A stretch of 64,000 nt of DNA from an uncultured Clostridium sp. (GTDB taxonomy: Bacteria; Bacillota; Clostridia; TANB77; CAG-508). Location: positions 29,463 to 93,462 of the forward strand of contig USEX01000001.1 of the NCBI GenBank assembly GCA_900553755.1. The letters are read 5' to 3'. The position numbers and the translations under genes were made by a program. The notes under the pieces are model-generated. The model did not search any database, had not been told where the DNA came from, and saw only the letters and a program-made list of their open reading frames with translations. This document shows positions 1-64,000 of the stretch, piece by piece; within the stretch, counting starts at the first letter, position 1; every line of letters starts with the position of its first letter.

Positions 1-1957
1 TTTATGTGCCATTCTTAGGCTTATATCTTTTTTATATAATGCAGAATTGGCAAATGAAAATCTTTGTTCAAACATTTCGTTATAGTCTTTAAATGCTTCT
101 GCCAATCCATCTTCTTTAAAGTCAAATCCATCATTGTTATCGATGCTAGGATCAACTAATATTGCAAATTTTAGTCCTGTTTTTTTGCTTTTAAATAATT
201 TATAATATGTAATCGCTTCCTTTATGCTTGAAGTAGCAAATATAGCTGAAAATTTACCATTTCTACTTAATCTTGGATACACATTTAAAATATCATCGAC
301 TACCATTTCTCTATGTTTATCTGTTTGATATTGTGTTTTGGGTAGATAGTCTTCTATTCCTTTTGTATATAATCCGTTTGAATCTTTTGTACCCGCCATC
401 GGTTTGTCCATAAATTCATAATATTTCTTAGCAGTTATTGGGTTTGAAATTGCTTCAGCTTCACTATGACATTTGCATTCGTGTAATGCAACATTTTTTC
501 TTACATCACTATCTTTAAATGTTTTTACTTGATTTACATCAAATCCCAAAACATTTTTATCTCTTATTCCATCTGCTATTGTATATCTATGTAATTCATT
601 TCCAAATATGTCTGTAGTTTCACTGTTTTTCTTTTTATTTTCTTCAAAAATTGGTGTTCCAGTAAATCCAAAGAATACAGCTCTTGGAAAAGTATCTCTT
701 ATTGCTTGATGCATATCTCCAAATTGTGATCTATGACATTCATCAACAATAAATACAATTCTTTTTTTATTTATCTTTTCAATATCAGATTCATTTATAC
801 CTTTTTCGTATCTTATTCTACTCATTTTTTGAATAGATGTAACAATCAAAGTATCTATCGGATTTTTACTTAATAATTTGACTTTTAATTCTTCTGTATC
901 TTCTGTTGATTGAACAATTTCATCTTCGTCTGCAAAACCATTGTAATCTCTTAATGATTGTATTCCTAGTTCAATTCTATCAATTAAGAATATTACTTTG
1001 TCAGCATCTTTTGAGTTTGCAATTAATTGAGCTGATTTAAATGATGTCATTGTTTTTCCTGAACCTGTTGTATGCCAAATATAACCACCTCTTGTATTTG
1101 GGTCATTCCAATCTTTTATTGTTGAAACTTTATCTGATATAGCATTTGCAGCATAATATTGATAACTTCTCATTACTTTTAAACAATTATCTGTATCATC
1201 GGCAACAGTATAAAATCCTATTAATTGATGTGCCATTGGAATTGATAATAAGCTTGAAATTACCTTTTTCCAATCATTTATAGGTTCATTATTAAAATCT
1301 TCCCAGTGAAAATAAAAATCTGAATTAAATTTTCCATCTGGTCCTGGGTTTGCAAAGTAAATCGTTTCTTCTGGATTCATTGCAACAAATATTTGTACTA
1401 ATGAATATATTCCATTAAATATTCCTTCGTGTGCATATTTTTCAATTTGTGTAGATGCTTGTGATATTGGAATATTTGATTTTTTTAATTCTATATGGAA
1501 TACAGGCATACCATTAATAAGCAAGATTAAATCTCCTCGTCTATTATTAAGAATTGGTGATTTTGTATTAAAAATTGGCTGTTCAGCTATTTGATATCTA
1601 CTATCTCCTCCTGCAATTTCATTTCTATCATATATCTTTAAAGATACTTCTTTTCCAAAATGTGCTTTATCATTTGGATTATCTCTTTTTATTGATACAG
1701 TTCTGCCATTTATAAATCCATTTAACTTTAATGGTGTTCTTAATTTTGTAATTTGCTCAACTATTTGTTGCATTTCTGTATCTGTTAAAGGGTATTCATT
1801 TAATCTATCTATTTGTCTATTATTTTCAAATAATATGTTTGCCCAATTTTTTAATAAATCTTTTTCTGTTGGATGATTTAACACTCCATGTTTCCAGCCA
1901 TGCTTTTGTAACTCACTTACAACGGCTTTTTCAAATTCTAATTCATCATCAAATGCC
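1..1957 (-). CDS. hsdR: Type I restriction enzyme R subunit (HsdR), N-terminal part; C-terminus lies beyond the window edge
   Basis: Translated from the sequence (not in the ORF track because it is partial): MAFDDELEFEKAVVSELQKHGWKHGVLNHPTEKDLLKNWANILFENNRQIDRLNEYPL... The ATG is at 1957. The Walker A-like motif TTGSGKTMTSFKSAQLI and the DEAD/DECH box IVFIVDECHRSQFG are present. It lies immediately downstream of hsdS in the same operon. Confidence 0.85.
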
Positions 1958-1975
1958 ATTTTTATCCTCCTTTTA

Positions 1976-3145
1976 TTAAACAAACATCTTTTCAATCAGT
2001 GATTTTTTTACATTTTTCAATTGTTCTAACTTACGTTGATGAAGAGTGATAAGGTTATCTATCTTTGAAATTATATTTCCAATTAAGGATTGTTCTTGCA
2101 AATTATTTGGCATTTTTAGTTCGATTTCCATCATAATATTTGCGTTTAATTTTGCTCTTCCACCACCAACTAATAATGATTCAATATTAGTTTGAGAAAT
2201 TGCATATTTTATAAATTTATTATTGGCTTTTTCTTTTTTTGCTTGTAGTACATGAACATGGTTATTTGCCCAAATATAGCCATTTACATACTGTACTGGA
2301 TAATTTTTCAAATCATTAGCTCCATCTTCTGCAACTAATATAAATTCTCCATTATGTGTATAACCTTTTACATAGTCTTGAATACCATTAGCACCATAAT
2401 AAGGAGTATCCCCTTTTATTCTTAAGTTTGCTGCAACAGGAACTCTTAAATTATCATATCTATCCATAATTTCATTTAGCTTACGCTGTTCCCAAGCTTC
2501 AGTAAATCCTTTAAATCTTATTTCTGGTACATTATTGCCATTTTTAGGAAACATTTTTTCTAATAATGACTTTTTAATGTTTACTAGCTTATCACACTTT
2601 CTCTGATGAAGAGTGATAAGGTTATCTATCTTTTCAAATAATTGTCCAATTTTATGTTGTTCATTATAACTAGGTATTTTTATATTCATTTTTTGTAAAT
2701 CCAAAAATGATAAAACTTTTTGACCTGTACCTGTACAAGTATAAGAAATTTCATGAATAATTTCCTTGCTATGATTAAGTTCTAATGAAATGAAAAATAT
2801 ATCACTATTTTTCCCAGTAAAAACTGGATAAAACTTGCTTATAATGCCTTTATTGCAACGTTTGTTAATATTAAAAGTAAAATCAACTCCATCACTTCTA
2901 TTTCTGTATGTGCAATAATTTAGTGGTAAGATGTTGTACCCTGTAATATCATGATTTTGTATTCTACCAAAATGTTCTTCTTGTAATACAACTCCTTCAC
3001 TTTTAGATGAAGTTAATATTGGTAAATCACATCCAGAATCAACAGTTTCTTTATATTCAGAGATTACTTCATTTAGCTTACGCTGTTCCCAAGCATCTGT
3101 GAATCCTTTAAATCTTATCTTAGGTTTTTGTTCATTTTTTTTCAT
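1976..3145 (-). CDS. hsdS: Type I R-M specificity subunit HsdS (two TRDs)
   Basis: The two-TRD architecture is present, with the conserved HsdS repeat NLITLHQRK occurring twice and KPKIRFKGFTDAWEQRKL / PEIRFKGFTEAWEQRKL at the start of each half. The likely start is the internal Met (MKKNEQKPK...) at 3145, which overlaps the hsdM stop (ATGA-type coupling). The tracked ORF extends to 3181. Confidence 0.85.
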   Translation of the reverse strand: MKKNEQKPKIRFKGFTDAWEQRKLNEVISEYKETVDSGCDLPILTSSKSEGVVLQEEHFGRIQNHDITGYNILPLNYCTYRNRSDGVDFTFNINKRCNKGIISKFYPVFTGKNSDIFFISLELNHSKEIIHEISYTCTGTGQKVLSFLDLQKMNIKIPSYNEQHKIGQLFEKIDNLITLHQRKCDKLVNIKKSLLEKMFPKNGNNVPEIRFKGFTEAWEQRKLNEIMDRYDNLRVPVAANLRIKGDTPYYGANGIQDYVKGYTHNGEFILVAEDGANDLKNYPVQYVNGYIWANNHVHVLQAKKEKANNKFIKYAISQTNIESLLVGGGRAKLNANIMMEIELKMPNNLQEQSLIGNIISKIDNLITLHQRKLEQLKNVKKSLIEKMFV

Positions 3146-3146
3146 T

Positions 3147-5714
3147 CTATATACCTCCCAACAAAGATTTAAATTCTTCAAGACCTTTCATGTCATATTC
3201 ACTACCTGTAAGCTCATCTATCATACTTGATAATTCCTTTTCTTCTTTTTTTATTTGTTTATCAATGTCTATTAACGTTTCACTATATTTGCTTGAAATA
3301 GCTTCAATTTTCTTTACAAGATTAGATATAACTTCATTAGATAAATCATTTAATTTATCTGATAATGTATCAATCCATTTAATTTTTAGTAATTCATTAA
3401 TCTCACTATCAGTTAAATTTTCTATTGCTTTTTTAGAATCATCAATCAATTTCTCGGTCCCATTTTTTACTTCCTTTTTTAAATTTTTCTCTGTCTCTTG
3501 TAATTTATTAACCTTCAATAATATTTCTTCAATTGAGTCTTTTTCTACTTCTATTTTTTCTTTAACAATTTCCTTGGCTCTTATTGCAACTTTTTTAAAA
3601 TCAAATGCAGTATTATCATCGTTTGAAATAGAATCTTTATCATCTTCTTGCACGTTTTCGAACAATTCTTCATACTGGCTAGAAATATCTGATAATTTAT
3701 TGTTTTTATCATTAATACTATCTAATTCATCTTTTAGCTTATATTCTTGTATTAATTCTAATGGTATTATTCTGCCAACCCATCCTTCTTGAATTTCTTC
3801 TTCTTTTCCATTCTTCTTTTTTAAAACCATTTTAGGATCAACTTTCCTTACAGAATCTAATCCTTCAGTTTGAATTATTTCTAAATCTTGTGCAATTTTA
3901 TTCCAAGAATCATCTAATATTTGGAAAGCTTCATAATTATCAATTAAATTATTTGAATCTAGCATATCAAATAATTCTCTGCTTAAATCTTCTTCACCTC
4001 TATTTATATCTATGTTGTTAATATCATCTAACAAGTATTTATTTAAGTGACCGTTATAATTTTTTAATATTTCTTTGTAATTTTCTTTAAATTTAATAAC
4101 TTCATTATTATTGTTTACAATTTCATCAACTTTTTCTGACTTTAATTCGTTATAATCATTATTGATTTTATTAAATAAATCTGCCTTTAGGCTTGGAAAT
4201 GCTTTCCAATATTTATCAAGGCTTTCAAGTTCTATTTCAGGTATTCCACCAAACATTAATGAATAGATATCGTAGCTTTCTTGTTCATCTGAAGAATCCA
4301 CATATCTTGGAATATTTAAGTTATAGTCATTGTTTCTTATTTCATCTCTTGAAACTACCCTTGAATATTTAGCAATATCTTTCCTTTTTATTACTGTATC
4401 AACAATCTTCTTAATATCACACGCTCTTAATTTATTATTTTTTCCTTCTTTTATAAATCCTTTTGATGCATCAATAATTTGAATATCAGTATTTGTTTTA
4501 TTTTTCTTTAAAATCATAATTATTGTTGGAATTCCTGTACCAAAAAAGATATTAGCTGGAAGTCCAATTATACAATCTATATTATTTTTCTCAATAAGGT
4601 TTTTACGTATTTCCCCTTCTTCTCCACCTCTAAACAATACTCCGTGAGGTAAAACAATAGCCATAATTCCATCATCCTTTAAATGATATAAATCATGCAA
4701 AAGAAATGCATAATCTGCTTTTGATTTTGGAGCAAGACCATAATCTTTAAAACGAGCATCTACCTCCATATCTGTAGGATCCCAATTTTGTGAATATGGT
4801 GGATTTGAAACTACTGCATCAACATATAGTGGAGTATATTCATGTTTTTCATCGAAAAATGGCCAGTCTTCTGCTAATGTATCTCCATTTCTTGTAACAA
4901 TATTTTCAGGCAAAATACCACGCATTACTAGATTCATTCTAGTTAAGTTATATGTATTTTGTTTTAATTCTTGTGCAAAATATTTTATTCTGTTTTCACC
5001 TTTTATATATTTAGAAGCTGATTTTCCTATATTTATAAGCAATGAACCAGAGCCTGATGTTGGATCGTAAATTTCAATTTTATCTCTATCTTTTAAATGT
5101 TCTGCAATTATTTCAGACATTAGCAAAGATACTTCATGTGGGGTATAAAATTCTCCCGCTTTTTTACCAGCATTGGCAGCAAAATTTGAAATTAAATATT
5201 CATAAATAAAGCCTAATACATCATAATCTTGCTTTCCATCCATAGGAATATCTTTAATTAAATACAATAAATCACTTATTGCTTTCGTTTGTGACTTACT
5301 ATTATCTCCTAATTTACTTAAGCCAGTTTGTAAAGTATTGAATATTCCTTCAAATACTTTTTTATGATTAGGATTAATTAATCTATCAAAAGCAGAAAGA
5401 CCGTCTCTAACATTTGACACATCAAAGTCTTTACCTTTTTTTATCCATGTACTAAATAAATTGTCATATGCAATGAAATAACCTATACGATTTTTTAATT
5501 GGTCAACAATTCTGGTGTTGGATTCTTGAAGTATTTGCTTTAATTCTTCTTCATCAGAAGCCCCCATAGCTTCCATTTCTTTTACTTCCTTGTTTGACAA
5601 GAATTTATAAAATATAAAACCTAGAATATAATCCTTATATTCATTTGCTTCTATTTTGGAACGCATTTTATTTGCTGATTCCCATATTTTTGATGCTAAT
5701 TGTTGTTTGTTCAT
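3147..5714 (-). CDS. hsdM: Type I R-M N6-adenine DNA methyltransferase HsdM, long form (855 aa) with about 350-aa Lys/Glu/Asp-rich coiled-coil C-terminal extension
   Basis: It has the N-terminal HsdM_N-like region (LASKIWESANKMRS...) and the N6-MTase motif IV VVSNPPYSQNW. The SAM-binding region is YDPTSGSGSLLI. The C-terminal third is low-complexity coiled coil. Confidence 0.85.
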   Translation of the reverse strand: MNKQQLASKIWESANKMRSKIEANEYKDYILGFIFYKFLSNKEVKEMEAMGASDEEELKQILQESNTRIVDQLKNRIGYFIAYDNLFSTWIKKGKDFDVSNVRDGLSAFDRLINPNHKKVFEGIFNTLQTGLSKLGDNSKSQTKAISDLLYLIKDIPMDGKQDYDVLGFIYEYLISNFAANAGKKAGEFYTPHEVSLLMSEIIAEHLKDRDKIEIYDPTSGSGSLLINIGKSASKYIKGENRIKYFAQELKQNTYNLTRMNLVMRGILPENIVTRNGDTLAEDWPFFDEKHEYTPLYVDAVVSNPPYSQNWDPTDMEVDARFKDYGLAPKSKADYAFLLHDLYHLKDDGIMAIVLPHGVLFRGGEEGEIRKNLIEKNNIDCIIGLPANIFFGTGIPTIIMILKKNKTNTDIQIIDASKGFIKEGKNNKLRACDIKKIVDTVIKRKDIAKYSRVVSRDEIRNNDYNLNIPRYVDSSDEQESYDIYSLMFGGIPEIELESLDKYWKAFPSLKADLFNKINNDYNELKSEKVDEIVNNNNEVIKFKENYKEILKNYNGHLNKYLLDDINNIDINRGEEDLSRELFDMLDSNNLIDNYEAFQILDDSWNKIAQDLEIIQTEGLDSVRKVDPKMVLKKKNGKEEEIQEGWVGRIIPLELIQEYKLKDELDSINDKNNKLSDISSQYEELFENVQEDDKDSISNDDNTAFDFKKVAIRAKEIVKEKIEVEKDSIEEILLKVNKLQETEKNLKKEVKNGTEKLIDDSKKAIENLTDSEINELLKIKWIDTLSDKLNDLSNEVISNLVKKIEAISSKYSETLIDIDKQIKKEEKELSSMIDELTGSEYDMKGLEEFKSLLGGI

Positions 5715-5910
5715 TTTCTCTACATTTTAATCAATTGTATAAATTAATAAAAAATTAAATTATTTATTTGATTAAATCCTTTCTTTTATTGTTTTATTGA
5801 TACTAGCAATTCATTTCCTTGTATCATGTATTTTTTTACAAATATCTAGTATATTTTATATCATAAATTCGTTTTTTTAACAACAAAATGCGACAAAAAA
5901 ATAAAAAAAT

Positions 5911-5935
5911 ATCAATGGCAAAACCATTGATATAA
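5911..5935 (-). terminator. Rho-independent terminator after the 101-aa gene
   Basis: Inverted repeat ATATCAATGG-caaaa-CCATTGATAT. On the minus strand it is followed by a T-run. Confidence 0.5.
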
Positions 5936-5944
5936 AAGCGTTTT

Positions 5945-6250
5945 TTAAAAGTTATGTTTACTATTTATCATAGTAATTTTATTTAATAATTCATTATATT
6001 CATCTCTAGTTATATTATCAGGTAGTTTTTTACACTCAGCTTTTTCTTCTTCTGTCATTTCATCATCATAATAATATAATATAACATCTCCATTTAATTG
6101 TTCAAACTCATACTCTGTGTAAATCTTATTTGATAATTTAATACCTAACTTTTCTAATGTTGTTTTTTCCTTATCAGTAAATTCTTTATTTACATCAACA
6201 ACTTCTTTATTAAAGTATCTTTTTTTCCATTTTTTCAAGGTATCATCCAT
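5945..6250 (-). CDS. Hypothetical acidic protein (101 aa), co-transcribed with the receiver-domain gene
   Basis: ORF in the track. It sits 7 nt downstream of the receiver gene on the same strand. Confidence 0.45.
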   Translation of the reverse strand: MDDTLKKWKKRYFNKEVVDVNKEFTDKEKTTLEKLGIKLSNKIYTEYEFEQLNGDVILYYYDDEMTEEEKAECKKLPDNITRDEYNELLNKITMINSKHNF

Positions 6251-6256
6251 AAAAAA

Positions 6257-6748
6257 TTACCTCTTCTTAAATAATTTTTTAAATATACTTTTTCCTTCAG
6301 TATTTTCCTCTTTCTCTTGATGTTTTTCTATTATATCACTTTCATTTGTGCTTTGTAAATACAAGAAGTCACCAATTGCGTATTTCAATTGACTTTCATA
6401 GGAAATTTTACTTATTACTTTAAAAACTCCTAAGTCATACGCTTTCTTATTAAATTCTGCACCAGAATCTCCTGTTACAAGAATAAATTGTGGCTTATGA
6501 GCAATACTAGAATTATTAACGAGTTCAATTACATCTATTCCATTTTTCTCTGGCATTTGATTGTCTGTTATAACTAAATCTGGTTGTAAATTAACAATCA
6601 TTTCATATTCTTCTTGTCCGTTTTTTGCTATTCCTATTACATCGATCTCACTAAAAGATGATGCAACTTTTTTGTGTTGTTCTGCTATAACATTTACATC
6701 ATCTGCAATTACTACTTTTATTTTTCCCATTTTTCTTTCACTTTCCAA
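6257..6748 (-). CDS. Stand-alone response-regulator receiver (CheY-like REC) domain protein, no output domain
   Basis: The REC signature is present: KIKVVIADDVNVIAEQ...DLVITDNQMPEKNGIDVIELV...FILVTG, with the phospho-acceptor Asp in DLVITD. The C-terminal ~40 aa are charged with no recognisable DNA-binding domain. Confidence 0.7.
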   Translation of the reverse strand: MESERKMGKIKVVIADDVNVIAEQHKKVASSFSEIDVIGIAKNGQEEYEMIVNLQPDLVITDNQMPEKNGIDVIELVNNSSIAHKPQFILVTGDSGAEFNKKAYDLGVFKVISKISYESQLKYAIGDFLYLQSTNESDIIEKHQEKEENTEGKSIFKKLFKKR

Positions 6749-6796
6749 TTTATTAAAAATATTATATCAATAAATTTTATAATGTTATGTCGAAAC

Positions 6797-6842
6797 TTGT
6801 CGACAATTCAAATGTAACCTGCTGAGGTTATATTGTAACAAA
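6797..6842. promoter_or_regulatory. Divergent promoter/operator region with two palindromes (TTGTCGACAA; TAACCTgctgAGGTTA)
   Basis: A perfect 10-bp palindrome lies at 6797-6806 and a 6-bp-arm inverted repeat at 6826-6842. Both sit between the divergently transcribed XRE and receiver genes. Confidence 0.35.
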
Positions 6843-6892
6843 AAATTGTTATAAAATCAATATATTCAATAAAAATTTAGAAGGAGATTTTT

Positions 6893-7153
6893 ATGAGTAG
6901 AAGAAATACTAACATTGGTGATAGTCTTAATATTGTGAAAGATAGAATAAGATACTATCGTGAACTTAATAATTATTCATATCAAGCTTTATCAGATAAA
7001 TTGATGCTTCAAGGTATAGATATTCATAAACAGGAAATTTATAAAATTGAAACTGGTAAAAGAACTGTTGTTGATTATGAACTTTGCGGTTTTGCTAAAG
7101 TTTTTGGAATAAAATTAGAAGATTTAGTATCAGACTATATGGATAAAATATAA
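6893..7153 (+). CDS. XRE-family helix-turn-helix transcriptional regulator (86 aa)
   Basis: An HTH_3-like segment YSYQALSDKLMLQGIDIHKQEIYKIETGKRTV is present. The RBS GAAGGAGA lies 8 nt upstream of the ATG. It is one of only three plus-strand genes in the window. Confidence 0.75.
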   Translation: MSRRNTNIGDSLNIVKDRIRYYRELNNYSYQALSDKLMLQGIDIHKQEIYKIETGKRTVVDYELCGFAKVFGIKLEDLVSDYMDKI

Positions 7154-7189
7154 GAACTAGAATTATATAATGCTCTAGTTCTTATATTT

Positions 7190-7612
7190 TTAGTCAAAAA
7201 TTATGCTTTTAAATATATCACTATTTATATCAACTATATCTTTTATATCTATTATTAAATCGTTTTGCATAATAATTTGTCCGTTATAATTGTCTATCTT
7301 TTTAACATTATTTACAATGGTTTCATATTTTCCACCGTCTTTTTTTGTATCAGGTATAAAATATGTTATTTCTACTTTAGGTCTATTTGATAGCATTTCT
7401 TGGATTACTTGAATTTTCATATCCAATATCAATTTTACTTCTTCGTCCAATTCTATTCTTTTGTCTGTAAGTCTAGCTGTTTCTTTAACTTGTCCATCAT
7501 AACCAGTTAATGCTGCAAAAGGTGCAAATTGTGCCGACCTTTGATATAAACTCATTTTGGGATGTTTAGATATTGGTCTTTGTAAATTTATTATATCATC
7601 ATAATTTCTCAT
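7190..7612 (-). CDS. YolD-like protein (partner of UmuC-like Y-family polymerases)
   Basis: It is 140 aa, and its start overlaps the stop of the polymerase gene (ATGA at 7612). The size and position match the B. subtilis yqjW-yqjX / uvrX-yolD arrangement. The motif LYQRSAQFAPFAALTGYD is present. Confidence 0.6.
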   Translation of the reverse strand: MRNYDDIINLQRPISKHPKMSLYQRSAQFAPFAALTGYDGQVKETARLTDKRIELDEEVKLILDMKIQVIQEMLSNRPKVEITYFIPDTKKDGGKYETIVNNVKKIDNYNGQIIMQNDLIIDIKDIVDINSDIFKSIIFD

Positions 7613-9102
7613 TAAGCTTTATGACCTCCTACCTGTTCATTTCTTTCAATTGTTGTTCCTCCATCTTCAAAATTCATTCCTTTTAGAATTGCATTTTTAC
7701 CATATTTTTTCTTTATATCTAAAATTGACCTTTGAAGATTTCTTTCTTTCTTTTCTTCATCATGTTTCTTTTCTAATTCGTGATAATCTGTAAATAAGTC
7801 TATTTGTTCAAATGTATTTTCTTTTTCTGCCTGTTCTTCATTTATAACATTATTGGCTGAAATCGTAATTCTTCTTGTAAGTAAGTTTTTATCTATTATT
7901 CTGTCATATAATTCAAGGATTGCTTCTCCTATTATTTTATTAGAAGAAGTTTTATGGTCTAAATTGATTGTACCATGAGCATGTTTTGGTACACTTCTTC
8001 CATATCTATCAATTGTAACTTCTCCTTTATAATCGATATTGCTATTTGTTAAATTATCTATATCATAGCCAACAGTTAATACTAATTGGTTTGTTACCAT
8101 GTGTTTATCTACTAAATCTAAAACTAATAATTCTGTCATTTCTTTTATTATAAGTTTTGTTTTTTCATAATTGTATGGGCAATGTAATACTTGTCCTGAA
8201 CTTATGCTATTTGTTGTCGGAACATAAGATTTTATACTTTGCATAGTACATGGCTCATATCCCCAAGCATGGTCTATAAGTAGTTCTGCATTGATTCCAA
8301 AAAGCTTAAATAATTTATCTTCATTTTGAATTGAACATCTAGCGACATCTCCCATAGTATGCATATTATTTTGCTCTAGTTTTTTAGCTATTCCCTTTCC
8401 TACTCTCCAAAAATCAGTAAGAGGTTTGTGATTCCATAGTTGTCTTTTATACATTTCTTCATCTAAGCATGCAATTCTAACACCTTGTTTATTTGCCTTT
8501 GCATGTTTTGCAACAATATCCATTGCAATTTTTGCAAGATAAAGGTTAGTTCCTACACCACATGTTGCTGTAATGCCTGTTGTTTCATATACTTCTTGAA
8601 TTACTTTTGTTGCTAATGTACTTGCTTTCATTTGATATGTTTGTAAGTAATGTGTAACATCTATAAATACTTCATCAATAGAATACACATATATGTCATC
8701 TGGAGAAAAATATTTCAAATAAATATTATAGATTTCTGTACTATATTTCATGTATTTATTCATTTGAGGTGGTGCTACAATGTAGTCTAATTCATATTCA
8801 GGATGTTTTTTTAATTCACTATCTTCGTAAGATTTTCCGCTTAATATATGTCCTGGTGCATTAAGTTTTCTATTTGTGTTTACTTCTCTAACTTTTTGAA
8901 TAACCTCAAATAATCTTGCTCTACCTGGTATTCCAAATTGTTTTAGAGATGGACTAACTGCAAGACAAACTGTTTTTTCAGTTCTACTACTATCAGCAAC
9001 TACTAAATTTGTTGTTAGAGGGTCTAATCCTCTTTCTCTACATTCAACTGAAGCATAAAAGCTTTTTAAATCAATTGCAACATATATGTTTTTATTTTGC
9101 AT
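7612..9102 (-). CDS. Y-family (UmuC/DinB/ImpB-like) translesion DNA polymerase
   Basis: The N-terminus IYVAIDLKSFYASVECRERGLDP...LAVSPSLKQFGIPGRARLFE is the ImpB/MucB/SamB catalytic core signature. It is 496 aa, with RBS GGGAGGTGG upstream. Confidence 0.85.
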   Translation of the reverse strand: MQNKNIYVAIDLKSFYASVECRERGLDPLTTNLVVADSSRTEKTVCLAVSPSLKQFGIPGRARLFEVIQKVREVNTNRKLNAPGHILSGKSYEDSELKKHPEYELDYIVAPPQMNKYMKYSTEIYNIYLKYFSPDDIYVYSIDEVFIDVTHYLQTYQMKASTLATKVIQEVYETTGITATCGVGTNLYLAKIAMDIVAKHAKANKQGVRIACLDEEMYKRQLWNHKPLTDFWRVGKGIAKKLEQNNMHTMGDVARCSIQNEDKLFKLFGINAELLIDHAWGYEPCTMQSIKSYVPTTNSISSGQVLHCPYNYEKTKLIIKEMTELLVLDLVDKHMVTNQLVLTVGYDIDNLTNSNIDYKGEVTIDRYGRSVPKHAHGTINLDHKTSSNKIIGEAILELYDRIIDKNLLTRRITISANNVINEEQAEKENTFEQIDLFTDYHELEKKHDEEKKERNLQRSILDIKKKYGKNAILKGMNFEDGGTTIERNEQVGGHKA

Positions 9103-9267
9103 ATTCCACCTCCCTATCTCAATTTTATATGAATTATATCATTTTATTTTGTTGTTGTAAACACTTGTTTGCTAGTAAATATAAAAATTTAGATTAGTTA
9201 TGTTTCAAACTAATCTATTATTCTTTTAGAATAAATATTTATAAGACAACAAATAATCAAGTTTTTT

Positions 9268-9744
9268 CTAAAAGTCGTTTTGCATTTTTTCAAATAAATC
9301 GTAAATTTTTTCTATTTCTATAGGATATACAGAATAACCGTTAATAAAATATTTTTTATTTTCAGCTTCTATATAGAAATCCCAGCATACATCATCTAGG
9401 TTATTAGACGTATATTCTTGATTTGATATTTTGTTCCAATCCGAATTATTGACTATTTCTATAATCTCATTTATGTAATTATTAAATTCAATATTTTTAA
9501 CTTTTAACTTTTCATTTAATTCTTTGAATTTTTCATCTTTAAATGATAAAGTATTATATTCTTTTATAAACTCTTCTGCATTTGGAATATAATTTGGAAT
9601 TACAGAATGACAATATTCAAACTTATATTTACAATCTTGTGCTTTTTTAGATAGTTTATAATATGTTCCTCCGCCGAAGAACAATTGATGATAATATCCT
9701 ATAATCATAGAAACACCTCCAATAAACCACATTATTATTTGCAT
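9268..9744 (-). CDS. Hypothetical protein with N-terminal TM segment (158 aa)
   Basis: ORF with an N-terminal hydrophobic segment WFIGGVSMIIGYY. Confidence 0.4.
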   Translation of the reverse strand: MQIIMWFIGGVSMIIGYYHQLFFGGGTYYKLSKKAQDCKYKFEYCHSVIPNYIPNAEEFIKEYNTLSFKDEKFKELNEKLKVKNIEFNNYINEIIEIVNNSDWNKISNQEYTSNNLDDVCWDFYIEAENKKYFINGYSVYPIEIEKIYDLFEKMQNDF

Positions 9745-9794
9745 TATATCATAAAGAAGTAAATAATTTTCAACTAATTACCTGCTCTATATCC

Positions 9795-10019
9795 TTATAA
9801 ATGATTTTCATTTAAATTTTTATCAAAATATTTTTTACATTTATCACAATAGAAAGTATCTCTGTTAAAGTCAAAACTACACCCCGAAACATATTTTATT
9901 TTGCTTTCTTTAATTTTTTTTAGATTCTTACCAAATAAACTACCAAAAATAACTGATAATTCATTTTTGCAATAAGGACATTTTAAATGTAATAATCCTA
10001 GATTTATTCTATCTTCCAT
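9795..10019 (-). CDS. Small zinc-ribbon protein (CPYC...CDKC)
   Basis: It has two CxxC pairs (CPYCKNEL ... CDKCKKYF) within 74 aa. Confidence 0.4.
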   Translation of the reverse strand: MEDRINLGLLHLKCPYCKNELSVIFGSLFGKNLKKIKESKIKYVSGCSFDFNRDTFYCDKCKKYFDKNLNENHL

Positions 10020-10167
10020 TGTATCTACCTCATAAATTACTTATATAATTTATTATTTTTTATTTTCTTCAGTATTAGCTTTATATAATTCGGTATATTG
10101 ACATTTTTTGAAAATTATTGTCTATAATATTTTTTAATTTGAAACTAGTTATATCTATATCACAAAA

Positions 10168-10929
10168 CTAGATAAATTTAAATCCTTTTGGAGCTTTAGT
10201 GGCATTAGAACTTCCGTCTCCTGAGATATAGATTGTTCCAATTTTTTTTCTTCCGATAATCCCTTTTTTATAAATTTCATATCCATCAACATAAGTATTG
10301 TTTTTTCCCGAAAAAGATCCAATTCTCTCATAACTTATTTTTTTATTATCTAAAGTTATAAGTGAATTCAAATATTTATACTCTAATTCAACAGATGTTA
10401 CTTCTATTGGATTTTCTACAACAAATCCATAGTTTTCGTTTGAATCATCTGAATATTTTATAACAGAAAATTTAGAGGGAAATGTTTCTTTTTCATAATA
10501 ATATTCTTTTTCTATTTTATCTAATGATGTAAAATCATATATTCCTTGTTCCATTTCTCCTGTTTCTTCATTAAAACCATAAGTAAAATATGAATATACA
10601 ATGCACCAAGCAAATTTTTCTTTTTCTTCCACATTTAAGTCATTTTTGTAAAATGATATATAATTTTTATCCAATAATTTAATGGCTGTTCTTATCCTTT
10701 CTTCTTTTGGAACCTCATTTATTATTTTAGGTATTTTCCCTTGTAATACATCAGTAATAAAATCATAAATTAGCAGAATTTCATTAACACTATATTTATA
10801 ATTTATAAACTTTGATATAATTGTACACATATTTGAATTTGCAACTATTCCTCTATTACCTATGTCTATATTATTTTCTATCATAAATTTTTTTACTTGA
10901 TTGTATACTTTTTCTTCTAATATTTCCAT
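10168..10929 (-). CDS. Hypothetical protein (253 aa), third gene of LMW-PTP operon
   Basis: ORF 10 nt downstream of the 91-aa gene on the same strand. I recognise no motif in it. Confidence 0.45.
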   Translation of the reverse strand: MEILEEKVYNQVKKFMIENNIDIGNRGIVANSNMCTIISKFINYKYSVNEILLIYDFITDVLQGKIPKIINEVPKEERIRTAIKLLDKNYISFYKNDLNVEEKEKFAWCIVYSYFTYGFNEETGEMEQGIYDFTSLDKIEKEYYYEKETFPSKFSVIKYSDDSNENYGFVVENPIEVTSVELEYKYLNSLITLDNKKISYERIGSFSGKNNTYVDGYEIYKKGIIGRKKIGTIYISGDGSSNATKAPKGFKFI

Positions 10930-10939
10930 ATTGTTTCTC

Positions 10940-11215
10940 CTATTCTTTTATTGCTATCATCAGTTCATTTGATTGTACCGTTCTACTTGCATTTTCATAA
11001 GTAAACTTTGCTCCAGTAAAATAAACATTATAGTCTTTATTTTCAAAGTAATCTTTGTTCATTCTTAAAAATTCATCTACTTCAGCTTCAGATAAATTAT
11101 TTTTTATCCTTAACTCATAAAAAGTATATCTAATATAATTTGGATTTTCTTTCTCCTTAGATGAAATATAATTAATTGTAAAACTTTTTAACTCTTTATC
11201 TGTCATTAAGCTCAC
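10940..11215 (-). CDS. Hypothetical protein (91 aa), translationally coupled to LMW-PTP gene
   Basis: Its start overlaps the PTP gene stop by 20 nt. Confidence 0.4.
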   Translation of the reverse strand: MSLMTDKELKSFTINYISSKEKENPNYIRYTFYELRIKNNLSEAEVDEFLRMNKDYFENKDYNVYFTGAKFTYENASRTVQSNELMIAIKE

Positions 11216-11663
11216 TCCTTATCTTATTAAGAAAACAATTACATCCCTCTATAATATCATTATAAGTAATTTCAAAATTTCCAGTGTACCATGGATCAGC
11301 AATATCTCTTGGATTACTAGAAAATTCTAAAAGCCTATATACTTTATTATCAACATCTTGTCCAACAATTCCAATTATATCTCTTATATTTTTATTTTCC
11401 ATGCCAATAATATAGTCAAATTTCTTATAATCATTCTTTGTAATTCTTCTTGCTTTATGGTTTGTATATGGAATACCTTTTTGTTCTAACTTATCTATTG
11501 TTCCATAATGCATTCCATTACCTATTTCTTCATAGCTTGTTGCAGCAGAATCTATATAAAACTTATTTTCAAGTCCATTCTTTTTTACCATATCCTTAAA
11601 GACAAATTCTGCCATTGGAGAACGACAAATATTGCCTAAACATACAAATAGTATTTTTATCAC
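11196..11663 (-). CDS. Low-molecular-weight protein-tyrosine phosphatase
   Basis: The N-terminal P-loop ILFVCLGNICRSPMAEFVF (CX5R(S/T)) is present, and the DPWY motif (IADPWYTGNFE) lies near the C-terminus. At 155 aa it is typical of YfkJ/YwlE/Wzb-class enzymes. Confidence 0.8.
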   Translation of the reverse strand: MIKILFVCLGNICRSPMAEFVFKDMVKKNGLENKFYIDSAATSYEEIGNGMHYGTIDKLEQKGIPYTNHKARRITKNDYKKFDYIIGMENKNIRDIIGIVGQDVDNKVYRLLEFSSNPRDIADPWYTGNFEITYNDIIEGCNCFLNKIRSELNDR

Positions 11664-11745
11664 TTATTACTCCCACCTTACTTTGCACATTATATCATAT
11701 AATTAGTAAAAAAACTTAAAATATATTAAATTTCTACAAAAAAAT

Positions 11746-11790
11746 AAATCCAGGTACTTACTTATATAGAGTAAATACCTGGATTTTTTA
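11746..11790. terminator. Bidirectional rho-independent terminator
   Basis: Inverted repeat AAATCCAGGTA ... TACCTGGATTT flanked by A/T runs. It lies just after the 62-aa gene stop. Confidence 0.5.
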
Positions 11791-11976
11791 TTTCATTTTT
11801 TCTTTTGATTTTTTTATTATAATTCTATTTATATCTTTTTCAGTAATTATTCTGTTTCCAATAGAGACACCAGCAGAATTAACAATTTCTACTAAATATT
11901 CATTATTCTTTATATTTAAAATTGTTGCTCTATTTTTATCATTTAGTTCTACTACATCAAATATTTTTAATTTCAT
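11788..11976 (-). CDS. Hypothetical small protein (62 aa)
   Basis: ORF only, 29 nt downstream of the CHAP gene. Confidence 0.3.
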   Translation of the reverse strand: MKLKIFDVVELNDKNRATILNIKNNEYLVEIVNSAGVSIGNRIITEKDINRIIIKKSKEKMK

Positions 11977-12005
11977 TATTTATTACCCTTTCGTTTGTTA
12001 TATTT

Positions 12006-13652
12006 TTAATACATTGGAGTGCCATATCCTCTGATTTCGTTACTATTTAAATCATAATCTCTTTCCTTACAACTATCACTTGAGTTTCCCTCTATAGTAT
12101 AAACACGCCCATTTTCAACACATTTTACAATTCCGACATGGTCTGCAATGCCATCATGTTTATCAGCCCAGTCAAAGAATATGATATCTCCAGGTTTTGG
12201 AATATATCCGCCATCTTGCCATAAACCACATGCTTTAAACCATGCAACTCCTTCCGATTCACAACTTGCAAATTTCGGTATTATACCTGCATCAATATAT
12301 CCACATTCATTTGCACACCAAGATACAAATGTTGCACACCATTCAACTCTTGAACTAAATCCATACCAAGACCAATAAGGTTGTCCACCAACATTTCCTA
12401 TTTGACTTTGAGCTACGGCAACAATATCATTACTTCCTGAAGAATTATATATAACATTTGCCCACATGCTTACATAGTCATCTTTTAGTAGTTCATTTAA
12501 TTGTTCTCTTTGCGATGAATTAAAATTGTATTTGTCAGCCATTTCTTCAGCTGTTTTATGATTTATTTTGATATGTAATTTTGTATGAGTTATTGTTTTA
12601 TATTCAGTCCAAGTTAAATGTATAATAACTTTTTCTTCAGTTGATTCTTCTTTTGTAAATGCAATTTCATTCATTTCCCAAAATATCTTTTTAATTTCCT
12701 CAATTTTATTATCATCTAATGACATCATTTCTGTTTGATAATTGCCATTACTATACTTTGCTACATAAACAGATAAAACTTCTTTCCACTCTGCTCTACT
12801 TCCTTCAATGTCGTATTCTTCATAAGGATTTTCTTGCTGAATAGCTGTAATCTTATTCATGAATTCGGTGTTTAATTCAGATATAACCTGTGACATATTT
12901 TTAGAATTTGATTCATACTCATTTGAGAAAAAAATACCAAAAACAGAACTTACTAAAAATCCTATCATGCAAATAACTATTATTATCATTACAACTATCC
13001 ATCCACCTGCAATCAAAAACATAATTAAACTTTTCATTGCTGCAATCATCATTTTTACTGCTCTAATTACTGCTTTAATAGTTGCTTTTGTAGCCTTAAC
13101 ACTTGCTTCAGCTGCTGCTTTTATTCTTTGAGCAGTTTTTTGAGCAACCTTTGCAGTTGCTTTTGCTTTTTTTTCAGTATGTATTGTGATATTTTTTGAT
13201 GTTTTTATTGATTTAATACCTGTACTACTTGCAGTTTTAATAAATTTTCCTTTATTCTTTTGTGATGTTCTAATAGTTTTGTGTTTTATAGGAGTATTTA
13301 TTTTTTTAGAATTCTTTTCTATGTATTCTTTCTCTTTACCTCTTGCAATTTTATTTTTAAATGCTTTTACTCTTTCAACACCTTTATTGATATCTTCAAC
13401 AGATTCTTTTACTGCATTTTTACCATATTTATTAAAAGCATAAATACTTTTATTAGTTGCTATATTAGTTCCGTTAGAAATTTTATTGCTTGCATACTCA
13501 ACTTCATTTTCTCCATCTGGATTATAGGTGTTTTCCCACTTATCTTTTGTAGAAACAATATTACTTTTTATTCTAGCCGAAGTGTTGACAGATTTGTCTA
13601 ATGTTTTTACTTTTCCCCTAACTTTTGTTTTTATATCAGCCACATTTTGCAC
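12006..13652 (-). CDS. T4SS-associated cell-wall hydrolase: basic N-terminal region, single TM, C-terminal CHAP domain (VirB1-functional analogue; Tn916 Orf14 / PrgK / TcpG class)
   Basis: A TM helix MFLIAGGWIVVMIIIVICMIGFLV is present. The C-terminal CHAP catalytic Cys/His are SSRVEWCATFVSW ... HVGIV. It sits just downstream of the VirB4/sortase genes. Confidence 0.8.
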   Translation of the reverse strand: MQNVADIKTKVRGKVKTLDKSVNTSARIKSNIVSTKDKWENTYNPDGENEVEYASNKISNGTNIATNKSIYAFNKYGKNAVKESVEDINKGVERVKAFKNKIARGKEKEYIEKNSKKINTPIKHKTIRTSQKNKGKFIKTASSTGIKSIKTSKNITIHTEKKAKATAKVAQKTAQRIKAAAEASVKATKATIKAVIRAVKMMIAAMKSLIMFLIAGGWIVVMIIIVICMIGFLVSSVFGIFFSNEYESNSKNMSQVISELNTEFMNKITAIQQENPYEEYDIEGSRAEWKEVLSVYVAKYSNGNYQTEMMSLDDNKIEEIKKIFWEMNEIAFTKEESTEEKVIIHLTWTEYKTITHTKLHIKINHKTAEEMADKYNFNSSQREQLNELLKDDYVSMWANVIYNSSGSNDIVAVAQSQIGNVGGQPYWSWYGFSSRVEWCATFVSWCANECGYIDAGIIPKFASCESEGVAWFKACGLWQDGGYIPKPGDIIFFDWADKHDGIADHVGIVKCVENGRVYTIEGNSSDSCKERDYDLNSNEIRGYGTPMY

Positions 13653-13667
13653 CTCCTTCTTCTAGTT

Positions 13668-14420
13668 TTATATAATTTGTTTTGCAACAACAACTAATCT
13701 GCTATTTTGAGCAGAATATTCGCAAGTTGATAATGTTATTAACTTCTCCTTATAATTTGGAATAATACCTGTATTATAAAAAGACATTGAACAACACTTT
13801 TTTATAAATTCTGAATATTCTTCTTGTGAATCTAATTCTATATTTTGATAATATTTAAAAGTATTACTTTCATATAACTTAGTTTTAAAAACTGCGAATA
13901 TTTCATATTTTTTAATACCATCTAAAGTATAAAATTTAATTATTTTATGATTATCATAATATTGTTTATCCTTATAATTTTCTAAAATTCCAAACATTTT
14001 TGAATTTTTCATGTGATGACCATATACTATTAAATTTTCACTTGTGTCTAAATTACATTCTTCTGCTAGAAATGGAGTTCCATAAGAAGAATATTCTTTA
14101 TTGAAATTTCTTTTCAAGTAATATTCTGGTCTATCTTTTGTTTGCATTACTGGGTAATCTAAACTAGTATTATCTATTTTTATCCAACCTATTAAATCAT
14201 CATTTTGAGCATATAAATCAGTTAAATTTATATCTCTATTTGGGTTCAGGTTGCCTTTTGAATTGTTTTCATTATCGACTTGTATAATTTTATATAATTC
14301 TTTAAAAAACGATTCTTGTTCTTTTTCAACTTTTAATTGTTTATATATAAAATAACTGCTAATAACTATTAAAGCTATTAGCAGTATTACTATTATGAAA
14401 TATACTATTTTTTTCATCAT
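13668..14420 (-). CDS. srtB: Class B sortase
   Basis: It has an N-terminal TM anchor. The active-site His is in LIVYGHHM and the Cys in LITLSTCEY (the TLxTC sortase motif, LSTC variant typical of class B). It is 250 aa. Confidence 0.7.
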   Translation of the reverse strand: MMKKIVYFIIVILLIALIVISSYFIYKQLKVEKEQESFFKELYKIIQVDNENNSKGNLNPNRDINLTDLYAQNDDLIGWIKIDNTSLDYPVMQTKDRPEYYLKRNFNKEYSSYGTPFLAEECNLDTSENLIVYGHHMKNSKMFGILENYKDKQYYDNHKIIKFYTLDGIKKYEIFAVFKTKLYESNTFKYYQNIELDSQEEYSEFIKKCCSMSFYNTGIIPNYKEKLITLSTCEYSAQNSRLVVVAKQII

Positions 14421-16750
14421 ATACCCTCTCCTGGTTTTGTTGTCATGAGTTTATATAACTCGGTATTGCGTGGAAATCTGTTTTTAAAAGGAACTAGACT
14501 TCTACCTACTTTTATAAGTCCCTCTCCTGCACCACTATTAGTTATATAACTCATTTGTAAATCTGATATATTTAATAATTTAGCAAGTTCGATTCTATCA
14601 GTACTTGCTTGATTTAGCATTACAATAAATTCAGAGTTAGCAAGCATTGTTCTTGCTGTATGGCTTTGTAATAAGTCATCAACATTTTGAGTTATACCTG
14701 TTGCATAAGCTCCATACTTTCTTACCCTTTTCCATAATGTAAATAAGAAATTTGCTGAATATTCATATTGAAATAATAAGTATATCTCATCAATAAATAT
14801 ATATGTATTTCTACCTTTCGCTCTATTGGCTGTAATTCTATTTAAAATGGAATCTAATACTACAAGCATTCCAAGCGGAAGTAATTGCTTACCTAAATCT
14901 AAAATATCATAACATATTAATCTGTTATTTGTATCAACATTAGTTTGCTTAGCAAATGTATTCAAACTACCATCTGTAAATAATTCAATTGCAAGAGCAA
15001 TTTCCTTTGCCTCAGGCTCATTTTGATTCAGCAATTCTTCTCTAAAATCTTGTAATGTCGGTGGTGTGCCTTTATAATTGTTTTGTTGATATGTTCTATA
15101 AACAGAGGCTGTACATCTATCAATTATAGATTTTTGTTTTGCACCTAGATTAGCACTACCAATTAATTGTTCGCATAAAGACAAAATGAACTCCGATTTT
15201 AGGATAACTGGATTTGCTCCATCTCCATATTCGGAATTCATGTCCATTGCATTTATATGATTATCACTTGTTGCAGACACATGTATTACTTCTCCACCGA
15301 GTGCTTTTACAAGTCTTGATTCTTCACGTTCCGGATCTACAATAATAACATCTGCATTAGGATCTCTTAATATTATTGATACTATTTCATTTTTTGCTGC
15401 AAAGGATTTACCACTACCAGATACACCTAAAATGAATGAGTTACCATTTAAAAGCTGTTTTCTATCTGCTATTATCATGTTTTTACTTATAACATTTTGA
15501 CCATAATAAATTCCATTTTCGTGCCTTATTTCTTGAACTTTAAAAGGCATAAATACTGCTAAACTTTCTGTTGTAAGTGTTCGTAAAGCGTCAATTTTTC
15601 TAACACCAAACGGCATTGCAGTATTTAATCCATCTAACTGTTGAAATCGTAACACCCCTAATTGACATAGATTTTTTCTTGCAATAGTTTTTAAACTTTC
15701 AGTATCATTATCTAATTGTTCTTTTGTATCTGCAGTATGAACAATTGTTAATACTGATAAAAACATTCTCTGGTCTCTTTGTATTAAATCATCTAAAAAC
15801 TCTTTGCTTTCTTTACGCTGTTGTTCCATATCATATGGAATAATAGCAGAAAAGTTGTTATTAGCATTTTGTTTTCTTTGCCAATTGGTAATATTCGTCT
15901 CTATTCCTAATCTTCTATTTTCGGCTTCTCGAACAGCCTCATCCATTGGCACAGGAATAATATCTATACTCATCATCATATTTCTATTTAATTCCGTTAA
16001 TTCTGATACCATTGAATCTTTAATATATGACGCATACTCTTTTAAAAATAATACTCTACCATATCTATTTCCGATTTTGAAATAATCGCTTTGGACTTCA
16101 AATGTGTCAGGACAGATAAAGTCTTTGAAATTATGACCTTTTCTTAAATTTTCTTTCATATCAAATCTAAAAGAAGTTTCTTCTCCTACTCTATAAAAAT
16201 CATGGCATATCCTTAATCTTTCTTCTGCGTCTAATTCTATACATCTTGAACCTAATGATGCAAAATGATTTACAAGTTCAGATGTTGTTCGTGCAAAATA
16301 ATTTCGTGCTTCCTCTATAGATTTCTTGTTTATTGATATTGTAATTATCTTTTCTTGTACTATCCCATTTGCTCCTTTTGCCTGTTCTAAAAGCATATCG
16401 TTATATTCTTTTCTATATTTATCAAGCTCATCTCCTTGATATTTCATAAGTATTGTTTTTTCAAAATCTAATCTATTTATTCTTCTATTATTAATTGTTA
16501 TTTTAGATGTAGCTCCACTATCTAAACTATTTAATAAGTCACTATAATCTAAAAACATTGTTTCTTTATCTTCATGACTTGCTACCGCATAATTAATGTC
16601 TAAAAATCTATACGATTTTGAATATTTATTTTTTTGAACTTCAAAAATACCATCGTCATAAATTGTTTTAATTGGTATTATATCTTGTACATTTCTTGGC
16701 ACAACAAATTTTTCTTTATCTCTTTTAAATAATTCTTTTAATGTTTTCAT
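14417..16750 (-). CDS. VirB4-family T4SS ATPase (TcpF / PrgJ / Tn916 Orf16 class)
   Basis: It is 777 aa with Walker A ILGVSGSGKSFAAK and a Walker B region TYIFIDEIYLLF. Its start overlaps the VirB3-like gene stop. Confidence 0.85.
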   Translation of the reverse strand: MKTLKELFKRDKEKFVVPRNVQDIIPIKTIYDDGIFEVQKNKYSKSYRFLDINYAVASHEDKETMFLDYSDLLNSLDSGATSKITINNRRINRLDFEKTILMKYQGDELDKYRKEYNDMLLEQAKGANGIVQEKIITISINKKSIEEARNYFARTTSELVNHFASLGSRCIELDAEERLRICHDFYRVGEETSFRFDMKENLRKGHNFKDFICPDTFEVQSDYFKIGNRYGRVLFLKEYASYIKDSMVSELTELNRNMMMSIDIIPVPMDEAVREAENRRLGIETNITNWQRKQNANNNFSAIIPYDMEQQRKESKEFLDDLIQRDQRMFLSVLTIVHTADTKEQLDNDTESLKTIARKNLCQLGVLRFQQLDGLNTAMPFGVRKIDALRTLTTESLAVFMPFKVQEIRHENGIYYGQNVISKNMIIADRKQLLNGNSFILGVSGSGKSFAAKNEIVSIILRDPNADVIIVDPEREESRLVKALGGEVIHVSATSDNHINAMDMNSEYGDGANPVILKSEFILSLCEQLIGSANLGAKQKSIIDRCTASVYRTYQQNNYKGTPPTLQDFREELLNQNEPEAKEIALAIELFTDGSLNTFAKQTNVDTNNRLICYDILDLGKQLLPLGMLVVLDSILNRITANRAKGRNTYIFIDEIYLLFQYEYSANFLFTLWKRVRKYGAYATGITQNVDDLLQSHTARTMLANSEFIVMLNQASTDRIELAKLLNISDLQMSYITNSGAGEGLIKVGRSLVPFKNRFPRNTELYKLMTTKPGEGI

Positions 16751-17109
16751 TCTGTTTTTCTCCCTCCTTTTTCTAATTTTTCAATTGAATTTTTATTTGC
16801 TTCGTAGTAAATGTTAGTTGCTTTAAATGTGAGTTTTTTTGGAGTTAGAATTTCTGATTTAAACCAAGCTAAAATAAATTGTTCGGCATTCATTCCGTTA
16901 TATGTAACAAACCCTAAAACAGCAAATGGGCATGCACCTAATATGCATACCCATGACAATGTTTCTATACCAAAATATGGTTTTAATATAAAATAAAGTA
17001 CTACAGAAACTATCAAAGCAATTATAGAAAATAAAAACTGCCTCATAGACAGTCCAAAAAATATCGACTCAGTATATTGTCGAATTTCTCTATTAATTTT
17101 TACTTCCAC
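16747..17109 (-). CDS. VirB3-like small membrane protein (PrgI / Tn916 Orf17 class)
   Basis: It is 120 aa with two TM helices and lies immediately upstream of, and overlapping, virB4, which is the conserved position. Confidence 0.5.
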   Translation of the reverse strand: MEVKINREIRQYTESIFFGLSMRQFLFSIIALIVSVVLYFILKPYFGIETLSWVCILGACPFAVLGFVTYNGMNAEQFILAWFKSEILTPKKLTFKATNIYYEANKNSIEKLEKGGRKTE

Positions 17110-17154
17110 TTATCTATCACTCCTATCTTGATTTATTTTTATCTTTAACAATTT

Positions 17155-17985
17155 TTATAATCCCATCATTTCTCTTACAATTCTGTCAGATGCTTTTATT
17201 GTTCCAACAAGCACTAACATATTAAATATAAGTTCTCCTATGTATTTCCAAACCATAGTTACTGCAGCAGCATTTGTATCTACCGTTGGTGGACTAGAAG
17301 CAAATAACGAGAATATAACACATGCTAACACAATAATTGCTCCCTCTAAACAAACACTACAATAAGATTTTAAAAAGTTTTTACCTACACTTTGAGTTGG
17401 CTCTCCTGCAAATGTACTTAATGGTATAGGAGCAATGGCAGTATATAAATATAGTTTAAAAAACCTACCATACACACTTAAAATCATAATAAATGAAATA
17501 ACAGTAACAAATAGTCCTCCTATAAGTGTTACAGCCCATAATGGTATGCTTTCAAAAAATCCACAAGCATTGATAGCATCTATCATTGCCTGTGGTAAAG
17601 TTGCCTGAGTTGCTTCTCCAAGTCCTGCTGAAGACATTATTGTTGAAACAACTCCTTGTATAATTTTAAAAATTGCCATCATAAGTTCAAGTCCATAAGT
17701 AACTAGACCTTTTGCTAATACAAATCTTATAAAAAGTTTTAGAGCATGTTCAGGTTTTTTTACTTCTGCAAAACTTCCACATGTTTTCATTACTCCTACA
17801 ACAAAGAATAAAACTAACAGTCCTAATCCAATTGCTTGTAAAGCACCATGAATATTAACTATCACATTCCAAATTGTGCCACCTCTAAAAGAATCTGGAG
17901 ATGTAGATACTAAAGTCCATATTTCATTTAACTTTTCGTTCCAGGTATCTAATGAATTTTGTAAATTTCCTACTACCCAATTCAA
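17155..17985 (-). CDS. Polytopic membrane protein, VirB6/TrbL-like candidate
   Basis: It is 276 aa with at least 5 predicted TM helices, between the pilin-like and VirB3-like genes. Confidence 0.45.
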   Translation of the reverse strand: MNWVVGNLQNSLDTWNEKLNEIWTLVSTSPDSFRGGTIWNVIVNIHGALQAIGLGLLVLFFVVGVMKTCGSFAEVKKPEHALKLFIRFVLAKGLVTYGLELMMAIFKIIQGVVSTIMSSAGLGEATQATLPQAMIDAINACGFFESIPLWAVTLIGGLFVTVISFIMILSVYGRFFKLYLYTAIAPIPLSTFAGEPTQSVGKNFLKSYCSVCLEGAIIVLACVIFSLFASSPPTVDTNAAAVTMVWKYIGELIFNMLVLVGTIKASDRIVREMMGL

Positions 17986-18065
17986 ATAAATTCACCTCCT
18001 ATATAAAATTAACTTAAACCAAATAAAGCAAATATCATATCAAGATATTTGCCTTAACTATATTT

Positions 18066-18395
18066 TTATCCACCAGTTATTAGTGATAGTATTTCTTTTG
18101 CAAATGTTATTACTACGCCGCCGGCTAAAGTCATAATTCCATTAGCTCTTTGTGAAGGGTCATGACTTTTTAATGACATACCAATTTGAACTATACCAAA
18201 TCCAAGTATTATCATACCTACAGCTCTAATCAATCCAAAAATAAAATTTGATAAATTATTTATTACTGATAATGGGTCATCTGCCGCAAAAGAATTGCTT
18301 GCTTGGGCAATAAATAAAATAATTACATATAATATAATAACGGCTATCTTAAACAATAGTCTCTTAACATTAAATTTTTTCTTTTCCATTTTCAA
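18066..18395 (-). CDS. Small secreted double-TM protein, VirB2/TrbC pilin-like (Maff2-type)
   Basis: It has a signal peptide ending ...NSFAADDP and two hydrophobic helices (GLIRAVGMIILGFGIVQIG; IMTLAGGVVITFA). It is 109 aa and overlaps the T4CP stop. Confidence 0.4.
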   Translation of the reverse strand: MKMEKKKFNVKRLLFKIAVIILYVIILFIAQASNSFAADDPLSVINNLSNFIFGLIRAVGMIILGFGIVQIGMSLKSHDPSQRANGIMTLAGGVVITFAKEILSLITGG

Positions 18396-20187
18396 ATTCC
18401 TCCATAATATATTTTTCTAATTCTTCTTCAGATAAAATCTCATAATCTGAAGTTATTTCTTCAATTTCTTGTGCAGATTCAAAATTATCATAATCGAATG
18501 ATAATGTAGCAATTGCATTTTCAGTTTCACCATGTATATATGGCTTAGCTTTTCCTAAACCTGATAATGCAACATTTTTATGTTCAAATAAATTGAACTT
18601 TAAATCTAAAACTGGTCTTTCTCCTCTAATAAAAAGAAGTGCGTATTTATTATCTAACATTCGCACTTCATCTGGAGTTAATAACTCTCTCCCACTATTT
18701 TGATAATTAGTAGAATAACTACCGCTTCTGCCTGAACTTTTGCCATAAGTATTAGTGTCTATTGTTTCTTTACCTAATAATTCAGAAACATATTTATGTG
18801 TTGATTGTTCATTTCCTCCCAAATATAAGAATTCATCACAATTTCCTACAATTGATTCCCATTGTTTTTCAAATAGTGCTTTCAATTGTGCTAGATTTTG
18901 CAAGATTATAGATACAGATACTTCTCTTGAACGCATTACTGATAAAATCTTGTCAAAATCGTCAGGTAAACTCACATTTGCAAACTCGTCCATTACAAAA
19001 TGAACATGAACAGGTAAACTCCCACCATACTTATGGTCTGCTAAATAAAACAATTGTTGAAATATTTGTGTATATAAAATACTAACTAAAAAATTAAATG
19101 ATATATCATTGTCTGGTATTATAGCAAACAATGCTACTTTCTTTTCTCCTAAACTTGGCAAATCTAATTCATCTGTCATAGTCATATTTGCTAAACTTTC
19201 GAGATTAAACTTTTCAAGTCTTGCAGCTAAGGTTATTTGTATAGACTTTAGTGTTTTTGCACTTCCACTATGATAATCATGATAATATTTAACTGCTATA
19301 TGTTCAGGATTTTTAGCTTCTAATCTATTCATCAGCATATCTAGTGGACTTACATAACTATCATCGTCTTCATGAACATCTCCTGCTCTTAATAGTTCCA
19401 TAACCATAACAAAATTTTGTTCTTCTTCTGGTGCTTCATACATTAGATAAAATATTAATGATAATAAAAGCATCTGTGCTGCTGTATCCCAAAAAGGATC
19501 ATTTGAACTTGCTCCTTTTGGAGTAGTGCTTTTAAATAGATTAGTTACTAATTTTTGAACATCATTATCATTCTTTAAATACACAAATGGATTATAGCAA
19601 TGACTTCTATCCATATTTATTAAATCTAATACTCTTACTTCATAGCCTTTTTTCTCTAGTAAGTAGCCTGTGTCACGCACAATTTCCCCTTTAGGATCAA
19701 GACAAACAAAAGATGTATTAGCTTGCATAATATTAGGCTTGCAATAACTAAAAGTTTTTCCAGCACCACTACCTCCAACAACTAATACATTTAGATTTCT
19801 TTTATGTTCTTTTCCATTTAAACCAATTCTTACATTTTTAGTTAATATCTTGTTCATGTTTTCAGGTTTCTGCATATATTTTTTATTTAACTGGCTTGCT
19901 ATTCCCCATTTTGCTGAGCCATGTTCCTCCCTCCTACGATAATTCTTTTTTGTTGATTCATATATTGCTATTATCATAATGTAAATGAGTAAAAAAATAA
20001 GAATAGATTTTATACTATTCTCACACCAACTTATTTTAAACGGATTATTCATTGAATTAGTAAATCCTGTAATTATACTTACTAATCCATTGTTTAGATT
20101 TGGTGCTACCATTAAAGCTAACCAAATCGTAGGAATTAAACCTAAAATATATAGTATTCTATTTTGTAATTGTTCATCTTGTCTCAT
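18370..20187 (-). CDS. Type IV coupling protein (VirD4/TraG/PcfC family)
   Basis: Two N-terminal TM helices are present. Walker A is VLVVGGSGAGKTFSY and the Walker B region is HFVMDEFAN. It is 605 aa. Confidence 0.85.
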   Translation of the reverse strand: MRQDEQLQNRILYILGLIPTIWLALMVAPNLNNGLVSIITGFTNSMNNPFKISWCENSIKSILIFLLIYIMIIAIYESTKKNYRRREEHGSAKWGIASQLNKKYMQKPENMNKILTKNVRIGLNGKEHKRNLNVLVVGGSGAGKTFSYCKPNIMQANTSFVCLDPKGEIVRDTGYLLEKKGYEVRVLDLINMDRSHCYNPFVYLKNDNDVQKLVTNLFKSTTPKGASSNDPFWDTAAQMLLLSLIFYLMYEAPEEEQNFVMVMELLRAGDVHEDDDSYVSPLDMLMNRLEAKNPEHIAVKYYHDYHSGSAKTLKSIQITLAARLEKFNLESLANMTMTDELDLPSLGEKKVALFAIIPDNDISFNFLVSILYTQIFQQLFYLADHKYGGSLPVHVHFVMDEFANVSLPDDFDKILSVMRSREVSVSIILQNLAQLKALFEKQWESIVGNCDEFLYLGGNEQSTHKYVSELLGKETIDTNTYGKSSGRSGSYSTNYQNSGRELLTPDEVRMLDNKYALLFIRGERPVLDLKFNLFEHKNVALSGLGKAKPYIHGETENAIATLSFDYDNFESAQEIEEITSDYEILSEEELEKYIMEEFENGKEKI

Positions 20188-20384
20188 CTTATATAGTTTC
20201 CTTTGAGTCTATTTAATACAAGCTTTTGTTTTTTGACTGGGGCATCCATTAACTTTAATATAATATCATCGACTGAATCAGTTGATATACCATCTTCTAA
20301 TAACTTACTTCGTAGATGATTTAATGCATTGATAGTTGTTCCTTTTTCATATCTATCAAATTCAATTACATATTTTTCTTCCAT
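20184..20384 (-). CDS. Hypothetical small protein (66 aa) between T4CP and PcfB-like genes
   Basis: ORF whose stop overlaps the T4CP start (ATGA). Confidence 0.35.
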   Translation of the reverse strand: MEEKYVIEFDRYEKGTTINALNHLRSKLLEDGISTDSVDDIILKLMDAPVKKQKLVLNRLKGNYIR

Positions 20385-20393
20385 CGTTACCTC

Positions 20394-21167
20394 CTATCTA
20401 GATTTATCTTTTTTTGTATTTAACTTGTTTTTATTTTTCTTACCTTTTGATAAATCTTTAGATTTAGAAGATGTTTTTTCTTCTTTTGCTATTTCTTCTC
20501 TTATTTCTTTTAACTCTTTTCTTACTGATTTTTTTACAACCTTAGTATTGCCCTCGTGCTTTTTTAACATTCCTGATGAATTCTTTGACAGATTCTCTTT
20601 GCTGTCTTTTTCTAGGAGGGGGACTTGTTTTTCCTCATTCTGTAATGGTACTAATTCTTGTTTTTCTTTTTCTTTTATTTCTATATCTTTTTGTTCTACG
20701 CCTAATTGTTTATCATTAGGAATATTATTTTTATCTTTTGCTTTTTCCTCTCTAGTCTTTTGAATTTCAGTTCTAATTTGAGCTTCATTGACTGTAGCAA
20801 TTTTAAATCTTTCAACTATTCTATTAATTTTAGAGGCATCTTCTGCTCGTACCATTATATCAACCATTCCATCAAAGTTTTTATTGTGTTTATCAATTAA
20901 AGCAGAATATAAAACACCATACCTTTTTGCCTCTTGCATAAACATTTTTAAATCTTGTTGTTTTAAAGAGAATACTTTTAATTCTTTACCACTCTTAAGC
21001 ATATTTGTTAATCTTGTTTTTCCTTTTGTTTGAGTTTGATTTTTTAAAATTGCAGCAAGTAATGCAACTACTTCTTTTGCTGCTGTTCCCGTTACTCTAA
21101 GACAAACATCTCCTGTTTTTAAAATCATACTTGTCATCTGTTCTGCTGACTCACTTGATATACTCAT
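20394..21167 (-). CDS. PcfB-like (DUF3801-type) conjugal transfer protein with Lys-rich disordered tail
   Basis: The N-terminal ~130 aa (LKTGDVCLRVTGTAAKEVVALL...KRYGVLYSALIDK...DIMVRAEDASKINRIVERF) resemble, from my recollection, the PcfB family found between relaxase and T4CP in Gram-positive plasmids. The C-terminal half is KE-rich. Confidence 0.5.
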   Translation of the reverse strand: MSISSESAEQMTSMILKTGDVCLRVTGTAAKEVVALLAAILKNQTQTKGKTRLTNMLKSGKELKVFSLKQQDLKMFMQEAKRYGVLYSALIDKHNKNFDGMVDIMVRAEDASKINRIVERFKIATVNEAQIRTEIQKTREEKAKDKNNIPNDKQLGVEQKDIEIKEKEKQELVPLQNEEKQVPLLEKDSKENLSKNSSGMLKKHEGNTKVVKKSVRKELKEIREEIAKEEKTSSKSKDLSKGKKNKNKLNTKKDKSR

Positions 21168-22521
21168 CTTTATTTTTCTCCTTTCTACTTTTTTCTTCTT
21201 TATTCTTCTCTTCTAAGTTTTCTTTTATCTTTGGTATTCTGTATTCAATATCTTCTATTAATCTCAACTCCTTCCTTATATTTTCAATTTTAAAATTTAA
21301 TTCAGCTATTTGATTACATATTAACTTTTGCTTTTCTGGAGTGTTTTCTAATTTTCTATATCTCCATAAACTTTCTCTCTCAGATAATATGTTATTTAGT
21401 TCTATATTTATATTTTCTTTATAACTATTCAACTCATCTTTTGTATTTAAATTATTTGCATTTAGAAATTTTGCTTCTTCAGAATATTTGTCCATTATTT
21501 TTATATCTGCTCTAATGCTAGCAGGTAATCTTTTATTTACATTTTTAGTATTAGGAAATACTTTTAAAAGAAAACAATAATGATAATATAAAGCAATGAA
21601 TCCTTTTGCTTTCTTTTTAGATTTTTTATATGTGCCTTTATACTTGTTTGATGTACCTTTTAATTTATACGCTTCTATAAAAGGTATTCTTGTATCATTT
21701 TCTTCAACTATTCTTGTCTTAATTCGTTCTACTGAATAATCTGCACCAAACGCTCTTTCGATTCTAATATTTCTATTGTAATTCTTATGTTTTACACTAA
21801 TCTTTCCGCTTCTAAATATAATTTCATAGTCCATTTTTTTCATTATTGATTTAAAATCTTCAAATGAAAAAGCTTGACCAATTGCAAAATCAATATCTCT
21901 TTTTGTAGTGTTTTTATAATTATTTTCACTTGAATATTTTTTATAAAAATTATCATAATTTATTAGACCTTTCTTACCAATATTCTTATCAATAACTTTT
22001 AAGTCATATTCTTTACAAAGATTATCTGATGTTGCTCTAATGGCAGAATATGTTTTATTATTGTTGTAATATTTCTTTCCATCTTTAAATGATACTGAAT
22101 TGATGACTATATGATTATGATAGTGGTTAGTATTTAAATGAGTTGATACAACACACTCAAATCTGTCAGCAAATAACTCATTACAAAGTTCAATTCCTAT
22201 TTTATGAGCCAACTCAGGAGTTACTTTCTCATTATTTTCAAATGACTGAATTAAATGAAAAGCTAATATTCCATCTTCTTTTTCATATATTTGCTTTGTA
22301 ATTTTCATTTGCTCATAAGCGTCCTCTGCATTGCAATTTATACCGGTAACATATAATTTCTTTTCAGTTTTATAATCAGCTTCAATATAATCTAAAACAT
22401 TATGTAGGTCTTGATAGTTTATTGCACCATAGTTCTTATTATTTGTTTTATTTTCATTACATGCATAATCTAATACATGATCAAGTCTTACCTTAATAGG
22501 TATAATTTTTGTGATAGCCAT
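21151..22521 (-). CDS. Conjugative relaxase, MobA/VirD2-type (PF03432 relaxase/mobilisation nuclease; MOBQ/MOBP-like)
   Basis: The His triad HLNTNHYHNHIVINSV is present and the N-terminal MAITKIIPIK.. is typical. The C-terminal coiled-coil tail is KE-rich. The gene is directly downstream of mobC. Confidence 0.8.
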   Translation of the reverse strand: MAITKIIPIKVRLDHVLDYACNENKTNNKNYGAINYQDLHNVLDYIEADYKTEKKLYVTGINCNAEDAYEQMKITKQIYEKEDGILAFHLIQSFENNEKVTPELAHKIGIELCNELFADRFECVVSTHLNTNHYHNHIVINSVSFKDGKKYYNNNKTYSAIRATSDNLCKEYDLKVIDKNIGKKGLINYDNFYKKYSSENNYKNTTKRDIDFAIGQAFSFEDFKSIMKKMDYEIIFRSGKISVKHKNYNRNIRIERAFGADYSVERIKTRIVEENDTRIPFIEAYKLKGTSNKYKGTYKKSKKKAKGFIALYYHYCFLLKVFPNTKNVNKRLPASIRADIKIMDKYSEEAKFLNANNLNTKDELNSYKENINIELNNILSERESLWRYRKLENTPEKQKLICNQIAELNFKIENIRKELRLIEDIEYRIPKIKENLEEKNKEEKSRKEKNKDEYIK

Positions 22522-22835
22522 TACAAATATTCCTTTTTAACTTTATTCATAAATTCACACCAATTTCTTGCTTCTTTTTCATAATAGCTTTTATCAATTT
22601 CATTCAAATAATTTGCCTTATGTGCAATTTGATTTAAGTTATTTCCTATATGAGTTAATTGAAACATTACATCATAAAATCTATCATCTGGTTTTTCTCT
22701 TATTCTTTTATTTAGTATTAGTCTTCTAATATATTCTGCTTGACTAATCTTAGCTCTAGAAACATCACTTTTTAATTTGGCATATTCTTCATCACTAAGC
22801 ATAATATCTATTCTATTATTTCTGCTCCTAGCCAT
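22521..22835 (-). CDS. mobC: MobC-like ribbon-helix-helix relaxosome accessory protein
   Basis: It is 104 aa with the N-terminal RHH-like segment RIDIMLSDEEYAKLK and the MobC motif IGNNLNQIAHKAN. It is coupled (ATGA) to the relaxase. A paralogous gene is at 63598..63903. Confidence 0.7.
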   Translation of the reverse strand: MARSRNNRIDIMLSDEEYAKLKSDVSRAKISQAEYIRRLILNKRIREKPDDRFYDVMFQLTHIGNNLNQIAHKANYLNEIDKSYYEKEARNWCEFMNKVKKEYL

Positions 22836-22851
22836 AATCTACTCCTTTCAA

Positions 22852-22910
22852 TATGGGGATTGGGGCAACGCCCCATAACTTTAATAAAAATCCCCTGATT
22901 TTTTATTAAA
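22852..22910. other. Candidate oriT: GC-rich hairpin TATGGGGattggggcaacgCCCCATA followed by an AT-rich inverted repeat TTAATAAAAATC/GATTTTTTATTAA
   Basis: These are the only GC-rich palindromes in the 200-bp region immediately upstream of mobC-relaxase. That is the typical position of oriT in MobC/MobA systems. Confidence 0.4.
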
Positions 22911-23035
22911 TCGAATTTCGTGTGAACAAATTCAATGCTTGCTAGGACATATCGAGCCAAGCTCTCTATGTCACTTTTTTTGTAAGCATTATCTTCGATT
23001 GTAATTTTATTTTGCAATAACATATACAATTTTTA

Positions 23036-23410
23036 TTACAAATCTTCTTTATATTGTTTATATAAGTTTTCCAGATTTTTAATATCTTCATTTGTAATTT
23101 TCACTTGTAAAAACCCTTCTTTACATACCTTTTTTTCTGCTTTATCAAATGTATTTAATAGTTCATTTATGAATACATCTGCATTATTATTTGGAAGGTC
23201 ATATCCTTGTGCAGTAAATCTATCTCTTCTTTTACTTATTATTTCTTTACATGAATATCTTAATTGTTTAATATCTTCATCATCAAAGTTAATTTTTTCC
23301 TCGTCAAGGTAATATTTATCAACCTTGTTAATTGCATCTGCTTTATCTTTTGCAGCCACAAATATCTCCTTTATCGATGTTGCTAACATTGTTACTTTAA
23401 ATTTTTTCAT
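23036..23410 (-). CDS. Hypothetical protein (124 aa), first gene of leading region
   Basis: ORF only. Confidence 0.4.
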   Translation of the reverse strand: MKKFKVTMLATSIKEIFVAAKDKADAINKVDKYYLDEEKINFDDEDIKQLRYSCKEIISKRRDRFTAQGYDLPNNNADVFINELLNTFDKAEKKVCKEGFLQVKITNEDIKNLENLYKQYKEDL

Positions 23411-23442
23411 TTTACTTATTCTCCTTTACATTTATAAAATTT

Positions 23443-24429
23443 TTATTCTCTCAAATGTTCTTTAGTTTTTTTAAATTTAATACTATCTTTTGTCTTTTTA
23501 AGTCCAAGCTTATAACACAAAAAGTCGTTGACATCTTTACCATAAGGTACTGGACAATCAACGACTATATATTCCTTTGGAATCACAATTTGAAATGCTT
23601 TTGTTGCATTTCTTCCTGCTAAATCCCTATCGAAATGTAATACAATATTTTTTACATTTTGGTGTTCTTTCAAATATGTTTCAATCGCAATAGGTATTTT
23701 GCTATTTTCAATACATTTTGCAGGTTGATATACTCCTGCTAAAGCTATTAAATTTTCTTTCTTATAATCAATTCCTTTATACATTAAAAGTGTAGCATAA
23801 GATAATAAATCAATAGAGCTTTCAAATACATGAATTGTATTATTCGGTACATTTGAAAGTAGTCTAAATGAATATTTTTTATCACTGCCTGTAGCATCTC
23901 TCATATATCTTGTTTGGTTTGTTGCTCTACAACCTGCATAACGAATATTATTACAATTATCATATCCAACAAATACAACATTGTTTGTATTTTCTTCCTG
24001 ATATATCAAATTTTTTTTATAACATTCTTCTATAATTGTTTCTGCAATTCCTCTGTTAATTAAGTATTCCTTTGCTATGTTAAAAGTATTAGATTTCTTT
24101 GGTACTTTTAATTCACTTTTCTTTGGTACTTTACTATCTTTACTTAATGAAAAAGGAATTGATTTTACATTACCATTGGCTAACAATTGAACAGCCTCTA
24201 TAAAAGTATAATTCTTTACTTTTATTAGATAATCAATTGCATTATTTCCACCAATTCCTTGCGAAAACCAATTCCACAAACCATTGCTAATTTTTAAACT
24301 ATCATGACTTTTTGTACAATAATTATTTCCACCTTCATGTACTAATTCATTTGGTTCATAATTTTGCAAATATGTAAGCAAATCTATCTTCTGTAATTCT
24401 TTGATTTGTTCTGGTGGAATGTATGGCAT
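23443..24429 (-). CDS. Toprim-domain (DUF3991-like) primase-like protein of conjugative elements
   Basis: Toprim acidic motifs are present: the conserved Glu in IHVFESSIDLLS and DxD in VLHFDRDLAGRNA. It is 328 aa. Confidence 0.6.
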   Translation of the reverse strand: MPYIPPEQIKELQKIDLLTYLQNYEPNELVHEGGNNYCTKSHDSLKISNGLWNWFSQGIGGNNAIDYLIKVKNYTFIEAVQLLANGNVKSIPFSLSKDSKVPKKSELKVPKKSNTFNIAKEYLINRGIAETIIEECYKKNLIYQEENTNNVVFVGYDNCNNIRYAGCRATNQTRYMRDATGSDKKYSFRLLSNVPNNTIHVFESSIDLLSYATLLMYKGIDYKKENLIALAGVYQPAKCIENSKIPIAIETYLKEHQNVKNIVLHFDRDLAGRNATKAFQIVIPKEYIVVDCPVPYGKDVNDFLCYKLGLKKTKDSIKFKKTKEHLRE

Positions 24430-24443
24430 ATTAACACCTCCAT

Positions 24444-25199
24444 CTACCTAGAATCTTTATTTTTTTGTTTTTGTTCTATTTTAAAATCTTCTTCTATGTG
24501 TTCAATGGAATTATCTACAGCATATTCCAACATTTCGTTAAAATTGCCATCACATTTTAGCCATTCGTCATAGCAGTCATTAAGTATATTAGGACATTTT
24601 AATAACGATTTGCATTCATTTATTGATAAGTCTTTTTTCTCAAATGCATATAACATTTCTTGTTTACAAACTTTCTCATAAGCTCTTTCAATAATTACTT
24701 CCGGTCTTTCTTTTTTCATTTCTTCGATGAAATCGTTATATTCATTTGTTAGCTTTTCATGAACTCTTTGCTTTAGACCATCTTCATAACTGTAGATATC
24801 TCCTCTTTGTAGTTTTACTTTATTTTTATCTTCAACATAGTTTTCTAATAGATATGATGGCGGAATGATACCATCTCGTTTTAATGCTTGTATTAAATCT
24901 GTACCTTTTTCCATATATAAATCTCTTTCTATTGTAAGACCAAATGGTAGTTTTAAATCTTGTAATTCTGACAACATAACCGTACCAAATTCTGCTAATT
25001 TATCATCTCCAAGATGACAATATCCAAACAATTCATAATCTCCATTTTTTTGTTTTGTTCCCTCTGTAATGTACCAGGTTCCTACTCCTGTTGGATTGAA
25101 AAACTTCGCAATTACTTCTGCATTTCCTCCTTTTCCATCTTGACTTCCAATAGGATATTCTTCAAATTTCTTTTCAATTTCTTCAGTAATTAATTTCAT
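24444..25199 (-). CDS. DUF2958-like conserved conjugative-element protein
   Basis: The N-terminal motif PIGSQDGKGGNAEVIAKFFNPTGVGTWYITEG...ELFGYCHLG matches my recollection of the DUF2958 family that travels with ArdC/Toprim genes. Confidence 0.45.
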   Translation of the reverse strand: MKLITEEIEKKFEEYPIGSQDGKGGNAEVIAKFFNPTGVGTWYITEGTKQKNGDYELFGYCHLGDDKLAEFGTVMLSELQDLKLPFGLTIERDLYMEKGTDLIQALKRDGIIPPSYLLENYVEDKNKVKLQRGDIYSYEDGLKQRVHEKLTNEYNDFIEEMKKERPEVIIERAYEKVCKQEMLYAFEKKDLSINECKSLLKCPNILNDCYDEWLKCDGNFNEMLEYAVDNSIEHIEEDFKIEQKQKNKDSR

Positions 25200-25218
25200 T
25201 AAATTCTCCTTTCTGACA

Positions 25219-25256
25219 TAAAAAAAGAGATATTAACTTTCTACATTAATATCTCT
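25219..25256 (-). terminator. Rho-independent terminator after DUF1810 gene
   Basis: An 11-bp stem AGAGATATTAA/TTAATATCTCT is followed on the minus strand by a T-run. Confidence 0.55.
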
Positions 25257-25331
25257 TCACAAATATCTTTTCACTATTTAATTATCATTTAATAATATTT
25301 CACTCGAAGTTTTATGCTTTATACTATTCAT

Positions 25332-25766
25332 TTATTTTTTATCAAGTTGATTACATATTCTAATTGTGTTCTCGTCTAGTTTTCCATCATAAAATTTATT
25401 TAATACTTTTTTGAAAACTTCTAATTCAGGTTTTACTATATTAAATAATGTCATAGAAGAACACAATTTCAAATCATCAGGAAATCCCATTATATTTATT
25501 ATATCATTTGATTCTAAGCTTAATAGTGCATTACACATATTAATTAGATTGTCAAATAGGTACTTATCTTCTAAATATGCTTGTGCTTCCTCCATACTTT
25601 TAATAGAATAATATTCTGCCATTTTACTATGCCCTAAACCTTTAATTTGAGGGAATATGTACCAAATCCAATGACTTTGTTTTTTTCCTAATTTTATTTC
25701 TGATAATGCAATATTATAATTTTGTTGTTGAGCTTTTATAAATCTATCTAAATTATATTTTTCCAT
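25332..25766 (-). CDS. DUF1810-family protein
   Basis: The hallmark motif SHWIWYIFPQIKGLG is present. It is 144 aa. Confidence 0.65.
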   Translation of the reverse strand: MEKYNLDRFIKAQQQNYNIALSEIKLGKKQSHWIWYIFPQIKGLGHSKMAEYYSIKSMEEAQAYLEDKYLFDNLINMCNALLSLESNDIINIMGFPDDLKLCSSMTLFNIVKPELEVFKKVLNKFYDGKLDENTIRICNQLDKK

Positions 25767-25788
25767 ATTTTAATAACCACATATTTTC

Positions 25789-26628
25789 TTAATTAAGTTT
25801 TACATTTTCATCATACTTATTCTTTTTATACATATATTTTTTGCCAAAATATTTAACACAATTAGGTATGTAATGACTTTTGTAACCTCTACATGTTTCA
25901 TTCAACAATAAACTTGTAACTTTAAAACTTCTGGATTTTTTTGTATATTCATAAGATACTTTATACTCTTCTAGAACTTTTTTAATTTCTTCTTTAGTTC
26001 CATCATATAATATTTCTTCCAGTTCATCTATATCCATTAATGATTCATTTCGCATTTCATTATAATATTCTTTAGCAGGATATTGGTCAAAATATCTTTT
26101 TACTAAATTATCGCTTTTCCAAATTTTCCAATCTGTTCTATTTTCATAATTATAATGCCATATTTCATCATCTGGATACTCTATTCCTTCAATATAATCT
26201 TCATTATTTTCTGCCCATTCTTCATATTCAGTATCCTCCAAGTACAATGTATTTTCTTGTACATTTTCTCCATCCCAAAAGAATTTAGAAAGATATATTT
26301 TACTTTCCTCACATGCATACCATGTTAATTCTTTTTTAAACATTTCAACGGCTTTTACTATTGCACAAATTGGATATAACCATTTTGTTAAAAATTTTAT
26401 TTCTATTAGTCCTTCCTTGTTTTTTTCGTAAGAAAAACCCCAACCATAATAAATACTTTCTCCATATTTTTCGTCATATTTATTTAATGATTTCACTCCA
26501 AATAGTTTATTAAATGATATATATGGCTCATCTAATTTTTCATTTTCATCTATTGGATAATAATCAATAAAATATTCGTTTAATATTTTTTCAGTACATA
26601 CAATTTTATTTACAACATAATTTGCCAT
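25789..26628 (-). CDS. Hypothetical Trp/Tyr/Glu-rich protein (279 aa)
   Basis: ORF only. The acidic, aromatic-rich composition is the kind seen in some DNA-mimic anti-restriction proteins, but I recognise no motif. Confidence 0.4.
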   Translation of the reverse strand: MANYVVNKIVCTEKILNEYFIDYYPIDENEKLDEPYISFNKLFGVKSLNKYDEKYGESIYYGWGFSYEKNKEGLIEIKFLTKWLYPICAIVKAVEMFKKELTWYACEESKIYLSKFFWDGENVQENTLYLEDTEYEEWAENNEDYIEGIEYPDDEIWHYNYENRTDWKIWKSDNLVKRYFDQYPAKEYYNEMRNESLMDIDELEEILYDGTKEEIKKVLEEYKVSYEYTKKSRSFKVTSLLLNETCRGYKSHYIPNCVKYFGKKYMYKKNKYDENVKLN

Positions 26629-26740
26629 ATAATCGCCTCCAAAATATGCTACTTCAATATTATTAATTAATGCTTGTCTAATGTCATAAAAAGCAAGTGA
26701 TTTACTGCCTAATTACTTTTCCTGTTTAGTATAATTCACG

Positions 26741-27181
26741 TTATAGTTGATCATTTACAATTTTCTCATTTTTCTTATTCCATCTGGTAGCACAATTTAA
26801 ACAGATAAAATCTCTTACATCATCTCCATATGTTGCCCATGGATTGCAAAATAGCCCCATATTTTCAAATTTTTTCTTTTCTTTCTCTTTTTGTCTATTA
26901 CTACCATTATACAATCTATAAAATAAATCTCCAGCATACGTTCTTACAACATATTTTCCACTACAATTAGGGCATATCATATCTTTTGAGTTTTTTTCTA
27001 TATGTCCACTTACACCTACAACCCAATTCAATATAAAACTATATTTTTTGGAATTTTTTATATCAAAATTTTCAAACTCATTTTCTAGTTTTTTAATTAA
27101 TTCTCCAAATGTAGTAGTTTCTTTTTCCATTTTAAATATTTTTTCTATTTCTTCGTTTGTAAGAATTATATTATATTTCAA
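26741..27181 (-). CDS. Hypothetical zinc-ribbon protein (CPNC...CLNC)
   Basis: It has two CxxC pairs, CPNCSGKY and CLNCATRW. Confidence 0.4.
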   Translation of the reverse strand: MKYNIILTNEEIEKIFKMEKETTTFGELIKKLENEFENFDIKNSKKYSFILNWVVGVSGHIEKNSKDMICPNCSGKYVVRTYAGDLFYRLYNGSNRQKEKEKKKFENMGLFCNPWATYGDDVRDFICLNCATRWNKKNEKIVNDQL

Positions 27182-27287
27182 CTAAAGTGACCTCCATTCA
27201 AATTACTATTCTCTTGCAACTATAATACTCTACAAGAGCAGATATTTTTTAATAAACTATTTGCCTTTAAAATTGTAATTTGTATTG

Positions 27288-27671
27288 TTATTTAGCCCAA
27301 GCACTCAAAATAACTTTATCAAATAATTTAAATTCACCACTTATTACTTCGTTGATTTGATTATCACTATTTTCTTTTCGTTGAATAAAATATTCATATT
27401 CAACAGTATATCCAATTCCATACATTTTTTCTTTTGGTAACTCCCTACCTGTACTTACATAAAAATCAGTAACTCTTGTCTTAATTAATGGTTCTACTCC
27501 TAAATGGTTATTAAATCTAATTAGTTCTACTGTAACCAACAAAGCATAAGCAACAATAATTGCAACAAAAACAATTCCAACAATTTTAAGTTTTTTCATT
27601 AATTCCCACCTCTCTAATAACAAATTACTATTAATCGAGATGATTATATCATATATTTTATTAAAAAACAT
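27288..27671 (-). CDS. Hypothetical single-TM protein (127 aa)
   Basis: ORF with a TM segment LKIVGIVFVAIIVAYALLVTV. Confidence 0.35.
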   Translation of the reverse strand: MFFNKIYDIIISINSNLLLERWELMKKLKIVGIVFVAIIVAYALLVTVELIRFNNHLGVEPLIKTRVTDFYVSTGRELPKEKMYGIGYTVEYEYFIQRKENSDNQINEVISGEFKLFDKVILSAWAK

Positions 27672-27708
27672 AAGAAGATACTAAATTTCTTTAATATCTT
27701 CCAATTTT

Positions 27709-28044
27709 TTAAATATTAAGCATGTCCATTTCTTCCAAAAATATGTATGCCTCTTTTGCTCCTAATTTGTATGCCTCAATTAGTTCCAGTGTATCCATTA
27801 AACTGAATATAGTTACTAACTCATTAAATGCTTTCATTTCTTCTTTTTCAAAATTCATAGGTTTGTTATTTTCAACAAATTCTCTTATTTGAGGATATTT
27901 TTCATATATTTTTTTACTTTCTTCTTGTAATTCTATATAATCCTCTCTATTAATAAGATTCTTTCTTTTGTGTTCTTCAAACGAATCTGTAAAGGCATCA
28001 TGATTTTGATTTATAAAACTATCTAAGACTTTCTTCATTATCAT
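27709..28044 (-). CDS. Hypothetical protein (111 aa)
   Basis: ORF, overlapping/coupled with the upstream 119-aa ORF. Confidence 0.35.
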   Translation of the reverse strand: MIMKKVLDSFINQNHDAFTDSFEEHKRKNLINREDYIELQEESKKIYEKYPQIREFVENNKPMNFEKEEMKAFNELVTIFSLMDTLELIEAYKLGAKEAYIFLEEMDMLNI

Positions 28045-28378
28045 ATACCTCCATTTGCTTTTCTATTTCTTTTTTTGCATTTAAACCGTCCATAAATCCT
28101 AATTTGTAAAAGTTCACATTCCAAAATTCTGACATCTCTAAAACATTTTCAAATAAGAAATTTTCAATTTTCTCCTCTAATTCTTCATGATATTCCTTAG
28201 GTACATAATTCAATAATTCTTTCATTCTTTTCTCTGTATCATCTATTAATCCTTGATACTCTTTTGAATTGGTAGTAACTTTGCTTGAAAATTCCTCTCT
28301 TCTTGCCTCACATAATTCATCTAAAATAGAACAACTAAAAAAATCATCAATATTTTTCATGGCAACCTCCTTCAACAA
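28019..28378 (-). CDS. Hypothetical protein (119 aa)
   Basis: ORF 40 nt downstream of the giant gene. Confidence 0.35.
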   Translation of the reverse strand: MLKEVAMKNIDDFFSCSILDELCEARREEFSSKVTTNSKEYQGLIDDTEKRMKELLNYVPKEYHEELEEKIENFLFENVLEMSEFWNVNFYKLGFMDGLNAKKEIEKQMEVYDNEESLR

Positions 28379-28418
28379 TAATGATATTATATAATCAAAA
28401 TTTTAACAAATGTGCAAA

Positions 28419-31400
28419 TTATCTTTCTCTATTATCTTTGTAGTTTTGACTTTTTTCATCGTCAATATCATTATCTAAAAGTTCATGTTCCTTTTCGTTA
28501 AGATTTAACTTAATATTTAGTTCATCAAGTCTCTTTTGCTTTTCTTGTAACTCTTGCTCTTGTGGAAATTCTTTTTGCACTTCTTTTTCTGCATTTGCTA
28601 GTTGTACTTTTTCATTTTCAAGTTGAGCTTTAGTAGGCTCAATTTGTTCTGATATTTTTTCTAGACAATTATCAATTCTTTGTATATTACCATGAACATC
28701 ATTTCCTAATTCAATATAATAGCTATATTCATTTTTTATCTTTAACTTGAATAATTTACTAAATCTATCATATTCTAATTCTAAATTAAATCCTCGATAG
28801 TTTCCTATATATTCTAAATCTGCATTTTTCTTATTATTACAAGCATCTAGTATTGCTTGTCCTGCTTTTGCTTTTTCATTAAATGTAACATTATTTATTA
28901 CCATAGGACTAAATTCATTTTCATTTATTTTTGTATAATCTTTTAAATGTTTTGTATCATTTTCAAGTGCTACAATTTTATCTTCTAATCTTTTGATTTC
29001 TTTTGGATAATATTTTGCAATTCTATCTTGTAAATCATATTTTTCTCCCATAAAACTTTGCTTTAAAAGTTTTAACTTGGCAACTGCAGTATCTAATTCT
29101 GTTTTCTCCAATATATCTGGATTGCCTGTTGCTAGTGCTTTTATTTCTCCATAAGATAATGCTTTCTCATCAACATCTTCAGCAACTCTAACTGGAGTTT
29201 TAGAAGTCATAATTTGCGAAATGAATTTTTGTTTATTTTCCACCAACTGATAAAGGTATGCATCAAAAGTTCCCTCTGTAACATACGTATATACATCAAT
29301 TTCTTCATTTCTATTTCCTTGTCTAATTCCTCTACCATTTCTTTGAGTTAAATCTGCTGGTCTCCATGGACAATCAAGATGATGTAATGCTATAAGCCTG
29401 TCTTGTACATTTGTTCCTGCTCCCATTTTACTTGTACTACCTATAAGAACTCTTACATCACCATTCCTTACCTTAGAGAATAATTCTTTTTTCTTAACTT
29501 CATTATCAGCCTCATGAATAAACGCTACTTGTTCTCTTGGAATTCCTTTTAATACAAGTTTTCTTCTTATATCGTTATAAACATCTGTAAACTTGTAATT
29601 ACCATTTTCATCTAATAATTCTTCATTTTGTTTTGGTGTTGATAAATCACAAAATACTAATTGAGTTGACTTGTTTTCTTTTGTGTTATTCCAAATATCA
29701 TAAACATTATTTATACATGTATTTACTTTACTATATGGATCATCCTCTAACATATCATTCATTAGTCTTTGATCCAATGCTAGTTTTCTCCCCTCATTAG
29801 TTATTTTTAACATATTATCTTTTGCTGCATCAACCATACCATTTCTTATTCTTTCAGCTCTATTTCCAAGTTCTTCAACCATATCCTTTTGTATTGCACT
29901 AGGTTTAGTAACAATATTTTTAAAGTTAGCCTTTGGAACAGGAAGATTTAAAGTCTCGGCTGTTTGTATATCTGCTATTTCTTTGAATAAATTCATAAGC
30001 TCTGGTAAATTATGAAATTTTGCGAATCTAGTTTTTGCTCTGTAACCTGTACCCTCTGGAGACAATTCAATTGCTGTAACTGTCTCTCCAAATGTACTAG
30101 CCCAGGAATCAAAAAAATCCAGTCCCATTTTTTCGAGTCCATTGTATTGCAAATACCTTTGCATTGTATAAAGCTCTACCATGGAATTGCTGACAGGTGT
30201 TCCTGTTGCAAAAACAGTTCCCTTTCCTCCTGTTAACTCATCAAGGTATCTACATTTCATGTATAAATCCGAACTTTTCTGAGCTTCTGTTTGTGCTATT
30301 CCTCCAACATTTCTCATTTTCGTATATAAAAAAAGGTTTTTAAAATTATGTGCTTCATCTACAAATAACTTATCAACTCCTAATTGTTCAAAAGTTACAA
30401 CATCATCTTTGCCATCTTGATTATTTAATTTTTCAAGTTTGCTTTCTAATCCTTTTCTTGTTTTTTCTAGTTGCTTAATTGTAAAATTTTCTCCACGATT
30501 TCTTTTAACTTCGTCAATACCATTTAATACGTCATTGATTTGTTTTTCTAACATTTCTTTTTGCCTTTCGACAGACATAGGTATTTTTTCGAATTGTGAA
30601 TGTCCAATGACAACTGCATCGTAATCTCCTGTTGCTATACGACTACAGAATTTTTTTCTATTAGCAGTTTGAAAATCTTTTTTAGTAGCGACAAGTATGT
30701 TTGCAGACGGATATAATTGAAGAAACTCTGAAGCAAATTGTTCAATTATGTGATTAGGAACTACAAATAAGGATTTGTTACATAAACCAAGTCTCTTGCT
30801 TTCCATAGCTGCTGCAACCATCTCAAATGTTTTTCCAGCTCCAACTTCATGTGCAAGTAATGTGTTACCTCCATATAAAATATGTGCTATGGCATTTACT
30901 TGATGTTTTCTTAATTTTATTTCTGGATTCATTCCAACAAAATTCAAATTACTACCATCATACTCTCTTGGTCTAATACTATTAAACTTTTCATTATAAA
31001 TCTTGGTGAGTTGTTCCCTTCTATTTGTGTCTTTCCATACCCATTCTTCAAACGCTGCTTTAATTTGTTCTTGCTTTGATTGAGCAATAGCTGTTTCTTT
31101 TTTGTTTAATACTCTTGTTTTTCTTCCTTCTTCGTCAATTATGGTATCAAAAATCTTTACATCCTTTAAATTTAAAGTAGTTTCAATTATTTTGTACGCA
31201 TTAATTCTATCAGTACCATAAGTTTTATATGCCTTTACATTACTTCTATCTCGACTTTTGTTTTCTATGTACCATTCTGAATTGTACTTTGAATATCTTA
31301 CTTTGATATCCCAGGTAGCATATACTGGTGTATCTAATAATTCAAACATAAATTGTCTTATGATTTCCTCAGGTATCCATGTAGCACCTAGCTTTATTCC

Positions 31401-34400
31401 TATTTCATTTGCTTGAATGTCTTTTGGCATAACCTTTTTCAAACTATCTACATTGATTTGAAATTCTGGATGTGTCAAAGCAAATTCTTCAGCTATTTTC
31501 AATTTTTCTCTTACATTTCCTGATAAATATTCATCGGAAGTATAGAATGTACCTCTATGAAGCGGGTCTTCATAAATTACTCCTTCAAGTTCTTTTATTA
31601 TTGTTTCTTTATCTTTATTAGTTAATTCAGACATATAATCTAAATCAACTCTTGCTTTTTCTGACATTGAAACAATTAATGCTTCATCGCTTGTCGAAAC
31701 CTCTTTAATTTCCTTATACGGCTTAATTGTTCTTTTTGTAAACATATCTGCTTTTCGTACAAATTTTCCTTCGCCATCTAACACTTCTAAAGAACATAAA
31801 AGAAAATAACTACTATCCTCAGAAAAGGCTAAATTATTTCCTCTACTATTAATTAGTCCGTATTGTTTTACAAAATTATCATACAATCTATTTAATCTTA
31901 ATTGCTCTTGTTTTATATTTTCTTCAGGATAATCCTCTGTCTGCATATCTATTAGTGTTCTAACGCAATCTCGAAGTTCTATCATTCCTTTTATTCTATT
32001 TACAGAAGTAACAGGGAGTTCTTGTAAATACATTTTACTATTTTCTCTAAAATATATATTTCCATCTTTTATTGTATAAGAAAAATTTCTAACACTTGGA
32101 TCAGCATTAATAAATTTTTCATCTTCTTCTATATCATCTATTTCATATTCACTAATTTCAGCATGAATATTAGTTATTGCATAGTCTAATTGATTTTCAA
32201 GAGGTATATCATTATTGGGAATACATGTTGAATCTAATCCATATTGTGTAGTTTTCATTTCCATTGTTCCTAAAACCATTTCAGGGTTATCTACAAAGTA
32301 CTTATTCATTTTTATTCCATTATCATTAGTATCAAGATAAACCCAATCTGGTTCATTATTTGTCATATTTTCTCTTTTTTGTAGAAATAAAATGTCAGAT
32401 GTTACCTCCGTACCTGCATTCTTAGAAAATGTGTTGTTGGGTAATCTAATTGCACCAAGCAAATCAGCTCTTTGTGCTATATATCTTCTTACAGTGGGAT
32501 TTTCCTTATCCATTGTTCCTTTTGAAGTTATAAATGCAATTATTCCTCCAGGTCTTACCTTATCTAAAGTTTTTCCAAAGAAATAATCATGAATTAAAAA
32601 ATTGTTTTTGTCGTATTTTTTGTCATGTATTTTAAAATCTCCGAACGGAACATTGCCAACAGCAACATCAAAGAAACTATCTGGCAAATCAACTTTTTCA
32701 TAACCATTAATAGTAATATTTGATTTTTGATATAATTGTCTAGCAATTCTTCCTGATATAGGATCTACTTCTATTCCATACAATTTACTTTCATTCATAG
32801 AATCAGGAATACTACCTAAGAAGTTTCCTGTACCACAACTAGGCTCTAGTATATTAGCATTCTTTACTCCCATATTTTCAAGTGCTTTATATATAGATTT
32901 AATTACTATTGGTGGTGTATAAAAAGCTGTCAATGTTGACGCTCTCGCATTTTTATATTCTTCTTCAGAAAGTAAATCCTTTAAAACTTTATATTCATTT
33001 GACCAGTTTGAGTCTTTATCATCAAATGCTTTTGCAAGTCCACCCCATCCAACATATTTAGATAAAATTTCTTGTTCTTCTTTAGTTGCTAGTCTATTTT
33101 CATCTTCGCATTTTTTTAGAACTTTTATAGCCTCAATATTATTTGAAAATCTTTCTCTTGGTGTACCCACTCCTAAATTATCATCAGTTATTTTGTAATT
33201 TATTCTGTCTATATTAGATATTTCTGGTGAACTATTATAAGTTTCTCTTTTATTTTCTTTTGTATCAAATTTTGGCTCTATAATATTTGATTTTTTTATT
33301 TCATCAATTATTTCATTAAAATCTTGTTGCAATTCCTCATTATTGTCTTCTGCACTTTTAACTTGTTCTAGATAATCTATAAGTTCTTCTTTTCCATCTA
33401 AATCTTCTTTTACTTGTTCAATTGTATTTTCTTCTCTATCAAAGATATCGTACTTATTTTCTAAATCAAGTAGTTTTTCATCTAAAGATTTATTTTCAAT
33501 AGTTGTCTCTTTTTCTTCTGCCTTTTCTCTTGTCTTATATAAGTGTGAGTTCGAAGGATTTTCTTTTATTATTTTTTCAAATTCTTCAATTGACATTTCT
33601 CTGCCTAGTAATGGAAATTTCAAATCATAAAGTTGAACATTCATTACACCAATATTAGATATTTCATAGCTATCACTGCCAATATAAACTATATCTCCTA
33701 GATGGTAATCTAAAACTTTTTCAACTGGTATTTCTTTAATACTTTCTATTTTTTCTTTAGCATCATTATCTAACCATGCAAGGTATTCATCAAATTCTTT
33801 AGAATTTAAGTATCTGTCTGCTAAAATTAACTCTTTTAATCTTTTTTCTACATAGTTCCATGTCAATAATTTTTCTGGTCTATCATCTTTAAATCCTTTA
33901 TATAATAAAATTCCCTTACTATCATGTTGTTGTCCAAAATCTGCGTAACTATATGCTGCACTTGAGCCACCAATACCATATTCATGTTTAAGAAAATCAA
34001 TATTTTCTTTTGCTGACATGCTTGAAGTCATTTGTCTAAATATTCTAAATTTTCCCTTTGCAAATCCACTACCATTTTGCAAAGTTCTGTCTATCATTTC
34101 TTGTGTGAATTCAAAAATAGCAGGTATATCATTATTTGATATATCTGCTATTTTTTGCTTTTGTTCTTCTTCTGATATTAAATTTAATTGTAGATTAGTT
34201 CCTGAATTGTTATCTCCTCTGCCATATTCCTTAAATTGTTCATTATCTGAACCCACTTCATTTGGTCTTGTGCTTTCATTTCTTCTGTTATATTCGCTTT
34301 TTTCATTAAATCTTTCATTATTGTTTCTATTCGTTCTGTCGCCGATTTTTGAATTTCTACTAGATGACTTGTAAGTTCGTTTTTCATTAGTAAAGCCATA

Positions 34401-35369
34401 TATAAACCTTTTTTCTGTTCCTTCAGATAATTTAACCTCATGTGATAATATTTGCCCTGAACTTGATTCTCGTTTGTTTCCTTTATCATAAGATTCGGTA
34501 TCTGATAATCTCCTTCTTGTCTGTATGTTAATTCCATAATCAACACTCCTTTCGTTTTCTTTGATTATATTATTATCTAATTTTTCTTTTTCTGCAAATG
34601 TATGATTTTTAATTTTTTCTTGAGTTTGCAATTTTTTAATTGTTTGATGTATTTCTCTTATATTATTTTCTGCAATATCACTTGTTGCTGCTCCTAATCT
34701 TGAAATTGTTTCTAAAGTGTTGAAATCTACTATACCTCTAAAATCATCAATTGAGAAATAATCAAATGGATTTATACCACATCTTTGCATAGTCATATAT
34801 GCTACACTATTTGATAATAATGTTCTAAATCTTGTTTCAATATTAAAGTCATCTAAATCTTCTAAAAAACTATTATCTTTTGCAACTATTAAGTCGCTTA
34901 AATAATCTTGAATATTATCTTCAACAGAATTATAAGAAGCGGATATTATTGCTTCTGCTAAATTTGATTTATTTTCTAATTCTCCAAATCTAGCTTCTAA
35001 TGAATCAATTAAGTCATTATTATATTTATCTTCGATTTTCCATAAGTTTAACTTCGTCCCAGTATAATTGTGTGTATCTGAAACATCAAAAACATGTCTC
35101 AGTCTAGTGTTACCATTTTCTTCACTAAGTAATGCTATTCCTTTTGCACCTTTATTAACCCATCTTTTAACTTTATTATTCCAGGTTTCAATATCAGCAC
35201 AAGCAGTAGCTTCTGGTTTTTGCACAAAAATTAATACTTGCTCTGCAAAATTGTACTTATAATTATTTGAAGCCGTTATCAAAAAAGAAGCCCAATTTTC
35301 TGGACTTCTGCTTATCTCTGAAAGTGTTTCATTATATAAATTTACAATGTTTTGTAATTTCGAAGGCAT
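28419..35369 (-). CDS. Giant (2316 aa) multidomain protein: ArdC_N-like ssDNA-binding domain + N6-adenine DNA methyltransferase + SF2 (SNF2/DEAH) helicase; phage P1 DarB-like antirestriction methylase-helicase
   Basis: The N-terminus VLIFVQKPEATACADIETWNNKVKRWVNKGAKGIALL is the ArdC N-domain pattern. MTase motif I is ILEPSCGTGNFLG and motif IV is DVAVGNVPFGDF. Helicase motif I is LLAHEVGAGKTFEM, motif II is LFVDEAHNFKN and motif VI is LTQRNGRGIRQGN. The real start is probably the second ATG (MPSKLQ) at 35369, with RBS AGGAGG 7 nt upstream. Confidence 0.8.
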   Translation of the reverse strand: MPSKLQNIVNLYNETLSEISRSPENWASFLITASNNYKYNFAEQVLIFVQKPEATACADIETWNNKVKRWVNKGAKGIALLSEENGNTRLRHVFDVSDTHNYTGTKLNLWKIEDKYNNDLIDSLEARFGELENKSNLAEAIISASYNSVEDNIQDYLSDLIVAKDNSFLEDLDDFNIETRFRTLLSNSVAYMTMQRCGINPFDYFSIDDFRGIVDFNTLETISRLGAATSDIAENNIREIHQTIKKLQTQEKIKNHTFAEKEKLDNNIIKENERSVDYGINIQTRRRLSDTESYDKGNKRESSSGQILSHEVKLSEGTEKRFIYGFTNEKRTYKSSSRNSKIGDRTNRNNNERFNEKSEYNRRNESTRPNEVGSDNEQFKEYGRGDNNSGTNLQLNLISEEEQKQKIADISNNDIPAIFEFTQEMIDRTLQNGSGFAKGKFRIFRQMTSSMSAKENIDFLKHEYGIGGSSAAYSYADFGQQHDSKGILLYKGFKDDRPEKLLTWNYVEKRLKELILADRYLNSKEFDEYLAWLDNDAKEKIESIKEIPVEKVLDYHLGDIVYIGSDSYEISNIGVMNVQLYDLKFPLLGREMSIEEFEKIIKENPSNSHLYKTREKAEEKETTIENKSLDEKLLDLENKYDIFDREENTIEQVKEDLDGKEELIDYLEQVKSAEDNNEELQQDFNEIIDEIKKSNIIEPKFDTKENKRETYNSSPEISNIDRINYKITDDNLGVGTPRERFSNNIEAIKVLKKCEDENRLATKEEQEILSKYVGWGGLAKAFDDKDSNWSNEYKVLKDLLSEEEYKNARASTLTAFYTPPIVIKSIYKALENMGVKNANILEPSCGTGNFLGSIPDSMNESKLYGIEVDPISGRIARQLYQKSNITINGYEKVDLPDSFFDVAVGNVPFGDFKIHDKKYDKNNFLIHDYFFGKTLDKVRPGGIIAFITSKGTMDKENPTVRRYIAQRADLLGAIRLPNNTFSKNAGTEVTSDILFLQKRENMTNNEPDWVYLDTNDNGIKMNKYFVDNPEMVLGTMEMKTTQYGLDSTCIPNNDIPLENQLDYAITNIHAEISEYEIDDIEEDEKFINADPSVRNFSYTIKDGNIYFRENSKMYLQELPVTSVNRIKGMIELRDCVRTLIDMQTEDYPEENIKQEQLRLNRLYDNFVKQYGLINSRGNNLAFSEDSSYFLLCSLEVLDGEGKFVRKADMFTKRTIKPYKEIKEVSTSDEALIVSMSEKARVDLDYMSELTNKDKETIIKELEGVIYEDPLHRGTFYTSDEYLSGNVREKLKIAEEFALTHPEFQINVDSLKKVMPKDIQANEIGIKLGATWIPEEIIRQFMFELLDTPVYATWDIKVRYSKYNSEWYIENKSRDRSNVKAYKTYGTDRINAYKIIETTLNLKDVKIFDTIIDEEGRKTRVLNKKETAIAQSKQEQIKAAFEEWVWKDTNRREQLTKIYNEKFNSIRPREYDGSNLNFVGMNPEIKLRKHQVNAIAHILYGGNTLLAHEVGAGKTFEMVAAAMESKRLGLCNKSLFVVPNHIIEQFASEFLQLYPSANILVATKKDFQTANRKKFCSRIATGDYDAVVIGHSQFEKIPMSVERQKEMLEKQINDVLNGIDEVKRNRGENFTIKQLEKTRKGLESKLEKLNNQDGKDDVVTFEQLGVDKLFVDEAHNFKNLFLYTKMRNVGGIAQTEAQKSSDLYMKCRYLDELTGGKGTVFATGTPVSNSMVELYTMQRYLQYNGLEKMGLDFFDSWASTFGETVTAIELSPEGTGYRAKTRFAKFHNLPELMNLFKEIADIQTAETLNLPVPKANFKNIVTKPSAIQKDMVEELGNRAERIRNGMVDAAKDNMLKITNEGRKLALDQRLMNDMLEDDPYSKVNTCINNVYDIWNNTKENKSTQLVFCDLSTPKQNEELLDENGNYKFTDVYNDIRRKLVLKGIPREQVAFIHEADNEVKKKELFSKVRNGDVRVLIGSTSKMGAGTNVQDRLIALHHLDCPWRPADLTQRNGRGIRQGNRNEEIDVYTYVTEGTFDAYLYQLVENKQKFISQIMTSKTPVRVAEDVDEKALSYGEIKALATGNPDILEKTELDTAVAKLKLLKQSFMGEKYDLQDRIAKYYPKEIKRLEDKIVALENDTKHLKDYTKINENEFSPMVINNVTFNEKAKAGQAILDACNNKKNADLEYIGNYRGFNLELEYDRFSKLFKLKIKNEYSYYIELGNDVHGNIQRIDNCLEKISEQIEPTKAQLENEKVQLANAEKEVQKEFPQEQELQEKQKRLDELNIKLNLNEKEHELLDNDIDDEKSQNYKDNRER

Positions 35370-35371
35370 TA

Positions 35372-35626
35372 TCATTCCTCCTTTCCTTTATTTCCTGAAA
35401 AAAATTCTATAATCCCATTTTTTATATTTCTTCTTTTATTTGTTTTATAGTTTTCTTCAATAACAACCTTAAAATCCATTATTAAACTTTTCTCAAAAGG
35501 GGAAAAATCTCCAATGGAGTCTAAATCTTGCCATTTTATATTAATCAATTTTTCAGTTGTATTGATGTTATATTTAAATAATTTTTCTAAAGTTTTTGTT
35601 ATATCATTCATCTTATAAACTGCCAT
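35372..35626 (-). CDS. Hypothetical protein (84 aa), translationally coupled upstream of the giant gene
   Basis: Its stop overlaps the giant-gene start. RBS AAGGAGG is upstream. Confidence 0.4.
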   Translation of the reverse strand: MAVYKMNDITKTLEKLFKYNINTTEKLINIKWQDLDSIGDFSPFEKSLIMDFKVVIEENYKTNKRRNIKNGIIEFFSGNKGKEE

Positions 35627-35646
35627 TTAATTTCCTCCTTATTTTA

Positions 35647-35670
35647 AAAGTGGCTATTTTTCAAGCCACT
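35647..35670 (-). terminator. Hairpin (AAGTGGCT...AGCCACTT) between adhesin gene stop and next RBS; weak terminator/attenuator
   Basis: A 7-8-bp stem is followed on the minus strand by a UUUUAAAAU tract. Confidence 0.35.
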
Positions 35671-35675
35671 CTAAT

Positions 35676-38600
35676 TTAATTTTTAAATTTTTTTAATCCC
35701 AAGAAAACTAAAACTGCAAGCAATAAGCTTGATATAATTAAAACCTTAATCCAAACTCCAATATTACTATCATCTCCAGTTTTTGGTGTTTCAATTTTTT
35801 CGTTTTCAAATTCAAAACTGTAAATACAATTTTCGTCTTCACTAATTAAGTTGTCATTAATATATACACCTTTGTCATTAATATCAACTTTTACAACTTG
35901 TTCGGATAAAGAGTATCCTGATGGAGCTTTTATCTCTTTAATGTAATATGTACCATATTTTAATTCTTCAAATAAAGCTGTTCCATCTTCTTTATTAGAT
36001 TTTACTTCTTTTATTAGCATTGTACATTCTGGATCTTCATAAATAGCAAATATAAATTTGTCTTTAATAGTTTCTTTAGTTTCAGAATCTATTTTAACTA
36101 TTTTAATGTTTTTTAATATTGGCATATCTTTCATTTCTATTTTTTGAGTTTCTTTTTCAGTTGTAACTATAAATTTTATTTCTTCCGTAATTTCATAACC
36201 ATAAGGAGCTGTTGTCTCTCTTAAAATATAAGTTTTACCTTCTTCTAATCCTTTTACTTGATGTGGTTCTTTAGTAGAAATCCACTTATCTATTATATTT
36301 CCATCTTCATCAATTACCTCTAATTCAGCACCCTCAAGCTCATTTCCATTTGTTAAATCGGTTTTAGTAATTTCTACTAATTTATCAATCATAATTATTT
36401 TTTGATTATTTTTGTCTGTTGTAACTTTAAATTCTATATCAGATGCTTTTACATAGTTTCCTACTGCTAATTCTTCATGTAATTTGTAGGTTTTATTTTC
36501 TTCTAATCCTGTGACTTTATGAGGTTCTTTTCCAGAAATCCATTCTTCAATTAAATTTCCGTCTTCATCTAATACTTGTAATTTTGCCCCCTCAATTTCT
36601 ATACCAGAAATATCTTCTTTTGAAATTTCTACTATTTTATCTATCATTGTTACCTTCTGTATCTCTTTTGTATTTTCTATTGTAAATTTTACGTCTGAAG
36701 ATATCACATAATTCTTTGGTGCTATTTCTTCTTTTAGTATATATTCTTTTCCTATTACAAGACCTTCAATTTTATGTGTATTTTCTGATGAAGTCCAAGT
36801 ATCTATAACATTATTGTCACTATCTAATATTGTAAGCTTAGCTCCTACAAGTTCTCCATTTCCTGTGATATCAGTCTTAGAAAATTCTACAATAGTAGTA
36901 TCATTAGAAATATTTAAATCCTCAGTATATACTTTTGTAGTTAGGTCTTTTTGCTCGAATATTATTTCATATTTTTTATCATTTAACACAAGACCATCTA
37001 AAGTCTTTACTTCTACAATCTCATATTTTCCCATTGGGAGATTAGTAATTGTTAATTTTCCATCTTTTGTTAGTTTGTATTTATTTATTTCTTGACCTTT
37101 ATTATAGATTATACTGCCATCTGCTTTATCTAAAATGTCTTCTTTAGATAATAGTTTAAATTCGATACCAGATAAGTCTGATATATCAATTAAAGAAGTA
37201 TCTGCATCTTCTCTTAATGCAATAGTTTTATTTAGTTTTATTGTTCCCGTTGGCTGTTTATTTGCTATTACAACTTCTTTTATAAAATCTCCATCTGTAT
37301 CAGTGTCGTAATCCTTTACATTTTTTATATCAAATATTACTGCACTATCTAATTGCAAAAAACCATCTGGAACTTTTATTTCTTTTATTTCATAACTACC
37401 AACAGGTAATTTTAAAGGTGTTGTAACTTCTGCACAATTATCATTTTTGCTATTATACGAATTAGTAGGAACTACAATATTGTCGGCATTAGTTGTAAAA
37501 GATGTATATGTTGTATTTCCAACTTTTTGAGATATAGTTTCACCCTTTTTAAATAATATCTTTTTTGTTGCTCTATCATATATATCCTTAGTAGCTTTTA
37601 TTTCAAAAGTTGTTGAATTTAATGTTACATTTTTTTCAGTATTTTTGTCTTTTTTCACAAGTTTAATATATGTTTCTAATTGTTCATTGTTTACTACTAA
37701 ATGCTTTGTTTTCTTAGCAATTTCGTTTATTTCTGTTTCATCATCTGTAATGCTGAATGTAAAATCAACTGCTGATTCATAATCTGTTGGTGTTTTTGTT
37801 TCTTTTACAACAAATTTACCATAAGGCAACTTATTTTGAGTATAGGCGTTTCCATCACTATCAGTTTTAATTACTTCGTATGTTGGTGCTATTGCTTGAG
37901 CTTCTGTGACTCTCTTAATATCAACTCCTACTTTGTTTCCATATTCATCAATTCCATTCCATACTTCAGCATAAGTATAGCCTTGTTGATATGCTTTCTC
38001 TACTGCTGAGTTTAATTTAATTGTAAATTCTGCTCCTTCTAGTCCAGGAGTTTCTCCTGAATTTTCTTTTATACCAGATTTAAAAATGTGAACTCCCATT
38101 TCTTTGACTTTTTCTAAACTTGTTATAGTATTGTAAATTACTTTTGTATATTGGTCTTTATATGTTAAATTAACCTCATATTCTTTTGAATCTAGCATAT
38201 ATCCTAAAGGTGCTGTTTCCTCTTTAACCATATATTTTCCTAATGGTAAGTTTGTTATATCTTCAGTTGTTCCTTTTTCATTTATGGTTCTAGTTGCAAC
38301 TAAATCTCCAGCTGAAAAGAATTTTTTAGTTTTGGCTTTATTATATATATCTTCTTTTGCATATATTTTATATACTGCTCCATTAAATGAAGCATCTCCT
38401 TGTGGTATAGAACCTGTTTTTGAATCCTTTTTTACAATAGTTATTGTTGCTGTAGGTTCCTCATCAACAATGTCTTTTACATCTAAATATACAATCTTTG
38501 TTGTTTGGTCTTTATATTTTAAATTTGCATCGTATTCTTTTTCATTTAATAGATATCCTTCTGGTGCACTTGTTTCTTTTACATAGTAATGTCCTAAATG

Positions 38601-39931
38601 TAAGTTTGAAAATCTGACCATTCCTTCATCATCAGTAACGGCTTTTTTTACTAATTCTCCTTTTTTATACCATGTAATTGTACCTGCAACATTTTTTATA
38701 TCTTCTTTTGCATATAAAGATATTTCTGCTCCTTTTAGTTTGTCACTTATATTATTTGTTTTATATACTTTTATTTCTCCAATAGGTTCTTCATTGACTA
38801 TTGCTTTAGTAGCTATTTGATTTACTTTTACTTCAACATCATAAGAGTTTGTATCTATAAGATAACCATAAGGAACAGATATTTCTTTTATTGTATATGT
38901 TCCTTTTTTTAATTTTTCAATAGTTATTTTACCATTTGTAACAGTTACATCTTTATCATAATCATTTGGACCTCTAACATTAAATACTGCTCCATTTATT
39001 AAATCTCCGTTAGTATTTAATTTTTGTAGTTCTACTTTTCCAAATGATTCAATATTTAATGAAAGATTTAATGTTACTGGATCATTATAATTCATACAAT
39101 AAAATTGATTTTGAGCACCTGATGGAAACTCAAAATATACCATTGTGTCATTATCTTCTGTTCCATTCTTTAACATACCCCATTCTAAAAATGTACTGTC
39201 AGATACTCTATAGTTTTGTAAATCAGTATTTTCATCTACTGAAATAGTCATAGAATTACTTCCATTTTGATGAATAAATCTTATTCCATCTTTTGTATTA
39301 TCTATTGTTCCATATTCTGCAAGAACACCATTTAAATCCGTTATAGTTTTACTTTCTCCAGCTTGAATTGTAATTGTTGTACCATTAAAGCTAGGTCTTG
39401 TTTCGATACTAGCAATTTCACTATTTATTCTGTTTTTAAAATCTACATAGCCTTGTTGCTCGTCTGCTTTAATAAATGTAGCTGTACTTTGTCCAAGTGT
39501 TTCCCAAATGAATTGTTGAGTAAATACATAATCCCATTTAACCCATTTCATATCACTTGCTAAAATTCCACCATCTACGGTATAGCCTCCATTATTTTTA
39601 TACCACCCTAAATAAGCTATTTTACATGCTTTTCTTATGTTTGAATCAGTAGGTGTGTAATAAATTCCATTGTATGATGTACCAGTTTTGAAATCTACTC
39701 CATGTTCTGCACAAAATACTGTTCTTTTTTCTCCTGTTTTTAAATTATTCAATCTTCTAATTAAAACTCCTGTTGTTCCACTAACATTATCTGTTGTTTC
39801 CATTCCTGAAGCATATTGAGCTCCAGACCATGTTCCACTTCCTGATGCAGCAAAAACTGGTTGAACAACATTAAATAATGTAAAGAATAACATTATAGTT
39901 GAAATAATTTTATTTAATTTCTTTTTTTTCA
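35676..39931 (-). CDS. Sortase-anchored surface adhesin (1418 aa): signal peptide, many Cna-B/prealbumin-like repeat domains, C-terminal PKTG sorting signal + TM + basic tail
   Basis: The real start is MKKKKLNKIISTIMLFFTLF at 39931, with RBS GGAGGT 6 nt upstream; the tracked ORF has 14 extra codons. Repeated motifs of Cna-B stalk domains are present (GxYxIKExxAPxGY, YEIKEIKVPDGF). The C-terminus is ETPKTGDDSNIGVWIKVLIISSLLLAVLVFLGLKKFKN. Confidence 0.8.
36120..36893. repeat. Three diverged tandem ~255-bp (85-aa) repeats inside the adhesin gene
   Basis: The protein repeats are ...DITGNGELVGAKLTILDSDNNVIDTWTSSENTHKIEGL..., ...DISGIEIEGAKLQVLDEDGNLIEEWISGKEPHKVTGL... and ...DLTNGNELEGAELEVIDEDGNIIDKWISTKEPHQVKGL.... 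Confidence 0.7.
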
Positions 39932-40002
39932 TTTTTACCTCCATCTTGAAACAAAAAAAGAACAAGCATTTCACTTGTTCTCAAAGTCTCATATATATTA
40001 TT

Positions 40003-40713
40003 TTAATTATAGTAAAGGTTTATAGTCCATTTTCCACAATAAGGACAGCTCCAATCTTCGTATCCATAAGGGCAATTTTTATGATAAGATTCATCGTCTA
40101 TCTCAAAATTCTCCCACTTATCTCCCCATATTTTTATAATTGAATTATAATAAGCAACTGCTTCTGACTCATTATTGAACCACTTTCCAGAATTTCCCGT
40201 TTCAACTTTATGATTATTTCCACTACACTTTGGAGTTTCGTTTTCTTGCTCTATTGTTTCAATTTTCGTTTGCTCCTGCTTTTGTTTTGGCATTTCTTGT
40301 TTTTGTGTATCTTTCGGAATTGTTGTGGTAATAATAGATTCTTCTTTTTCAGATGATAAATTTTCTAGATTCTTATCTTGTGTTTCCTTAATTGTCTGCT
40401 TTGGTGTTACTATTTCCTCTTTTTTAGGTTCTGAAATAGTTATAATTTTTATTTCTTCTCTATCATTCTCATTGTCTATCTTTTCTTGTAAAATATTGTT
40501 TTCATCAATAATTGCATCATTGATTATCTCACTATTTTCAACTAATTCAACATTTTTTGTTTGTCCATCACAAATTATATTCTCATTTGAAACTTCTTGC
40601 ATATAATTTTCTTGATTAGGCTTTTCAAAGCAATTTAGCCCTATTCCAGTCAAAATCATTGTAAAAATTAATCCTGAAGATATTATGATATATTTTAAAT
40701 TCATAAAAATCAC
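40003..40713 (-). CDS. Secreted/membrane-anchored protein with Glu/Lys-rich linker and Cys-rich C-terminal domain
   Basis: It has an N-terminal signal/TM segment IISSGLIFTMILTGIGLNC and a C-terminal segment CSGNNHK...CPYGYEDWSCPYCGKW. Confidence 0.4.
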   Translation of the reverse strand: MIFMNLKYIIISSGLIFTMILTGIGLNCFEKPNQENYMQEVSNENIICDGQTKNVELVENSEIINDAIIDENNILQEKIDNENDREEIKIITISEPKKEEIVTPKQTIKETQDKNLENLSSEKEESIITTTIPKDTQKQEMPKQKQEQTKIETIEQENETPKCSGNNHKVETGNSGKWFNNESEAVAYYNSIIKIWGDKWENFEIDDESYHKNCPYGYEDWSCPYCGKWTINLYYN

Positions 40714-40909
40714 TCTCCTTCTAATTTCATTTTACTTTGATTCAATGAACCAGACAAATGTGTAAATTATAAAAACATTATTTTACCACCTCGCTTTTAT
40801 TTATTATATATTTTAATTATTATATTACTTTTCAGATAGTATAGATAGTTATATTAAAGGGGATTGTAAGGGGGAACTCTTGGAAAAAGTACACACACTT
40901 GTTACATAA

Positions 40910-41860
40910 CTATCTTTCCAAAGCTCTTTTTTTGGCTCTTTCTCTCTGATTATGTTCTTGTACACACATAAATATAAAGTCTTCTTTTTCCTGATTAGTT
41001 TTTATATTTTTGGGAAACTCAGCTTCAAATCTATCTGCATTAAATTTCAACTTTTCAATTTGATTTGGCTTTTCTTGACTCATTAATTCTTCAATTTTAT
41101 CAGCGTCCAATTTTCCTTCTTGTTCTAGTTTTTTCATGTGTATTGCTTGTGCTAAGCTTGGAGTAATATCAGAAAATTGCATAACATCTAATAATACATA
41201 TTGATTATCTTCACTTAGATAGGATATTTCAACGGCAGGTCTAAATGCTATTTTCTTTTCATCAACCATGTCTAAAATTTCTGGTATCAGTTCAGTTAGT
41301 CTTATGTATCTTCTAATTTGCTCTCTGCTTTCTCCTGATTCTTCAGCTATCCTTTCTCTTGAAGTCATATTATCAGACTTCTGCACCACTGGTGCCGAAG
41401 TTAAATCTTTTCTTTCTCCTTGTCTTTTTATTGCTTCTAATTTCATTTTGTAAGCAAAAGCCTTTTCACTTGGCAATACTTCTTCTCTTTGATTTTCATT
41501 ACTATCTACCATTAGAATTGTAGCTTCTTCATCTGTTAAGTCCTTAATAATAGCAAGTATATCTTCTTTTCCTGCTAATTCACTTGCTCTTTTTCTTCTA
41601 TGACCTGAAATCATTTCATATCTTCCATTTTCCTTTTTTCGAACTATAACTGGTTGTGAAACACCATATTCTTTAATGCTTTCGCTTAATTCTTGCATTT
41701 TTTCGTTATCAACAACTTTATAGGGATGGTTAGGAAAATCATCTATTTCACTTAATGGTATTGGTATAACATATTCTTCTGCATCTCTTTCAGTTTGTGT
41801 TGTAAACAAATCATCTAGCGATATCTTTGGTAATTCCATTCTTTTGTCTTTGTCTGTCAT
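40910..41860 (-). CDS. parB: ParB/Spo0J-family partition protein
   Basis: The ParB N-domain box is VIVRKKENGRYEMISGHRRKRASELAG. The likely start is MTDKDK at 41860, with RBS AGGAGGTG upstream. Confidence 0.8.
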   Translation of the reverse strand: MTDKDKRMELPKISLDDLFTTQTERDAEEYVIPIPLSEIDDFPNHPYKVVDNEKMQELSESIKEYGVSQPVIVRKKENGRYEMISGHRRKRASELAGKEDILAIIKDLTDEEATILMVDSNENQREEVLPSEKAFAYKMKLEAIKRQGERKDLTSAPVVQKSDNMTSRERIAEESGESREQIRRYIRLTELIPEILDMVDEKKIAFRPAVEISYLSEDNQYVLLDVMQFSDITPSLAQAIHMKKLEQEGKLDADKIEELMSQEKPNQIEKLKFNADRFEAEFPKNIKTNQEKEDFIFMCVQEHNQRERAKKRALER

Positions 41861-42638
41861 CTGCCAACACCTCCTTTGCAAATTCTTCATAAGCAGTTGC
41901 TACTTTACTATTCTTGTCATATTTAAATATACTTTTACCTCTTGATGTAGATTCTGCCGTTTTAACTGCAAGTGGTATTTGAGAGTTATATAATTTTATT
42001 GCCTTTCCATAAGTTTCTTTTAAATCTTGTATGGTTTCTTTTGATAAATTTGTTCTACTATTAACTAATGTAAGCAGAATTCCTCCAACTTCTAAACCTG
42101 GATTTATTGTTCTTTTAACTCTTGAAACAGTCTTTAACAAGTGTCCCATTCCTTTTGCGGCAAGAAAGTGGTCTTGTACTGGAATAATAACTTTATCACT
42201 ACAAGCTAGAGCATTAATAGTTAGCATTCCAAGAGAAGGCATACAATCAATTAAAATATAATCATAATCTTTTTTTACATCACTCAAAATCGTTCTAATT
42301 GTTATTTCTCTACTCATTGCATTTACGAGCATTGCTTCTGTTGCTGAAAGGTCTAAATCTGAAGGTATTAAGTCTATACCTTCATTATTCTTTAAAATCG
42401 CTTGTCTTGTATCAAGTTGTGAATCATAAATTACTGATTCCATTAGTTGAGCTAATGTAGTTTTTAATTCACTTTCATTATATCCCATATATGTAGTTAA
42501 GTCTCCCTGTGGATCAGCATCTACAACTAAAACTTTTTTGCCTTGATTTTTCAGTGCAACACCTAAGTTAAATGTTGTTGTAGTTTTACCAACTCCACCT
42601 TTTTGATTAGCAATTGCTATAACCTTACAATCAGACAT
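41811..42638 (-). CDS. parA: ParA/Soj-family partition ATPase
   Basis: It has the deviant Walker A KVIAIANQKGGVGKTTTTFNLG and is 275 aa. Confidence 0.85.
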   Translation of the reverse strand: MSDCKVIAIANQKGGVGKTTTTFNLGVALKNQGKKVLVVDADPQGDLTTYMGYNESELKTTLAQLMESVIYDSQLDTRQAILKNNEGIDLIPSDLDLSATEAMLVNAMSREITIRTILSDVKKDYDYILIDCMPSLGMLTINALACSDKVIIPVQDHFLAAKGMGHLLKTVSRVKRTINPGLEVGGILLTLVNSRTNLSKETIQDLKETYGKAIKLYNSQIPLAVKTAESTSRGKSIFKYDKNSKVATAYEEFAKEVLADDRQRQKNGITKDIAR

Positions 42639-42639
42639 C

Positions 42640-43098
42640 TTAATCCACCTCCTTAATCAGACCTATATTCTTAGCCTTTATATAAAGTGAACATTTAAGT
42701 CTTATATCTTCAAACTTGAAATCTTCTTTTGTTAAATTCATGTGTTCACATATAAATTCTTCATCTCTTTTATCTAAATATTTGTATTTTATAATGTAAT
42801 AACCAACTATATCATTTTCATTATAAAGTTCATTTATAAATGAATTGATTAGTTGTCTCCATCTTTTGTATTTATTTATAATTTCATCTTTTTCAAAACG
42901 AATTATCATATCTTCCAAAGTATTATTTGCTCTATTAATTGCTTTTAAATAAGCTACATTTGTGACTTTAATCTTATCTATCAAATCATCTTTTCTGCTA
43001 TCAATTAATTTATCCATATTTTTATAATTGTGTAGCATAAAAGTTATTTCTCTATTTATACTTTTAGGAAGATATATAACATTTTTAATTTTTTCCAT
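42640..43098 (-). CDS. Putative small transcriptional regulator (sigma-70 region-4 / ArpU-like?), 152 aa
   Basis: The C-terminal segment ICEHMNLTKEDFKFEDIRLKCSLYIKAKNIG looks like an HTH. It lies directly upstream of parA. The family assignment is weak. Confidence 0.3.
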   Translation of the reverse strand: MEKIKNVIYLPKSINREITFMLHNYKNMDKLIDSRKDDLIDKIKVTNVAYLKAINRANNTLEDMIIRFEKDEIINKYKRWRQLINSFINELYNENDIVGYYIIKYKYLDKRDEEFICEHMNLTKEDFKFEDIRLKCSLYIKAKNIGLIKEVD

Positions 43099-43142
43099 GT
43101 TTACCTCCCAAATGAAAAAAGAGCTGATTATATATCAACTCT

Positions 43143-43445
43143 TTATCTTTCTCTATCTTTTTTCTTCTTCTCTTTATGAATATCCTTTTGAAGTTTCTCA
43201 TATATTTCAAATGCTTTGTCACCATCATATTCTTTATCTAAGGTTATTTTACCTCTTTCAATAAATTCTTTTGTAAAAACAAATTTACCTGTATCAGCAA
43301 AATTATATCTACCTTGAGTATCTTTTCCAAGATACATTGCAGTTACAGGTATATTTTCATCTTTAAAAAGAGGAATATTAATTGTTACATAATTTCCTGA
43401 TTCCAAATTCTCTAAATAATTAATTGCTTCCTGTTCCTTCATCAT
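43143..43445 (-). CDS. Hypothetical protein (100 aa)
   Basis: ORF only. Confidence 0.35.
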   Translation of the reverse strand: MMKEQEAINYLENLESGNYVTINIPLFKDENIPVTAMYLGKDTQGRYNFADTGKFVFTKEFIERGKITLDKEYDGDKAFEIYEKLQKDIHKEKKKKDRER

Positions 43446-44010
43446 CCTCGACCTCTTTTCTATTTGTTACCAATTTTTTATCATCTTCTGGTACAAATAA
43501 ATTATTAAAATCTTCAAATGCTTTATTAAGGTATTCGTATATTGTAATATCTTCTATATCATCCGTTCCTATTGCATCTAAATCATCATTAAACCAATCA
43601 TTTATATCATCTAAATCAAATATGCAATCTACTGAATTTAATTTATCAACTATATCTATAACAACAGGTATTTCTTTCTTTATAGAATCGTATAAATCTT
43701 GATTTGTAAATATTTCTTCAATCATAACAAGAAATTTATCCTTATCATCAAAACATTCTCTATCAAGTAAACTTATTACATTATTCATTCCTAAAACAAA
43801 TAAGCTTGTATTTTTAGAAGTAGAAAATTCTCCTGCATATTCATCTTTAATGCATTCAACATTATTTATTGCATCATTAAATACTGCTGACTTAACAATT
43901 AATTTTTCTAGTTCTTTTCCTATTTTCTCATTTATATTCTTTTCATCTATTTCAAAAGAGTCATCCTCTAATATTGTTTGTAGTTTTGTTTCTAATTTTT
44001 TTATATTCAT
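43420..44010 (-). CDS. Hypothetical highly acidic protein (196 aa)
   Basis: ORF only. It is the first gene of the operon that ends with parAB. Confidence 0.35.
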   Translation of the reverse strand: MNIKKLETKLQTILEDDSFEIDEKNINEKIGKELEKLIVKSAVFNDAINNVECIKDEYAGEFSTSKNTSLFVLGMNNVISLLDRECFDDKDKFLVMIEEIFTNQDLYDSIKKEIPVVIDIVDKLNSVDCIFDLDDINDWFNDDLDAIGTDDIEDITIYEYLNKAFEDFNNLFVPEDDKKLVTNRKEVEDDEGTGSN

Positions 44011-44085
44011 TTATATTTCTCCTCTCAATTAAGAGGCATAACAAAAAGAGCTAGTATATAAATACTAACCAAGATTTAATCATTA

Positions 44086-44250
44086 TTATAACTTCTCAAG
44101 AACATCTAGGTATTTAAGAATAATATCATCAATTATGTCTGTTTCTTCACCTAATTCTATTAGCTTTGTTCTTTTTTCATTTAACGAATTAATAATTACT
44201 CGCACCTCAAAATTATCTAATTTAATATTTCTTTTAAAGGTTTTAAACAT
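44086..44250 (-). CDS. Unannotated 54-aa ORF (MFKTFKRNIKLDNFEVRVIINSLNEKRTKLIELGEETDIIDDIILKYLDVLEKL)
   Basis: It is not in the ORF track because it is under 60 aa. RBS GGAGTG is about 9 nt upstream of the ATG at 44250. It is a helical, small-regulator-like peptide. Confidence 0.3.
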   Translation of the reverse strand: MFKTFKRNIKLDNFEVRVIINSLNEKRTKLIELGEETDIIDDIILKYLDVLEKL

Positions 44251-44374
44251 AAAAAATCACACTCCATTTATCTTTTATAGTAATATAATAAATACTATTT
44301 TTAGATAATTCAAATGTGTAAATTTGTTATTGGATTTATATTTAAGAATTAAAAATTTTTGATTTAAAAACTAT

Positions 44375-44467
44375 ATCTGAACGCACGATTAGTTTCATTT
44401 TGCGTAATGTTTATTGTCTTTTTTCAAATCTGAATGCACGATTACTTTGATTTTGTGCAATGTTTTA
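44375..44467. repeat. Two 40-bp direct repeats (period 53 bp), each with an internal 5-bp inverted repeat: candidate iterons/operator
   Basis: Repeat 1 is atctgaACGCAcgattagtttcatttTGCGTaatgttta (44375-44414). Repeat 2 is atctgaaTGCACgattactttgattttGTGCAatgtttta (44428-44467). Confidence 0.6.
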
Positions 44468-44663
44468 TACTCATTATAAATTAGTAGCACTATGCTACCT
44501 AACAATCTATCATAGCTAATATATATACTAAGTATTTTATTTTGTCAATACTCTTTTATAAAAATTTCTCTACAGGCATTTACAATATACTCCTTATTAT
44601 AATTCTAAACATTTTTTATAATCTTCTTTATTCAACCTCAGCGACAACTTACTGCACAAATTA

Positions 44664-45572
44664 TTATTGGATATTCTTAATAATTCCATCCCTTTTCATT
44701 TTATCAATTATCTTTGCATAAACTCTATCTCGTACCCATAGTTCAGATGATGACTCCAATATTTTATTAATTGTTATCCACCTTACACCACTGTTTTCAT
44801 CCTCTTTTATATGTATTTCTTCATTTTCATCAGCTTCTAATAAATATGTAACATTAAGATGAACATGTGAACCTACATATCTTCCTCTTTTTTCATGGCC
44901 ATTTACATTAATTACTTCTAGCGAATAAATATCTTTAGAAATTGGAACAACATTTTTTATTCCTGTTTCTTCTTTCGCTTCTTTCATAGCAACATATAAA
45001 AGATCATTATCTCCATCACTATGTCCTCCTACCCATGCCCAAGAATTATATATTCTATGATATGCCATTAGAATTTTTGATCTGTCTTTATTGAGGACAA
45101 ATGCTGAACTAGTAAAATGCCCATATTCGTTTTGTCTAGTTAATACATCATCAAAATCTTTAATATAATTTAGCATTATTTTCTTATCAACTTCTTCTTG
45201 TTCATTATATGGAACAAATTTTTCAATATTATTTTTTAAACTATCTACATTAATTTTGATTTTAATGCCTAAAACTCCATATTCTTTCTCTTTTTCTGGC
45301 GAATAATACTGATACATAGATTTTGTTTTTCTTATTATTTCTTCTTCATCTAGGTATATATTTCTAAATAAGTTTTCAAAAGTATCTTCTCTATATAATT
45401 CAGTAACATCAACTAACAACTTTTCTTGCAAATCTGGTAATTTTGAAAATTCTATCTGGTCTCCAATTTTTATTTGTTGTCTTTTTTCATCATATAATCT
45501 AAATTCAATTGTTTTTGTTCCATTTTTTATTCTTTCAAATGGGCTTTCATTTAATTTCATTTTATTTACCAT
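44664..45572 (-). CDS. ASCH-domain / NUDIX hydrolase fusion protein
   Basis: The N-terminal region is ASCH-like. The C-terminal Nudix box is [24 protein letters not shown]. Confidence 0.65.
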
Positions 45573-46869
45573 ATATGTGTCCCTTTATTTTTTGTATAAA
45601 TTCATCATTGTTTTTTGTTGCTAGCATTAAGTTTATTAGTTGCTCTGTTACTTCTGAAACTGGATTACTTGATAGTGCTTTCCTTAAGCTAAATACAGTT
45701 TTCAATTCTTCTGGTGTAAGCAATTTTTCTTCTCTTCTTGTGCCTGATTTATTAATATTAATTGCTGGGAAAATTCTTTTTTCTGAAAGAGATCTATCCA
45801 AATGAACTTCCATATTTCCAGTTCCTTTAAATTCTTCGAATATTACATCATCCATTCTACTTCCTGTTTCAATTAAAGCTGTTGCTAAAATTGTAAGGCT
45901 ACCACCATTTTCTATATTTCTTGCAGCTCCAAAGAATTTTTTAGGTTTATGTAATGCACTAGGATCAAATCCTCCAGATAATGTTTTACCTGATGAAGGT
46001 ACAACTAAATTATAGGCACGTGCGAGCCTTGTTATACTATCCAACAAAATTACTACATCTTTTCCCTGCTCTACTAATCTTTTTGCTCTTTCCAACACCA
46101 TCTCAGCAACTTTTACATGGTGTTCTGGTAACTCATCAAATGTAGAATATATTACATCTCCATTGATAGATCTTTTCATATCGGTAACTTCTTCTGGTCT
46201 TTCATCTATTAATAAGACAATTAATTCTATTTCTGGATTGTTGCTAGATATACTTTTAGCAATTTTCTTTAATAGTGTAGTTTTACCTACTTTGGGTGGA
46301 GCTACAATCATACCTCTTTGGCCTTTTCCAATTGGGCAAATTAAATCAATTATACGCATCGAGTACTCTTCAGGAATAGTTTCTAATTTTATTTTTTCTT
46401 CAGGATATATTGGAATTAAGTCATCAAATTTTGTTCTTCTATAAGCCTTTTCTGGAGCTTCCCCATTTACTTCACCTACATATATTAAAGCAGGAAATTT
46501 CTCACCATCTCCTGGTTTTCTAGCTATACCTTTAATCTTATCTCCCTTATCTAATCTAAATCTTCTTATTTGAACAGGAGATATATAAACATCTTTTGGA
46601 GTTGACAAATAGTTTTCGCCTCTTAAAAAACCATATCCATCAGGAAGAACTTCTAAAATTCCTTCAACAATTTCATCTCCCTCATTGGTTAATTTATATC
46701 CAGAATCATTATTATTAGTGCTTGATTCCTCTGTAGATAATGTTTCACTAGTTAATGCTTTTATTAATTCATCTTTTTTTAATTTTGATACATTTTGTAT
46801 CCCTTTTTCTTTGGCTAATTGCCTTAATTCGACTAATGTGCAATCTGTAAAATTCATATTTTCCTCCAT
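45562..46869 (-). CDS. rho: Transcription termination factor Rho
   Basis: It has an N-terminal Rho_N domain and a cold-shock-like RNA-binding region. Walker A is [18 protein letters not shown]. The Q/R-loop region is characteristic. It is 435 aa. Confidence 0.9.
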
Positions 46870-47010
46870 TCATATATTAAAAAATTATATTTATTTTTTG
46901 TTGGGATTTTTTAGATTTTATAAGTAATTTAAAATAATTTATTGAAAAAATTGTTGAAATTTAAATGAACAAAATTTAAGAAAAGAGAGAAAATAATAAT
47001 ATTTTCTCTT

Positions 47011-47292
47011 TTATTTATCTACATCTACGTATATTCTTTCGTTAGGTAAGTACATGTCTAATTTTTCTCTAGCTACTTCTTCTATGTAATCAATAGAAGA
47101 TACACTCTCTTTAGTAGCTAACAGCTTTTCTTTTGTTTCGTTAGCTGTTTGAATCTTTTTTGAATAATCATCTTCAGTTTTTTTATATGTATTTAATGTT
47201 TTTTGTTGTGATATTAAAGTTACTACAAAATACAACATAATCATACCAATAAATATTTTTTTGTATAATTTTTTCATATGTAATATCTCCAT
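47011..47292 (-). CDS. divIC: Septum formation initiator (DivIC/FtsB family)
   Basis: It has a single TM and a coiled coil, ending EEVAREKLDMYLPNERIY, which is typical of FtsB/DivIC. Its position is downstream of yabP-yabQ, as in Bacillus. Confidence 0.6.
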   Translation of the reverse strand: MEILHMKKLYKKIFIGMIMLYFVVTLISQQKTLNTYKKTEDDYSKKIQTANETKEKLLATKESVSSIDYIEEVAREKLDMYLPNERIYVDVDK

Positions 47293-47329
47293 TTTTATAA
47301 TTTAATCAACTATATTATATTATTCTACA

Positions 47330-47644
47330 TTATGTACTAAAATCCTTTCTTTTAAGAAAAATTTTTTTATTTTTTTTACTTGGTTTTATATTTTTCTTCA
47401 TTTTTTTAAGGTTAATAACTAATAGCATTAATGGTTTGTTTAATAATTTCTTTATACCTTTAAGTAAATAAATAAACGGTAATGCGCATACATACAATAC
47501 TTTACTTAATACAAATTTTAGCATTTTTATAAGTTTTACATTAATCTTGATGAAATATTTGCTAATGCTTAATAAATATGCTATTATTCCCAATGTAAGA
47601 GCACAAAACATATACAATCGTATATTACCGATTGTTATAAACAA
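47330..47644 (-). CDS. Membrane protein with basic tail (104 aa); possibly C-terminal part of a split yabQ
   Basis: Its start overlaps the 3' end of the yabQ ORF by 20 nt in another frame. Confidence 0.3.
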   Translation of the reverse strand: MFITIGNIRLYMFCALTLGIIAYLLSISKYFIKINVKLIKMLKFVLSKVLYVCALPFIYLLKGIKKLLNKPLMLLVINLKKMKKNIKPSKKNKKIFLKRKDFST

Positions 47645-47831
47645 ATATAATAAATATTAAGAAAATCTCTGTTATTATGCCAAATAAAATATCCTCTAAA
47701 AATGTATGAAAATCATTTATTTTAAAGGATCTCCTTATTATTCTAAATATATCAAAAAAAATTCCTATAATTATGCCACTGGCAAAAAATATTAAAAACA
47801 AATTTAATTGTTTTACACTATCAGAATTCAT
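47625..47831 (-). CDS. yabQ: Spore cortex biosynthesis protein YabQ-like (68 aa ORF)
   Basis: It is a small two-TM protein immediately after yabP. The motif FFDIFRIIRR is present. Confidence 0.5.
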   Translation of the reverse strand: MNSDSVKQLNLFLIFFASGIIIGIFFDIFRIIRRSFKINDFHTFLEDILFGIITEIFLIFIIFVYNNR

Positions 47832-47845
47832 AATACAGTATATCC

Positions 47846-48142
47846 TTATTTAAATATTTTTCCTAAGATACTAGTACTTTTCTTTGCTAAATCGCCTTCA
47901 CTATATCCTAAATTATATATTTCTCCTTCTATTATTATTTCCGAACTATCTATACTTAATTTATTTATCCTTAGGTCTTCGCCTTTTACAGTCAAAAGGC
48001 CTAATTGTGTTTCTACTATTACAATTTGGTCATCAAAGCTTAAAACATCTAGCACTCCTGTAATTGTTAATTTTTCTCGACTTTCCAATATTACATTTTG
48101 GATAATATTATTATTTTGTGTTAATCCATTCCTATCGTCCAT
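47846..48142 (-). CDS. yabP: Sporulation protein YabP
   Basis: The signature LTITGVLDVLSFDDQIVIVETQLGLLTVKGEDLRINKLS is present. It is 98 aa. Confidence 0.75.
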   Translation of the reverse strand: MDDRNGLTQNNNIIQNVILESREKLTITGVLDVLSFDDQIVIVETQLGLLTVKGEDLRINKLSIDSSEIIIEGEIYNLGYSEGDLAKKSTSILGKIFK

Positions 48143-48291
48143 ATTATTTTCATCCTTTCTGAAAAATCATATATTTCATTATATGCTAGTCTTGTCTTTT
48201 TTAGAACAGTATATTTCTTTTTCAAATTTATTGATTTTTTATATATTTATAGCTATAATAATTATTAATATTTAATAAAAAGGAGGTAAAA

Positions 48292-48960
48292 ATGCAAGAA
48301 CCTATAGTAGAAACAAACCAGAATAAAATTTTAGGAAAGACTTTTTTCTTGATGTTTTTAGGATTGCTTGGAACAGCTTTAGTAGCAATTTACTTATACT
48401 CATCAGGAAGAATTGTAAAATTATTGACAACTAATATGCTTGAGGTAATGGTATTAGTTGAGTTTTTGGTAGTGATTTTATTTAGTTTATTGTTTAAAAA
48501 GCTGCCAGCATCTGTAGTAACTATTTTATATTTTGTATATGCATTTATTAATGGTGTTTCGTTTTCTTTAATATTTGCTGCTTTTGAGTTAAATTCTATA
48601 ATTTACTTATTCGTAGCAGCTGCAGCACTTTTTGGAATATTTGCTTATATGGGATATAAATCAAAAAAAGATTTAAGTAATTGGTCTAATTACTTAATGC
48701 CCTTGCTTTTTGTTTGTTTAATTGTTAGTATCGTGAATATATTTTTAGGCAATTCTCTACTTGATATTATTTTAGACTGGGTTATATTAATTTTATTCTT
48801 TGCTATAACAATGTATGATATAAATAAAATTAAAGAACTTCAGCATGTAGAATGTATTGACCAGAATAAAATTTATGTTTATGGTGCAATGGAATTATAC
48901 CTTGATTTTATAAATATTTTTATACGCATTTTATCTATATTTGGAAAACGTAAAGATTAA
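48292..48960 (+). CDS. Bax-inhibitor-1/YccA-family membrane protein
   Basis: It has 7 predicted TM helices, and its size and topology fit the BI-1 family. RBS AAAGGAGG is present. Confidence 0.65.
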   Translation: MQEPIVETNQNKILGKTFFLMFLGLLGTALVAIYLYSSGRIVKLLTTNMLEVMVLVEFLVVILFSLLFKKLPASVVTILYFVYAFINGVSFSLIFAAFELNSIIYLFVAAAALFGIFAYMGYKSKKDLSNWSNYLMPLLFVCLIVSIVNIFLGNSLLDIILDWVILILFFAITMYDINKIKELQHVECIDQNKIYVYGAMELYLDFINIFIRILSIFGKRKD

Positions 48961-48987
48961 AAATAAGATTGGAAGCTAATTCCAGTC

Positions 48988-50089
48988 TTATTTTTGCTTT
49001 AAATAACTATCTATAAAATCATTTATATCTCCATCCATAACTGCCTGCACATTGCCTGTTTCATAACCAGTTCTATGGTCTTTTACAAGCGTATATGGAC
49101 AAAAAACATATGAACGAATTTGGCTTCCCCACGCTATATCCATTTGAGAACCTTTTAAATCTTCTATTTTATCTTTATGCTCTTTTTCTTTTAAATCCAA
49201 TAACTTTGATTTCAGCATTTTCATGGCCGTTTCTCTGTTTTGAATTTGAGAACGCTCAGATTGACAAGCAACTACTATATTGGTTGGCAAATGTGTTATT
49301 CTTACAGCAGATGAAGTTTTGTTTATATGCTGTCCTCCAGCACCTGAAGCACGATAAGTATCAATTCGTAAATCTTCTGGGTTAATATCTATTTCTATAT
49401 CTTCCGTTATTTCTGGCAATACTTCCACAGAAGCAAAGGATGTATGCCTTCTTCCTCCAGCGTCAAAAGGAGATATCCTTACTAGTCTATGTACTCCCAT
49501 TTCACCTTTTAAATATCCATATGCATATTCACCAATTACTAGAAATGTTACACTTTTTATTCCTGCCTCTTCCCCATCTAATCTATCTAGTTCCTTTATG
49601 TCATAACTATTTTGATTTGCCCATCTTAAATACATTCTGTATAGCATCTGTACCCAGTCTTGTGCTTCAGTTCCTCCAGCTCCAGGATGTAATGTAACTA
49701 TAGCATTATTCTGATCATATTTTCCTGATAATAGAGTATTTATTTCTAGCTTTTTTAATTTCTTTTCTATTTCGTTTGTCATTTTTAAGATTTCAATAGC
49801 TTCATCATCAGAATACTCTTCTTCTATCAATAAGTTATTATAATCTACTAAATCTTCTAATTCTATTTTTATCTTCTTGTAATCTTCTACTTTTGACTTT
49901 ATAAAATTTATTTTCTTCAGAACTTTACTAGATTTCGCAGAGTCATCCCAGAAGTTATTTTCCAAGGTTTTTTCTTCTAATCCTTTAAGCTCTTTTTCCA
50001 ATAAATCAATGTCAAAGTGAATCACCTATTTCTTGTAATTTCTCTTTTAAAGTATTAATTTTTTTAGCATTTTCTTCCAAATCAATCAC
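48988..50089 (-). CDS. prfB: Peptide chain release factor 2 with programmed +1 frameshift
   Basis: The GGQ motif (RASGAGGQHINKTSSAVR) and the SPF tripeptide (RISPFDAGG) are present. Frame 0 starts at GTG 50089 (RBS AAGAGGTG), and 25 codons (VIDLEENAKKINTLKEKLQEIGDSL) end at CTT TGA C (50017-50012). That is the conserved RF2 shift site, preceded by the SD-like AGGTGA. A +1 shift continues DIDLLEKELKG... to the stop at 48988. Confidence 0.85.
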
Positions 50090-50194
50090 AAAATCACCTC
50101 TTTACTATTTTATACTTTATCATAACTACATAATTTTATCAACATAAAATTAATATCTACCTAACAATTATGCTAGGTAGATATCTTGAGGAAG

Positions 50195-50560
50195 CTACTT
50201 TTTTCTAACTGCTTCATAATATGTCTTTGTATTGTATGCCTCTTTAATGAAGTCAGCATGCAAATATTGCATTCTTTTTTGCAAATCCTTCAATGCCTTA
50301 CTTTTACAAGTAAGCTTTATGAAATCTTTGCGATTCTTTCTAAGGTTCTCTTGAATCTTCAGCTGCGTTTCATACACAGGAGTTTCTAACTTCTTCCAGT
50401 CATTTAATAGATTTTTCGAATCTATTCTATTCTGGCAAATCAATTTCTCCAATTCCTTTCGCTGACGTTTGAGTTCCGTCATGATTTTCTCTGTTTTTAT
50501 TATCGAATCCCGATAGAACTGTAACCTTTCTTCTAGTTTTTTTGTTGACATGTACAGCAT
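50195..50560 (-). CDS. Hypothetical coiled-coil protein (121 aa)
   Basis: It is an ORF with a strong RBS GAGGAGGAAAG. A 40-aa fragmentary ORF lies just upstream. Confidence 0.4.
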   Translation of the reverse strand: MLYMSTKKLEERLQFYRDSIIKTEKIMTELKRQRKELEKLICQNRIDSKNLLNDWKKLETPVYETQLKIQENLRKNRKDFIKLTCKSKALKDLQKRMQYLHADFIKEAYNTKTYYEAVRKK

Positions 50561-51105
50561 ATACTTTCCTCCTCAAAATTATTATTACACGCCTTTAATA
50601 TTATAACATGTTGTTATCTTTTAGTCAAAAAATTAATTTTCCTCACGTATTCTGCAGTCAGATATATCAGGCTTTTGAATATCCTCATCTTTTATTACAT
50701 CAAACTCATAAAATCTTTCTGTTATCCATGTACCATTCATAGTTCTCATTACTAATCCAGATTCTTTATCTACCCATGCTCTTGATTATAAATATTTAAT
50801 TTTGCCATTGTAATCCCCACCTATAAAATTACCACATTATCTATGCAAAATTTGTCGAAATTAAATTATTAAAATATTGTGTAATAAAATCAAATAAATT
50901 TTCATCAAAATTACTTGCAAAAGGAATAATTCCAATTATTTTTAAAACTATTAATATACCAAATATAATAAAAGCATAAATAACATATAAAATTGTATAT
51001 TCTATACTTCATATGTTACTATATGCCCTAATACTTTTACTAACTTATACACCTTTTATATCTCTCACCTTTCTTATATTTTATACAATAATTATATAAA
51101 TTAAA

Positions 51106-51125
51106 GGCTCTATGTCAATAGAGCC
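51106..51125 (-). terminator. Rho-independent terminator after AAA+ ATPase gene
   Basis: Stem GGCTCTAT / ATAGAGCC, followed on the minus strand by a T-rich tract. Confidence 0.5.
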
Positions 51126-51156
51126 AAACAATTTCATTATTATTTTGTTTTTTAAA

Positions 51157-52389
51157 TTAATTATTTTTTTCATCAATTAACCAATCCAATACATTTATCT
51201 TCTTTATTCCATCAAAGTCTGCATCTAAATCATCATCTAATGTCAAAATGTATTTAGGATAATTATCATTTATTTTCCTCAATGGAGTTAATTCTCTATC
51301 TAAAATTTTATTATCTCCTTCATTTTCTCCTCTAGTTGTTAATGCAACTTGATAATATATAGTATTTTCTGGCTTTCTTGCTACGAAATCAACTTCTAAA
51401 TCATCATATTTTCCTATATATACTTCATATCCTCGTCTCAACAATTCAAGATACACAACATTTTCTAATATATGCCCCATATCTCGACCAGAGCCTTGTC
51501 CTAACATATAATATCTTAATCCTATATCTATTACATAATATTTTTCTTGAGTTTTTAAAAACTCTTTTCTTTTAATATCATATCTGTTGGCTTTAAATAC
51601 TAAATAGCTATCTATTAATGCATCTACATAGTTTGAAATTGTATTATATGATGGATTTTTATCTATTCCTTCAATATTATCACTTATGCTTTTCATACTT
51701 GTTCTATTTCCTATGTTGTCATACAAATATTTTGTAACTCTTTCTAAGACATTCTTATCTGTTATTCCCTTTCTTTGCATTACATCTTTAAATAAAATAG
51801 TATTATATATTCCATCTAAAAATAAATTTATATTTTCTGGGTTTATTTTATATAATTGGGCTGCTTGAGGAAATGAACTATATCTTAGATAATCTCTAAA
51901 TTTTCTTGACAAGTCTGTTTTATCTTCAAAGCTTGATAAATATTCTTTAAACGATAATGGTAACATTTTTATTTCTATATATCTTCCTGTAAGCAATGTT
52001 GCTAATTCTGAAGATAATAAATATGCATTTGAACCTGTTATATATAAGTCTACATCTTTATTTATAAATAAACTATCTACTGTTTTTTCAAATTCGTTTA
52101 CATTTTGAATTTCATCTAGAAAAACGTATGTCTTTTTTCCTTTTACTAATCTTTCTTTTATATATTCATATAATTTTTTTCTGTCTTGTAATTCCTCATA
52201 ATCTGCGTTTTCAAAATTTATTGATATTATTTGCTTTGCTTCTACTCCATTTTCTTTTAAGTAATCTTGAAAAATTTCAAGTAATGTTGATTTCCCACAT
52301 CTTCTTATTCCTGTGATAACTTTTATTATTTGTTGATCTTTGAAATTTTTTAATATAGATAAATAATTTTCTCTACTTATTATTTCCAT
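51157..52389 (-). CDS. AAA+ ATPase with C-terminal DUF4143-type domain
   Basis: Walker A is VITGIRRCGKSTLLE and Walker B is YVFLDEIQNV. The likely start is MEIISRENYL at 52389 (RBS AGGAGGAG). The tracked ORF is longer. Confidence 0.75.
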   Translation of the reverse strand: MEIISRENYLSILKNFKDQQIIKVITGIRRCGKSTLLEIFQDYLKENGVEAKQIISINFENADYEELQDRKKLYEYIKERLVKGKKTYVFLDEIQNVNEFEKTVDSLFINKDVDLYITGSNAYLLSSELATLLTGRYIEIKMLPLSFKEYLSSFEDKTDLSRKFRDYLRYSSFPQAAQLYKINPENINLFLDGIYNTILFKDVMQRKGITDKNVLERVTKYLYDNIGNRTSMKSISDNIEGIDKNPSYNTISNYVDALIDSYLVFKANRYDIKRKEFLKTQEKYYVIDIGLRYYMLGQGSGRDMGHILENVVYLELLRRGYEVYIGKYDDLEVDFVARKPENTIYYQVALTTRGENEGDNKILDRELTPLRKINDNYPKYILTLDDDLDADFDGIKKINVLDWLIDEKNN

Positions 52390-52673
52390 AAATCTCCTCC
52401 TAACTATAATAATTATACTATCTTTTATTATTATAGTCAAGTTCTTTCAAAATTATGAAAAAACTTTTGATTTTTCAGTAGTTTTTTCAAATGGCTCCTA
52501 TGTAATTTTTTTTAAAAGTAATAAAAATAAAGGAAATATCAATGTTTTTGAGATTTTTTCTCAAATTTTATTGATATTCCCTATTATTTTTTACTTGATT
52601 ATGTATCGAAGTTTTATCTGTCTATATACAAATAATTCAAACTTCTGCATAACGTTTCGTTATTATTCGTATT

Positions 52674-53063
52674 TTATAACACATATTTAGATATAAGCGA
52701 ATTTATCATTCTTATATCAACATTTGATTTAAAATCAAATTGTAATATATGTCCATTACTAAATGTAAGGATTAGTTCGCTATCTATATCCATAAAACCC
52801 GCTGTTTCTATTCCATAATACTGTATTTTTGAATACGGATATGAAAAATATGCAATTTTTTTACCTGTGACTCCCTTTACATTCACAACAAAAATTCTAT
52901 TATTAGTAAATATAACCTGATCTCTAATAGTTTTAAATGCACACATTATTTTTTCACTATCTACTAATAATTTCTCAATTTCTGGTCGTACTTCTTTTAT
53001 TTCTATAGCTTTTAAGTTTAAAAAATTAGAATCTAAATTAATTCCTGTAGAAATATTTGGCAT
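52674..53063 (-). CDS. Bacterial PH-domain (bPH/YokE-like) protein
   Basis: It is 129 aa, with the segment DQVIFTNNRIFVVNVKG...ELILTFSNGHILQFDF. Confidence 0.4.
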   Translation of the reverse strand: MPNISTGINLDSNFLNLKAIEIKEVRPEIEKLLVDSEKIMCAFKTIRDQVIFTNNRIFVVNVKGVTGKKIAYFSYPYSKIQYYGIETAGFMDIDSELILTFSNGHILQFDFKSNVDIRMINSLISKYVL

Positions 53064-53177
53064 AACATCCCCTCCTTTTTTATTTTTAGCAATATAATTA
53101 TATCATATTTTTAAAAGTCATCTAATTATGTAATATAATATCGGATTTTATTTTGTAATCAAATAAAAATTCAATAT

Positions 53178-53948
53178 TTATTCAAATATACTTTCATATT
53201 CTAATGGTACAATATTTTCATATAATAAAGTAAACTGTGAATTTACTTGCTTATAATCATGATAATGTCCAAAATACCATCTTTTAAATGTGCATTTTTC
53301 TGAAATCTGCTGTAAATAGTCAGTTAAAACATCTCTTTTATATGTTGAATTTATTAATGCTTGTACATTTGTTGGGCAACAATGAGATATGATGTAATCT
53401 ACTTTGTAATTTATTTTTTCTAGATTTTTTATTCCATTTTCCATTTCTTGCTTTGTGGGAAGCTCTAAATCCCACCATGAAAAATCTCTAATTCTAAAAT
53501 ATGCTCCTCTTTTACGATACTCATATATTTTTTCTTCTTCATCTAAATTCAATATTCCATCTTGAATATCATGCGATTTAGCACCACCAAAAGCAAATAT
53601 TTTTTTATTATCAATATCAAAAATTTCTCCTCTCATTAAGTGTAATACTAAATCTCTTATCTTGTGTACTTTTCCACCTTTCCATTCTTCAATTGGATGA
53701 TTATATAATCTTGTATAATTTTCATAATTTCCATCTACAAACAATGTGGTAAAATTTTTATTGTCTAACCAATCTAGTAGCTCTTTTTCTCTGCTACTCT
53801 CTTCTTCAAATGTCCATACTCCACCAAAATCTCCACATATTATTACATAATCATCTTCCGTCATTTCTGATTGTATTGGAAATTTTTCTTCGGTAAATCG
53901 TTGAAAATCACTATGTGTATCGCCTGTAATGTATATCATAATTCTCAC
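53178..53948 (-). CDS. Calcineurin-like metallophosphoesterase
   Basis: The motifs YITGDTHSD, ICGDFGGVW, VDGNYENY and GHYHDY are present (GDxH / GDxxD / GNHE-like / GHxH). Confidence 0.8.
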   Translation of the reverse strand: MRIMIYITGDTHSDFQRFTEEKFPIQSEMTEDDYVIICGDFGGVWTFEEESSREKELLDWLDNKNFTTLFVDGNYENYTRLYNHPIEEWKGGKVHKIRDLVLHLMRGEIFDIDNKKIFAFGGAKSHDIQDGILNLDEEEKIYEYRKRGAYFRIRDFSWWDLELPTKQEMENGIKNLEKINYKVDYIISHCCPTNVQALINSTYKRDVLTDYLQQISEKCTFKRWYFGHYHDYKQVNSQFTLLYENIVPLEYESIFE

Positions 53949-53954
53949 CTTCTT

Positions 53955-54455
53955 TTAGAATTCTTCATTAGAGTAGTCTTTTCCAAATCTACTTGGAGTA
54001 AAATACTTAACTTCTCCCTTATCATTTACTGAAAAGATATGTAAACACAAAATTTCTGCTATTTCCTTTGGTATTCTTCTTAATGCAACTTGTGCTGATT
54101 CCCAATATAGTCCTAATCCATATTTATATGCATGATTTATTCCTGATATTTTTCCATCTGTTTTGGACATAGAATATCTTTTTACATCCATTCTTGTTAT
54201 TATTTGCCCTAAAGCATTTAGCCATCCCTCTCTATTGATTGACTTAGCAGATTTTGCATAGGATTTGCCTTTACACTCAATATAAAAATATTCACTATTT
54301 CTTTTACCACCAACTAATTTTATATCAACACCATGTTGATGTAATTCACTCTTTTTTACTTTTTCTTCATGCCAATTACCATTTTCTTTATTTATCATAA
54401 ATTCTATGATTTTGTCTACAATAAATTGTTCTGTGATTTTTTCATTCATTTGCAT
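53955..54455 (-). CDS. Small PD-(D/E)xK nuclease-fold protein (166 aa)
   Basis: It has the motif GVDIKLV ... EYFYIECKGK (D-x15-E-x-K). It lies 17 nt downstream of hsdR and 6 nt upstream of the phosphoesterase. Confidence 0.5.
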   Translation of the reverse strand: MQMNEKITEQFIVDKIIEFMINKENGNWHEEKVKKSELHQHGVDIKLVGGKRNSEYFYIECKGKSYAKSAKSINREGWLNALGQIITRMDVKRYSMSKTDGKISGINHAYKYGLGLYWESAQVALRRIPKEIAEILCLHIFSVNDKGEVKYFTPSRFGKDYSNEEF

Positions 54456-54472
54456 TAATCCCCTTTTATATA

Positions 54473-57400
54473 TTAGTTTTCTTCAATCATTCCTTTGCAT
54501 TGTAATTCTGCTTGTCTAATAACTAATTGAACTGCTGAATCTCTTTTAACTGGTGGATAATCATATTTTATTAATAGTTTTTTTATTTCATATCTCATTC
54601 TAGCTCTAGCATCTTTTCTAATATCCCAATCTATTGTCATATTTGAATTTATTGTATCTACTAATTCTTTTGCTATTTTTACTAAAGTTTCATCTTTCAT
54701 CAATTCTTTAACCTGAGGATCATTGCCTAATGCATCAAAAAAGGCTTTTTCTTCAACTGATAAATTATATTCATTTCCTGCTGCTAGTTCTTTTTCAATT
54801 TCGTTTTTTAGATTTATCATTTCTTGTATTATTTTTTCTATATCTTCTACACTTGTTCTTTCATTGTATGCTGTTGCTATTTTTTGAAATTTTGTAGAGA
54901 ATTTTTCTTGCATAACAATATTTTGTATTCCCACTTTTTCAACATAATCTTTTAATGCCTGATTCAAGATTTCTACTGCAATGTTCTTTTTTTGCATTTT
55001 TGCTATTTTATTCATCAATTCATCACTTAGAAGCATTATTCTATTACTATTTTGTACTTTTCCAATTTGTAACATTTCATCATCTTGGATTGCTCTTTCA
55101 AGCATTTTTCCAACATGTTCGTTAATTTCTTTGCTATCTATTGTATTTCCACTATTGCTTAACTTTTTTATAAATGATCTAACTGAAATAAAAAATAATA
55201 TTTCATCCTTTATTTCTTGTGTTAGTTCTCCTGCACATAATGAATATAAATTTTTACAATCATAACTATATTTTAAAAATTCTTTCTTAGTCTTTTCATC
55301 TTTTAAAACCCAATCTGCTCCTGCCATAATTATTTCATACTTATCACTATCTGTTGTTGTAGCAAAATGGCTATATATAAATCCATGAAATATATTTCTT
55401 ATTAATTCGATTTTGTCCATTAAAACTTTAACAATTTCCGTATTGTCTACTACGTTTCCTTGATCACGTTTTGTATAAGTCTTTAATGCATCTATTAACC
55501 ATCTTTTTAATCCAATATAATCTACAATTAGTCCTCCCTGTTTGTCTTTAAATACTCTATTTACTCTTGCTATTGCTTGCATTAAGTTATGTGCTTTCAT
55601 TGGCTTGTCTACATACATTGTCCCTAGTGATGGTACATCAAATCCAGTAAGCCACATATCCACAACAATTGCAATTTTGAATTCCGAATTATAATCTTTA
55701 AAGTCTTTTTCAAGTTGATGTTTATCTTTTGAAGAGCCAATTGCTTTTTGCATTTCTTCATCATCTTTATTATTTGATGTTATTACCATATGTATTTTAT
55801 TTTTCCATTCTGGCTTTAATTCTAAAAATTTTTTATACATTGTATATGCTGTTCTTCTTGAGTAAGCAACAACCATTGCTTTATTTGCAACTGTATTTTC
55901 AATATCACTATAATTTTTTATAATATCTTTTACTATAAGTTCTAATCTATCTGGATCTTCAATAATTTCTTGCATTTTTGCCATTTCTTTTTTAGATTCA
56001 TTTAATGTTTCTTCATCTACACCTTCATCCTTTTCAAGATATGTGTAATAATCGTCTATCTCATCTAATATCTTTTGGTTTAATCCAACTCTTGCCATCC
56101 TTGCTTCATACATAATCGGTACTGTTGCGCCATCGAGAATTGCTTGAGTCATATCATATGTATCTATTACATTTCCGAAAATTTCTGATGTTGACTTATC
56201 TTTTGTTTCGACTGGGGTACCTGTAAATCCAATATAAGTAGCATTTGGAAATGCTGTATGTAAATATTTTGCAGTTCCGTATTTTTTATATGCTATCATT
56301 TTTTCTTTATCAAATTTCATTGTAGCATCTATGCCGTAATGACTTCTATGTGCTTCATCAACTAAAACTAAAATATCATCTCTTTTACTAAATACTCCTG
56401 TTTCTTCTTCAAATTTTTGTAATGTTGTAAAAAATATTCCTCCTGATATTCTATTATCAAGCTTCTCATTTAAATCTGTCCTACTCTCAATTTGCACTGG
56501 TTTTTGTTTTAGAAATTCTGAACACTGTGAAAATGTATTGAATAATTGATCATCTAAATCATTTCTATCTGTAACTACAACAATACTTGGATTTTTTAAT
56601 ATTTTTATCATATTTGCTGAATAGAACACCATAGAAAAACTTTTACCTGATCCTTGTGTATGCCATAATATTCCTGCTTTTCCTGTTCTTTCGTTATAAG
56701 CTTTTTCTGTGCTTTTAATTGCTTTTTTTACACCAAAATATTGATGATATGCTGCTAAAATTTTATTATCTCCACTCCACATTATAAAGTTATTTATAAT
56801 GTCCATTATTCTGTCTTTTCTCATCATTCCATTAAATAATGTATTATGTGTTGCCATATTTTCTTTTACAACATCTGTATCTTCAATCTTTTTCCATTCT
56901 GAAAATCTACTCCATGGACTTGTTATAGTTCCTGCTCTTGCTTGTACACCATCACTCACTATTAAAAATTGATTATAATAAAATAATGTTGGAATATGTA
57001 CATTTTGATATCCTTTTAACTGGTTATATCCATCTTCTAATTTTACTTCTTCTCTCGTTGTGCTTTTTAATTCAATAACTACTAGGGGCATTCCATTAAT
57101 AAACACAATTATATCAGGACGTTTTTCACTTTCTTCAATAATTGTATATTGATTAATTGCTTTAAATGTATTTATTTCTATATTATTAAAATCAATTACT
57201 TTTATTGTTTTGTATCTAGTTGTTCCATCTTCTTGAATTGGAACTTTTATTCCTTCTAATAAATACTGTGTAAATTGTTTATTGTTTAATATTGTATTAT
57301 TATTGTCCAAATTCTTTATTAAACGGATAACTTCTTTAATATCTTCATTTGTAATATTTTTATTTAATTTTGTTATCGCTCTTTCTAAGTCATCATCTAG

Positions 57401-57511
57401 TATTACATTTGAATAATTTTCTCTTTCTAATTCATATCCATTTAATGTTTCATATCCTAAGTTTGTTAATAATTCCATTGTTATTTTTTCTAGTGTTGCT
57501 TCATCAAACAT
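54473..57511 (-). CDS. hsdR: Type I restriction enzyme R subunit
   Basis: It is 1012 aa with Walker A ILWHTQGSGKSFSMVF and DEAH box LVLVDEAHRSHYG. The nuclease motif region is VVIELKSTTRE. Confidence 0.9.
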   Translation of the reverse strand: MFDEATLEKITMELLTNLGYETLNGYELERENYSNVILDDDLERAITKLNKNITNEDIKEVIRLIKNLDNNNTILNNKQFTQYLLEGIKVPIQEDGTTRYKTIKVIDFNNIEINTFKAINQYTIIEESEKRPDIIVFINGMPLVVIELKSTTREEVKLEDGYNQLKGYQNVHIPTLFYYNQFLIVSDGVQARAGTITSPWSRFSEWKKIEDTDVVKENMATHNTLFNGMMRKDRIMDIINNFIMWSGDNKILAAYHQYFGVKKAIKSTEKAYNERTGKAGILWHTQGSGKSFSMVFYSANMIKILKNPSIVVVTDRNDLDDQLFNTFSQCSEFLKQKPVQIESRTDLNEKLDNRISGGIFFTTLQKFEEETGVFSKRDDILVLVDEAHRSHYGIDATMKFDKEKMIAYKKYGTAKYLHTAFPNATYIGFTGTPVETKDKSTSEIFGNVIDTYDMTQAILDGATVPIMYEARMARVGLNQKILDEIDDYYTYLEKDEGVDEETLNESKKEMAKMQEIIEDPDRLELIVKDIIKNYSDIENTVANKAMVVAYSRRTAYTMYKKFLELKPEWKNKIHMVITSNNKDDEEMQKAIGSSKDKHQLEKDFKDYNSEFKIAIVVDMWLTGFDVPSLGTMYVDKPMKAHNLMQAIARVNRVFKDKQGGLIVDYIGLKRWLIDALKTYTKRDQGNVVDNTEIVKVLMDKIELIRNIFHGFIYSHFATTTDSDKYEIIMAGADWVLKDEKTKKEFLKYSYDCKNLYSLCAGELTQEIKDEILFFISVRSFIKKLSNSGNTIDSKEINEHVGKMLERAIQDDEMLQIGKVQNSNRIMLLSDELMNKIAKMQKKNIAVEILNQALKDYVEKVGIQNIVMQEKFSTKFQKIATAYNERTSVEDIEKIIQEMINLKNEIEKELAAGNEYNLSVEEKAFFDALGNDPQVKELMKDETLVKIAKELVDTINSNMTIDWDIRKDARARMRYEIKKLLIKYDYPPVKRDSAVQLVIRQAELQCKGMIEEN

Positions 57512-57606
57512 AATTTGCCCCCTAAATTATATTATTTTATTACTATATTTATACTTTTTTCAGTTTTTCATTATTATATACTGCTTATTTGTCCATTTTT
57601 AATCAT

Positions 57607-57700
57607 ACAAATAGTAATTTGTATGATTATATTTCTATTTTATCTAAGTCTATTTCTCCACTCATAAGTTTTGGTAGTAATGCATCTCTTAACTGTGTTA
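57607..57700. repeat. ~94-bp repeat copy A at 3' end of hsdS1 (direct repeat of 59876-59969), includes 12-bp palindrome AATCATACAAATagtaATTTGTATGATT
   Basis: The first 73 bp are identical to the second copy and the remainder is about 85% identical. Confidence 0.85.
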
Positions 57701-58811
57701 ATGATTGATTTTGTTCACTATTTAAAATCATTTTGCTATAAATTGGATTACATTTTTCATAAAATGTCTCTAATTCATCTTCTTTAGGAATTGGAATTTC
57801 AATATTTTCAATATCTGATGTGCTAATATTAGGTTGAGCACTACCATATCCTTTTGAATTTAGCGTATTTTGCATATCCTCTAATAGAAATAAACAATTT
57901 AAATATAATTCACTATATTTATCATTTCCTCTTATAACACCAACACGTTGATTTAAGAAATATCTATAATCTTGTCCATATAAATATCCTGTTTTTCCTA
58001 ATTCAGCCCCTGTCATTGCTATAATTACATTACCTCTTAATAGTAAAAACTTTTTGTCTACTTTGTCAGCCACTTCATCATATACACATTGAGTATTATC
58101 TATATCAACTCCGCTTGCACTTATGTTTTTTATTTTTAAAATTTTGTTGTTTGTAGTCTCATTTAGTAAATCTTTACCTTTAAATGCGTAACCACCTTGA
58201 ATTTTTCCTATATCATTAACATTCCCATTTCGCACAAATTCATTATTATAATAATGTTCCTTAATATATTGTTCTAAAATCTTGTACAAATTATCATTTG
58301 TTTTATTATTTAATCCAATTTTATTATCTATATTATTTAATATTTTTACAATTTTATCTTGAATATTTCTAGCTGGTAAATCTATTTCTATATTTTCAAA
58401 AGTTGATTTATTAAGTATTGGCATTGTTGATCCGCCAGCGATTCCTTTTAAATATTCTTTTTTATCACTAAAATAATAATATAAATAGTGAGGATTGCAT
58501 ATATCTTTAATATCTGTTATAGAATTGATTTGCTGATTTGTAATTCCTGGTCTATTAATCATATATACCTTTCCCATATCAGAGCCTATACAACTGATAC
58601 ATACACTATCTTTTTTAATTATTTGTGATTTAAATTTATCTTCTACAAAAGATGTTAAATATCGTTCCGTGCTCTCTATATATTTGCAATTATCTTTCAT
58701 ATCCCTTGGAGTAACAAACAAATACTTATCAGCTAGTTCTGAAAAATTTTCAAGTTGTTTAGTTGATGGAGTTTTTCCAGTTACAATTTTACCTATATCT
58801 TTTAATTTCAT
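57627..58811 (-). CDS. hsdS: Type I R-M specificity subunit (full length, two TRDs)
   Basis: It is 394 aa with the central conserved KTNDNLYKILEQ and the C-terminal LRDALLPKLMSGEIDLDKIEI. Confidence 0.85.
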   Translation of the reverse strand: MKLKDIGKIVTGKTPSTKQLENFSELADKYLFVTPRDMKDNCKYIESTERYLTSFVEDKFKSQIIKKDSVCISCIGSDMGKVYMINRPGITNQQINSITDIKDICNPHYLYYYFSDKKEYLKGIAGGSTMPILNKSTFENIEIDLPARNIQDKIVKILNNIDNKIGLNNKTNDNLYKILEQYIKEHYYNNEFVRNGNVNDIGKIQGGYAFKGKDLLNETTNNKILKIKNISASGVDIDNTQCVYDEVADKVDKKFLLLRGNVIIAMTGAELGKTGYLYGQDYRYFLNQRVGVIRGNDKYSELYLNCLFLLEDMQNTLNSKGYGSAQPNISTSDIENIEIPIPKEDELETFYEKCNPIYSKMILNSEQNQSLTQLRDALLPKLMSGEIDLDKIEI

Positions 58812-58822
58812 AAAACTTTCTC

Positions 58823-59824
58823 CTATCCTATATACTTTCTATGTGATATTTTCACATTATTTTGATTTACCATTGCATAATGCATAGTTGTCTCTATTTT
58901 TACATGTCCTAATAATTTTTGTACTTGTTCTATTGGCATACCTTTATCAATTGCCATTGTTGCTAGTGTTCTTCTAAATTTATGTGGATGAACTTTATTT
59001 ATTTCTGTTTCTAATCCTATTTTTCTAACTATCAATTCAATTCCAGCAATTGATAGTCTTTGGTACGGCTTATTTTTCGAAACAAATAATGCTTCATTCT
59101 CATCTTGTCGAGTGTTTATGTATTGTTTTAGATGTATTTTTGTTCTTGCATCAAAATATACTTCTCTTTGCTTATTTCCTTTTCCAAATGCTTTACAAGA
59201 TCGATCTTCAAAATTAATATCTGAAATATTCAATTTTATTAATTCTCCAACTCTTATTCCCGTTGAATATAATAATTCAATTAATACTAAATCTCTAATA
59301 CAATTACTTGTATCTCGTAATTTTTCAAGATTTTCATCTGTTAAAGTTTCTTTTATTATTGTTGGTGTTTTTACCTTATGTATTCTTCTAACGGGACTCT
59401 TTATAATATAGTCTTCATCCTCTAACCAAGCAAAAAAACTAGATAAAACTCTTCTTAAATTATCAATAGTTACTGCATTACATTTTGTATTTTCTTTGTA
59501 ATCTGCTAAATATTTCCTGATTTCTTCTGTTTGAATCTCTTTAATTGGCTTATCTATTGTATTTATTAATTTCTCGATGATTTCTCTGTAGTATTTTAAA
59601 GTTCTAGTTGAACAACCCTCTACTTCTTTTGCAGAAAGAAAAATATTTATATAATTATCATTGGTTTCTTTTATCTGTTGTTTTTCTTTTTCATCAGTTA
59701 AAATATTTATTTCAACTTTTTTTAAATTATTCTCAAGTGTTTCTTTTAATTTTTCTAATTGATATTGAGTTAATACAAGTGCCATATCATTTGTAATGTT
59801 AATAATTATGTCTGTTTTAATCAT
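58823..59824 (-). CDS. Tyrosine site-specific recombinase (phage-integrase family) embedded in hsdS locus
   Basis: The catalytic C-terminus is HPHKFRRTLATMA ... LLGHVKIETTMHYAMV (R, HxxR and Y present). It is 333 aa. Confidence 0.85.
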   Translation of the reverse strand: MIKTDIIINITNDMALVLTQYQLEKLKETLENNLKKVEINILTDEKEKQQIKETNDNYINIFLSAKEVEGCSTRTLKYYREIIEKLINTIDKPIKEIQTEEIRKYLADYKENTKCNAVTIDNLRRVLSSFFAWLEDEDYIIKSPVRRIHKVKTPTIIKETLTDENLEKLRDTSNCIRDLVLIELLYSTGIRVGELIKLNISDINFEDRSCKAFGKGNKQREVYFDARTKIHLKQYINTRQDENEALFVSKNKPYQRLSIAGIELIVRKIGLETEINKVHPHKFRRTLATMAIDKGMPIEQVQKLLGHVKIETTMHYAMVNQNNVKISHRKYIG

Positions 59825-59875
59825 ATAATATTCCTCCTCTAAAGAATATTATATCATTTTATGTAAATTAGTTAA

Positions 59876-59969
59876 ACAAATAGTAATTTGTATGATTATA
59901 TTTCTATTTTATCTAAGTCTATTTCTCCACTCATAAGTTTTGGTAGTAGTGTATCTCTTAATTGCTCTA
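59876..59969. repeat. ~94-bp repeat copy B at 3' end of hsdS half-cassette
   Basis: It matches 57607-57700 in the same orientation. Confidence 0.85.
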
Positions 59970-60483
59970 ATGTTTCATTTTGAGAAATATTTAAAAAATA
60001 CTTATTTTGTATTTGTTTTGCAATGTTATTGTATTCTTTTAAAATAGCATCACTTGGAACTTTAACAATAATGTCTTTAATATTGTCAATCGTTATTTGT
60101 GGTTGTGCAGAACCGGTTGTATACGAATAATAAGGATTTAATAATGATAATTCTTTTAGATAAAAATAATACTTTCTATCACATTCTAATATCAATGAAT
60201 TATTAGTAACAAAGCAGTTTGGCTTTGTAAATATGACTTTGCCTGATGCTGCACCTCTACATGAAACAAGAACTTGCGATTCATCATACATTTTTTCTTT
60301 ATAAAACCCTATAATCCCGTTACCACCATACACTGGATAACCTTCTGATAATATATTCTTTGTTGGTAGTCCTTTTCCGTATTTAATATTACAAAATTCT
60401 TTTAAAGTTAATTCTTTAATGTAATTATTTTTATTATTATCATTAAAATATTTAAAAAATAACTGTTTAGACAATTCTAACAA
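59896..60483 (-). CDS. hsdS: hsdS half-cassette (central conserved region + TRD + conserved C-terminus); TTG-initiated or silent
   Basis: The frame reads TNDNL-LELSKQLFFKYF ... LRDTLLPKLMSGEIDLDKIEI. The last 18 residues are near-identical to hsdS1. Confidence 0.7.
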   Translation of the reverse strand: MLELSKQLFFKYFNDNNKNNYIKELTLKEFCNIKYGKGLPTKNILSEGYPVYGGNGIIGFYKEKMYDESQVLVSCRGAASGKVIFTKPNCFVTNNSLILECDRKYYFYLKELSLLNPYYSYTTGSAQPQITIDNIKDIIVKVPSDAILKEYNNIAKQIQNKYFLNISQNETLEQLRDTLLPKLMSGEIDLDKIEI

Positions 60484-60535
60484 ATTATCATTTGTTTAAT
60501 TCTTAAGCCACATTATATAACAAATTATCATTTGT
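60480..60535. repeat. 17-bp direct repeat aacaaattatcatttgt x2 flanking a 23-bp spacer (40-bp frameshifting insertion in hsdS2); a third copy lies at 58286-58301 in hsdS1
   Basis: Each copy encodes the conserved central TNDNL. The upstream half reads TNDNL-LYNVA-stop and the downstream half reads TNDNL-LELSKQ in a different frame. Confidence 0.8.
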
Positions 60536-61018
60536 CTGAATATTTAATTCTATTTTTTTATCAATATCAAATAATACTTTTGATATTTTCTTTTGCTGCG
60601 ATTTATCAAAATCTAGAATCTCTATATTTTCCAATTCTTTTCTATTTATAGAATCAAATACTGTTCCAGTAGATTTCATTTTAATTTCTTTTATAGAATT
60701 TTTCAGCAAATAATATAAATATTGATTATTACCATCTTTCATTTCTATTGAACATAGACCTCTGCCAATACATATGTCTTTATTAGCTATATTCAAATCC
60801 CCTACCGGAGCTCTTACACTCATTAATACTGAATTTTTTTTCCCAATTTTTTTTGGTTCTGTTGTCCAAGTATCAATTGTTGGATATAAAAAATTAAAAG
60901 TTTTATTCCCCTGTAAAAAAGGAATCCCTCTTCCATTATTATTGTAAGAACTTCCACTTGGAGATTGTCCCATATTAATATCTGCTATTTCCTTTAATTT
61001 AATTTTATTAAACTGCAT
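60503..61018 (-). CDS. hsdS: hsdS half-cassette (N-terminal TRD + central conserved region), truncated by stop after TNDNLLYNVA
   Basis: It starts MQFNKIKLKEIADINMGQSP, which is typical of an HsdS N-terminus, and ends IDKKIELNIQTNDNLLYNVA. The tracked ORF extends to 61075. Confidence 0.7.
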   Translation of the reverse strand: MQFNKIKLKEIADINMGQSPSGSSYNNNGRGIPFLQGNKTFNFLYPTIDTWTTEPKKIGKKNSVLMSVRAPVGDLNIANKDICIGRGLCSIEMKDGNNQYLYYLLKNSIKEIKMKSTGTVFDSINRKELENIEILDFDKSQQKKISKVLFDIDKKIELNIQTNDNLLYNVA

Positions 61019-61043
61019 TTTATACCTACCTTTTTTGATTATT

Positions 61044-61970
61044 CTACCACTGAAATATAATTTCATCACTTTCATTTGTAACTTTTATAAATTCTTTTGT
61101 TTCATCTAAAATAACATTAATATTTTTTCTATCTTCTAGTTTACATTTTATTATAACAACGTTGTTATCTTCGCATTCTTCAAATTTAATATTTTTTATT
61201 CTTACTATTGATTTTCCTAATGCATTACTAATTTTTTCTGAAAAATACTCTGTTCTTGAAAACTCTATATACTCAGATAAATCCCTTAAATTGTATTCTT
61301 TACAGATAAAATCAACAATATCTGTATCGTTCTTTGCACTTGTAGCTTTACCTCTTCTTTCTTTTATTTCATCATTCCAATTTAAGCCATTAAATATATT
61401 ATCATTAGTCGCAATTATATATTCAGAATTTTCTTTCTCCATCTTTTCTTTAATACTTTCTAATATAACAACATCTTTAAATCCAGCATCACTAAATTTT
61501 TTGTTATTAGTTCCTCCAAAAAAGAATGGTCTCTTCTTTTGAATAGCTCTTTCTATAATGGGATAAAATTTATCTTTGCTTGGATATGATAAAACTTCCA
61601 TATATTCTTTCTCTTTTGAAATATATTTATTGAAATTCGGCTTTAAATAATCCTCGTACTCTTTTACATTAGAATATCTATTTCTAATAATATTAATGTC
61701 ATATCCAACTTTTACAATATCTGATTTTATTGAATTATACCCATCATCTAAATTATCTAACTTTTCTTGTATATTTTTGTACTCTTCAATATAATGTTTA
61801 TATATTTCATCCAATACTATTTGTGGAATAATTATTTTAAAATTATTATAACCATTATATGTAATAAATTTTTTTAATCTAGCATATACATTATTAAATT
61901 TAAATTCAAATAATTTCTTGTTTTGAATTTCTATTACATTTGTATCCAAAAATATATTTACTTTTCTCAT
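61044..61970 (-). CDS. PIN-like domain protein (308 aa) between hsdM and hsdS
   Basis: The N-terminal NIFLDTNVI, KDVVILESI and IIATNDNIF segments carry the acidic residues of a PIN/DUF4935-like fold. Its start overlaps the hsdM stop (ATGA). Confidence 0.45.
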   Translation of the reverse strand: MRKVNIFLDTNVIEIQNKKLFEFKFNNVYARLKKFITYNGYNNFKIIIPQIVLDEIYKHYIEEYKNIQEKLDNLDDGYNSIKSDIVKVGYDINIIRNRYSNVKEYEDYLKPNFNKYISKEKEYMEVLSYPSKDKFYPIIERAIQKKRPFFFGGTNNKKFSDAGFKDVVILESIKEKMEKENSEYIIATNDNIFNGLNWNDEIKERRGKATSAKNDTDIVDFICKEYNLRDLSEYIEFSRTEYFSEKISNALGKSIVRIKNIKFEECEDNNVVIIKCKLEDRKNINVILDETKEFIKVTNESDEIIFQW

Positions 61971-63484
61971 ATTTCATATCCTATTGCTTTCAAATTGTTT
62001 TTTATTTCTTCATCTAGTTTTGCACTCTCTTGCATTTGCTCTGTCAATTTTGATGTTAAGTCTTTCATTTTCTCTTCAAAAGGCATACCATCGTCTTCAA
62101 CTTCCTTTGTTCCAACATATCTTCCTGGTGTTAAGACATAGTTGTTTTCTTTTATTTCAGAAATATCAGCTACTTTGCAAAATCCTGCAATATCTTCGTA
62201 ATTTACATTATTAATAAAATGATGATATGTACTTGAAATTTTATTAATATCTTCATCAGAAAGTTCTCTTAACTTTCTTGTAACCATATTTCCCATTTCT
62301 CTTGCATCAATAAATAATGTTTTTTCAGTTTGCTTTTTATTTCTATTTATAATCCAAATACTACAAGGAATTGTAACTGTATAAAATAAATTTGATGGCA
62401 TTGCTAAAATACAATCTACTAGATCTGCTTCTAATATATTTTTTCTTATTTCTCCCTCTCCTGAGGTATCAGAAGATAATGCTCCATTTGCTAATATTAT
62501 TGCTGCTTTACCATTTATTGATAATTTATCTATCATATGTTCTACCCATGCCATATTGGCATTTCCTTTAGGTGGTATTCCATACTTCCATCTTGGGTCT
62601 TGCAATAATTTTTCTTGTCCCCAATCACTTATATTAAATGGTGGATTTGCTAAAATAAAATCGGCTTTTAATCCTTTATGTAAATCATTTTGAAATGTGT
62701 CATCTGCAAATTTTCCAATATCACCATTTAAACTTCTAATTGCTAAGTTCATTTTTGCTAATTTCCATGTGGTTGGATTCTTTTCTTGTCCATATATTGC
62801 TAAATCTTGTACTTTCCCTTGATGTCTTTCAATAAATTTTGTACTTTGTACAAACATTCCTCCTGATCCACAACATGGATCATATATTCTTCCTTTATAT
62901 GGCTCTATCATTTCTACCATTGTTCTAACAAGACATGCCGGAGTATAGAATTCTCCACCTTTTTGTAATTCTTTTGCTGCAAATTCTCCTAAGAAGTATT
63001 CATATATTCTTCCTAAAATATCTTTATCTTGAGCTTCTTTACTTCCAATTTTTATATTTGTAAATAAATCTATTAATTCTCCAAGATTTACGTTTCTATA
63101 ATCTGGGCTGTTATACTCTTTTATTAATACTCCCTTTAATGATGGATTTTCTTTTTCTATTTCATCAAGTGCTTCGTCTATATATTGTCCTATATTTGCA
63201 TCTTTAGAATGTGCATTTAAATATTCCCATCTTGCTTTAGCTGGAACATAAAAGATATTATCCATTGTATATGAATCTCTATCTTCTTCCATTCCATCTC
63301 CATTTTCAACTAATTGGCGATATCTTTCTTCAAATGCATCAGATATATATTTTAAAAATATTAATCCCAATATTATAAATTTATAACTAGATACTGGAAC
63401 TGCTCCTCTCATTTTATCAGCTGCAGCATATAATTTTTTTTCTAGTTCTTGTAACTCTTCTTCACTATTCATTTTATCCTCCAA
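61967..63484 (-). CDS. hsdM: Type I R-M N6-adenine methyltransferase
   Basis: It is 505 aa with motif IV ILANPPFNISDW and motif I YDPCCGSGGMFV. The HsdM_N region is present. Confidence 0.9.
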   Translation of the reverse strand: MEDKMNSEEELQELEKKLYAAADKMRGAVPVSSYKFIILGLIFLKYISDAFEERYRQLVENGDGMEEDRDSYTMDNIFYVPAKARWEYLNAHSKDANIGQYIDEALDEIEKENPSLKGVLIKEYNSPDYRNVNLGELIDLFTNIKIGSKEAQDKDILGRIYEYFLGEFAAKELQKGGEFYTPACLVRTMVEMIEPYKGRIYDPCCGSGGMFVQSTKFIERHQGKVQDLAIYGQEKNPTTWKLAKMNLAIRSLNGDIGKFADDTFQNDLHKGLKADFILANPPFNISDWGQEKLLQDPRWKYGIPPKGNANMAWVEHMIDKLSINGKAAIILANGALSSDTSGEGEIRKNILEADLVDCILAMPSNLFYTVTIPCSIWIINRNKKQTEKTLFIDAREMGNMVTRKLRELSDEDINKISSTYHHFINNVNYEDIAGFCKVADISEIKENNYVLTPGRYVGTKEVEDDGMPFEEKMKDLTSKLTEQMQESAKLDEEIKNNLKAIGYEI

Positions 63485-63597
63485 AAAATTTCTAATTATC
63501 CTATTTATTTTATATCACACAATCCAATTTTTAACAATAAAAATCCCAATATTTTAAACTATTTTGTCGAAAAGTTTTTATAATTTCTAGTGTTTTC

Positions 63598-63903
63598 TTA
63601 CCACTTATTTTGTAACTCATTAATTACATTCCATACCTTTCCTATTTCTTGTTTCACCTCACTTAAATCCACAGTATAAATCCTTCCACTATTCGACAAA
63701 TACGTTAATTGATTTATATTATTTCCTATCCTTCTAAATTCTGATACAACTTCATTTAATCCATCAACTATAACTATCTCTTTATCTAAACCTTGTTCAA
63801 TCAAATATTCTGATAAACTTAGTTTAGCAATTTTGCTTTTCTCAATCAATCCGCTCTTCTCTTTTTCACTAACTCTAATTGTTATAATTTTATCTTTCTT
63901 CAA
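63598..63903 (-). CDS. mobC: Second MobC-like RHH relaxosome accessory protein
   Basis: It has an RHH-like IITIRVSEKEKSGLI and the MobC motif IGNNINQLTYLSN (compare IGNNLNQIAHKAN at 22521-22835). It is 101 aa. Confidence 0.65.
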   Translation of the reverse strand: MKKDKIITIRVSEKEKSGLIEKSKIAKLSLSEYLIEQGLDKEIVIVDGLNEVVSEFRRIGNNINQLTYLSNSGRIYTVDLSEVKQEIGKVWNVINELQNKW

Positions 63904-63914
63904 ATTATCATCTC

Positions 63915-63972
63915 CATTTCATAAAAGGGTTTGGGACTGTCCCAACTATCAAGCCCCCTTTGTATGCACAAA
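63915..63972. other. Two GC-rich hairpins upstream of second mobC (GGGACtGTCCC; CCCCTTTGTatgcACAAAGGGG): candidate second oriT
   Basis: These are perfect palindromes in an otherwise AT-rich intergenic region directly 5' of the mobC-like gene. Confidence 0.35.
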
Positions 63973-64000
63973 GGGGAATCTTGCTAAAAACATTTCTCTT

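What the first reader, a model, noticed from the sequence alone, without database searches (positions are those of the whole stretch)
61044..61970. PIN-like nuclease gene embedded between hsdM and hsdS
A 308-aa protein with an N-terminal PIN-like acidic signature (FLDTNVI, ILESI, ATNDN) is translationally coupled to hsdM. It overlaps the first hsdS cassette. This is the position occupied by the anticodon nuclease PrrC in the E. coli prr type I locus. It suggests an R-M-guarded abortive-infection nuclease that is released when anti-restriction proteins inhibit the Hsd complex.
Basis: partly seen in the sequence, partly recalled or inferred. Interest (0 to 1): 0.55.

Follow-up and report, generated by a model that had tools for sequence, protein, structure and literature searches.

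The report
PIN nuclease gene inside type I restriction operon
A real gene for a PIN-type nuclease sits between the methylase and specificity genes of a type I restriction-modification operon, an arrangement conserved across many bacteria and one archaeon, which suggests a backup nuclease tied to the restriction complex, though its function is untested.

Summary
The ORF at 61044-61970 (minus strand, 308 aa) is a real gene. It matches Pfam PIN_12 (formerly DUF4935) at E=3e-19, keeps the PIN acidic residues D9, E55, D161/D166 and D190, and folds as a PIN domain plus a small beta-rich C-terminal domain. Its ATG overlaps the hsdM stop codon (ATGA).

Two details of the finding are wrong. The overlap with hsdS comes from taking the longest ORF; the likely hsdS start is 61018, 25 nt downstream. 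PrrC lies between hsdS and hsdR, not between hsdM and hsdS.

The main result is context. Twenty-two of 24 genome and plasmid loci, and every sampled metagenomic lineage down to about 21% identity, have hsdM-PIN_12-hsdS. These include Akkermansia, Endomicrobiaceae, Bdellovibrionales and a Woesearchaeote. Closely related hsd systems lack the gene or carry a YhcG/DUF1016 nuclease in the same slot, so restriction does not need it. A second PIN_12 lineage in Bacillales lies after hsdR and carries a copy of the HsdR C-terminal tail.

I read it as an Hsd-linked accessory nuclease, probably a latent RNase of the PrrC or Ronin type. The guard mechanism is untested, and an autonomous defence protein like Cosus is a serious rival. 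I found no published description of this linkage.

The parts
61044..61970 (-). PIN_12 (DUF4935) family gene, 308 aa plus TAG stop
   Evidence: ORF. Pfam PF16289 at E=3.2e-19. AF2 model with pLDDT 85.8 and pTM 0.79. Homologues. dN/dS 0.20-0.29.
61371..61970 (-). N-terminal PIN nuclease domain (aa 1-200) with a long helical insert (about aa 50-120). Conserved residues are D9, T10, N11, E55, D161, G163, F164, K165, D166 and D190.
   Evidence: The Pfam match covers residues 6-191. These residues are invariant in 27 of 27 hsd-linked loci and in 40 sequences down to about 20% identity. Foldseek finds Rrp44 PIN 5k36_K (E=2.7e-4), Nmd4 PIN, PRORP and Rae1, and a BFVD 'PIN like domain' protein at E=1.4e-11.
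61047..61370 (-). C-terminal domain (aa 201-308): three short helices and a five-stranded beta sheet. No known family. It evolves faster than the PIN core.
   Evidence: Secondary structure from AF2. No Pfam, PDB or PHROGs match. Mean pairwise identity is 21% against 35% for the PIN core. dN/dS is 0.35-0.59 against 0.21-0.24. hhalign finds no relation to the HsdR tail (probability 0.4%).
61967..61970 (-). ATGA overlap of the hsdM stop codon and the PIN_12 start codon (translational coupling). An AGGA Shine-Dalgarno-like site lies at 61979-61982.
   Evidence: Sequence. Overlaps of 4-11 nt or gaps of 14 nt or less occur in every homologous locus with called genes where PIN_12 directly follows hsdM.
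61967..63484 (-). hsdM (type I methyltransferase). The recorded gene call is 501 aa, starting at 63472.
   Evidence: Pfam HsdM_N and N6_Mtase, E=3e-110. Gene call. PDB relatives 3khk, 7vru and EcoR124 M.
60503..61018 (-). First hsdS half-gene (one target-recognition domain). The probable start is 61018, 25 nt after the PIN stop, with an AAGGTAGG ribosome-binding site at 61025-61032.
   Evidence: Pfam Methylase_S. Sequence. The 171-aa gene call is in L002.
59896..60483 (-). Second hsdS half-gene (TTG start). The junction with the first half contains a duplicated 18-mer, ACAAATGATAATTTGTTA.
   Evidence: Pfam Methylase_S. Junction sequence. Repeat family D2.
58823..59824 (-). Tyrosine recombinase between the hsdS copies (hsdS shuffling module)
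   Evidence: Pfam Phage_integrase at E=3e-37 and SAM-like N domain. The hsdS arrangement differs among contigs that carry an identical PIN protein.
57627..58811 (-). Full-length second hsdS copy (394 aa)
   Evidence: Pfam Methylase_S, two domains, E=5e-41. A 129-nt direct repeat is shared with the 3' end of the first hsdS.
54473..57511 (-). hsdR (1012 aa). It has an intact PD...ELK nuclease motif and the conserved C-terminal tail at aa 957-1002.
   Evidence: Translation (…RPDIIVFINGMPLVVIELKS…). Recorded Pfam families HSDR_N, ResIII, SWI2_SNF2, T1R_D3-like and T1RH-like_C. EcoR124I HsdR is the best PDB relative. Tail alignment.

Best explanation
The ORF encodes a PIN_12-family, metal-dependent nuclease with an intact active site, most likely an endoribonuclease. 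It is a dedicated accessory component of a type I restriction-modification operon.

Proposed mechanism:
1. It is translated in step with HsdM and HsdS from one operon.
2. It most likely associates with the Hsd complex and is held latent there.
3. It acts as a second-line effector when the R-M complex is perturbed, for example by phage anti-restriction proteins, and stops translation (abortive infection).
4. The fast-evolving C-terminal domain would be the docking or sensing module.

What is shown: gene reality, PIN family and fold, intact catalytic residues, operon coupling, cross-phylum conservation of the hsdM|hsdS position, dispensability for R-M, and the existence of a sister lineage fused to an HsdR tail.

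What is inferred: binding to Hsd, latency, the trigger, and RNA as the substrate.

The confidence of 0.45 applies to the full mechanism. That the gene is a dedicated type I-linked accessory PIN nuclease I hold at about 0.9.
For: Family and fold:
- Pfam PIN_12 at E=3e-19.
- D9, E55, D161, D166 and D190 are invariant in 27 of 27 linked loci and in 40 diverse sequences.
- The AF2 model (pLDDT 85.8) hits PIN domains of Rrp44 and Nmd4.

Operon coupling:
- ATGA overlap with hsdM, and a ribosome-binding site plus 25-nt spacer before hsdS.
- No terminator-like site on the gene strand between hsdM and hsdR.

Conserved position:
- 22 of 24 genome and plasmid loci, and all sampled metagenomic lineages down to about 21% identity, have hsdM-PIN_12-hsdS.

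Co-inheritance and selection:
- Mantel r=0.78, with 0 of 5000 permutations reaching it.
- Purifying selection, but about five times more relaxed than on HsdM, and most relaxed in the C-terminal domain.

No separate inhibitor:
- No antitoxin-like ORF lies next to the gene.
- One locus has hsdM-PIN-hsdS with no hsdR within 8 kb.

Link to the Hsd complex:
- About 25 clusters of 470-490-aa PIN_12 proteins in Bacillales carry the HsdR C-terminal tail. Evidence: PF11867 at 33.8 bits against a cut-off of 26.8; hhalign probability 98%, E=8e-14; BLASTP to this window's HsdR aa 957-1002 at E=1e-5.
- These fusion genes lie directly after hsdR in 3 of 3 loci.

Precedents:
- PrrC is masked by EcoprrI.
- RonA is caged by HsdMS and triggered by Ocr and ArdA.
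- Cosus shows that a PIN_12 protein can give anti-phage defence that depends on conserved PIN-domain residues (T12A, D14A and D96A mutants).
Against: - There is no direct evidence of binding to HsdM, HsdS or HsdR, of toxicity, or of substrate.
- The window protein lacks the HsdR-like tail (hhalign probability 0.4%), so the fusion evidence comes from a sister lineage.
- Cosus, a single-gene PIN_12 cassette, protects E. coli against T7 when expressed alone from a plasmid, so Hsd partners are not generally required by the family.
- The M|S slot behaves as a cargo site. It is empty in most related systems and holds YhcG/DUF1016 in a system about 79% identical. It holds both YhcG and PIN_12 in L042-44.
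- Deep discordance between the HsdM and PIN trees suggests allele exchange.
- At least one PIN_12 member (L028) is not linked to hsd genes.
Confidence: 0.45

Rival explanations
1. Autonomous single-protein defence. The PIN_12 protein senses infection through its own C-terminal domain and acts alone, like Cosus. It sits in the hsd operon only for co-expression and co-transfer, as cargo in a permissive slot.
For: - Cosus (Brc24) alone gives complete T7 resistance, dependent on conserved PIN-domain residues.
- The slot is interchangeable or stackable with YhcG/DUF1016 and is empty in most related systems.
- The literature lists other cargo genes between type I core genes: DUF1016, RhuM, GIY-YIG and Fic (PMC9881135).
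- PIN_12 C-terminal regions vary (beta-rich domain, HsdR tail, PdaC/DUF3298), as expected for sensor modules.
- L028 is not hsd-linked and lies next to a large protein with a weak STAND NTPase match.
Against: - A free-standing defence gene should scatter across defence islands. This lineage is instead fixed immediately after hsdM, tightly coupled, in nearly every locus across phyla.
- A sister lineage has acquired an HsdR tail, which is hard to explain without interaction with the Hsd complex.
Confidence: 0.3
2. Auxiliary nuclease of the restriction reaction itself. PIN_12 docks on the type I enzyme and degrades nucleic acid during restriction, for example phage transcripts or R-loops met by the translocating enzyme, or cleaved DNA ends. 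Alternatively it tunes hsd mRNA levels for restriction alleviation.
For: - Stoichiometric co-expression with HsdM and HsdS.
- The HsdR-tail fusion lineage sits right after hsdR.
- Some branches of the PIN-like superfamily act on DNA flaps (Matelska 2017, PMC5499597).
Against: - HsdR here keeps its own PD-(D/E)xK motif.
- Systems 55-80% identical work without any slot gene or with a different nuclease.
- PIN_12 is frameshifted or truncated next to intact hsd genes in L033, L035 and L036.
- PIN_12 belongs to the VapC-like group, whose members are typically RNases.
Confidence: 0.12
3. Addiction or selfish module. The PIN nuclease is a toxin whose neutralisation depends on continued hsd expression, and it mainly stabilises the hsd locus or mobile island rather than defending against phage.
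For: - PIN domains are the commonest type II toxins (established knowledge; cites this).
- No separate antitoxin gene is present, so HsdM or HsdS could serve as one.
- The locus lies next to a MobC/NikA-like gene.
- The relative in B. thuringiensis is on a plasmid.
Against: - There is no VapB-like partner, and the protein is twice the size of VapC toxins.
- R-M systems already behave as addiction modules.
- Apparently disrupted PIN_12 copies (frameshifted or truncated) beside intact hsd genes are tolerated.
Confidence: 0.08

Closest known systems
Pfam PIN_12 / DUF4935 (PF16289), VapC-like group of the PIN-like superfamily (Matelska et al. 2017, PMC5499597)
   Same: Full-length match above the gathering score. 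It has the conserved acidic residues, the helical insert after strand 2, and an unassigned alpha/beta C-terminal region of similar size.
   Different: [quoted passage not shown] Here, and in nearly all sampled relatives, the gene is operonic inside type I R-M loci.
PrrC anticodon nuclease in the E. coli EcoprrI type IC locus
   Same: A nuclease gene embedded in a type I hsd operon. It is the model for an R-M-masked abortive-infection effector released by a phage anti-restriction factor.
   Different: The proteins are not homologous. PrrC is an ABC-ATPase plus a HEPN-type nuclease, and PADLOC and Pfam give no PrrC signal here. PrrC lies between hsdS and hsdR and this gene lies between hsdM and hsdS. 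No activator is known for this gene.
Ronin (RonA + HsdS + HsdM; Silas et al., bioRxiv 10.1101/2023.04.06.535777)
   Same: An effector tightly linked to hsdM and hsdS. RonA is toxic alone, suppressed by HsdMS, and triggered by Ocr, ArdA and Aop1. The B. thuringiensis relative has hsdM-PIN-hsdS with no hsdR nearby.
   Different: RonA is a 61-aa membrane peptide, not a nuclease. Ronin usually lacks hsdR, whereas the window locus has an intact hsdR.
Cosus (Brc24), a single-gene integron-cassette defence with a PIN12 domain (bioRxiv 10.1101/2024.07.02.601719)
   Same: Same Pfam domain family. Anti-phage activity was shown experimentally and depends on conserved PIN-domain residues (T12A, D14A, D96A).
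   Different: Cosus is a stand-alone cassette tested without any hsd genes alongside it.
YhcG/DUF1016 PD-(D/E)xK and other 'between core CDS' cargo genes of type I loci (RhuM/DinD, GIY-YIG, Fic; PMC9881135, PMC3424549)
   Same: They occupy the same M|S slot. In C. estertheticum pCF005-B a YhcG gene replaces PIN_12 between flanks that are 75-79% identical.
   Different: A different nuclease superfamily. The function of those cargo genes is also unknown.
VapBC type II toxin-antitoxin systems
   Same: PIN fold with four acidic residues, presumably an RNase.
   Different: No adjacent antitoxin gene. The protein is 308 aa with an extra C-terminal domain, against about 130-150 aa for VapC.

Membership tests
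Pfam PIN_12 / DUF4935 (PF16289) | Profile HMM match above the curated gathering score | tested here: met
   70.4 bits against a cut-off of 32, E=3.2e-19, residues 6-191 matching profile positions 1-170 of 172.
Pfam PIN_12 / DUF4935 (PF16289) | Conserved acidic metal-binding residues of the PIN active site | tested here: met
   D9, E55, D166 and D190 are invariant and D161 nearly so (at least 90%) in 40 sequences. All five are invariant in 27 of 27 linked loci. They are also kept in the 24 longer PIN_12 proteins checked.
Pfam PIN_12 / DUF4935 (PF16289) | Long helical insert after strand 2, and an extra alpha/beta C-terminal region (Matelska 2017) | tested here: met
   The AF2 model has helices 50-87 and 102-120, and a C-terminal part with helices 217-251 and five strands at 255-307.
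PIN fold (three-dimensional) | Predicted structure superposes on solved PIN domains | tested here: met
PrrC anticodon nuclease | N-terminal ABC-ATPase-like domain plus C-terminal HEPN-type nuclease domain | tested here: not met
   PIN_12 is the only Pfam hit. There is no PADLOC hit, and that library covers known defence systems.
PrrC anticodon nuclease | Gene located between hsdS and hsdR of a type IC locus | tested here: not met
   This gene lies between hsdM and hsdS. The prr order is hsdM-hsdS-prrC-hsdR (PMC3014915).
PrrC anticodon nuclease | Latent in complex with the Hsd proteins and activated by a phage anti-restriction factor | not testable with these tools
   This needs co-purification and Ocr, ArdA or Stp challenge experiments. 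The only indirect support is the HsdR-tail fusion in a sister lineage.
Ronin (RonA-HsdMS decoy) | Small transmembrane effector RonA | tested here: not met
   The protein is a 308-aa soluble-type PIN protein. The AF2 model shows no transmembrane helix pattern.
Ronin (RonA-HsdMS decoy) | hsdM and hsdS present, hsdR absent | tested here: not met
   An intact hsdR lies at 54473-57511. One relative, L037 in B. thuringiensis, lacks hsdR within 8 kb.
VapBC toxin-antitoxin | Small PIN toxin with an adjacent cognate antitoxin gene | tested here: not met
   The neighbours are hsdM and hsdS with no small ORF between them. The protein is 308 aa.
Cosus (Brc24) | PIN_12 domain protein that confers phage resistance as a single gene | tested here: inconclusive
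   The domain family is shared. The Brc24 sequence could not be retrieved, and no phenotype can be tested here.
Type I restriction-modification system (host operon) | HsdM, HsdS and HsdR with their characteristic domains and the HsdR nuclease motif | tested here: met
   Pfam matches for HsdM and HsdS are and the recorded HsdR families. The PD...ELK motif is visible in the HsdR translation.

The most novel reading that the evidence does not exclude
PIN_12 proteins are a widespread, unrecognised fourth subunit of type I restriction-modification complexes in bacteria and archaea. The profile search found 810 clusters at 50% identity. On this reading, they are nucleases docked on the HsdM2S core, through the beta-rich C-terminal domain in the M|S-slot lineage and through a borrowed HsdR tail in the post-hsdR lineage. 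They fire when the complex is blocked by anti-restriction proteins. This would extend the PrrC/Ronin 'anti-anti-restriction' principle from a few E. coli cases to a general, modular feature of type I systems.
Probability: 0.35. Interest if true: 0.75.

Novelty: new variant of a known kind. Interest (0 to 1): 0.55.

Why it matters
R-M-guarded suicide effectors are so far known from only a few E. coli examples (PrrC, Ronin, and PARIS in trans). If PIN_12 is Hsd-associated, hundreds of type I systems in gut Firmicutes, Verrucomicrobia, Proteobacteria and DPANN archaea would carry a built-in second line of defence against phage anti-restriction proteins.

The hypothesis is easy to test: a four-gene operon, point mutants at D9 or D190, and Ocr or ArdA challenge. 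The result would also give a genomic context to the uncharacterised Pfam family PF16289 and to the Cosus defence. It would fill a gap in PADLOC, which gave no hit for this protein. It would also define the hsdM|hsdS junction as a slot where alternative nucleases (PIN_12, YhcG) are exchanged.

Tried and rejected
Searches that found nothing:
- PADLOC and NCBIfam gave no hit for the protein, and PHROGs only a non-significant one (E=0.099).
- A sequence search of the PDB found no hit.
- Phage genome records and IMG/VR viral contigs hold no relative, so there is no sign of a phage origin.
- All ten full-text literature searches found no paper that places PIN_12/DUF4935 in hsd loci.

Tools and sources that were unavailable:
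- The Brc24 (Cosus) sequence was not retrievable from the supplement.
- The paper on the EcoR124I HsdR C-terminal domain could not be fetched. The role of that tail in assembly with the methyltransferase therefore rests on my recollection of Grinkevich et al. 2018 (JBC) and Gao et al. 2020 (Nat Microbiol).

Tests with negative or uninformative results:
- I tested whether the window protein's C-terminal domain is an HsdR-like tail or matches the C-terminal half of the fusion proteins. It is neither (hhalign probabilities 0.4% and 0.2%).
- The promoter scan is uninformative in this AT-rich DNA (80 sites found, 79.9 expected).

Ideas rejected:
- A VapBC-type toxin-antitoxin reading (no antitoxin gene, wrong size).
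- A chance ORF.
- PIN_12 as a replacement for a dead HsdR nuclease; the HsdR motif is intact.
Full report
**1. The observation**

The window holds a 308-aa ORF on the minus strand at 61044-61970. Its first codon overlaps the hsdM stop codon (…GAA ATA TGA read as ATG AGA…, an ATGA overlap), and an AGGA lies 8 nt upstream.

FLDTNVI contains D9, ILESI contains E171 and ATNDN contains D190. All three fall on invariant or near-invariant columns of the family alignments.

Two details do not hold:
- The 32-nt overlap with hsdS exists only if hsdS starts at the first ATG of the longest ORF (61075). An ATG at 61018 (MQFNKIKLKEI…) has AAGGTAGG 6 nt upstream and leaves a 25-nt spacer after the PIN stop codon. 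On a second contig carrying the same locus the recorded hsdS gene call is the shorter, 171-aa form.
- PrrC is not in this position. The prr order is hsdM-hsdS-prrC-hsdR (PMC3014915).

The gene is not a chance ORF:
- It matches Pfam PIN_12 (PF16289, formerly DUF4935) at E=3.2e-19, 70.4 bits against a cut-off of 32.
- Homologues reach E=1e-193.
- dN/dS against relatives that are 93%, 84% and 67% identical is 0.26-0.29. HsdM gives 0.05-0.06 in its comparisons with the 93% and 84% relatives' loci.

**2. The protein**

An AlphaFold2 model built on 16 homologues has mean pLDDT 85.8 and pTM 0.79. It shows three parts:
- a PIN core, with strands at residues 4-8, 44-49, 124-127 and 183-187;
- a long helical insert at about residues 50-120;
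- a separate C-terminal domain, with helices at 217-251 and a five-stranded sheet at 255-307.

Foldseek against the PDB returns PIN domains: Rrp44 5k36_K (E=2.7e-4, probability 0.99), Nmd4, PRORP, Rae1/YacP and Utp23. The best viral match is a protein annotated 'PIN like domain', at E=1.4e-11.

The acidic residues expected of an active PIN nuclease are D9, E55, D161/D166 and D190. D9, E55, D166 and D190 are invariant and D161 nearly so in 40 sequences down to about 20% identity, and all five are invariant in 27 of 27 hsd-linked loci.

The C-terminal domain has no match in Pfam, in the PDB by sequence, or in PHROGs. It is the fastest-evolving part. Mean pairwise identity is 21% against 35% for the PIN core, and dN/dS is 0.35-0.59 against 0.21-0.24.

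PADLOC and NCBIfam do not recognise the protein. Matelska et al. 2017 first assigned DUF4935 to the VapC-like PIN group. They gave its function as unknown and described the genes as usually monocistronic.

**3. The locus**

All genes are on the minus strand, in this order:
- a MobC/NikA-like gene (63598-63903);
- hsdM;
- PIN_12;
- two hsdS half-genes (60503-61018 and 59896-60483);
- a tyrosine recombinase (58823-59824);
- a full hsdS (57627-58811);
- hsdR (54473-57511);
- a 166-aa ORF.

HsdR keeps its PD…ELK nuclease motif, so PIN_12 does not replace a dead nuclease. No terminator-like site lies on the gene strand between hsdM and hsdR.

The window is part of a 101,875-bp metagenome contig (JGI 3300013900). 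The nearest named genome is the MAG 'Firmicutes bacterium CAG:321', whose PIN protein is 93% identical.

**4. Conservation of the context (the main result)**

Every homologue whose neighbourhood I could read at 84%, 56%, 55%, 36% and 28% identity lies between hsdM and hsdS.

A scan of one genome per species found 23 loci, and the plasmid collection added one more (B. thuringiensis pBT62A). In 22 of these 24 loci the PIN_12 gene directly follows hsdM and precedes hsdS or, on short contigs, the contig end. The loci come from Clostridia, Lachnospiraceae, Oscillospiraceae, Endomicrobiaceae, Candidatus Enterousia, Akkermansia, Bdellovibrionales, Bacteroidales and a Woesearchaeote. The two exceptions are:
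- L018, with the order hsdM-hsdS-PIN-hsdS;
- L028 from Acidobacteriota, which is not hsd-linked and lies next to a 1352-aa protein with a weak STAND NTPase match.

Three still more distant lineages, at about 21% identity to the window protein, are also in the M|S position (L039, L040 and L042).

A profile search of 1.84 billion representative proteins finds 810 clusters at E<=1e-3 and 385 at E<=1e-10.

Across 27 non-redundant loci, HsdM and PIN distances correlate (Mantel r=0.78; 0 of 5000 permutations reach it). PIN diverges much faster, with mean identity 27% against 60% for HsdM. Some deep pairs are discordant, which suggests occasional allele exchange.

**5. The gene is accessory, and the slot is modular**

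HsdM relatives on plasmids at 55-60% identity mostly have hsdS directly after hsdM.

The clearest case compares metagenomic locus L009 with Clostridium estertheticum plasmid pCF005-B (L038). The two share the HTH gene (75% amino-acid identity), HsdM (79%), HsdR (78%) and a PC4-like gene (77%), and their DNA is collinear at 74-76% identity. The gene between hsdM and hsdS is PIN_12 in one and an unrelated YhcG/DUF1016 PD-(D/E)xK nuclease in the other.

In L042-44 both occur in tandem: hsdM-YhcG-PIN_12-hsdS. An AAA_15/AAA_21 ATPase gene then follows in the S|R slot, the position PrrC occupies in the prr locus.

PIN_12 is frameshifted or truncated next to intact hsd genes in L033, L035 and L036. 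These are MAG contigs, so assembly errors cannot be excluded.

Published surveys already list DUF1016, RhuM/DinD, GIY-YIG and Fic genes 'between core CDSs' of type I loci (PMC9881135; PMC3424549). None of the ten literature searches found PIN_12 described in this role.

**6. A second, independent link to type I enzymes**

Among the longer PIN_12 proteins, a Bacillales subfamily of about 25 clusters (470-490 aa) carries a C-terminal match to PF11867, the C-terminal region of HsdR. It includes Paenibacillus, Brevibacillus, Bacillus paranthracis and Fictibacillus. The evidence for the tail is:
- P0151 scores 33.8 bits against a cut-off of 26.8, E=3e-8.
- Profile-profile comparison of the fusion tails with the HsdR C-termini of my loci gives probability 98.1%, E=7.8e-14, over 59 columns. 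The shared motif is N-x-T-[VI]-D-W…A-x-M-R…I-K…L.
- The P0151 tail aligns to aa 957-1002 of this window's HsdR at E=1e-5.
- All checked fusion proteins keep the PIN catalytic residues.

In 3 of 3 loci these genes lie immediately after hsdR, in hsdM-hsdS-hsdR-PIN_12 operons.

From memory, and not verified here because the papers could not be fetched, the HsdR C-terminal domain of EcoR124I is needed for assembly with the methyltransferase. A PIN_12 nuclease that has borrowed this tail is fusion-type evidence that such nucleases dock onto the type I complex.

The window protein does not have this tail (hhalign probability 0.4%), so the inference is by analogy between sister lineages. Two other long members carry PdaC/DUF3298 domains instead. 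The family therefore looks like a constant PIN effector with variable C-terminal adaptor or sensor modules.

**7. Mechanism**

*Shown.* The gene encodes an active-site-intact PIN_12 nuclease. It is co-transcribed and translationally coupled with hsdM and hsdS, co-inherited with them across phyla, dispensable for R-M, and under purifying selection with a fast-evolving C-terminal domain.

*Inferred, best reading (about 0.45).*
- The protein associates with the Hsd complex and is kept latent.
- It acts as a second-line effector when the complex is perturbed, as PrrC is by EcoprrI and Stp, and as RonA is by HsdMS with Ocr or ArdA.
- Its substrate is probably RNA.
- Supporting points are the fixed position, the lack of any antitoxin gene, an hsdR-less hsdM-PIN-hsdS locus, and the HsdR-tail fusions.

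*Main rival (about 0.3).* The protein is an autonomous defence protein that merely rides in a permissive operon slot. Cosus (Brc24), a single-gene PIN_12 integron cassette, gives complete T7 resistance when expressed alone in E. coli. The T12A, D14A and D96A mutants lose most of the protection. The slot also accepts other cargo genes.

*Minor rivals.* An auxiliary nuclease of the restriction reaction, or a regulator of hsd mRNA (about 0.12), and an addiction module (about 0.08).

**8. Comparison and novelty**

The protein is a member of Pfam PIN_12; every defining feature tested was met. It is not a member of the PrrC, RonA or VapBC families, because defining features were tested and not met.

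It may work like PrrC or Ronin, but that cannot be tested with these tools. I rate it a new variant of a known kind, namely accessory effectors embedded in type I R-M operons. The protein family and the general theme are known. I did not find in the literature the near-obligate cross-phylum linkage of PIN_12 to the hsdM|hsdS junction, the slot swap with YhcG, or the HsdR-tail fusion lineage.

Interest is 0.55. A specialist would not be surprised by another R-M-embedded nuclease. The breadth of the linkage, the fixed position and the fusion evidence do make a general 'type I R-M with a built-in backup nuclease' hypothesis directly testable.

Noticed in passing
window 57500-61100: The locus has an hsdS shuffling module in which all parts face the same way: two hsdS half-genes, a tyrosine recombinase and a full hsdS. 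The hsdS 3' ends share a 129-nt direct repeat (57599-57727 and 59868-59996, 88% identical), each with a near-palindromic 30-mer (TAATCATACAAATAGTAATTTGTATGATTA). Three copies of the central 'TNDNL' repeat (ACAAATTATCATTTGT) are present. Direct rather than inverted repeats suggest exchange by excision, duplication or gene conversion rather than inversion.
   Followed up: partly
window 60483-60503: The first hsdS is split into 171-aa and 195-aa halves at the central conserved region. The 18-mer ACAAATGATAATTTGTTA occurs twice, 22 nt apart, around an in-frame TAA. The same split recurs in relatives (L002, L004, L005; in L014 the first half is likewise short), while L003 has an intact 374-aa gene. 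This may be a recombination scar or a functional pair of half-HsdS proteins.
   Followed up: partly
L003-L006 (contigs carrying the identical PIN protein P0006): The hsdS region differs between samples although PIN_12 is identical. L004 carries a tandem duplication of the recombinase plus two hsdS halves. This indicates active rearrangement downstream of the PIN gene.
   Followed up: no
window 53955-54455 and 53178-53948 (minus strand): A 166-aa ORF lies 17 nt after hsdR, with weak NOV_C and REase-like matches (E=0.005) and a weak PADLOC PDC-M28B hit. A 253-256-aa ORF follows, with a weak metallophosphoesterase match. They occupy the post-hsdR position, where the Bacillales PIN_12-HsdR-tail genes sit, and may be further accessory genes.
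   Followed up: partly
L042-L044: One type I operon holds three accessory genes: hsdM - YhcG/DUF1016 - PIN_12 - hsdS - AAA_15/AAA_21 ATPase (596 aa, in the PrrC position) - hsdR.
   Followed up: no
L003, L005, L012 (and gaps of 0.7-1.3 kb in L017, L019, L020, L032, L034): An unannotated 215-222-aa gene with no Pfam match lies between hsdS and hsdR in several PIN_12-containing loci. This is the slot PrrC occupies in the prr locus.
   Followed up: partly
L037 (Bacillus thuringiensis plasmid pBT62A, NZ_CP044979.1, 62127-65698): The locus has hsdM - PIN domain protein (WP_141552299.1) - hsdS with no hsdR within about 8 kb, a 'masterless' arrangement like Ronin. DUF6037 and an ABC-three-component system lie downstream.
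   Followed up: partly
P0143, P0155 (representative proteins, 420-426 aa): These PIN_12 proteins are fused to PdaC and DUF3298 domains. From memory, this domain pair also forms the ligand-binding part of the anti-sigma factor RsiV. It is another variant C-terminal module, possibly a sensor. Their genomic context could not be looked up.
   Followed up: no
L039: A PIN_12-containing type I operon lies in a defence island with QueC, QueF, a TGT-like gene and an Ogg/HhH glycosylase (possibly 7-deazaguanine DNA modification), plus ThsB_TIR and SLATT genes upstream and a Lar-like restriction-alleviation gene downstream.
   Followed up: no
window 63598-63903 (minus strand): A 101-aa MobC/NikA-like relaxosome accessory protein is encoded just upstream of hsdM, with no relaxase visible before the window ends. 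The same gene precedes hsdM in L001 and L002. It hints that the hsd island is, or was, part of a mobilisable element.
   Followed up: no
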